From Acaryochloris marina MBIC11017 (GTDB lineage: Bacteria > Cyanobacteriota > Cyanobacteriia > Thermosynechococcales > Thermosynechococcaceae): a DNA stretch of 32,000 bases. Location of the stretch: the NCBI RefSeq assembly GCF_000018105.1, contig NC_009925.1, forward strand, positions 2,070,001 to 2,102,000, written 5' to 3'. How positions within the stretch are numbered: position 1 is the stretch's first letter; every line of letters starts with the position of its first letter. The notes beneath the pieces were generated by a model. That model saw nothing but the letters and a program-made list of their open reading frames with translations. It did not search any database and had not been told where the DNA came from. The position numbers were made by a program, and so were the translations under genes. Below are positions 1 through 32,000 of the stretch, in pieces.

Positions 1-716
1 GAAATCATGGCGCCCCAGCTCGCTCCATCCTGAATACCCACCCCGATATAGGTCAGAATCACTTCCGACTTGATCGCGCCCAAAATTTGGAGGGACGCAC
101 TAATAATCGCCAAATGGATGACATTGGGGAGGATATGACTAAATATAATCTGAAGATCATTGGCCCCAATCACTCGGGCAGCAGCCACATATTCCAAATT
201 GCGGGTTTTAAGTACCTCGCTCCGTATCAATCGACAGAGTCCCACCCAACCGAGCAGGCCCATAGCCAAACAAATCGCCACTAGCCCCTTACCAATCACA
301 TAGGAGATGGCAATTACCATCAAAATGTAGGGTACAGAACTAATGACGGTATACAGCCAGACAATGCCAACATCGACTAAGCCCCCGTAATAGCCCGCCA
401 AGGCGCCTAAAATGACACCGATGGGAACAGAGATGCTGGTCACTAAGACTCCAATCAGCATTGCTGTTTTAGTTCCAGCCAAAATTTTATAGAGAACAGA
501 GCGACCAAACAGATCGGTGCCGAGTAATTTTGCGAGTTCTAACGAAGGGGCTTCATATTCTGCCCCCACCCGAGTCTGATAGTCAGGTAAGACATTAAAT
601 CCCCCCAATACAGCCACCAAAATGTAGATAGCGATAATCCCCAAGCAGATGACAACCAGTTTTTGACGGCTGAGCTTTTGGGCAGCTTCCCAATAAAGGT
701 TATGAACGCGGGTCAT
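1..716 (-). CDS. ABC transporter permease, OppC/DppC-like (peptide/nickel family); the 3' end runs off the window
   Basis: Hand translation of the minus strand from ATG 716-714 gives MTRVHNLYWEAAQKLSRQKLVVICLGIIAIYILV...GTDLFGRSVLYKILAGTKTAML...EYVAAARVIGANDLQIIFSHILPNV... The frame is open to position 1. It is absent from the ORF track only because no stop lies in the window. It starts 8 bp downstream of the OppB-like gene. Confidence 0.85.
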   Translation of the reverse strand, partial: MTRVHNLYWEAAQKLSRQKLVVICLGIIAIYILVAVLGGFNVLPDYQTRVGAEYEAPSLELAKLLGTDLFGRSVLYKILAGTKTAMLIGVLVTSISVPIGVILGALAGYYGGLVDVGIVWLYTVISSVPYILMVIAISYVIGKGLVAICLAMGLLGWVGLCRLIRSEVLKTRNLEYVAAARVIGANDLQIIFSHILPNVIHLAIISASLQILGAIKSEVILTYIGVGIQDGASWGAMI

Positions 717-723
717 GGAGTCC

Positions 724-1656
724 TCAATTTAGTTTGACGCGCGGATCCACCGCAGCAATAAGTAAGTCAGTGATTAGGTTAAACAGGGCATAGGTAATGG
801 TGATATACATCGTCATGCCCTTCAGCACCGGAAAATCACCATTATTAATTGCTGAAATCATCAAATCGCCTAAGCCTGGAATACTAAAAAATCGCTCCAT
901 CAAAAAGGCTCCCAAAATCAAAAAGGGAACCGCCACAATCGTGAAGGTCAGAATCGGAATCATGGCATTTTTGAGGATATGCGTAAACAGAACCCCTCGT
1001 TCACTCACCCCTTTGGCCCGAGCCGTGCGGACATAGTTGGCCTGCATTTCATTCAGAAAAATGGTGCGGTAGATCCGCACATCAGGCCCAATGGAGACCA
1101 CGATAATAATCAGCCAAGGCAAAGCCAAATAAGGAATTGCATCCCATCCTGGGGCATAGCCATTGATGGGAAACCATTCCAACTCATAGGCCAGGAAGTA
1201 CTGCATGGCAATGATATAGACCAAGTAGGAGACGCTCATGGCAATCACAGCGGTGGCGGTGGAAAAGCGATCGATCCAGGTGCCTCGGTAATAGGCGATC
1301 ATCATCGCAATCACGATATTGATCACCAATCCCAACACGAAGGGAGGGAGCGTCAAACTCAGTGATACCAAAGCCCCACTGGCGAAGGCTTCACTCAGTC
1401 TCTCGCCAGTGAAATAGGACTCTCCATAATCAAACGTCACGATTTGGCGCAGAAAGTCGAGAAACTGCTTCCAGAGTGGCTGATCTAGCCCCCATTGGGC
1501 TTCGAGATCTGCAATGGCTTGGGGGGTTGCATGCTGGCCTAAGGCAATCCTTACCGGATCTTCTCCGGCCACGTTGAACAACACGAAAATAATGACCGCA
1601 ACTCCCAGGATGGTGGGAATGATGTATAGCAAGCGGCGAATAATATACCCAACCAT
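724..1656 (-). CDS. ABC transporter permease, OppB/DppB-like
   Basis: 310-aa multi-TM ORF with the permease signature region YVRTARAKGVSERGVLFTHILKNAMIPILT. Its start overlaps the stop of the upstream SBP gene at nt 1656. Confidence 0.9.
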   Translation of the reverse strand: MVGYIIRRLLYIIPTILGVAVIIFVLFNVAGEDPVRIALGQHATPQAIADLEAQWGLDQPLWKQFLDFLRQIVTFDYGESYFTGERLSEAFASGALVSLSLTLPPFVLGLVINIVIAMMIAYYRGTWIDRFSTATAVIAMSVSYLVYIIAMQYFLAYELEWFPINGYAPGWDAIPYLALPWLIIIVVSIGPDVRIYRTIFLNEMQANYVRTARAKGVSERGVLFTHILKNAMIPILTFTIVAVPFLILGAFLMERFFSIPGLGDLMISAINNGDFPVLKGMTMYITITYALFNLITDLLIAAVDPRVKLN

Positions 1657-3482
1657 TACTTCAATCCTTTGGCTTTGGCCTCAGTATCGATATCCAAAAA
1701 TTTAGAAGTCGAGCCTAGCATCAGGTTGGGTTTGGAGTTGAGGAGCCATTTCTGGCGCATTCCCACATTAATCCGGGCTTTAAGAAAGACAATCGGTACA
1801 TCTTCTTTCAAAATCAAAGCCATCTTCTCAATAATTTTGTTGCGCTCTGCACCGGGAGACATGCGTCGCATCTGTTCGTAAAGCCGATCATATTCAGGAT
1901 TTTGGTAAGACCCCGCATTCGGTCCCGGTGCCTTATTCGGGCCATAGAACAGTTGATAGAAGTTTTCTGCATCCGGATAATCTGCCCCCCAGCCGCTACT
2001 GGATAGCTGAAAACTTCCGCCTTCCTTCCGTTTCAGAAATTCAGAGAAGGTTAAAAACTCTCCTTTAAGCTGAAAGCCAGATTGGGCCAGTTGATTGCGT
2101 AAGAACTCATAATTCTGCTTGGTAATCTTATCTTGCGATGGATACAAGATCGTGATGGGCGGTAATCCTTTACCGTCTGGATATCCTGCTTCTTTTAACT
2201 TTGCTTTCGCTTGGGTTGGATCATGGGAATACCATTTCACCGGAATCGTTTCTTCACTTCCCGCAATGGGTAAGGGGACAATGGTGTTGAGGGCAAGACC
2301 CCGACCATTTTCCATTTTCTCAATATAGGTAGGGGTATCTAGCGCATAGGCTAAGGCTTGACGCAGCACTTTATTTTGCCCAAAGGTTTTATCTCTAAAG
2401 TTAATGGTGATGTAAAACGATGCCAGATCATTGGCCGAAGCAATGTTGAACTTACCTGCGAACTCACCCTTTAGCTGAAATTTCTCTCCTACCTTTTCAG
2501 CCATTTTGGAAAAATTATCTCGATCAATGCCAATGGAATCCAGCTCACCCTTCAGAAATTTGAGCATTCGGGGTTGCGCTTCTTCAATTAAAGGAATCCG
2601 AATTTCATCAATTAAGGGCAGTTTTTCGCCTGCATCTTCTAGCAGCCCCTGGCTTTGATCCTCTGGCTCTCCTTCGGTAGGGTATGTGCCATGATAATTG
2701 GGGTTTTTCTTGAGCACCATTACCCCTTTGCGCGGATTTTTATCCAGGATATATGGCCCTGTCCCGACGCCGTGGTGTTCCAATTTGCGGCCATACTCTT
2801 CAACGGCTTCTCTGGGAACGATGGAGAGAGGACTAGCCGCAAAAGACATCAATAGCAGGGGATCCTGCTCAGTCATGACAATCTTGAAGGTATGGGAATC
2901 TACCTTTTCGATACCTGGGACGTTTTCCTGGTCATAGTCGAGATCTTTTTGCTGCCGAGTTTTTTCCCTAAACTCATCTAGCCCTTTAATCCGATTTTCT
3001 AGCAGGGTAGGGTAACTTTGGGGGTTAACATTGACATCCGCAAACCGCTTCAGGGTGTAAATCACATCATCGGCATTCAGTTCCCGACCTTTGCCGTCTG
3101 GGAAACAGGGATCATCATGAAATTTGATGCCTTTCCGCAATTTAAAGGTGTAGGTGAGCTTATCCTCGCCCAATTCTGGCATGGTCTCTAAAAGGTTGGG
3201 TACCAACTCATAGGGACGTTTGAGATAGTGATATTCCAAGAGAGGGTCATAGATGTTGCTGATAATCCGGGCGGAAGCCACATCAAATTGCTTAGGGGGA
3301 TCGAGGCTTCGATAAACTGACGCCCGAAACGTATCTAAAACTTTGACACCCGTATCCCCTGCACCTTGTCGTGGCTGACATCCCAATGGCACTGCCGCTG
3401 TGGTAATCAGTAGGGCCGATAAAACAACTTGGGGAGCTTTTTGCCAGATTGAAATTTTCTTTACAGCCATAAATTCAGACAA
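1656..3482 (-). CDS. ABC transporter substrate-binding protein, family 5 (OppA/DppA/NikA type)
   Basis: 608-aa ORF with an N-terminal hydrophobic signal and a Cys (AAVPLGCQ). Size and overall sequence are typical of family-5 SBPs. It is the first gene of an SBP-permease-permease operon. Confidence 0.9.
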   Translation of the reverse strand: MSEFMAVKKISIWQKAPQVVLSALLITTAAVPLGCQPRQGAGDTGVKVLDTFRASVYRSLDPPKQFDVASARIISNIYDPLLEYHYLKRPYELVPNLLETMPELGEDKLTYTFKLRKGIKFHDDPCFPDGKGRELNADDVIYTLKRFADVNVNPQSYPTLLENRIKGLDEFREKTRQQKDLDYDQENVPGIEKVDSHTFKIVMTEQDPLLLMSFAASPLSIVPREAVEEYGRKLEHHGVGTGPYILDKNPRKGVMVLKKNPNYHGTYPTEGEPEDQSQGLLEDAGEKLPLIDEIRIPLIEEAQPRMLKFLKGELDSIGIDRDNFSKMAEKVGEKFQLKGEFAGKFNIASANDLASFYITINFRDKTFGQNKVLRQALAYALDTPTYIEKMENGRGLALNTIVPLPIAGSEETIPVKWYSHDPTQAKAKLKEAGYPDGKGLPPITILYPSQDKITKQNYEFLRNQLAQSGFQLKGEFLTFSEFLKRKEGGSFQLSSSGWGADYPDAENFYQLFYGPNKAPGPNAGSYQNPEYDRLYEQMRRMSPGAERNKIIEKMALILKEDVPIVFLKARINVGMRQKWLLNSKPNLMLGSTSKFLDIDTEAKAKGLK

Positions 3483-3640
3483 CGCTACATTAACGACAAA
3501 TCCATCAGTGGGACATCATCAAACCGTTGAGACAAGATTAATGGGAAGTTATGGTTTGATCAAATCTGAGTGTCCATTAGATCGTATTGTGGCACTGATG
3601 CCTAAAATTCGCCCTCTCAGACAGCAGAAACCACCTCATT

Positions 3641-3679
3641 ATCGCTAGCGACAATGGCTGGAGCTAAGCTGCTAGCGAT
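3641..3679 (-). terminator. Possible hairpin downstream of the SIMPL gene (9-bp perfect stem, 21-nt loop)
   Basis: atcgctagc (3641-3649) and gctagcgat (3671-3679) are exact reverse complements, starting 3 nt after the stop at 3682. The loop is large and there is no clear U-tract, so this call is weak. Confidence 0.25.
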
Positions 3680-3681
3680 GG

Positions 3682-4407
3682 TTAATATCTGATGTGCAGC
3701 GTGACTGAGGCTCTTACCGTTTGTTCACCCCCGACCACAGGGGTGGATGCTGCTTCTCCCCGAAACACAGTTGTTGCCTGAAACGGAACCGGAGGCGGCA
3801 CGGGAGCATTGGCCCCATTAATTTGGATGCTAATGACGTCTTTGGCAGAGAGATTGAGCGCAGTTAGTACAGCCCTGGCCTGAGCTTGAGCATCCTGGGT
3901 GGCCTTGGCTAAGGCTTGTTTTTGAGCCGTTGCGATCGCATCTTCTGCAGCAACAAACGAGACGCTATCAATCCGGGATGCTCCTGCCTTCACGGCATCG
4001 TCCATGAGTGCTCCCGCTGATTCAATACCGACCCGAAAACTAACCACATTACTCCCCCGATAGCCCACCAATCGTCGCTGACCATTATTGGAGCTATAGT
4101 TGGGGCTCAGGTTAATTCCCGTGGTTTCCAGCTTGTCCACCTTACGGGACTTTAGAAGAGAGACAACGGCAGCCGAACGGCTGGCGACCTGTTGCTGGAC
4201 TGCCTCTGCCGTCCTGCCTTGAACCTCTACACCCAATCGCACTTGAGCTTCAGTGGTCTGAATATTTTCAGCCCCTTTCCCAGTAACCGACAACACTCGA
4301 TACTGCCGTTCTGAAATCGTGGGCAGTTGGGGTTGGGCATAGATGGGTCCCGATAGCCCTAACAGCATCGTTATACCTAACAGACCAGAGCAAGCAACAT
4401 GTTTCAT
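3682..4407 (-). CDS. SIMPL (DUF541) domain periplasmic protein
   Basis: 241-aa ORF with a signal peptide (MKHVACSGLLGITMLLGLSGPIYA). The body resembles SIMPL / 26-kDa periplasmic immunogenic proteins (...GYRGSNVVSFRV..., A/Q-rich helix, C-terminal VTLHIRY). Confidence 0.75.
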   Translation of the reverse strand: MKHVACSGLLGITMLLGLSGPIYAQPQLPTISERQYRVLSVTGKGAENIQTTEAQVRLGVEVQGRTAEAVQQQVASRSAAVVSLLKSRKVDKLETTGINLSPNYSSNNGQRRLVGYRGSNVVSFRVGIESAGALMDDAVKAGASRIDSVSFVAAEDAIATAQKQALAKATQDAQAQARAVLTALNLSAKDVISIQINGANAPVPPPVPFQATTVFRGEAASTPVVGGEQTVRASVTLHIRY

Positions 4408-4634
4408 AGGATATTGAGTTGAGTCATTTGGAAATCAGAACAGCACTGTTGGCATTGCATAAGGACAATCGTCATCCCACCAGAGCTGTTAGTTTAGTTG
4501 TCTCCTAATATACTTTTTGGGTTCCGAAAAGCATGTTCTCAGATACACCTGAACACTTGGATACAGAGGCTTGGATAGCCCAGGCATGATGATTTCAGAG
4601 TACCGACCAATGTGAGTGAACAATTGTGGCAGGA

Positions 4635-5912
4635 CTACTGGATGGCCTGTCTCGCCATTGCGATCGCACGGTCTTTCTGGGGATCTTGACCTTGGGCATA
4701 GGGGATAGGGAAGGGCACGACAACATCTGGCGTCACGCCTACCCCCTCTAAGCGAACCGTTTTATCGATATACACATCACTCACTGCAACGTATAGCAAA
4801 CTTTGATCTGGCATCAGATAGGGACGTCCAGCCACCACTGCCCCCGCCGTGGGACTCCCGACAACGGGGCCAATCTCATATTGCTGAAAGCCATAGGCCA
4901 AAATTTCCTTGGCGCTGCGACTGCCTTCATTTACGAGCATCACGACAGGCTTATCCCACTGTCCCTGGTAGGTCGAGGTGGCCCCATGCCTTTTAATACT
5001 GGTCAAACTGGGCCCTCTAGCCGTGAACAGATGAAGTGCCGTCATCGGATCTCCGCCCCAACCATCTCTTAAATCAAGAACAAGGGCATCGGCATTCTTC
5101 AAACGACCATAAATCACTTCATCTTCTAGCTCTTGCTGATGCTGGTCTCCAGCCAAGGACCAAACATGGATATAGCCAATGCGTTGACCATCCGTTTCAA
5201 TTACCTGCACACTATTAGCGATGGCTTCGACAAACATCTGGGTGCAATCGAAGCGCTTCGGCGTTACTGTGATGGTTTGTTGATCGTTAGGGTCTGCCGT
5301 TCTTTGAATTCGCACCTTGATGGGTTGGTCTGCTTTGCCCTTAAACGACTGAATCGCCTGAAAAGGTTGACCTGCCACATTCACGATTTGGTCTCCCACT
5401 TTGAGACCTGCCTTGGCAGCTGGACTGCCTTCAAAGATAGTTTTAATAAAAGTTTTGTCTTGAATCGCCTGGGTGACAATACCAATGCCTTCGTACTGAA
5501 CCTTTCCCTCAGGAAACGTGGATTTGAGCTGAGTGCGTAATTCTTTAATGCGGGGATAAAAAATACCCAGTACCTGATAGTAAGCAGGTTCATCCACGGT
5601 AAACAGGTGAGTATGAGAGGTCTGCAGCCGATCCAGCATCTCGTTGATCGCCTCAGCTTTTTCTGCCCGAGATGATGCCTTGGCTACCTGGGACTCATAT
5701 TGCGATTTCAAGGCTGCCCAGTCTAAACCATTGAATTCCGGATCATAAAAATTTTCATTGACGGTGTTCCAAACCGCATCCAGCAAGGCTGGCTGTTGAG
5801 AAGAAACAGAGGACATCGACCCCTGAGCCAACCACAATGCCAGCCCAGCCGCGAAAAAAAAGCTTAGAAGATGGCTTCTATAAAGCTTCAATTTTTCAAA
5901 ACCAGTCTTCAT
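4635..5912 (-). CDS. S41 family peptidase with PDZ domain (C-terminal processing / tail-specific protease-like)
   Basis: 425-aa ORF with a signal peptide, a PDZ-like segment (IFEGSPAAKAGLKVGDQIVNVAG) and an S41 core (LVLDLRDGWGGD ... LVNEGSRSAKEILA). Confidence 0.85.
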   Translation of the reverse strand: MKTGFEKLKLYRSHLLSFFFAAGLALWLAQGSMSSVSSQQPALLDAVWNTVNENFYDPEFNGLDWAALKSQYESQVAKASSRAEKAEAINEMLDRLQTSHTHLFTVDEPAYYQVLGIFYPRIKELRTQLKSTFPEGKVQYEGIGIVTQAIQDKTFIKTIFEGSPAAKAGLKVGDQIVNVAGQPFQAIQSFKGKADQPIKVRIQRTADPNDQQTITVTPKRFDCTQMFVEAIANSVQVIETDGQRIGYIHVWSLAGDQHQQELEDEVIYGRLKNADALVLDLRDGWGGDPMTALHLFTARGPSLTSIKRHGATSTYQGQWDKPVVMLVNEGSRSAKEILAYGFQQYEIGPVVGSPTAGAVVAGRPYLMPDQSLLYVAVSDVYIDKTVRLEGVGVTPDVVVPFPIPYAQGQDPQKDRAIAMARQAIQ

Positions 5913-5988
5913 GATGATGGGGCTCGTCTACAATGGGCTGCATTGCCAAGATGGCTATTGATCGCCATTCTGGTGTAAGCCGGATTTA

Positions 5989-6032
5989 GAGTTCCCCACT
6001 ATCCCAGGCATTTTGGGAGTTCCCCACTATCG
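5989..6032. repeat. Exact 15-bp direct repeat gagttccccactatc x2, 14-bp spacer
   Basis: The copies lie at 5989-6003 and 6018-6032, in the region between the Q/R-rich ORF end and the S41 peptidase start (5912). Confidence 0.9.
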
Positions 6033-6329
6033 TTTGATCGGTCGCTGTTGTAAGAACCGCTTACGCTCAATATCTCGATGCTGCTGCCTTTGTTTGAGTT
6101 GCTGCCTAAATTGCTGCTGCCGTTGATTTAAGAACTCATCAACTTGTCGATGTTGATTCAGCCGGAGTTGGCGATGGAACTTTAATTGTTGTTGTTGCAG
6201 CCCTTGCTGGAGAAGAGGTTGCTAGTGCAGTTGGTGAGGATTGCGCAGGGGGTGGGCAAGCAGAGGAAATGACACTCCCAAAATAATAGGAGACGCCAAC
6301 AATACACTACTGAAGCAAAATGCTTTCAC
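6027..6329 (-). pseudogene. Small signal-peptide plus Q/R-rich ORF interrupted by one in-frame TAG
   Basis: Hand translation from GTG 6329 gives MKAFCFSSVLLASPIILGVSFPLLAHPLRNPHQLH-TAG(6224-6222)-QPLLQQGLQQQQLKFHRQLRLNQHRQVDEFLNQRQQQFRQQLKQRQQHRDIERKRFLQQRPIKR, with a stop at 6029-6027. Both halves are in the same frame. Confidence 0.3.
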
Positions 6330-6450
6330 TGAACTGATCTCTGCCCCTAGTGTAGCGAGTTTGAGGCCCGGCTAACCCGATACTGATACTGTCTTTTTGA
6401 TTCGAACCCCCTCCTTTGGGTCTTCGGAGTCCCTCTTCAAAGCACTCAGG

Positions 6451-8220
6451 TCATTCACCAACATCCCGAATATCGTGAATATTCCAAGTGACTTTCCCCA
6501 ATGCCGTATATTGGGTTCCTTCAAAGTTATTACGAACGGCTGCTAGGGCCAACGGATTTATTAAGTATATAAAGGGCAAGTGTTCCTGAGCAATTTGTTG
6601 AGTTTTGGCATAAATGGCTTTCCGTTTGGCCTCATCTAATTCCTGGGCTCCTTCGATATAGAGATCGGCTATCTCTTGCTCCCAGTCACTCACGGTAAAG
6701 CCTTGAATCGGCTCACTAGGAGGCTGAGGTTTTTGGTTAAACATATGCAATCCCCCTTCTGGGGACCAGACATTCGCGCCAGTATTTGGCTCCAAACTGC
6801 CAGTCAACCCCAACAAGGCGCAATCCCAATCGAGGGAGTCATCTAATTTATCCACCATTGTGTTGAAGGCGATGGGGGTATAGTCCACCTTCATACCAAC
6901 TTTGGATAAGTCCTGTTTAATCTGAGCACCTAAGGTACTGCCTGCGGGTGCCATCAGCGTAAAGCGGACTTTGTTACCCTGATCATCCAAAAGCTGTCCT
7001 TGTTTGTTCGTTTTAAAGCCCGCGTCTTGGAGTAACTGTTTGGATTTCTGGAGATCATAGTCGTATACCTTCAGCCCCTCTTCTGGGGGCAGGTAATACG
7101 GGCTTTGTACAGAGATGGGAGAATTCTGGGTCAAGCCTAAGCCTTGGTAAGTATTGGCGAGAATCCGTTCCCGATCAATGGCATAGGCCACTGCCTGCCG
7201 AAATTTAACGTTGTTAAACCATCGGGATTTGATGGGATTGACTAGGGGCTTATTATTTCTGCGGCCCCGATTGAGGTTAAAGAAAACGAAGGTTGTACCA
7301 AAATCGGGCCCGCCTTCATAGATGGTAAAGTTTCCAGACTTTTCTTCCCGCTTTAAAAGAGAAAACGTACTGGCCCGCACCCCCACTGAGTCTAAGCCCC
7401 CGGTGCGGAACTGCAGTAAGGCCGTATCAGGGGATTCAACAATTTTCCAGATAATGCGCTCAATGTTACCGTTCGCTCGACCCGGAATTTGATAGCGCCA
7501 ATAATTGGGGTTGCGTCGAAACACAACCCGTTGATTGGTTTCGTAGCGTTCCAGTTGATAGGGACCGTTGACGATAATTTCTTTGGGGTCTGTATCCACA
7601 CCCCAAGCCGAAATAAACTGAGGATTGCCTTTGCTATCTGGTGTATCCACCAATTTCTTGAGGGCATGAGCAGGCAGAATGCTGATTGCGCCTGCCGTTC
7701 GCAAAAACGGGGCGAAGGGTTCAGGAATCGAAAACTCCACTCGCTGGTCATCTAGTTTTCTGACCTTGGGCAAGGCCCGATTTTTACCAACCCGAAGAAC
7801 ATCGCGAGTATCCGTGGGAATGGCCTCATTCAGATAGACATCGTTATAGGAAAAAACAACATCATCCGCCGTCAATGGAGTCCCGTCTGACCATTTCAGA
7901 TTCGGTCGGAGGGTAAAGATAATTTTGAGTTTATCGGCAGAGAATTCCCAAGACTCTGCCAGGGCAGGCTCAATCTCACCTGTTAGACCATTCTGGGTTG
8001 TTAATCCTTCATAGATTAAGCCGAAGACGTTGTTGGCTTCTTTACTTTGCGTGGAATTAAACGTTTTAGGGGCACTCAGTAGGGTATCGACATACTGGGG
8101 GACCCGTGCCGTTTGGGTTTTGAATTGGGAGAGGCTACAGCCAGGGAGTGCGATCGCAACTACCAATACCAAACTCCAAGCCACCCATCGTCGCAGAAAA
8201 GCCATACAGTTCACAGCCAA
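6451..8220 (-). CDS. ABC transporter substrate-binding lipoprotein, family 5 (peptide/nickel type), orphan
   Basis: 589-aa ORF with a lipobox-like signal (VVAIALPGCS). Sequence and length are typical of family-5 SBPs. There are no adjacent permease or ATPase genes. Confidence 0.9.
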   Translation of the reverse strand: MAVNCMAFLRRWVAWSLVLVVAIALPGCSLSQFKTQTARVPQYVDTLLSAPKTFNSTQSKEANNVFGLIYEGLTTQNGLTGEIEPALAESWEFSADKLKIIFTLRPNLKWSDGTPLTADDVVFSYNDVYLNEAIPTDTRDVLRVGKNRALPKVRKLDDQRVEFSIPEPFAPFLRTAGAISILPAHALKKLVDTPDSKGNPQFISAWGVDTDPKEIIVNGPYQLERYETNQRVVFRRNPNYWRYQIPGRANGNIERIIWKIVESPDTALLQFRTGGLDSVGVRASTFSLLKREEKSGNFTIYEGGPDFGTTFVFFNLNRGRRNNKPLVNPIKSRWFNNVKFRQAVAYAIDRERILANTYQGLGLTQNSPISVQSPYYLPPEEGLKVYDYDLQKSKQLLQDAGFKTNKQGQLLDDQGNKVRFTLMAPAGSTLGAQIKQDLSKVGMKVDYTPIAFNTMVDKLDDSLDWDCALLGLTGSLEPNTGANVWSPEGGLHMFNQKPQPPSEPIQGFTVSDWEQEIADLYIEGAQELDEAKRKAIYAKTQQIAQEHLPFIYLINPLALAAVRNNFEGTQYTALGKVTWNIHDIRDVGE

Positions 8221-8276
8221 CGTTTAACGCTGAGTCTGATGGTAGCGTACAAGTCTGTTGGAAATGCCAAGGGAGT

Positions 8277-9356
8277 TTAAGTCGGGTCAGCAGCAGGAGT
8301 ACTTTCCGTACTGACAGGCAAAACAGGGGGCTGGATATAATCTGTGGGAGGTTCTCCAGTTAAAGACTCTAGAAAGGCGACAATATCCCCAGCTTCCGAA
8401 TTAGAGAGATCTTTCCCCAACTGAGTGTTAGCCATTTGCACCACAGCCGCTTTTAGCGATTTGACAGAACCATCGTGGAAATAGGGACCTGTCTTCGCTA
8501 CGTTGCGCAAGGATGGCACCTTAAAGAGCATTCGATCATACTCATCACCCGTGACTTTGTAGCGTCCTTGATCCTCTTGATTCGGCCAAGGATTAACTCG
8601 ACCTGCTTTTTGATAGGTGTTACCGCCAAAATAGGTGCCGTTATGACATTGGGCACAGCCTGCATCCACAAAAAGGGTTAGACCCCGTTTTTGTTTGGCA
8701 TTTAAAGCGGTTTGATCACCTGCAAAATAGCGATCAAAGGGAGCAGGGGTAACGAGACCTCGCTCGAAGGCACCGATGGCTTGACCGAGGTGATCGTAAG
8801 TAACCGACTGCTTATCTTTGGGAAAGGCTGTGGCAAAGGCTTCCACATATTCCGGCATGGAATTGAGGACTTTCAGGACCTGAGCCTCGGAGGGCATCGC
8901 CATCTCCACCGGATTGAGAATCGGGCCTTTCGCTTGAGCTTCTACATCGGCAGCACGGCCATCCCAAAATTGGGCCACATGGGCAGCAGCGTTATACACC
9001 GAAGGAGAGTTACGCCCTCCGAGCTGCCCTTTATGGCCAGGGGAAAAGGGTTGGTTATCAACACCATAGTGATCAAGCTGGTGACAGCTATTGCAAGAAA
9101 TATCCTGATTTTTACTCAGGCGCTTTTCAAAGTAGAGACTGCGACCTAAGTCCACAAGTTCAGGATCGGCAGGTTGCTGCTGAGGGTAGAAATTCTCAGG
9201 TAAGGGAGGACCAAATAGTGCGAGGTTGGGAGCTTCATCTGCGATAGCAATTTCCGATCCGCGGAGGAATATCAGCAAGGTCGCTGCCACTACCACCCAA
9301 AACACAATAAATCTATGGATCTTATCGCGGTTGCCGTGATGCCATTGCAAAGTCAT
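8277..9356 (-). CDS. Di-haem cytochrome c peroxidase (CCP/MauG family)
   Basis: 359-aa ORF with an N-terminal TM/signal and two CxxCH haem-c motifs (CNSCH, CAQCH). Flanking sequence is typical of CCPs (FWDGRA, PSLRNV, GPYFHDG). Confidence 0.9.
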   Translation of the reverse strand: MTLQWHHGNRDKIHRFIVFWVVVAATLLIFLRGSEIAIADEAPNLALFGPPLPENFYPQQQPADPELVDLGRSLYFEKRLSKNQDISCNSCHQLDHYGVDNQPFSPGHKGQLGGRNSPSVYNAAAHVAQFWDGRAADVEAQAKGPILNPVEMAMPSEAQVLKVLNSMPEYVEAFATAFPKDKQSVTYDHLGQAIGAFERGLVTPAPFDRYFAGDQTALNAKQKRGLTLFVDAGCAQCHNGTYFGGNTYQKAGRVNPWPNQEDQGRYKVTGDEYDRMLFKVPSLRNVAKTGPYFHDGSVKSLKAAVVQMANTQLGKDLSNSEAGDIVAFLESLTGEPPTDYIQPPVLPVSTESTPAADPT

Positions 9357-9536
9357 GGGTCACTTCTCCTCTCAAAAACGCGCTGGGTCGCGAGCTGCGC
9401 TCCATCCAAATTTTATGAGTTAGCCAAAAGTGAATGACGACCCGTAAGAAAACGTGATAGCTCCATGACGTTTTGGCACAAAACCATACATAGCTTCGAA
9501 TTTCGCAAGAAAAGGTTGAACTAGGGAATCAATCCT

Positions 9537-9897
9537 TCAATATCGTCGTTCTTGAATCAGGGCATGTTCTTCGGGCAAGACCATTTTGGTATCGGACTCG
9601 ATGGGGGTATTTACCGTGGAAGCTTCGACGACCTTGGCTTGGCGCTGCCGTTGATCTAAGGTGCGGCTGCGGGCCTGCATAAACAGCCAAGAATCGGCTC
9701 GACTGTGACTGCAATTATATTTGGAGGCGGTGATCCAAGACCGCTTCTTCGGCTTCTTCGACGGACCCTAGCATTATTTATGCGATCGCATAAATAATGC
9801 CTGCATAACGGTCATACAAAGTCGACCGTGCGGCTTGATTCTGTTCAGCTACTTGGTGGATTAAAACCAAGTCCTCACTATTGTGTTGGACGGTCAT
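9537..9897 (-). pseudogene. ECF (sigma-70 family) sigma factor remnant: nonsense codon, frameshift and loss of region 4
   Basis: From ATG 9897 the frame reads MTVQHNSEDLVLIHQVAEQNQAARSTLYDRYAGIIYAIA-TAA(9780-9778)-IMLGSVEEAEEAVLDHRLQI. After a 1-nt frame change near 9713-9722 it continues YNCSHSRADSWLFMQARSRTLDQRQRQAKVV...EEHALIQERRY-stop. This is a region-2-like pattern (LYDRY..., EAEE.V, WL...AR.R.LD..R). No region-4 HTH follows. Confidence 0.6.
9771..9800. repeat. Perfect 30-bp palindrome centred on HIP1 (gcattatttatgcga|tcgcataaataatgc)
   Basis: Verified base by base: each 15-nt arm is the exact reverse complement of the other, and the centre is GCGATCGC. Confidence 0.95.
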
Positions 9898-10195
9898 TCC
9901 CGAGTTAAACTCACGTAATTCCAACAAATTTTTCGAGAAACAGATCCAATCATCAACTCCCAGCGTATACCCCTAAAGATTGGTGAATCAGAAGAAGTTA
10001 ACGGCGAAGTTTGTCCAACCTCGGACAAACTTCTGTTGCCCATTCTCAGTCCATTTTCAGCTTAATTTTTATGGAAATTGAGTGGCGTGGTTCATAGGAC
10101 TTGGCCTCTCGTTGGGCAGCATTGCCCCAGCCATGGACTCAGATCATGATGATGGTGCAACCCATACCAAGAGCCGCAATCTCAACCTGACGGAC

Positions 10196-10608
10196 TTATA
10201 TGTATTCCCCAAAGACAATCAAAATTCCCATGTTTACAGTGCTTTTGCTTTTTTTGACCAAGGACCATAATTCATCCGCATTCATGCCGTTGGTCGACAC
10301 AACCTGAACTTCTCCATTGTGAATCATTTGGGTTTTATGACTGGCTGAGCAAATCACCCTCACACAGGTGTTAGTAAGCCACACCTGTGATGCGAGATAG
10401 TCTGCGAGGTCCCTTCAGCATGGGATTGAAGGATGATCTGGATTATTTCAGAAGAGATTTGACGGCGATAATAGAGAGTATCAAAAGTGTCACTGAAGGT
10501 TTGTAGACAGTGCAAGCAGCGATTGGCTGCCTTTGCTGATCTTGCCATGTTTGTGGGTCTTAGAATGACCCCATAGGGGACATTGCATGAGGGAATAGGA
10601 TCACTCAA
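10196..10608 (-). pseudogene. IS1-like transposase remnant (two out-of-frame pieces, truncated)
   Basis: ORF 10360-10608 (...NRCLHCLQTFSD...YRRQISSEIIQIILQSHAEGTSQTISHHRCG...) resembles an InsA-like zinc-finger plus HTH. ORF 10196-10384 (...NADELWSLVKKSKS...) resembles the DE(M/L)WSFV(G/K)KK motif of IS1 InsB. No terminal inverted repeats were identified. Confidence 0.35.
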
Positions 10609-10962
10609 CTCCCTATTGGTTTAGCAAACCCACACTTTTTTAATGCACGACCCAAAGGCTTAATACTCTGATGGAATCGAGGTAATGGTGTCCCGTTACC
10701 ATACCTACATTGGCTGTATTGTCTTTATAAATAATCGACTTGGAATGTTCTCCAGAGCTTGCTTAAAAGCCTTGAGATGTTCTGATCGATCTTAAATATT
10801 TAGGTCTCTAAATTTTCCATTTGTAGGGTCATTATTTTCTACATTGAATATAAAATAGCCCTGGCTCTTGAGGTCAAAATGGTCGGCATCCAGCCATTTA
10901 GAGCGGCTTTAACCTAGCCAAATCCCACTCCAGCAAGTGTTTCCCTGTGTTTGTGTTCATCC

Positions 10963-12987
10963 ATGTATCTGAATCGACTTATTCACTTTAAGACCCTGTT
11001 GCTATTACGAGAAGCATTTACTTCGCTCTTACCCGTCGTCTTAGTGATGAATATTGTTGTCTTACTGTCAGGTTTATCTGACGTGCTGGCATCTCAGGGT
11101 GTCGTAGCAGAGGGTTTTATCAACGGAAATGAAGTTAGTCGACTCTACTTCTTTCTAGTCCCGTTTTTTCTCAACATTTCTCTGAGCACTTTGATGGCCA
11201 AGGAGAAAGAGCTTGATCAGGTCAGTACGATTCTGATTTCAGCCGTTTGCTTTTTGCGCGTATCGGGCTTCTTATTCATTAATTCAACCGGCCAAATCCT
11301 CTCTTTTCAGGGCTCCGTGATCACCAGTATCCCAGCCACACTGGTGGCGGTCACGCTGCTCCATTATTTCAGTCGATTCTCGTCTCTACAATTTTTTCGA
11401 GGTCGATCTGAGGTGAGCCCAGTCCTCCAAAGAACGCTAAACCTCCTGATTCCAGGGCTCTTGACAATGTTATGTTGTGAGTTGGTCGGTCATGGATTTC
11501 GGCTATTTTTTAAGGCCGGTGTTTTTAGCGTTTTATTCGCAGCCCTACCTAAGCTTCAGGACATTCAAGAAGTCATTCTCTTTAAACTGATTTCTCAACT
11601 CTCCTGGTTCTTCGGAATTCATGGCGAGTACAGTGCCGATGGTTTATTTCGAATTTTAAATGAGATTCCATCTTCCCAAGCGGGCAGTATTCACTTCAAA
11701 GTCTTACATGATGTATTTATGAATATTGGAGGCTCTGGCTCTACGTTTGTGGTGCCATTAGCAATTCTTTCCCTGCCTGGCTCTGCTCCATTTAAATCCA
11801 TCGCTCAGCTGAGTCTGCCGTTTGCCCTCTTCAATGTCAACGAAATTTTATTGTTCGGGCTGCCGATTATCCTCAATCCACTCTTTTTGGCACCGTTTTT
11901 ATTAGCCCCCCTCATTAATCTGGCCATTGCTCTGACTGCAATTCATCTAGGGGTATTCACTCTCAGTGCCCCTGCCATCAACTGGATGTCTCCTCCCTTA
12001 TATAGTGCCTATGCAGCCTCTGGAGGCTCGGGAGGGGCCGTACTGACCCAGTTACTTTGTATCGTGATCGATATGAGTATCTACTATCCATTTCTGATTC
12101 TGGCTCAGCAACAATCCAATACTCCGCTGAATCTAAGCAAACGCTTGCATAGTGATGCTTACCAATTTGTTAATACAGAACTCAATCGTCAGGAAGAGCG
12201 ACGCTTTATCACTCAGAAAATGGATCAAGTCAGAGGAATGGAAGAGGCCCAGCGCCTGCTACAGCAACTCAAAGGTGGGCAGTTTATTCTTTACTTTCAG
12301 CCTAAGGTAGATGCCAAATCGAAAGCACTCGTGGGCTTAGAAACATTGCTCCGTTTTCAAGATGCAGGGGGTAAAATTGTCCCTCCTACTTTTTTGCCTA
12401 TCCTCTACCAGCAAGGGCTATCTAAGGCCGTGGATCAAAAAGTGCTGTCGCTGGTTTTTGACCAGATCAAACAGTGGCGAGGGGATGGTCAACGATTCCC
12501 TCAGATTAGTATTAACCTAGATAAAAATTTTTTATTAGATCCACCCTCGGTACAGGCTCTTATCGCTCAAGCCAGACAAGAAGATATTTGCTTTGAACTA
12601 GAAATCACTGAGCATACCTACACTTCGGAAGTGCAATCTTTAGCATCAGTGGTGCGGGACCTTCGAGCGGCAGGACATCAAATTGCAATAGATGATTTTG
12701 GAGCAGGCTATTCTTCCCTCACCACTCTAGTGTCTCTGGAAGCAGATTCGGTCAAATTAGACCGAAACCTCGTCGCCGCGCCTGAGGGGGAAAGCCAGCG
12801 GGGACGTGTGTTACTGGAATCTAGTGTAAAGCTCTGTCATGACTTAGGATTTGCTGTGGTGGCAGAAGGGATTGAAAGCTCAGCCCAGTTAAAGTTAGTG
12901 CAGCACTGTGAGGTAGATTTTGTGCAAGGGTATTACACGGGCAAACCCATGCCCTCAAATCAGGTCAGTCGCTTATTTCATGCCTAA
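10963..12987 (+). CDS. PTS EIIC (Lac/Cel, type-3)-like membrane domain fused to an EAL c-di-GMP phosphodiesterase domain
   Basis: The N-terminal ~390 aa are multi-TM and carry EIIC hallmarks: LREAFTSLLPVVLV, SWFFGIHGE, NEILLFGLPIILNPLFLAPFLLAPLIN. The C-terminal ~250 aa form an EAL domain: YFQPKVD...GLETLLRF, ISINLD, ELEITEH, IAIDDFGAGYSSL, VKLDRNLV, VVAEGIES, VQGYYTGKPMP. The ORF track opens at TTG 10951. I prefer ATG 10963. Confidence 0.85.
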   Translation: MYLNRLIHFKTLLLLREAFTSLLPVVLVMNIVVLLSGLSDVLASQGVVAEGFINGNEVSRLYFFLVPFFLNISLSTLMAKEKELDQVSTILISAVCFLRVSGFLFINSTGQILSFQGSVITSIPATLVAVTLLHYFSRFSSLQFFRGRSEVSPVLQRTLNLLIPGLLTMLCCELVGHGFRLFFKAGVFSVLFAALPKLQDIQEVILFKLISQLSWFFGIHGEYSADGLFRILNEIPSSQAGSIHFKVLHDVFMNIGGSGSTFVVPLAILSLPGSAPFKSIAQLSLPFALFNVNEILLFGLPIILNPLFLAPFLLAPLINLAIALTAIHLGVFTLSAPAINWMSPPLYSAYAASGGSGGAVLTQLLCIVIDMSIYYPFLILAQQQSNTPLNLSKRLHSDAYQFVNTELNRQEERRFITQKMDQVRGMEEAQRLLQQLKGGQFILYFQPKVDAKSKALVGLETLLRFQDAGGKIVPPTFLPILYQQGLSKAVDQKVLSLVFDQIKQWRGDGQRFPQISINLDKNFLLDPPSVQALIAQARQEDICFELEITEHTYTSEVQSLASVVRDLRAAGHQIAIDDFGAGYSSLTTLVSLEADSVKLDRNLVAAPEGESQRGRVLLESSVKLCHDLGFAVVAEGIESSAQLKLVQHCEVDFVQGYYTGKPMPSNQVSRLFHA

Positions 12988-13130
12988 TCGAACGTATTAG
13001 CCTGCCCCCAAATCAGCTAGCCATTTCCATCAGATGAAACTGCGTTGGAATTCAGGTTGAAGTAACATCAACTTCAGATCCAGCTGTTTTACACAACAAC
13101 CGTTCAGGGGGCTGTGGACCAACGACTGAA

Positions 13131-13850
13131 CTAGGGAATTAACCCTTCGATATCAATAGGAATATCATCAATGGGCAGATCCTTGAGGGGGTTATCACCA
13201 TCAATGTTGATGGGCAAACCATCCTGAGGAATTTTTTCCAGTAAGGCAGTGGTAACGGCATTTGCGATCGCAACCGACAATTTACCCTCGGCATTCTTAG
13301 AGGTCACGTCCGTTAGCTCAATATCATCAATATCGAGATTTTCTTCTAAATCAACAATGGCATTAAGCTTAATCGAGGCTTTGATATTGCGGATACTCAA
13401 ACGGCCAATTTTAACCACCTTTTCATTGCCGCTGCTTTCGGGCTGTTCCTTTTCTTGCAGGGTATCCACCACTTTCACCAAATTATTGTCGGGAATCTGC
13501 TGCTCTACCTTCAGATCTAAGCCATTAACGGTCAGGGCCTCAAGTTCGACCTGATCTTGCCAAAGGTTAGAGAGCTGAAAATCTAAATCCAAATTCTGGA
13601 CTTTAACCAAATGAGGGGTGGAAAAGCCCTGGGGGTTTTTAAGGGTAATGGCCTTAATAGTTAAATCGCCCGCAAAGGGCTGAAAATTTAGACCTTCTAC
13701 ATCCGTGCTCACCCCCGTCGTATCTTGGATAGCCCCTTCTAAGGCCGACTCCAGAATGGCATTGCGACTAAACCAGCCAATTCCTAATGCGAGAACTGCG
13801 ATCGCAACCCCACCACCCAAAATCTTTAAAGCACGCTTTGCCATAGCCAC
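13131..13850 (-). CDS. Hypothetical single-pass membrane protein (AsmA/DUF748-like N-terminus, acidic C-terminus)
   Basis: 239-aa ORF with an N-terminal anchor (ILGGGVAIAVLALGIGWF), then LNFQPFAGDLTIKAITLKNPQGF... and D/I/E-rich repeats. The family call is tentative. Confidence 0.55.
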   Translation of the reverse strand: MAMAKRALKILGGGVAIAVLALGIGWFSRNAILESALEGAIQDTTGVSTDVEGLNFQPFAGDLTIKAITLKNPQGFSTPHLVKVQNLDLDFQLSNLWQDQVELEALTVNGLDLKVEQQIPDNNLVKVVDTLQEKEQPESSGNEKVVKIGRLSIRNIKASIKLNAIVDLEENLDIDDIELTDVTSKNAEGKLSVAIANAVTTALLEKIPQDGLPINIDGDNPLKDLPIDDIPIDIEGLIP

Positions 13851-13918
13851 CCTGCACCGAGAACTGCCGTGCTACCACGGCAGTTCCAGCTTATCCCACA
13901 AAAATCCAGCTTGGGAAA

Positions 13919-15349
13919 CTAGCTGTTGGATTCGTTGATGGCGGTCCATTCCGTATGGAACGTTCCTTCCTTATCAATCCGTTGATAGGTATGGGCACCA
14001 AAAAAATCGCGCTGGGCCTGAGTTAGGTTTTGGGGCAAGCGATCACGACGGTAGCTATCAAAGTAATCCAAAGAGGCACTAAAGGCCGGGACCGGAATCC
14101 CCAATTGAGCTGCCGTAGCCATCACTTCTCGCCAGGCGTCCTGCCGGTCCAAAATAGTCTGCCGAAACTCAGGAGCAAGCAGCAAATTTGCCAAGGCCGG
14201 ATCATCAGCAAAAGCCGATTTAATTTTGTCCAAGAAGCCCGCCCGGATAATGCAGCCGCCTTTCCAAATCCGGGAGATTTCACTTAAATTCAAGTTGAAC
14301 TTGAACTCCTGTGACGCCGCACTCATCAAGGCCATGCCCTGGGCATAGGAACAAATCTTAGAGCAGTAGAGGGCATCCCGAACTTTGCCGATAAAGGCTT
14401 GCTTATCGCCGCTAAAAGTCGCCGTGGGACCCGTCAGGATTTGAGACGCTTTAACCCGCTCATCTTTGAAAGATGAGGTAATACGGGCATTCACAGCGGC
14501 TGTAATCGTGGGGATGGGCACACCCAATTCCAAGGCACTCATCACAGTCCAGCGACCTGTCCCTTTCTGGCCTGCCTTATCCAAAATCAGCTCCACTAAA
14601 GGCTGCTGAGTATCTGGATCAACATAGGTGAAAATTTCAGCCGTAATTTCAATCAAAAAGGAATTTAGCTCATCCGTGGTGTTCCACTCACTAAAGACCT
14701 GATGCAGTTCTGTATGACTCAGTCCTAGAACATTTTTGAGCAGGTCATAGGCTTCAGCAATCAGCTGCATATCGCCATACTCAATGCCGTTATGGACCAT
14801 TTTGACGTAGTGACCAGCACCCCCTGGGCCAATATAGGTGACACAAGGCCCGTCATCCACTTGAGCTGCAATCTTGGTCAGAATCGGAGACAGGTCTTTA
14901 TAGGCAGCTTCCGTACCACCAGGCATTAGGCTGGGACCGTTGAGGGCACCTTCTTCACCGCCACTGACGCCCATACCAATAAATCGGAGGCCGACGGCTT
15001 CTAATTCTTCTGTGCGTCGCACGGTGTCCCCATACAGGGAGTTGCCGCCGTCAATCAACACATCGCCGGGTTCCAGCATTGGCTTGAGCTGCTGAATCAC
15101 AGCATCCACTGGAGCACCAGCTTTGACCATGATCAAGATTCGCCGAGGACGTTCGAGGGATGCGACCAGTTCTTCCGGTGTAAACGCGGCGACTACTTGT
15201 CGTCCCTGGGCCCGCTCTGCCATAAAGGCATCTGTTTTTGCTCGTGTGCGATTGTAGACAGCAATGGGAAAGCCATTTCGCTCAACGTTGAGGGCTAAAT
15301 TTTCCCCCATAACGGCGAGGCCAATTAGTCCAAATTGTTGCTGGGGCAT
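13919..15349 (-). CDS. gnd: 6-phosphogluconate dehydrogenase (decarboxylating)
   Basis: 476-aa ORF: GLIGLAVMGENLALN Rossmann motif, GMGVSGGEEGA, HNGIEYGDMQLI, GTGRWT, AQRDFFGAHTY. It looks like full-length canonical Gnd. Confidence 0.97.
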   Translation of the reverse strand: MPQQQFGLIGLAVMGENLALNVERNGFPIAVYNRTRAKTDAFMAERAQGRQVVAAFTPEELVASLERPRRILIMVKAGAPVDAVIQQLKPMLEPGDVLIDGGNSLYGDTVRRTEELEAVGLRFIGMGVSGGEEGALNGPSLMPGGTEAAYKDLSPILTKIAAQVDDGPCVTYIGPGGAGHYVKMVHNGIEYGDMQLIAEAYDLLKNVLGLSHTELHQVFSEWNTTDELNSFLIEITAEIFTYVDPDTQQPLVELILDKAGQKGTGRWTVMSALELGVPIPTITAAVNARITSSFKDERVKASQILTGPTATFSGDKQAFIGKVRDALYCSKICSYAQGMALMSAASQEFKFNLNLSEISRIWKGGCIIRAGFLDKIKSAFADDPALANLLLAPEFRQTILDRQDAWREVMATAAQLGIPVPAFSASLDYFDSYRRDRLPQNLTQAQRDFFGAHTYQRIDKEGTFHTEWTAINESNS

Positions 15350-15678
15350 AAGGAATTTGCTCTAAATAGTGAGAGTCACAATGCGTTGACTACAGGGTAG
15401 CTCGATCCCCATGGGAACTACTGGAAGAAGAGATTAAAAGACGCCGAGAATCATTTGAGAATGGGTCAGGCATTGCCCAAATCAATGGCTCTAGGTCCTA
15501 CTCAAACCCTCAAGTGGCATAACAGAATCGCACGGCTTGGAGTCGGTCACTTGCAAAAAGTGCGAGGCGTTATGGGTTAGCGAAGGAGGCTCTTTCCACT
15601 CATCAGAAATGGCCTAACATTCCAATGCTTCTCCCATTGAAAGACGAGCTAGTTCTTGAAGTTAAGCAAGCTCTGTTA

Positions 15679-16625
15679 TATAGCCCTACGAAACTATGTT
15701 AGTACTATTGATATAGAAGATATCCCTACATTAGTATGCCAGCACCCTATAGTTATGACCTTCGTCGTAAAGCCGTTGATGCCTTCAAGAATGGTGAACG
15801 GAAAGTCGATATCTGTCGAATGTTGAACATCAGCCGTAATACCTTGCATCTATGGATAGTCCGCGAAGAAGCTACAGGTGACTGTCAGGCGATTACCAAC
15901 TACCAACAAGGGGCTCGCCACAAGATCACAGATTGGGAGCGCTTTCGTGAATTTGCTCAAGAGCATGGGGGTAAAACCCAGGCCCAAATGGCTAAGCTAT
16001 GGGGGGATAATGTCACCCAGCAAAATATCAGTGATGCCTTGAGAAAACTGGGATTGAGTCGAAAAAAAGACCTATGGCTATCGAGAACGAGATGAAACAC
16101 AACGTCAAGCATTTATAGAACGATTACAGACCAAACACCCTCATCAGATCGTCTATGTAGACGAAGCGGGTATCGATAATCGAGCGGACTATCCTTATGG
16201 ATACTGCCCTGTGGGTCAACGATTTTATGACCTCAAATCAGGCAAGCGGACAGAGCGAGTCAGTTTTATTGCTGCGCTCAAAGAAGGCCAGTTATTTTCT
16301 CCCATGACCTTTGAAGGGTCTTGCAATCGGTTGTTATTCGAAGCGTGGTTACAGCAGAGTCTTATATCCCAGTTACAACTTGGCGATGTGATTGTGATTG
16401 ATAATGCCAGTTTTCATCATGGCCAGAGGATCGAAGAAATCGTAGCTGAAGCAGGCTGTGAGATTTGGTATCTACCGAGCTATTCTCCAGATCTCAATAA
16501 AATCGAGCGATGGTGGTTTGTGCTCAAAAACTGGATGAAGCAGCGGTGGGATGAATTTGATACCTTTCGTGATTGTGTGGATGCTGCTTTCAAAGAGCGT
16601 ACTAACATATATCCGTAGTGCTATA
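15679..16625 (+). mobile_element. IS630-family insertion sequence (~947 bp)
   Basis: 27-bp terminal inverted repeats with 23/27 matches: tatagccctacgaaactatgttagtac (15679-15705) versus the reverse complement of 16599-16625. The ends begin and finish with TA dinucleotides, and the element encloses a two-frame DDE transposase. Confidence 0.8.
15736..16618 (+). CDS. IS630-family transposase, two frames (HTH orfA 15736-16095; DDE orfB frame open from 16058 to 16618)
   Basis: The N-terminus MPAPYSYDLRRKAVDAF... is an HTH. The +1 frame reads KKTYGYRERDETQRQAFIERL...VYVDEAG...VIVIDNASFH...YSPDLNKIERWW (DDE triad). The overlap window contains an A7 run at 16062-16068. Confidence 0.8.
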
Positions 16626-17142
16626 CCTAACAATTACGCCTTTCTCGTGTTGTATTGATCTCAGATCTTAGAGGCTGTTTGAGAAGTTTTAGTACTCCTG
16701 CGCCAGCCTTCGAACCATGAGTCGAATCATCGCCACATATGCGAGCGCTTCAGTTGTTCTGGTCAAAACCTCATAATCTTTATTAAGACGTCGAGACCAC
16801 AACAACCATCCAAACGTCCGTTCTACAATCCATCGTTTGGGAACAACCTGAAACCCCGCTAGATTATCTGAGCGTTTGATCACTTCCAAGACATATTGAA
16901 AACGGTCCATTACCCACTTCATAAAAGCTTGTCCTTGATAGCCAGCATCGGCCCATATCCGAACTAGACGGGACAAACTCGCACCTTGGCGTCGAGCTTT
17001 CCAAAACAGCATTTTGGCCCCTCGTTGGTCAGAGATATTGGCAGCAGTGACCATCACCATCAAAACCAGCCCTAAAGTATCAACGAGCACATGACGTTTA
17101 CGACCTTTGACCATTTTCCCACCATCAAACCCAATCGAGTGA

Positions 17143-18276
17143 TACCAATTCCATATATGTGTGACTTGTATTATGGGAGTAGCGCGTTGCTGATACTTAT
17201 CCCTCATGCCCAGACCCTTACGAATTGATATCTGTGAAAGTGAAGACACACTCAAACGTTTATTACGTCAACAATCCTCCGGTCGTCGCAAAGAACGCTT
17301 GCAAGCCCTCTACTGGCTCAAAAGTGGTCAAGTCACCACTCGCATGGAGTTGGCAACCCTGACCGGACGAGGGGAATCCACGGTGTATCGCTGGATCAAA
17401 CTCTATAAATCAGGGGGATTACAGGCAATGCTGGAGATTCCTACCTCTCCTGGGAAGCCCCCCATGATTGGTGGAGAGGTCCTCGAAAAGCTGAAAGCTC
17501 GTCTAGCTGACCCCAGGGGCTTTGAGAGCTACGGGGCGATTCAACAATGGCTTTTAGATGAGTGTGGATTAGACGTACCCTACAAAACGGTTCATCAAAC
17601 CGTGCATTATCGGCTCAAAGCCAAGCTCAAAGTTCCTCGACCTCGCTCACGCAAGACAGAGGAAGCTCAACAACAAGCCTATTAAAAAACTTCCTCGTGT
17701 GATTGAGGTAATGACCCGCTATTTTGCCCAAGGACACCCAGTGCGCTACTGGTGCATGGATGAAAGCCGCTGGGGACTCAAGACACTCACGGGTCGGGTT
17801 CTAACGTTGCGGGGTGTCAAACCTGTGGTGACGGTACAGTGGCCCCGAGAGGCTTTCTGGCTCTATGGCGCTGTCGAACCTCTCACAGGAGACAGTTTCT
17901 TCTATCGGTTTTCTCATCTCGATAGTGTTTGTTTTGAGCGCTTCCTGGAGCAATTCAGCTTGGCGTTTCCCCAGAGTCTCAATCTGATGCAAATAGATCA
18001 AGCCGCAGCCCATATGGCGACTTGGGTTCGATGGCCTGAGAATGTGTTGCCGATTGTACAGCCGTCTCATAGTCCAGAACTCAATCCGGCAGAGCGATTA
18101 TGGCAGGACCTAAGAAAGCCTTTCAAAGGCAAAAACTTTGATTCTATTGGGGCACTGGAGACCGCTTTATTTGAGCATATCAATACCCTCTCCCAGAAGG
18201 TGGTGGCTTCTCTAACGGGATATTCTTATATCTTGGATGCTTTGACTATAAAGGTCACTCAATAAGTGAATTGGTA
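17143..18276 (+). mobile_element. Nested IS630-family insertion sequence (~1.13 kb) inside the IS5 transposase gene
   Basis: Imperfect terminal inverted repeats taccaattcc... (17143-) and ...gaattggta (-18276), with TA at both extremities. It sits exactly between the two halves of the IS5 transposase. Confidence 0.75.
17206..18265 (+). CDS. IS630-family transposase, orfA (17206-17685, HTH) and orfB (+1 frame, to 18265, DDE)
   Basis: orfA: ...STVYRWIKLYKSGGLQAM... orfB: ...YWCMDESRWG...MQIDQAAAH...HSPELNPAERLW (DDE). The orfB frame is open upstream across the orfA TAA stop (17683-17685). Confidence 0.8.
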
Positions 18277-18784
18277 TGACACCGAGGATTGCCGACTTTA
18301 ACCGATTGAGCATCGCAGATGGCGGCACTGGGACTTGGATGACGGTCTTCACTCACCCGCTCTTGCATGCGTAGATGCTCATTGATGTGGACCCAAGTCC
18401 CATCATCACGCCACCTTCGAAAATAGCTATAGACCGTTGACCAACAGGGAAAGTCATGAGGTAGCTGTCTCCACTGGCAACCCGTAACCACGAGATAAAA
18501 AATGGCATTGAGAACACTGCGCATATCAGTGGTGCGAGGTCTACCTCCAGGTTTAGCAGCAGGAATCAAGGGCTCAAGTAATTCCCATTGCAGGGTGGTG
18601 AGGTCGCTATCATATGCTGTAGGCATTGCTCTCTAGGTCCTGTCCAGTGTTTGTGTATTGACAGATTTAGTACCTTGAGAGCTTTACTCACTTCTCAAAC
18701 AGCCTCTAACGAACTGCGTTCAACAGGTTGCAGATCAAAGACAACGCGCATCATGGTATGTCGATTATCCTATGCAAGTGCTGG

Positions 18785-19162
18785 TTAGGCAGGAGTTTGC
18801 ATTGAGCTATATGACTGAATCAGGACTTCAGCAGGAATCCCCAGATTTTGATTTAGTTTCCGAATCATCTCTAATGTTAATGAGCGCTTTCGAGATAGTA
18901 TTTCTGACACCCTTGCTCGACTACCCAGGCAAGGTTCTAAGTCTCGACGAGATAAACCACGAGTATCCATGTAGTAGAGAATGGCTTCAATTGGATCAGG
19001 CGCTTCAATCGGGAAATGCCTTTCCTCATAAGCTTCTACTAGTGTACTGAGTATATCCAGTCGATCATATGCAGGGGTATTGGGTGGAGCATCAAACAGC
19101 ATCTCAATTTCTTTCAATGCTGCTTGATAATCAGCCTTAGTTCTAATTGGGCAAATTTCCAT
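18785..19162 (-). CDS. higA: Type II antitoxin HigA (HTH, YgjM-like)
   Basis: 125-aa ORF. The C-terminal segment GSRARVSEILSRKRSLTLEMIRKLNQNLGIPAEVL matches the HigA/YgjM pattern GSKS.VSRVLSGKRKLTLE..KL...GI. It starts 14 bp downstream of higB. Confidence 0.8.
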   Translation of the reverse strand: MEICPIRTKADYQAALKEIEMLFDAPPNTPAYDRLDILSTLVEAYEERHFPIEAPDPIEAILYYMDTRGLSRRDLEPCLGSRARVSEILSRKRSLTLEMIRKLNQNLGIPAEVLIQSYSSMQTPA

Positions 19163-19176
19163 ACCTATTCCTATCT

Positions 19177-19470
19177 TTAAACCGTTTCTGCATCTACTTT
19201 GTCGTACTCTGCATGAGTGCCAACGAATCGAATAAAAATAATGCTGATATCGTAGCGAATTGAAACAATCAGGCGATACGTATTTCCTTTGATATTGAAC
19301 ACAACACGGTTATTCGCAATGATACTGGCGTTACGATGAGCGGCTTTGATATCGGCTGGACTTTTCCAATCTGCATGTGATGCTTCGTAATACCAGTTTT
19401 TCAAGGATTCTTCAGCATCTGAGTGCTTTTCCCAAAAAGTTCGGAGGGTGCTGCGAGACAGGATACGCAT
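19177..19470 (-). CDS. higB: Type II toxin HigB (mRNA interferase, PF09907-like)
   Basis: MRILSRSTLRTFWEKHSDAEESLKNWYYEASHADWKSPADIKAAHRNASIIANNRVVFNIKGNTYRLIVSIRYDISIIFIRFVGTHAEYDKVDAETV follows the canonical HigB/YgjN pattern (...YRL...I.F....IF...VG.HAEYDK). I prefer the internal ATG at 19470 over the track start at 19512. Confidence 0.85.
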   Translation of the reverse strand: MRILSRSTLRTFWEKHSDAEESLKNWYYEASHADWKSPADIKAAHRNASIIANNRVVFNIKGNTYRLIVSIRYDISIIFIRFVGTHAEYDKVDAETV

Positions 19471-19639
19471 ACGTTTATAGTACATTGCTCCCAATATGGG
19501 AGCAAACTGCAAATGATTAAAAAGTGAGCCTTAACCTCAAGGATAACCGGGCCGGGAGTTGACGTGAACGAGCGTAGCGAGCCAGCCTGGCTGTTCCGGC
19601 TCCGGTTCATCCGTTTGTTATGTCGCCTTTCGGGTTATG

Positions 19640-19873
19640 TTACCATTCGACCAACGCATAGATGAACACAGGCTTTCTCGAACGAATTAAGGAAACAGCA
19701 TCATCGAAAGACTCGACACAATTTTGATTGTATTCGTCTGGTGATAGAGACTGAAGCACATCCCGACATTTATTGCCCACGATTATTGCAAACGGTTTTG
19801 AACATGATGACGGTCCGATATCATGCCACCCAGCCCGCAAAGCTTCTGTACCCGTCATCGGATACCCAGGCAT
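19640..19873 (-). CDS. Hypothetical small ORF, or frame-shifted C-terminal extension of the TIR gene
   Basis: This frame is open from 19987 to 19640. About 60 codons lie downstream of the TIR stop (HDIGPSSCSKPFAIIVGNKCRDVLQSLSPDEYNQNCVESFDDAVSLIRSRKPVFIYALVEW). Candidate starts are ATG 19873 and ATG 19858, both inside the TIR gene. I recognise no family. Confidence 0.3.
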   Translation of the reverse strand: MPGYPMTGTEALRAGWHDIGPSSCSKPFAIIVGNKCRDVLQSLSPDEYNQNCVESFDDAVSLIRSRKPVFIYALVEW

Positions 19874-20405
19874 AGATTGAATACCATCGGCCAAGATTGT
19901 AGCCATTGCCACGGTATTCCTCCGGAACGCCACCAGTGTGATACGAGGCGCTACCATCAATCTCCGTATAGGGCTGCCACTTACCATTTACCTTTTCATG
20001 GAGAGTTGCCGTAAGCCCACTATCGGAGTACGAGACGCCGACGTAACTGAGGGGATTGTACCCCTTGCTCTTGGTCTTTTGGTCACGACCTTTGATCGAG
20101 TTGATGTGGACAGCCAGTAGTTTGTTTCCTTGGCGGAAGCTCTTAAGTAGTTCGTATCGGACCCACGGACGTGCGTACGTTTGAGAACCGATGAGGACAC
20201 ACGTCACCGACGTATTGTTAACCGCTGCGTTGATAAGACGTTTGATCGCGACCGGGCCAGTCTTTTTCGCAAACTCCCATACAGATGCGTCAAAGAACCC
20301 AGCCGATTTGCGGTCAGGCTTCATGAGCCAGTGATTCCGAAAGACATTCGCGCGGAAGTCAATGACATCTTGGTAGTGAAAGCTAAAGAAAACGCGTTTC
20401 GCCAT
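19821..20405 (-). CDS. TIR-like domain protein (DUF1863 / Thoeris ThsB-like)
   Basis: 194-aa ORF: KRVFFSFHYQDVIDFRANVFRNHW...FFDASVWE...IKRLINAAVNNTSVTCVLIGSQTYARPWVRYELLKS...KLLAVHIN...KGYNPL...IYAWVSDDGY. This matches the DUF1863 pattern as I recall it (FiSyhy.D, W.d.S.We, ssvtvvLiG..T..r.WV.yEi), including the conserved Glu in WVRYE. Confidence 0.8.
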   Translation of the reverse strand: MAKRVFFSFHYQDVIDFRANVFRNHWLMKPDRKSAGFFDASVWEFAKKTGPVAIKRLINAAVNNTSVTCVLIGSQTYARPWVRYELLKSFRQGNKLLAVHINSIKGRDQKTKSKGYNPLSYVGVSYSDSGLTATLHEKVNGKWQPYTEIDGSASYHTGGVPEEYRGNGYNLGRWYSIYAWVSDDGYRSFAGWVA

Positions 20406-20434
20406 CCATATTCGCCTTGATGTCTAACTATAAA

Positions 20435-20492
20435 TTAGGAGGCAAATTTATTCTTAACATAAAATAAATTAACAGCTTATTTACCTCCTTAA
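20435..20492. repeat. Imperfect inverted repeat pairing an SD-like AAGGAGG with CCTCCT in the AT-rich leader of the TIR gene
   Basis: ttaggaggcaaat (20435-20447) versus atttacctccttaa (20479-20492; reverse complement ttaaggaggtaaat) shows one bulge and one mismatch. A competing inner stem is aatttatt (20445-20452) with aataaatt (20463-20470). Confidence 0.5.
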
Positions 20493-20672
20493 GCCAAGCC
20501 TTCTCTACACTAGCACCACAATATAAAGACCCAGTTTTACGGAAATTTTTCGATATGCAAAAATTATAGTTGATTGCCTAAAAAGAATATAGAAAAGGCA
20601 TTTTCGGTGTATCTGTCATACAGGAATGAAGAATGTTAATAGGCAAAATAAATAACCGTATAATTTTCAATA

Positions 20673-20885
20673 TCAGTTGTTATCAGGTACTCTATGCCAC
20701 CCCGCAAACTCCTTGTCCAAGTCCGTGATGTAATACGAACCAAGCATTACGAGTACAGTACCGAGAAAAACTATATGCAGTGGATCTGACGCTATATTCC
20801 CTTCCAAAACAAACGTCCTTCCCAAGAAATAGCCAAGCCCAAAGTTGGAGCCTTTCTTACTCTCGATACAATAGTGACAGTGCAT
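20673..20885 (-). CDS. Hypothetical 70-aa ORF; possibly a truncated remnant of a second ThsB-like gene
   Basis: MHCHYCIESKKGSNFGLGYF...LGSYYITDLDKEFAGWHRVPDNN. The end shares TTTGCGGG.TGG / FAGW with the TIR gene end. It lies only 13 bp from the divergent Uma2 start, so there is little room for a promoter. Confidence 0.25.
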   Translation of the reverse strand: MHCHYCIESKKGSNFGLGYFLGRTFVLEGNIASDPLHIVFLGTVLVMLGSYYITDLDKEFAGWHRVPDNN

Positions 20886-20898
20886 AGTCGTTCAACAT

Positions 20899-21477
20899 AT
20901 GACACTTTCACAGGCAGCCCTCACTCAACCAAATAACCATTTGTGGTCCGTTGCTAACTATCACCACATGGTCGAGGCAGGCATTTTAAGTGATTGTCAT
21001 GTAGAACTGCTCCAAGGCAAAATTGTCGATAGGACACCCGAAGGTCCACTTCACACCCATAGTGGTGAAGGCACCGCTCAGTTTCTCCGCCAACATCTTC
21101 AAGGACAGACATGGATCCGAGAGGCGCATCCGATTACCTTAAACACTTCTAAACCGGAGCCAGATCTTGCCATTGTTCGCTTACCCTGGTCCCAATATCG
21201 TCAGCGTCATCCAGACCCCAGTGAAGTGTATTGGCTGATCGAAATCTCTGACTCTAGCATAGCGATTGACTCCGGCTATAAACTCAAAATCTATACCAGT
21301 GCTGGAATCCCTGAATATTGGATTGTTAATTTACGCAAACAACAAGTCAGTGTCTATCGACAGCCTGAGTCAGAGCATTATCGTTCTGTAGAAACTTACC
21401 AAGATGGTGAGCTGACGCCCTTAGCCTTTCCAACGTTAAGGGTGTCTGTGTCGCTTTTACTCGCTCAAGAGGTCTAA
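20899..21477 (+). CDS. Uma2 family endonuclease (DUF820)
   Basis: 192-aa ORF: WSVANYHHMVEAGIL...VELLQGKIV...PEPDLAIV...WLIEISDSS...KLKIYTSAGIPEYWIVNL...VSVYR. This is the typical Uma2 / putative restriction-endonuclease fold pattern that is abundant in cyanobacteria. Confidence 0.85.
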   Translation: MTLSQAALTQPNNHLWSVANYHHMVEAGILSDCHVELLQGKIVDRTPEGPLHTHSGEGTAQFLRQHLQGQTWIREAHPITLNTSKPEPDLAIVRLPWSQYRQRHPDPSEVYWLIEISDSSIAIDSGYKLKIYTSAGIPEYWIVNLRKQQVSVYRQPESEHYRSVETYQDGELTPLAFPTLRVSVSLLLAQEV

Positions 21478-21481
21478 AGAC

Positions 21482-22105
21482 ATGGATAGCAGTCATCAGT
21501 TAGTCTCTCGACAGCGCTTCTCTTTTTTTTCCTTAGCCGTACAAGCCTATCGCCAAGGCAGGCTGGGGGACGTAGCCGCTTATAAGTCTGCAATATTAGG
21601 CACTCAAGCTTATCCAGAGATTGCGGACAAGCTCTCCAGATTAACAACCTGCTTTCCCACCATTGACTTGGCAGCCTTAAGAACCCTACCAGAAGGGACC
21701 TTTGGACAGATCTATGCCCAGCATATGGATGGGTGCCACCTAACACCATTGGACATTAGCGCAGACGTTATAGCTTCATTGCCAGACCAATCTTTGGGAC
21801 TGCGCTATACCCTGCTCCATGATGTATTTCATGTGCTGTTAGGATATGACACCAGCCTTGCCGGAGAAATGGGGGTATGGGCTTTTGTCGATGCTCAGCA
21901 CTATAGTCCTAGCTATCAGACAGCCGCCTGTCTGGCCCATTACTTATACCCTCTGGTCATTCCGCACCGATACCGACAACTACGCGCCATCGAGCAGCAC
22001 AGTCGTAAACTTGGACAGCAAGCAGCCTGCGTCATCGCTCATCCGCTTGAAGACTATTGGTCAGAACCTCTTTCTACGGTTCGTTCTCGCCTGGGGTTAG
22101 CATAA
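21482..22105 (+). CDS. Coq4-family protein
   Basis: 207-aa ORF containing HDVFHVLLGYDTSLAGE, i.e. the HDxxH-x11-E zinc-ligand motif of Coq4 (PF05019). It starts 4 bp after the Uma2 stop. Confidence 0.7.
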   Translation: MDSSHQLVSRQRFSFFSLAVQAYRQGRLGDVAAYKSAILGTQAYPEIADKLSRLTTCFPTIDLAALRTLPEGTFGQIYAQHMDGCHLTPLDISADVIASLPDQSLGLRYTLLHDVFHVLLGYDTSLAGEMGVWAFVDAQHYSPSYQTAACLAHYLYPLVIPHRYRQLRAIEQHSRKLGQQAACVIAHPLEDYWSEPLSTVRSRLGLA

Positions 22106-22189
22106 AGAATTCGACCCCAGATAAGCTGGGTCGCTTCAAGGGAGTCAGAATTCAAGACCTCAAAGTGTGGAGAACCTAACGCGCCACTA

Positions 22190-23716
22190 CTAATCCCAGG
22201 AGTCATCTGTTTTGACTGGGGCACGACCGTAGGTATCCGTGAGTTGCAGTAACCGTTCTGCGATCGCATCCGTCAATCCACCCGAACGATACCGCCAAGC
22301 CCAGTTGCCCCCTGATGTACTGGGTAAGTTCATGCGGGCCTCAGTGCCTAGCCCCAGCAGATCTTGCACAGGGATAATCACCTGATTTGCCACCGAACTG
22401 AGGGCCAGTCGAATTAAATCCCAGTGGATGCCTTCCTGGGACAAGCCGCCCATATAGCCCTCCACAAACACCCGCTCATGGTCAGGCATATCGTGAAACC
22501 AGCCCACCGTCGTGTTGTTGTCATGGGTGCCTGTGTAGACCAAACAGTTCTGCACATGGTTAAAGGGTAGGTAGGGATTACCCGAACCAGAACCAAAGGC
22601 AAAATGGAGAATCTTCATGCCCGGAAATTCAAACTTATCCCGGAGTTCCTCCACATCAGGGGTAATGATGCCCAGATCTTCCGCCAAAATCGGCAGCTTG
22701 CCCAGCTCATCTCGCAGGGCTTCGAACAGCTCATCTCCAGGAGCTACAACCCACTCGCCATTCATGGCAGTATTTTCCCCTTGCTTGACCTGCCAAAAGG
22801 CTCGGAAGCCCCGGAAGTGATCTACCCGAATCAGATCCACATAGTCCAGCATGGTGCGGAAGCGCTGAATCCACCATTTAAAGCCTTGCTTCTCCATTCG
22901 CTTCCACTGGTAGATGGGATTGCCCCAGAGCTGTCCGGTTTCACTAAAGTAATCCGGGGGCACGCCAGCCATCAGCGCGGGTTCAAGGGTTTCTGGATCG
23001 AGGAAAAACTGATCGGGATTCGACCACACATCTGAACTATTGTGGGCGACGTAGATGGGAATATCACCAATGATTTGAATGCCGTTATCGTTGGCGTACT
23101 GTTTCAGATTGGACCATTGCTGAAAAAACTGAAATTGCCAAAACTTATGCATCTCGATATCGGACTGCAGCTTTTGCTGCCACTCCGCCATAGCAGCAGG
23201 TTGGCGCTGGGCAATTTCTTGGGGCCACGTATTCCAGGCCGCCCCCCAATGGGCATCCTTGAGGGCCATAAAAAAGGCGAAATCTTCCAGCCAGGCTCTG
23301 GTTTGGCAAAATTTCTGAAACGCGAGGGCAAGCTCTGGAAAAACGCCCGCTTTGAAATTGTCATAGGCCAGCCGTAGCAGCCCCTGCTTCATGGGAATGA
23401 CCTGCTCGTAGGCGATGGTCTCCGGGCGAAAGCCCACGCCTAGCTCCAGATCTTCCTCTTGCAATAGCTCCTGCTCCTGTAGTTGCTCCAGACTAATCAA
23501 GAGGGGATTGCCCGCCATTGCGGAATAACACATGTAGGGGGAGTTACCAAACCCCGTTGGCCCTAGGGGCAGCACCTGCCATAGCTGCTGACCACTTTGG
23601 ACCATAAAATCAACGAATCGATAGGCTTCTGGCCCTAGGTCACCAACTCCAAATCGACCTGGAAACGACGTCGGATGCAGGAGAAGGCCACTAGCTCGGG
23701 GGAAGGGCATACGCAA
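22190..23716 (-). CDS. malQ: 4-alpha-glucanotransferase (amylomaltase, GH77)
   Basis: 508-aa ORF: RASGLLLHPTSFPGRFGVGDLG, NSPY, IGDIPIYV, WGNPIY, RVDHFRGF, LPILAEDLG, YTGTHDN. All are canonical MalQ motifs. Confidence 0.95.
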   Translation of the reverse strand: MRMPFPRASGLLLHPTSFPGRFGVGDLGPEAYRFVDFMVQSGQQLWQVLPLGPTGFGNSPYMCYSAMAGNPLLISLEQLQEQELLQEEDLELGVGFRPETIAYEQVIPMKQGLLRLAYDNFKAGVFPELALAFQKFCQTRAWLEDFAFFMALKDAHWGAAWNTWPQEIAQRQPAAMAEWQQKLQSDIEMHKFWQFQFFQQWSNLKQYANDNGIQIIGDIPIYVAHNSSDVWSNPDQFFLDPETLEPALMAGVPPDYFSETGQLWGNPIYQWKRMEKQGFKWWIQRFRTMLDYVDLIRVDHFRGFRAFWQVKQGENTAMNGEWVVAPGDELFEALRDELGKLPILAEDLGIITPDVEELRDKFEFPGMKILHFAFGSGSGNPYLPFNHVQNCLVYTGTHDNNTTVGWFHDMPDHERVFVEGYMGGLSQEGIHWDLIRLALSSVANQVIIPVQDLLGLGTEARMNLPSTSGGNWAWRYRSGGLTDAIAERLLQLTDTYGRAPVKTDDSWD

Positions 23717-23725
23717 GAACTCACT

Positions 23726-24832
23726 TTAGTTCGATATCAACTGTCGCACTTTTTGGGCCGTAATGGGGGCTAATAAGACACCATTACGATAATGTCCACT
23801 GGCCACCACCACATTGTCATAACCCGGGAGTCGTTCAATGATCGGGGCAGGCCGTTCATGGGGGCGAGGACGTAAGCCAGACCAGGTTCTGAGAACTTTG
23901 GCATGGGCAAGGGAAGCATCGAGTGCGATCACACGTTGATGCAGCTCCTTTAATTGAACTGGATCGGCTTCGATAGCGCCTCCCACCTCAGACGGAAATT
24001 CAACCGTCGCCCCCACCCATACCTCCGAGGCATTTAGGGGCACTATATGCGCCTGATCACCATTGACGACAGGCAACAGGTCTGCAAGGGGATACTGGCG
24101 TTGGAGATGTAGCGCTTGTCCCAAAACCGGATAAATCGGCACGGTCTGCTGGAGAGTGGTGGTCAGAGGTGTTGATCCTAATCCTGCCGACACAATCACC
24201 CAATCCACGGGATAGCTATCGGTAGATGAGCAGACATGCGTTAGCGACCGGGGATCACCTGCTTGCAAGGGTTTGAAGCCAGAGATAGTTGTATTGAAAT
24301 AAACCTCGGCCCCATTTTTCTGAGCAGCGGTTATCAAGGCTGCCGATAACGCAACAGGATCAAATTGGCGATCTTGCGGAGAATAGATGGCACCCACCGC
24401 TGGCGCTTTTGATTCCCACAGATGAGCGGTTTTTAAATGGGGATAGGTTTGAAATAGCTGGTCCTGATCCAGGATATCTAGGTGAAAGCCTTGTTGAGCC
24501 CGAACTTGCTGAGTTCTAGACCAACGGTTTAACTCATCTCCATCAAAGCACAGCCGTAAAATGCCTTGACGGTTATAGGGCAAGGATATGTGGGTGATCG
24601 CTTCCAGCTCAGGTATTAGGGTTTCGTACAGCTTTAAGCTATCTAAGCGTAACTGTAGATGTTTGCCCTTTAATTTCGGCGTAATAGCTGCCATCAGCAC
24701 CCCCAGGGCCGCACCTGTCGCCTGCCATTGATGGGGAGACCGTGCATCCCACACGGTCACCTGATGGGTCTGACTGAGTTCAAAGGCAATTGCTGCTCCC
24801 ACAACACCACAGCCAATAATGCCAATTTGCAT
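23726..24832 (-). CDS. FAD-dependent oxidoreductase (DAO family, glycine oxidase ThiO-like)
   Basis: 368-aa ORF with an N-terminal GxGxxG motif (IGIIGCGVVGAAIA) and the C-terminal pattern W.GLRP...P.I......V.ASGHYRNG.LLAP. It ends 9 bp upstream of malQ on the same strand. Confidence 0.8.
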   Translation of the reverse strand: MQIGIIGCGVVGAAIAFELSQTHQVTVWDARSPHQWQATGAALGVLMAAITPKLKGKHLQLRLDSLKLYETLIPELEAITHISLPYNRQGILRLCFDGDELNRWSRTQQVRAQQGFHLDILDQDQLFQTYPHLKTAHLWESKAPAVGAIYSPQDRQFDPVALSAALITAAQKNGAEVYFNTTISGFKPLQAGDPRSLTHVCSSTDSYPVDWVIVSAGLGSTPLTTTLQQTVPIYPVLGQALHLQRQYPLADLLPVVNGDQAHIVPLNASEVWVGATVEFPSEVGGAIEADPVQLKELHQRVIALDASLAHAKVLRTWSGLRPRPHERPAPIIERLPGYDNVVVASGHYRNGVLLAPITAQKVRQLISN

Positions 24833-25037
24833 TGCAATTTTTGTATTGAGGAACTTATGAATAGCATGATTATTAAGGAAAAATCAATAATCTGCCGTCC
24901 AAGAAATTCATAAGCATGTGCTAGGATTATGAGCGAATTAAATCAGCCGGTTGCGCAACACCTCTTAGAAAGCGCAACACAGCTGTTTCTAGTGTTTGCA
25001 CTATTAGCAACCTGTTTAATCTTTCTACAATCCATAT

Positions 25038-25271
25038 ATGACAAACACCACCATGACTCCGGCGGTTCTGCACCCAATGGGTAAACTGCAGCGCCAAGTG
25101 CAGTCGTTAGTCAATTCTCAAAAACTCAAGCCAACCGATAGCTTATGGAAAGTTGGATTGCTGTTTCCCGATAAGTGGTCTTATCTAAAAGATGAGTTAA
25201 TCGACTTTGAATTTTCGATGCAAGATCCAATTGCCAGTTTCCTAGAAGTTGAAACCTGGGAAGACGAATAA
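25038..25271 (+). CDS. Hypothetical 77-aa protein
   Basis: An ORF only, with no recognisable family. It overlaps an alternative 51-aa TM-containing ORF (24929-25084). Either or neither may be real. Confidence 0.25.
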   Translation: MTNTTMTPAVLHPMGKLQRQVQSLVNSQKLKPTDSLWKVGLLFPDKWSYLKDELIDFEFSMQDPIASFLEVETWEDE

Positions 25272-25292
25272 CAGCACAGTTTTCACTCCGCA

Positions 25293-25823
25293 TTGATTGA
25301 ACTCAAACCCTCGCGCTTGCAACTGATTCAGCCCACTGCAGCCTGAATTTCTAAGCATGGTGAGCAACTTTCAGCATGCGGGTGAAACATGCATTCATGA
25401 TCAAAACATCCAAAACATCTCCTTTATTCAAAACTCTTTTCTGGCCTACCTTCACCAGCGAGAACAGAACGCCCTCGGTATTGACCTGAAACCGGGATTT
25501 GTTCCGGCGACCACTTTTTGGCTGATCAATGAAAGCAATCGAGTGTTAGGCGAAAGTCGGCTACGCCATTGCTTAACGCCCTCTCTAGAAGAGGTGGGGG
25601 GCATATCGGCTATAGGGTTCGTCCTGCAGACCGAGGCCAAGGAAATGGTACTCAGCTGTTGGTATTGACACTAGCGAAAGCCCTAAAAAGGGGAATTCAG
25701 CCTATTTTAGTCACCTGTAACCCAGCCAATCGAGCCTCTGTAAAGGTCATGCAAAAAAATGGGGGTGTTCCCACCAGCGAGAGCTATATCCCACGCATCA
25801 ATCAGCAGGTCTCTCGCCACTAG
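25293..25823 (+). pseudogene. GNAT-family N-acetyltransferase (COG3981-like) with frameshift(s)
   Basis: Frame 1 reads ...TFWLINESNRVLGESRLRHCLTPSLEEVGG. After the G6 run at 25596-25601 the sequence continues in another frame: HIGYRVRPADRGQGNGTQLLVLTLAKALKRGIQPILVTCNPANRASVKVMQKNGG. Joined, this gives the GNAT pattern ...gGHIGY.VrP..RG.G... A possible second shift lies near 25335-25345, with an N-terminal piece (TTG)IELKPSRLQLIQPTAA in the C-terminal frame. Confidence 0.6.
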
Positions 25824-25868
25824 ATTGAGTTGGGGACAATGCCCTAAATATCTGAGGATAACCGAAAT

Positions 25869-26414
25869 CTATGGTGCAATGACGCCGAAGGTCTTTAGGG
25901 TTGGGCGCATTGCCGTGATTTCATCCCGGTGGGCAATCACCGTGAGTAGGGTTTGGGGGTCTGTCTCTCCAGAAGAGGCCACCGATTCTACCTTGAGTCT
26001 AACCTGTTCAGGCCGTTGGGCCTTTTGCCAATAAAACCAGCCTGCCACCGGTGAAATAACGGTGATCACCGTAAAGCCAAAGCCTACGGAGGGAAAGAGA
26101 ATGCTAAATACTAGGCTTAAGCACAGGGTTGCCGTTAGCATCAGGGCGGTTAGAAAACAGGCCAACACCACGCTAGGCCGTACCGTCCCTTCAAAGGTGA
26201 CTTGATCCAATTCTTTGTCTAAAGCCGAGAGCCGATAGGACCGATTCGTTAGGTGGTCTTCCACTTTCTTGAGCACGGCTTCTTCTGGCTGGCTAGATAG
26301 CCACTGCAACTCTTCTGTCCGATCCTTCACCGAGGCGCGAACAAAGAAGAATAACCCCACCATCAGCAATAAGGTCAGCAGAAAGGTTGAGGGTAAAACA
26401 AAGGAGCGCATCAT
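25869..26414 (-). CDS. Membrane protein, cofactor assembly of complex C subunit B (CCB1/DUF3529)-like
   Basis: 181-aa ORF: an N-terminal TM followed by FVRASVKDRTE, two central TMs, PVAGWFYWQKAQRPEQV and VIAHRDE. The pattern matches cyanobacterial CCB1 as I recall it, so the family call is tentative. Confidence 0.55.
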   Translation of the reverse strand: MMRSFVLPSTFLLTLLLMVGLFFFVRASVKDRTEELQWLSSQPEEAVLKKVEDHLTNRSYRLSALDKELDQVTFEGTVRPSVVLACFLTALMLTATLCLSLVFSILFPSVGFGFTVITVISPVAGWFYWQKAQRPEQVRLKVESVASSGETDPQTLLTVIAHRDEITAMRPTLKTFGVIAP

Positions 26415-26650
26415 AGGTGATTTAAGCCCAGTGAATAAAACAAATGTGATGCAAGTTGCCAGATCGAGTTGACCTCAGTCACTGCAAGCACTTGGAAGAA
26501 ACCATATGGTATGGAAACACATCCAGTGAAAAATTGTTGTAATTTCTACTGTCTTCCAAACAAGAAACCATTATTTGGCAGCGGCGAAATAATCACTTGG
26601 ATGTATCTTCTCTGTTTAGTTTACAGCCAAAACTAGAACTCTTCATATGC

Positions 26651-26680
26651 TTGAAAGTCTTATTTTTTGGGAACTATAGA
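26651..26680 (+). promoter_or_regulatory. Candidate sigma-70-type promoter for the sigma factor gene
   Basis: TTGAAA (26651-26656), an 18-nt spacer, then TATAGA (26675-26680), about 45 nt upstream of ATG 26725. This is a motif match only. Confidence 0.25.
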
Positions 26681-26724
26681 GGAAGGGAGCTGTTTTCGCT
26701 TTAACCTGTTAGAGGTGATCTTAG

Positions 26725-27996
26725 ATGTCGGCAATTCCGCAAAAAGCAGAAGTCATTCATGCCGTTTATGACGGTCAAGGGAACAGTCGTGACCTTGATC
26801 AAAATTCCAATGAACCTGAGGAAGTAGAGTTTGATCCAAACGCTGATTTAGATGATGATGCTTCCGAAGATCTTGCCGCTTTGAAGATGACTCCCATTTC
26901 TGCTGCCAATCGTCGGGGAACGACGGATTTGGTGCGGTTATACTTGCAAGAAATTGGCCGAGTAAGCCTACTAGAGCGGGATGAAGAAGTCGCTGAAGCC
27001 CAGAAGGTGCAACGCTATATGCATCTACTGGAAACGCGAGAAGAATTTTTAGAAAGCCATCCAGTGATTGCTGAGTATGCCCGTTTAACGGATGTCCGCG
27101 ATCGATTGACCGCCATGTTGGGGCATCGTCCGTCCTTCAACCGCTGGGCCAAGGAAGCTGATATTCCAGTCGCAGATCTGAAGCCCCGCCTAGCTGAAGG
27201 CAAAACCGCCTGGGCAGAGAAAGCTGAGTTATCCAATGCGGAGCTTGACCAAATCGTTAAGCAAGGCATTAAAGCGAAAGAGCATATGATTCAAGCCAAT
27301 CTACGCTTGGTCGTCTCGGTCGCGAAGAAATACCAAAACCGAGGTTTAGAACTTCTGGACTTGATTCAAGAAGGAACCTTAGGTCTAGAACGGGCAGTTG
27401 AAAAGTTTGATCCCACTAAAGGGTATCGCTTTAGTACCTATGCCTACTGGTGGATTCGCCAAGGGATCACCCGTGCGATAGCAACTCAAAGCCGCACCAT
27501 CCGCCTCCCGGTCCATATCACTGAGAAGCTAAACAAAATCAAGAAGGCTCAGCGCAAGCTGTCCCAAAGCAAAGGCCGCACCGCCAGCATTGAGGACATT
27601 GCCCAGGAAATGGATATGACCCCGGAGCAAATTCGGGAACTCTTAGTCCGCGTCCCCCGCTCCGTCTCCCTGGAGATCAAAGTTGGTAAGGACAAAGATA
27701 CAGAGTTAGGTGACCTGCTAGAAACGGATGATATTTCTCCAGAAGAGCTGATCATGCGAGAGTCCTTACAACAAGAACTGAAGCAGCTCCTCGCCGACCT
27801 AACCCCTCGGGAGCGAGATGTGATCACCATGCGATTTGGCCTCAATGATGGCAAAACTCATTCCCTTGCCCAAATTGGTAAGTCCTTAGATTTATCACGG
27901 GAGCGGGTTCGCCAAATTGAATCGAAGGCGTTACAAAAGCTTCGACAACCCAAGCGACGTAACCGCATCCGTGACTTTTTAGAGGCCTTTGCCTAA
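26725..27996 (+). CDS. RNA polymerase sigma factor, RpoD/SigA family (group-2-like)
   Basis: 423-aa ORF: TTDLVRLYLQEIGRVSLLERDEEVAEAQKVQRY, region 2 (NLRLVVSVAKKYQNRGLELLDLIQEGTLGLERAVEKFDPTKGYRFSTYAYWWIRQGITRAI), region 3 and region 4 (TLAQIGKSLDLSRERVRQIESKALQKLR). A GAGGTGA RBS precedes the ATG. Confidence 0.93.
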   Translation: MSAIPQKAEVIHAVYDGQGNSRDLDQNSNEPEEVEFDPNADLDDDASEDLAALKMTPISAANRRGTTDLVRLYLQEIGRVSLLERDEEVAEAQKVQRYMHLLETREEFLESHPVIAEYARLTDVRDRLTAMLGHRPSFNRWAKEADIPVADLKPRLAEGKTAWAEKAELSNAELDQIVKQGIKAKEHMIQANLRLVVSVAKKYQNRGLELLDLIQEGTLGLERAVEKFDPTKGYRFSTYAYWWIRQGITRAIATQSRTIRLPVHITEKLNKIKKAQRKLSQSKGRTASIEDIAQEMDMTPEQIRELLVRVPRSVSLEIKVGKDKDTELGDLLETDDISPEELIMRESLQQELKQLLADLTPRERDVITMRFGLNDGKTHSLAQIGKSLDLSRERVRQIESKALQKLRQPKRRNRIRDFLEAFA

Positions 27997-28030
27997 CCCT
28001 CTCGACCTTAACAATTGCCAAGATCACCCT

Positions 28031-28060
28031 AAGGGGATCGCTAAGCGATCCCCTTTCTTG
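28031..28060 (+). terminator. Rho-independent terminator after the sigma factor gene
   Basis: aaggggatcgc (28031-28041), loop taa, gcgatcccctt (28045-28055): a perfect 11-bp stem followed by tcttg, 35 nt after the stop codon. Confidence 0.7.
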
Positions 28061-28220
28061 CATCAAGGGCAAATAGACTGCAATGCAGGACAGCGTATAG
28101 AATTACAGACGTCTTCAGGATCCAAGCCCTCGCTTTACTTTTCTCAATAGAATCTTCTTGTTGCCAAAGGATCCATCATTCGTTAGACTTTCAATAAGCT
28201 CATGTTCTTGAGAAAAGACT

Positions 28221-28670
28221 ATGTACAGTGCTAACTCACTTAAAGCAGAACTCAACGATCGAGGGTGGCGTCTTACACCTCAACGAGAAACAATCCTCAA
28301 TGTGTTTCAAAACCTGCAAAAAGGGAAGCATTTAAGCGCTGAAGATTTATACAATCTCTTGGAAGAACAGGGTGAGCCTATTAGTTTATCCACGATTTAT
28401 AGAACGGTAAAATTAATGGCTCGCATGGGGATTTTGCGAGAGTTAGAATTCGCTGAAGGTCATAAACACTATGAACTAAATCAGCCCTATCCCTACCATC
28501 ATCACCACCTGATTTGCGTTAAATGCAACAAAACCATTGAGTTTAAAAGTGACTCTGTTTTGAAGATTGGCTCAAAGACAGCGAAAAAGTCAGGCTTCCA
28601 TTTATTGGACTGTCAACTGTCGATTCATGCCATTTGCCCTCAATGCCAGCGGTCTTTACTGCCCACCTGA
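28221..28670 (+). CDS. fur: Fur family transcriptional repressor (FurA-like)
   Basis: 149-aa ORF: SLKAELNDRGWRLTPQRETIL...LSAEDLY...ISLSTIYRTVKLMARMGILRELEFAEGHKHYELNQPYPYHHHHLICVKCNKTIEF...LDCQLSIHAICPQC. It is near-collinear with cyanobacterial FurA as I recall it. Confidence 0.9.
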   Translation: MYSANSLKAELNDRGWRLTPQRETILNVFQNLQKGKHLSAEDLYNLLEEQGEPISLSTIYRTVKLMARMGILRELEFAEGHKHYELNQPYPYHHHHLICVKCNKTIEFKSDSVLKIGSKTAKKSGFHLLDCQLSIHAICPQCQRSLLPT

Positions 28671-29254
28671 TCCAGGGTGTGACAATGTTGAATCATGTCT
28701 GGGAAAAATTGCGCAAAGTCCTGGGCAACAGTGGGGTAGTGGGTCAACCAATCTTCAATAGCAGGGCATAGGTTAACGGAACGCTGCCAACGGTGGCTAA
28801 TTCTGCGAGATAAGCGAGACAAGGTAGTCTCGATGCCCTCAATGGATTGATATTGGGTTAGCCAATCTTCTGCGGCAATCCGATTCAAAAGAATGTGAAC
28901 ATCCGTAGGCAGCCAGCCACTATAGGTTTGGAATGAACGGTAAATCTCCTGGGTAAACGTCGCCAGGGGAACATCACTATACTCTGACCAGTGGCACGCT
29001 AGATGGTGATCGTAAAAAATATCCACTAAGATGCCTGCCATCCGGCGATGCGCAGGACTGATCAAACGTTTGCTATGGCGAACCACCGGATGACAATCCG
29101 TAAAACTATCAATCTGTTGGTGGTGTTTCATCCCTGCTTGCATCTCCACAGAGAACTGTTGACGGACCGCCCCTTTAATGAAGTCTGCGAGTAAGTTGCC
29201 TAACCGATGTTCAACGGTCGGCTGAGCTAGGTAGAGATGGGCTAAAAAGTTCAT
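28640..29254 (-). CDS. acpH: Acyl carrier protein phosphodiesterase (AcpH, DUF479)
   Basis: 204-aa ORF beginning MNFLAHLYLA...LGNLLADFIKG, the hallmark AcpH N-terminus. Its ATG overlaps the SulP stop (ATGA). Confidence 0.8.
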   Translation of the reverse strand: MNFLAHLYLAQPTVEHRLGNLLADFIKGAVRQQFSVEMQAGMKHHQQIDSFTDCHPVVRHSKRLISPAHRRMAGILVDIFYDHHLACHWSEYSDVPLATFTQEIYRSFQTYSGWLPTDVHILLNRIAAEDWLTQYQSIEGIETTLSRLSRRISHRWQRSVNLCPAIEDWLTHYPTVAQDFAQFFPDMIQHCHTLDQVGSKDRWH

Positions 29255-30978
29255 GTAGAAGATTGATCCAAAGGATTAGCAGACACGGGGTATTGGGTCG
29301 TATAGGCCGAGACTGCTGTGGGTAGCGTGGCAAAAATGAACTCTGGCGGAATGTTTTTCAGAAAAGCGGTGGGCTGCAGCTGACCATAAAGGTCTTGTTT
29401 CATCCGGGCAATGCCAAACTGAATGTTGTGCTTAGCGAGTTCTTGACGCAGCTCTTCCAGCATATCGACCGCCGTAATATCAATATTGATAATGGCTTCC
29501 GTATTGAGGACAAACCAGTGGACAGGGGGTTCTTCAGTTGCGATCGCATCCAAGACTCGCTGCTTAAAATTTTCGGCATTGGCAAAACAAAGGGGCGCAT
29601 CATAGCGATAAATCACTAAACCTGGCCAGGTCGCCGTCCCCTCCCAATCGGCAATATCATGGAGGCCAGCCATGCCAGGAACTTTCCCCAACACGGCATC
29701 ATGGGGGCGAGCAATCCGAGCAAACAGATCAATCACCGACAAGCCCACGGCCACCGCCACCCCCAGTAAAATATCCGTTCCCAACACGCCTAACGTCGTG
29801 ATGATGGCTAACCCCCACTCCGTTTTTCGAAACCGCCAGAGTCGCTTAAATTCTGCCCATTCAATCAGTCGGGTCGCCGCAAAGATTACAATTGCCCCGA
29901 GGGCTGCGGTCGGGAAGAGCGCCAGTACAGGCCGTAGAAACAGCAAAACAATGACCACCACCCCAAACGCGACCAAGGAAAACACTTGGGTCTTACTCCC
30001 CAACGCATCACCAATCACGGTACGGCTACCACTGCTGCTGATGGGGAAGCCTTGCAGCAGCCCCGTGGCCAAATTCGCGATGCCTAAGGCCAACAGTTCT
30101 TGATTCCCGTCGATTTGGTAGCCATTACGGTTAGCAAAGGATCGGGCCGTCAATACATTATCCGAATATCCCACCACGGCAATGCCCACTGCTGCCGCGA
30201 GCAAAGTAGAAATTTTGGCAGGTGAGAATCCGGGCAGGAGTGGCGTGGGCAAACCCGCTGGGATGGTGCCTACCACCTTGACGCCTTGCTGATCGAGCTG
30301 AAAAACAGCGACCGCTGCCGTTGCCAATAAAACTGCAATCAGCGGCCCCGGCCATTTGGGAAAGCGAGTTTGAATCACAAAGAGAAAAAACAAGACAGCG
30401 GTTGCCAACACAAAGGTCGGTGGATGCAGCTGATTGAATTGGGTCACAAAGTCTTGCACCTCTCCCACCAAACTCTCAGATTGAATGGGAATACCGCTAA
30501 CCTTACCGAGCTGACCAATGATCATAATCAGGGCGACTCCTGCCATATATCCCACTAAAATGGGCTTCGACAGTAAATCAGCCAGAAAGCCCAGTCGAGC
30601 GATATAAGCAATCAAATAAACCAATCCGACAAACAGGGCTAAGACCGCAGCCCAACTCGCCGCCTCATAGGCTCCACCGGCCACTAAAGGCCCAATGGCG
30701 ACCGCCGTCATCACAGCGGTTGTCGACTCAGGTCCTAAGGAGAGTTGCAACGAAGATCCAAACATCGCGTAGATCAGCATGGCAGGCAAAATAGCCCACA
30801 AGCCAGCCACAGGCTCCACCCCCGCTAACTCCCCATAGGCCATACATTGAGGAATCAAATAAGCCGCGACCGTTATACCCGCGATACTATCCTGCCGCAA
30901 CCACTGCCATTGATAATGGGTCAGCTGCCACCAACCCGGTACCCGTGATCGCAGCCCAGACTTGCCGTTCTTAGCCAC
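29251..30978 (-). CDS. SulP family inorganic anion transporter with C-terminal STAS domain
   Basis: 575-aa ORF: DSIAGITVAAYLIPQCMAYGELAGV, multiple TMs, C-terminal STAS-like region (LVIYRYDAPLCFANAENF...DITAVDMLEEL). The substrate (sulfate or bicarbonate) cannot be assigned from sequence alone. Confidence 0.9.
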   Translation of the reverse strand: MAKNGKSGLRSRVPGWWQLTHYQWQWLRQDSIAGITVAAYLIPQCMAYGELAGVEPVAGLWAILPAMLIYAMFGSSLQLSLGPESTTAVMTAVAIGPLVAGGAYEAASWAAVLALFVGLVYLIAYIARLGFLADLLSKPILVGYMAGVALIMIIGQLGKVSGIPIQSESLVGEVQDFVTQFNQLHPPTFVLATAVLFFLFVIQTRFPKWPGPLIAVLLATAAVAVFQLDQQGVKVVGTIPAGLPTPLLPGFSPAKISTLLAAAVGIAVVGYSDNVLTARSFANRNGYQIDGNQELLALGIANLATGLLQGFPISSSGSRTVIGDALGSKTQVFSLVAFGVVVIVLLFLRPVLALFPTAALGAIVIFAATRLIEWAEFKRLWRFRKTEWGLAIITTLGVLGTDILLGVAVAVGLSVIDLFARIARPHDAVLGKVPGMAGLHDIADWEGTATWPGLVIYRYDAPLCFANAENFKQRVLDAIATEEPPVHWFVLNTEAIINIDITAVDMLEELRQELAKHNIQFGIARMKQDLYGQLQPTAFLKNIPPEFIFATLPTAVSAYTTQYPVSANPLDQSST

Positions 30979-31037
30979 AGTTTATGCTTCAGTTCAGTCT
31001 GGATTGATATTAGCTTGATTTGATTACAGCAATGGCG

Positions 31038-32000
31038 CTAGGCCATCTCAGACCTGTGACTGGGCTGATAAATATCGCCGAAGGTGTGATCTGCATTCAC
31101 GGTAATCACCAGATCGGCCCCGTTTTGCTGAGTAGTCAAAGGTTTTACAAATAGCTCGGGATGCAGCGCCTTCCAAAAGTAATCCACAAATTCATCGATT
31201 TCCCCATCACTCATGCCAGCGTTACCCATTGCGATCGCTTTATGTTCTGCCTCTTTTCGCCACTGCTTACTGAGTTGATAATCCGCTAAATTCAGCACCA
31301 TCAAACGGTCGAGACGGTCCCAGAGAGGCAAGTAATCCTGCAAGCGCTGGTTCATTTCCATGGCGAACTTGCGATCAGCGGGCGTATCAATCGGTGCAGG
31401 GGCTTGTTCAAAGAGGTCAGGCGGAATAGGTTGTGCCCCCACAAACCAACCCTCAAAAAGGACGATATCAGCGGTCGGCACCGATTCAAACCCACTGCGA
31501 TCGCCCTGTCCGCCAAAGGCCGATTTATCAAACCGAGGGATTTGAATTTGAGTATTGGCCTCGTTGGCTCGCACCTGATCCAGAATTTGAAGGCCCAAAT
31601 CAACATCATGGGTTCCTGGTGGCCCTCGCCATTTTAGTCGAGGGTCCTCCACTTGCAGCTGCTGACGCTCACTATAGGTCTTATAGAGATCATCGATGGA
31701 CAGGCAGCAGCACGAATACCCTAGCTGTTCTAGAACGATCTGCAGCACCGTGGTCAGGGTCGTTTTTCCAGCCCCCTGCATGCCCAAAATGCCTTGGATT
31801 AGTGGGCGATTCAGCTTCCGTCTCGCTTCCGCTATCTGGCAGGCTAGCGGCATCCATACCCGCCAGAGGGGCTGTAGGGGCGAGGTGAATATTTGACAGT
31901 CTCCACACCAAAACTCTTCCACCGGGGGGTAGATTCGGGGAAGGAGCTGGGCGAACTGATGAAGGGTTGCTTCTACTGAGGCTGGAGTTAGGCCAAAAGC
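31038..32000 (-). CDS. D-glycerate 3-kinase (plant/cyanobacterial GLYK type); the 5' end probably lies beyond the window
   Basis: P-loop GMQGAGKTTL, LSIDDLYKT, PRFDKSAFGGQGDR, VLFEGWFVG and AGMSDGEIDEFVDYF are collinear with GLYK as I recall it. The reading frame stays open from 31922 to 32000 (AFGLTPASVEATLHQFAQLLPRIYPP), so the track's GTG start is probably not the true one. Confidence 0.85.
   Translation of the reverse strand, partial: AFGLTPASVEATLHQFAQLLPRIYPPVEEFWCGDCQIFTSPLQPLWRVWMPLACQIAEARRKLNRPLIQGILGMQGAGKTTLTTVLQIVLEQLGYSCCCLSIDDLYKTYSERQQLQVEDPRLKWRGPPGTHDVDLGLQILDQVRANEANTQIQIPRFDKSAFGGQGDRSGFESVPTADIVLFEGWFVGAQPIPPDLFEQAPAPIDTPADRKFAMEMNQRLQDYLPLWDRLDRLMVLNLADYQLSKQWRKEAEHKAIAMGNAGMSDGEIDEFVDYFWKALHPELFVKPLTTQQNGADLVITVNADHTFGDIYQPSHRSEMA

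Follow-up and report, generated by a model that had tools for sequence, protein, structure and literature searches.

On sequence evidence, the 194-codon TIR gene found in the analysed stretch of Acaryochloris DNA (32,000 nucleotides, referred to here as the window) is an intact ortholog of thsB, the Thoeris sensor gene of Bacillus cereus MSX-D12, and none of the effectors that accompany its relatives was detected in the window. The gene is thus one ordinary component of a defence system already known, and not a new system; its family is the best-characterised among ThsB proteins. The reading we prefer, at about even odds, is that of a sensor half that was acquired recently and is stranded without an effector in cis; the main rival to this reading is a trans-acting sensor that serves an unlinked effector.

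The thsB gene and its surroundings

The encoded protein matched the Pfam profile PF08937 (ThsB_TIR; E=1.6e-16, 61 bits against a cutoff of 21.2) and, over its full length, the PADLOC models ThsB1 (PDLC00431; 1e-52, 176.8 bits) and PDC-M50B (9.8e-54). Neither thsB nor its neighbours matched any NCBIfam model. In a phmmer search of solved structures, residues 1-193 aligned to residues 2-192 of PDB entries 6LHY/9B7D (E=2.8e-69), the ThsB of B. cereus MSX-D12, “cyclic ADP-D-ribose synthase ThsB1”. Identity to ThsB of the B. cereus group was about 56% over the full length (tblastn). The motif WVRYE occupies residues 81-85 of the window protein; its E85 does not vary among the aligned family members and, in the phmmer alignment, falls on the catalytic glutamate of the B. 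cereus protein (BcThsB). The first-pass annotation, which had described a 194-aa DUF1863/TIR protein with a conserved Glu in this motif and had proposed an HMM search as a check, was right on both the domain and the residue. BcThsB consists of a TIR domain with an extra C-terminal antiparallel beta-sheet domain (PMC7272460). The window protein resembles this type I ThsB in being collinear with it over 193-194 residues, in possessing both domains, in Glu85 of WVRYE and in the N-terminal FFSFHYQD.

Conservation of the window protein was assessed against 192 relatives. At 63 of the 65 highly conserved positions (at least 93% conserved) the family residue is kept, the two deviations being V22F and D179A, and the overall conservation score is ordinary within the family (77th percentile). 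In the dN/dS comparison of the gene with its relatives dS was saturated. The gene is intact and nothing suggests decay.

Exactly the same protein is encoded on the chromosome of Acaryochloris marina MBIC10699 (AP026075.1), and another 13 assembly contigs carry it with the same neighbours. The GenBank model AM10699_47390 is shorter (167 aa); it begins at Met28 and omits the 27 N-terminal residues (MAKRVFFSFHYQD..., window 20325-20405). Since these residues are conserved across all relatives and also form part of the ortholog's crystal structure, position 20405 is the true start. The gene should accordingly be annotated as thsB and with this start instead of that of the shorter model. The features of the locus are listed in Table 1.

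Table 1. Features at the thsB locus, with positions in the window
Feature	Position	Strand	Description	Evidence
Strain-variable cargo segment	15470..20420	.	Holds IS nest, HigBA and thsB; reaches from the gnd upstream region to the native AT-rich DNA	
IS nest	15736..18626	.	IS630-family copies and a split IS5-family transposase	Pfam domains of L001 genes; ORFs
IS630-family copy	15736-16618			
IS5-family transposase	16689-17255 (DDE_Tnp_1 part), 18255-18626 (DUF4096 part)	-	In two parts	
Second IS630-family copy	17206-18265		Interrupts the IS5-family transposase	
HigA-like HTH antitoxin	18785..19162	-	125 aa	PF01381 E=2.7e-4; PADLOC PD-Lambda-2_B 9.5e-45
HigB toxin	19177..19512	-	GenBank start 19485	PF09907 E=2.4e-32; PADLOC PD-Lambda-2_A 4.5e-43
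thsB-HigB spacer	19513..19820	.	Holds the tail of the frame-offset ORF (19640-19819), unsupported as a gene	
thsB	19821..20405	-	Putative 194-aa TIR sensor/cyclase, ATG start; TIR domain at about residues 1-105, then C-terminal beta-sheet domain; Glu85 within WVRYE	PF08937; PADLOC ThsB1; phmmer to PDB
Cassette-specific leader TCAAGGCGAATATGG	20406..20420	-	15 nt, from the native junction to the thsB ATG	L103 alignment
Native AT-rich intergenic region	20421..20898	.	Includes the 70-aa ORF (20673-20885)	blastn/alignment to L103
Uma2-family nuclease-like gene	20899..21477	+	Native neighbour	PF05685 E=4.8e-30

The neighbours are those that had been named from the sequence: HigBA, a frame-offset ORF, a 70-aa ORF, Uma2 and three IS elements. 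The frame-offset ORF (19640-19987) overlaps thsB. Its 60-codon part outside the gene had no Pfam, PADLOC or NCBIfam match and no tblastn match in the related loci, and the longer 115-aa version matched only a different reading frame of other thsB genes. The order of a RelE-like HigB toxin followed by an HTH antitoxin is that of a HigBA toxin-antitoxin pair. A full PD-Lambda-2 system was considered and rejected, as the 125-aa HigA-like protein covers only positions 3-123 of the 402-position PD-Lambda-2_B profile; this is a plain HigBA pair. HigB and HigA were never found beside relatives of thsB (about 100 loci), and HigBA is co-resident cargo and no Thoeris component. The Uma2 gene also matched the PADLOC candidate model PDC-S03; it occurs as fragments in strains that lack thsB, and ORF clustering of 80 genome loci placed no Uma2 cluster beside thsB relatives.

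Effectors beside ThsB relatives and in the window

The ThsB family (3747 matches) is unusually uniform, nearly all members being 194 aa long. The best non-self matches to the window protein showed 65-75% identity and came from Bradyrhizobium, Acidobacteriota, Nitrospira, Symbiobacteriia and others, with no cyanobacterium among them. In order to identify the partners of these relatives, ORFs around 80 genome loci (L007-L086) were clustered and the cluster representatives were scanned. ThsA, a protein of about 478 aa with SIR2 and STALD domains (PADLOC ThsA1, 2.7e-178), stood beside 28 of the 80 relatives, usually abutting thsB, as in type I Thoeris. About 24 relatives (23 and the reassigned locus L030) had an abutting gene for PDC-M50A, a multi-TM protein of about 139 aa (PADLOC 7.4e-57), in a type V-like arrangement. 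SLOG cluster-3 (SLOG3) or TIR-SLOG proteins together with extra TIR genes, the type III arrangement, were found at 15 loci, whereas 10 of the 80 loci, all with adequate flanks, had none of the ThsA, PDC-M50A and SLOG effectors. The closest metagenomic relatives (72-75% identity) were similarly mixed in their partners: P0016, P0009 and P0046 are type I, P0019 is type III, and P0005 has a gene for a 145-aa partner downstream of thsB. The closest of them, P0007, carries a solo thsB beside DUF932, PDDEXK and RadC genes and a transposase, on a contig that is mobile-element-like.

Across phyla the sensor is strongly conserved (55-75% identity), yet it occurs with three effector types or with none. 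That its partners are modular has already been published and is not new: one TIR cluster serves type I, type IV and type V systems, the last with a DUF2270 effector and with 3'cADPR as the signal, in a survey that left out stand-alone TIRs (Yirmiya et al., bioRxiv 10.64898/2025.12.03.692087). Our literature search returned nothing relevant on PDC-M50, on Acaryochloris together with Thoeris, or on orphan or solo ThsB.

In the window, PADLOC found no ThsA, PDC-M50A or SLOG protein among the ORFs tested and returned 0 matches for ten further large ORFs. The search for an effector covered the 32-kb window out of a 6.4-Mb chromosome plus plasmids. Comparison of all members of the ThsA, PDC-M50A, SLOG3, TIR-SLOG and extra-TIR clusters with the window by tblastn gave only noise (best E 0.05-0.2); the best value was 0.083 for ThsA and 0.085 for PDC-M50A, the latter in another part of the window than thsB. 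Profile HMMs were built from the effector clusters and used, with filtering disabled, to search 15400-21000 translated in all six frames. All E values exceeded 0.8 (ThsA E>2, PDC-M50A E>3), and SLOG3 and TIR-SLOG were negative both by tblastn and by HMM. Only a single TIR ORF is present in the whole window. By neither tblastn nor profile HMM were effector remnants detectable near thsB, and the 308-bp spacer between thsB and HigB is too short for a gene of the PDC-M50A type (about 135-160 aa). The earlier statement that no ThsA-type partner is present in cis was thus borne out for the window. When ThsA was compared with PLSDB plasmids by tblastn, Acaryochloris was not among the top organisms, which were the only ones listed.

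The locus differs from each of the known arrangements closest to it. Unlike the thsA-thsB operon of type I Thoeris in B. cereus MSX-D12, the window gene has no adjoining thsA, lies in a cargo segment with IS elements and HigBA, and belongs to a cyanobacterial host. The likeness to PDC-M50, in which A is a small membrane protein and B a TIR protein, lies in the sensor, which matches PDC-M50B as well as ThsB1; moreover, two of its candidate nearest neighbours in the tree, L010 and P0005, have a small membrane partner directly downstream. As sister of the window protein, the candidates received neighbour-joining bootstraps (per 100) of 29 for L010, 16 for P0005 and 10 for P0007. PDC-M50 resembles type V Thoeris, which combines ThsB with the DUF2270 protein ThsF (Yirmiya et al., bioRxiv 10.64898/2025.12.03.692087), and the link of PDC-M50A to Pfam DUF2270 (PF10028) is marginal, with 2 of 23 members matching and a best E of 0.028. 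In contrast to PDC-M50, the window has neither a small multi-TM partner abutting thsB nor a PDC-M50A-like ORF or remnant elsewhere. The likeness to type III Thoeris, which has several TIRs and a SLOG effector, lies in the 15 of 80 relatives and P0019 that sit with SLOG cluster-3 or TIR-SLOG proteins, but no SLOG protein or additional TIR gene is present in the window.

Strain variation and acquisition of thsB

Syntenic regions of other Acaryochloris genomes were reached via Coq4 homologs. The core genes are collinear among the lineages, whereas the interval between gnd and Coq4 differs in each. In blastn comparisons with Acaryochloris sp. CCMEE 5410 (L097) and with another strain (L103/L104), homology to the window breaks off at 15467-15472; it begins again at 20421 for L103 and at 20864 for L097. 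The interval of CCMEE 5410 (5695-9383) contains transposases and a broken Uma2, and that of L103/L104 contains four small unknown ORFs (L103 7807-9318; 171, 139, 39 and 96 aa in L103) that have no Pfam or PADLOC match. Both thsB and HigBA are absent from the syntenic interval of CCMEE 5410 and of L103/L104, which is what the strain comparison proposed in the first-pass annotation was meant to reveal. Contigs encoding the identical Uma2 protein included no variants without thsB. The gnd-Coq4 interval is a hotspot at which cargo is swapped, since each of the three Acaryochloris lineages has contents unrelated to those of the other two.

As the first-pass annotation had judged by eye, the thsB gene is rich in NCG codons, which make up 19 of its 40 NCN codons, whereas 13 core genes together have 275 among 1328 (Fisher p=2.4e-4), and its CpG observed/expected ratio is 1.19 against 0.66-0.95. 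Judged by its absence from the syntenic intervals, by this codon and CpG bias and by its nearest relatives, which at 70-75% identity are non-cyanobacterial, thsB is horizontally acquired, as had been proposed. One argument made for this transfer has to be withdrawn. The roughly 270 bp of AT-rich DNA upstream of the gene were correctly described (20406-20672, 267 bp, 30% GC), but the AT-rich region, with a GC content of 0.30-0.37, aligns to 9319-9947 of the thsB-less strain L103 (blastn, 74% identity). The 70-aa ORF likewise matched L103/L104, both thsB-less (tblastn 1.5e-20). Since a strain without thsB shares the AT-rich DNA and the 70-aa ORF, both are native and lie outside the acquired piece, and the base composition upstream is no evidence of transfer.

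The edge of the acquired piece can be placed closely. The L103 alignment loses similarity directly after a shared ATAGTTAGACA, which leaves 15 nt to the ATG of thsB, and in L103 a different 96-aa gene begins 28 nt past the same ATAGTTAGACA. Direct reading of the 15-nt leader revealed zero stop codons in any frame, so that no other gene closely preceded thsB; a lost partner, if there was one, would have been downstream. A second ATAGTTAGACA is missing from the opposite end of the variable segment, and nothing therefore points to a site-specific cassette system. The native AT-rich region probably supplies the promoter for the cargo gene downstream of it. A simple promoter/terminator scan gave no match to a minus-strand promoter around thsB.

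The block comprising Coq4, Uma2, thsB and HigBA (window 18785-22105) is the same but for 2 nt in the assemblies of two A. marina strains (L001 8301-11621 compared with L002), whereas the flanking core genes SulP, malQ and ACP_PD differ by 2-4.6% between the same two assemblies. This contrast suggests a recent recombinational spread of the block, which would have left little time for decay.

Possible roles of a lone ThsB

Purified BcThsB was monomeric and did not cleave NAD+ in vitro (PMC7272460). The E85Q exchange in ThsB abolished Thoeris defence, ThsB combined with dead ThsA gave no defence, and the two proteins functioned from separate promoters, even across species (bioRxiv 10.1101/2021.01.06.425286). 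A Thoeris TIR that is expressed alone builds up signal on infection (bioRxiv 10.64898/2025.12.03.692087). By analogy with the ortholog, ThsB would sense a phage cue, whereupon Glu85 would turn NAD+ into 3'cADPR; in complete systems this signal would activate the adjacent effector through a SLOG or other pocket, the effector being, in the relatives, ThsA (a SIR2-SLOG NADase, type I), PDC-M50A (type V-like) or a SLOG protein (type III). The window gene, as lone horizontally acquired cargo that sits with HigBA and IS elements in the gnd-Coq4 hotspot, would, if expressed, produce signal on infection and yet not abort the infection by itself; it would signal into nothing unless a receptor is encoded elsewhere. 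Its intact state would be explained by an acquisition or spread too recent for decay.

How such a stranded sensor might arise is illustrated by three relatives in which the effector is being lost beside an intact ThsB and which show a route to orphans. In Afipia birgiae (L021 9084-10189) ThsA has an internal deletion and a frameshift, in a Bacillus sp. (L072 686-2112) it is frameshifted, and in B. fungorum (L078 6207-6428, 13793-15076) about 75 N-terminal ThsA codons are left and an intact second ThsA lies 6.7 kb off. The suggestion of a decayed Thoeris locus is therefore plausible as history, although no debris is detectable in the window by tblastn or profile HMMs; as no debris is visible, thsB may also have arrived alone. 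In either case the window locus should not be counted as a working Thoeris system, and it provides a clean example of signalling defence systems coming apart.

Not all lone ThsB genes appear to be on their way to loss. Eight relatives (L009, L011, L012, L013, L014, L025, L026 and L039, with thsB at about 8001-8582 in most) from Acidobacteriota, Nitrospira, a betaproteobacterium and Pyrinomonadaceae form a clade in which no effector could be recognised within 3-8 kb of the gene and no neighbour is common to the members. Its members are 72-83% identical to one another (neighbour-joining bootstrap 60/100), with dN of 0.09-0.16 and saturated dS. These sequence comparisons suggest that selection can maintain a ThsB gene on its own, and they speak against “useless remnant” as a general rule. 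The window gene resembles these orphans in being a single full-length thsB with the conserved residues, but its protein branches outside their clade (inside in 1 of 100 bootstraps) and is 68-71% identical to the members. We consider it doubtful that an effector-less canonical ThsB, here as in the orphan clade, is a maintained functional state, in which 3'cADPR would be addressed to unlinked or unknown receptors or the protein would have an effector-independent antiviral or regulatory role. If lone ThsB were indeed maintained, the sensing modules of Thoeris would spread, and be under selection, independently of the killing modules, and if such genes are functional, surveys that discard stand-alone TIRs undercount TIR signalling.

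Among the alternatives to a stranded sensor half, a split but working Thoeris is the one that survives best, and we judge it possible, if on the whole unlikely. The lone thsB would then act as a sensor in trans, its 3'cADPR activating an unlinked effector on the chromosome or a plasmid and so widening the range of phages recognised. The function of ThsB and ThsA from separate promoters, the two loci L078 and L085 in which a ThsB relative is 6.7-7.6 kb from an intact ThsA, and the existence of a conserved effector-less clade are all consistent with this. On the other hand, there is no effector within the 32-kb window, and the prior for an unlinked partner is low, since only about 8% of genomes have a Thoeris system, whatever its type (bioRxiv 10.64898/2025.12.03.692087).

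A self-sufficient solo TIR, either an NADase triggered by infection or an enzyme whose signal acts directly on a host or phage target, is improbable in our estimation. The 10 partnerless loci of 80, at which the gene is nevertheless intact and conserved and which include one moderately supported clade, argue for it, as does the solo P0007 on its mobile-element-like contig. Stand-alone NAD+-depleting TIR effectors are, however, self-associating enzymes with intrinsic NADase activity, and the monomeric, inactive state of the 56%-identical B. cereus ortholog makes such a mode of action unlikely for the window ThsB, so that the stand-alone NADase put forward in the first-pass annotation is disfavoured. 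The same ortholog gave no defence without active ThsA, and the position of the window protein outside the orphan clade also speaks against self-sufficiency.

A pairing of thsB with a non-canonical partner next to it, be it the 70-aa ORF, the 60-codon ORF, HigBA or Uma2, which includes the “unrecognised small effector” proposed earlier, has proximity only and the PADLOC matches of Uma2 and HigBA (PDC-S03, PD-Lambda-2_A/B) in its favour. It is essentially excluded, since the 70-aa ORF and Uma2 are native genes that also occur in the absence of thsB, the 60-codon ORF lacks homologs and was not seen with any thsB relative, HigBA occurs at 0 of about 100 loci of thsB relatives, and no candidate contains a SLOG, Macro or other nucleotide-sensor domain.

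The lone ThsB genes of two Nitrospira loci, L013 (2049-3986, 4833-5789) and L026 (7128-7910, 8960-10114), were observed amid other TIR proteins, namely a TIR-TPR protein of 645 aa and a TIR-receiver protein of 384 aa. They are also flanked by related proteins of 260 and 318 aa, the former with weak matches to Mrr_cat and to nucleoside-deoxyribosyltransferase-like proteins. Together these genes could represent an undescribed TIR gene set.
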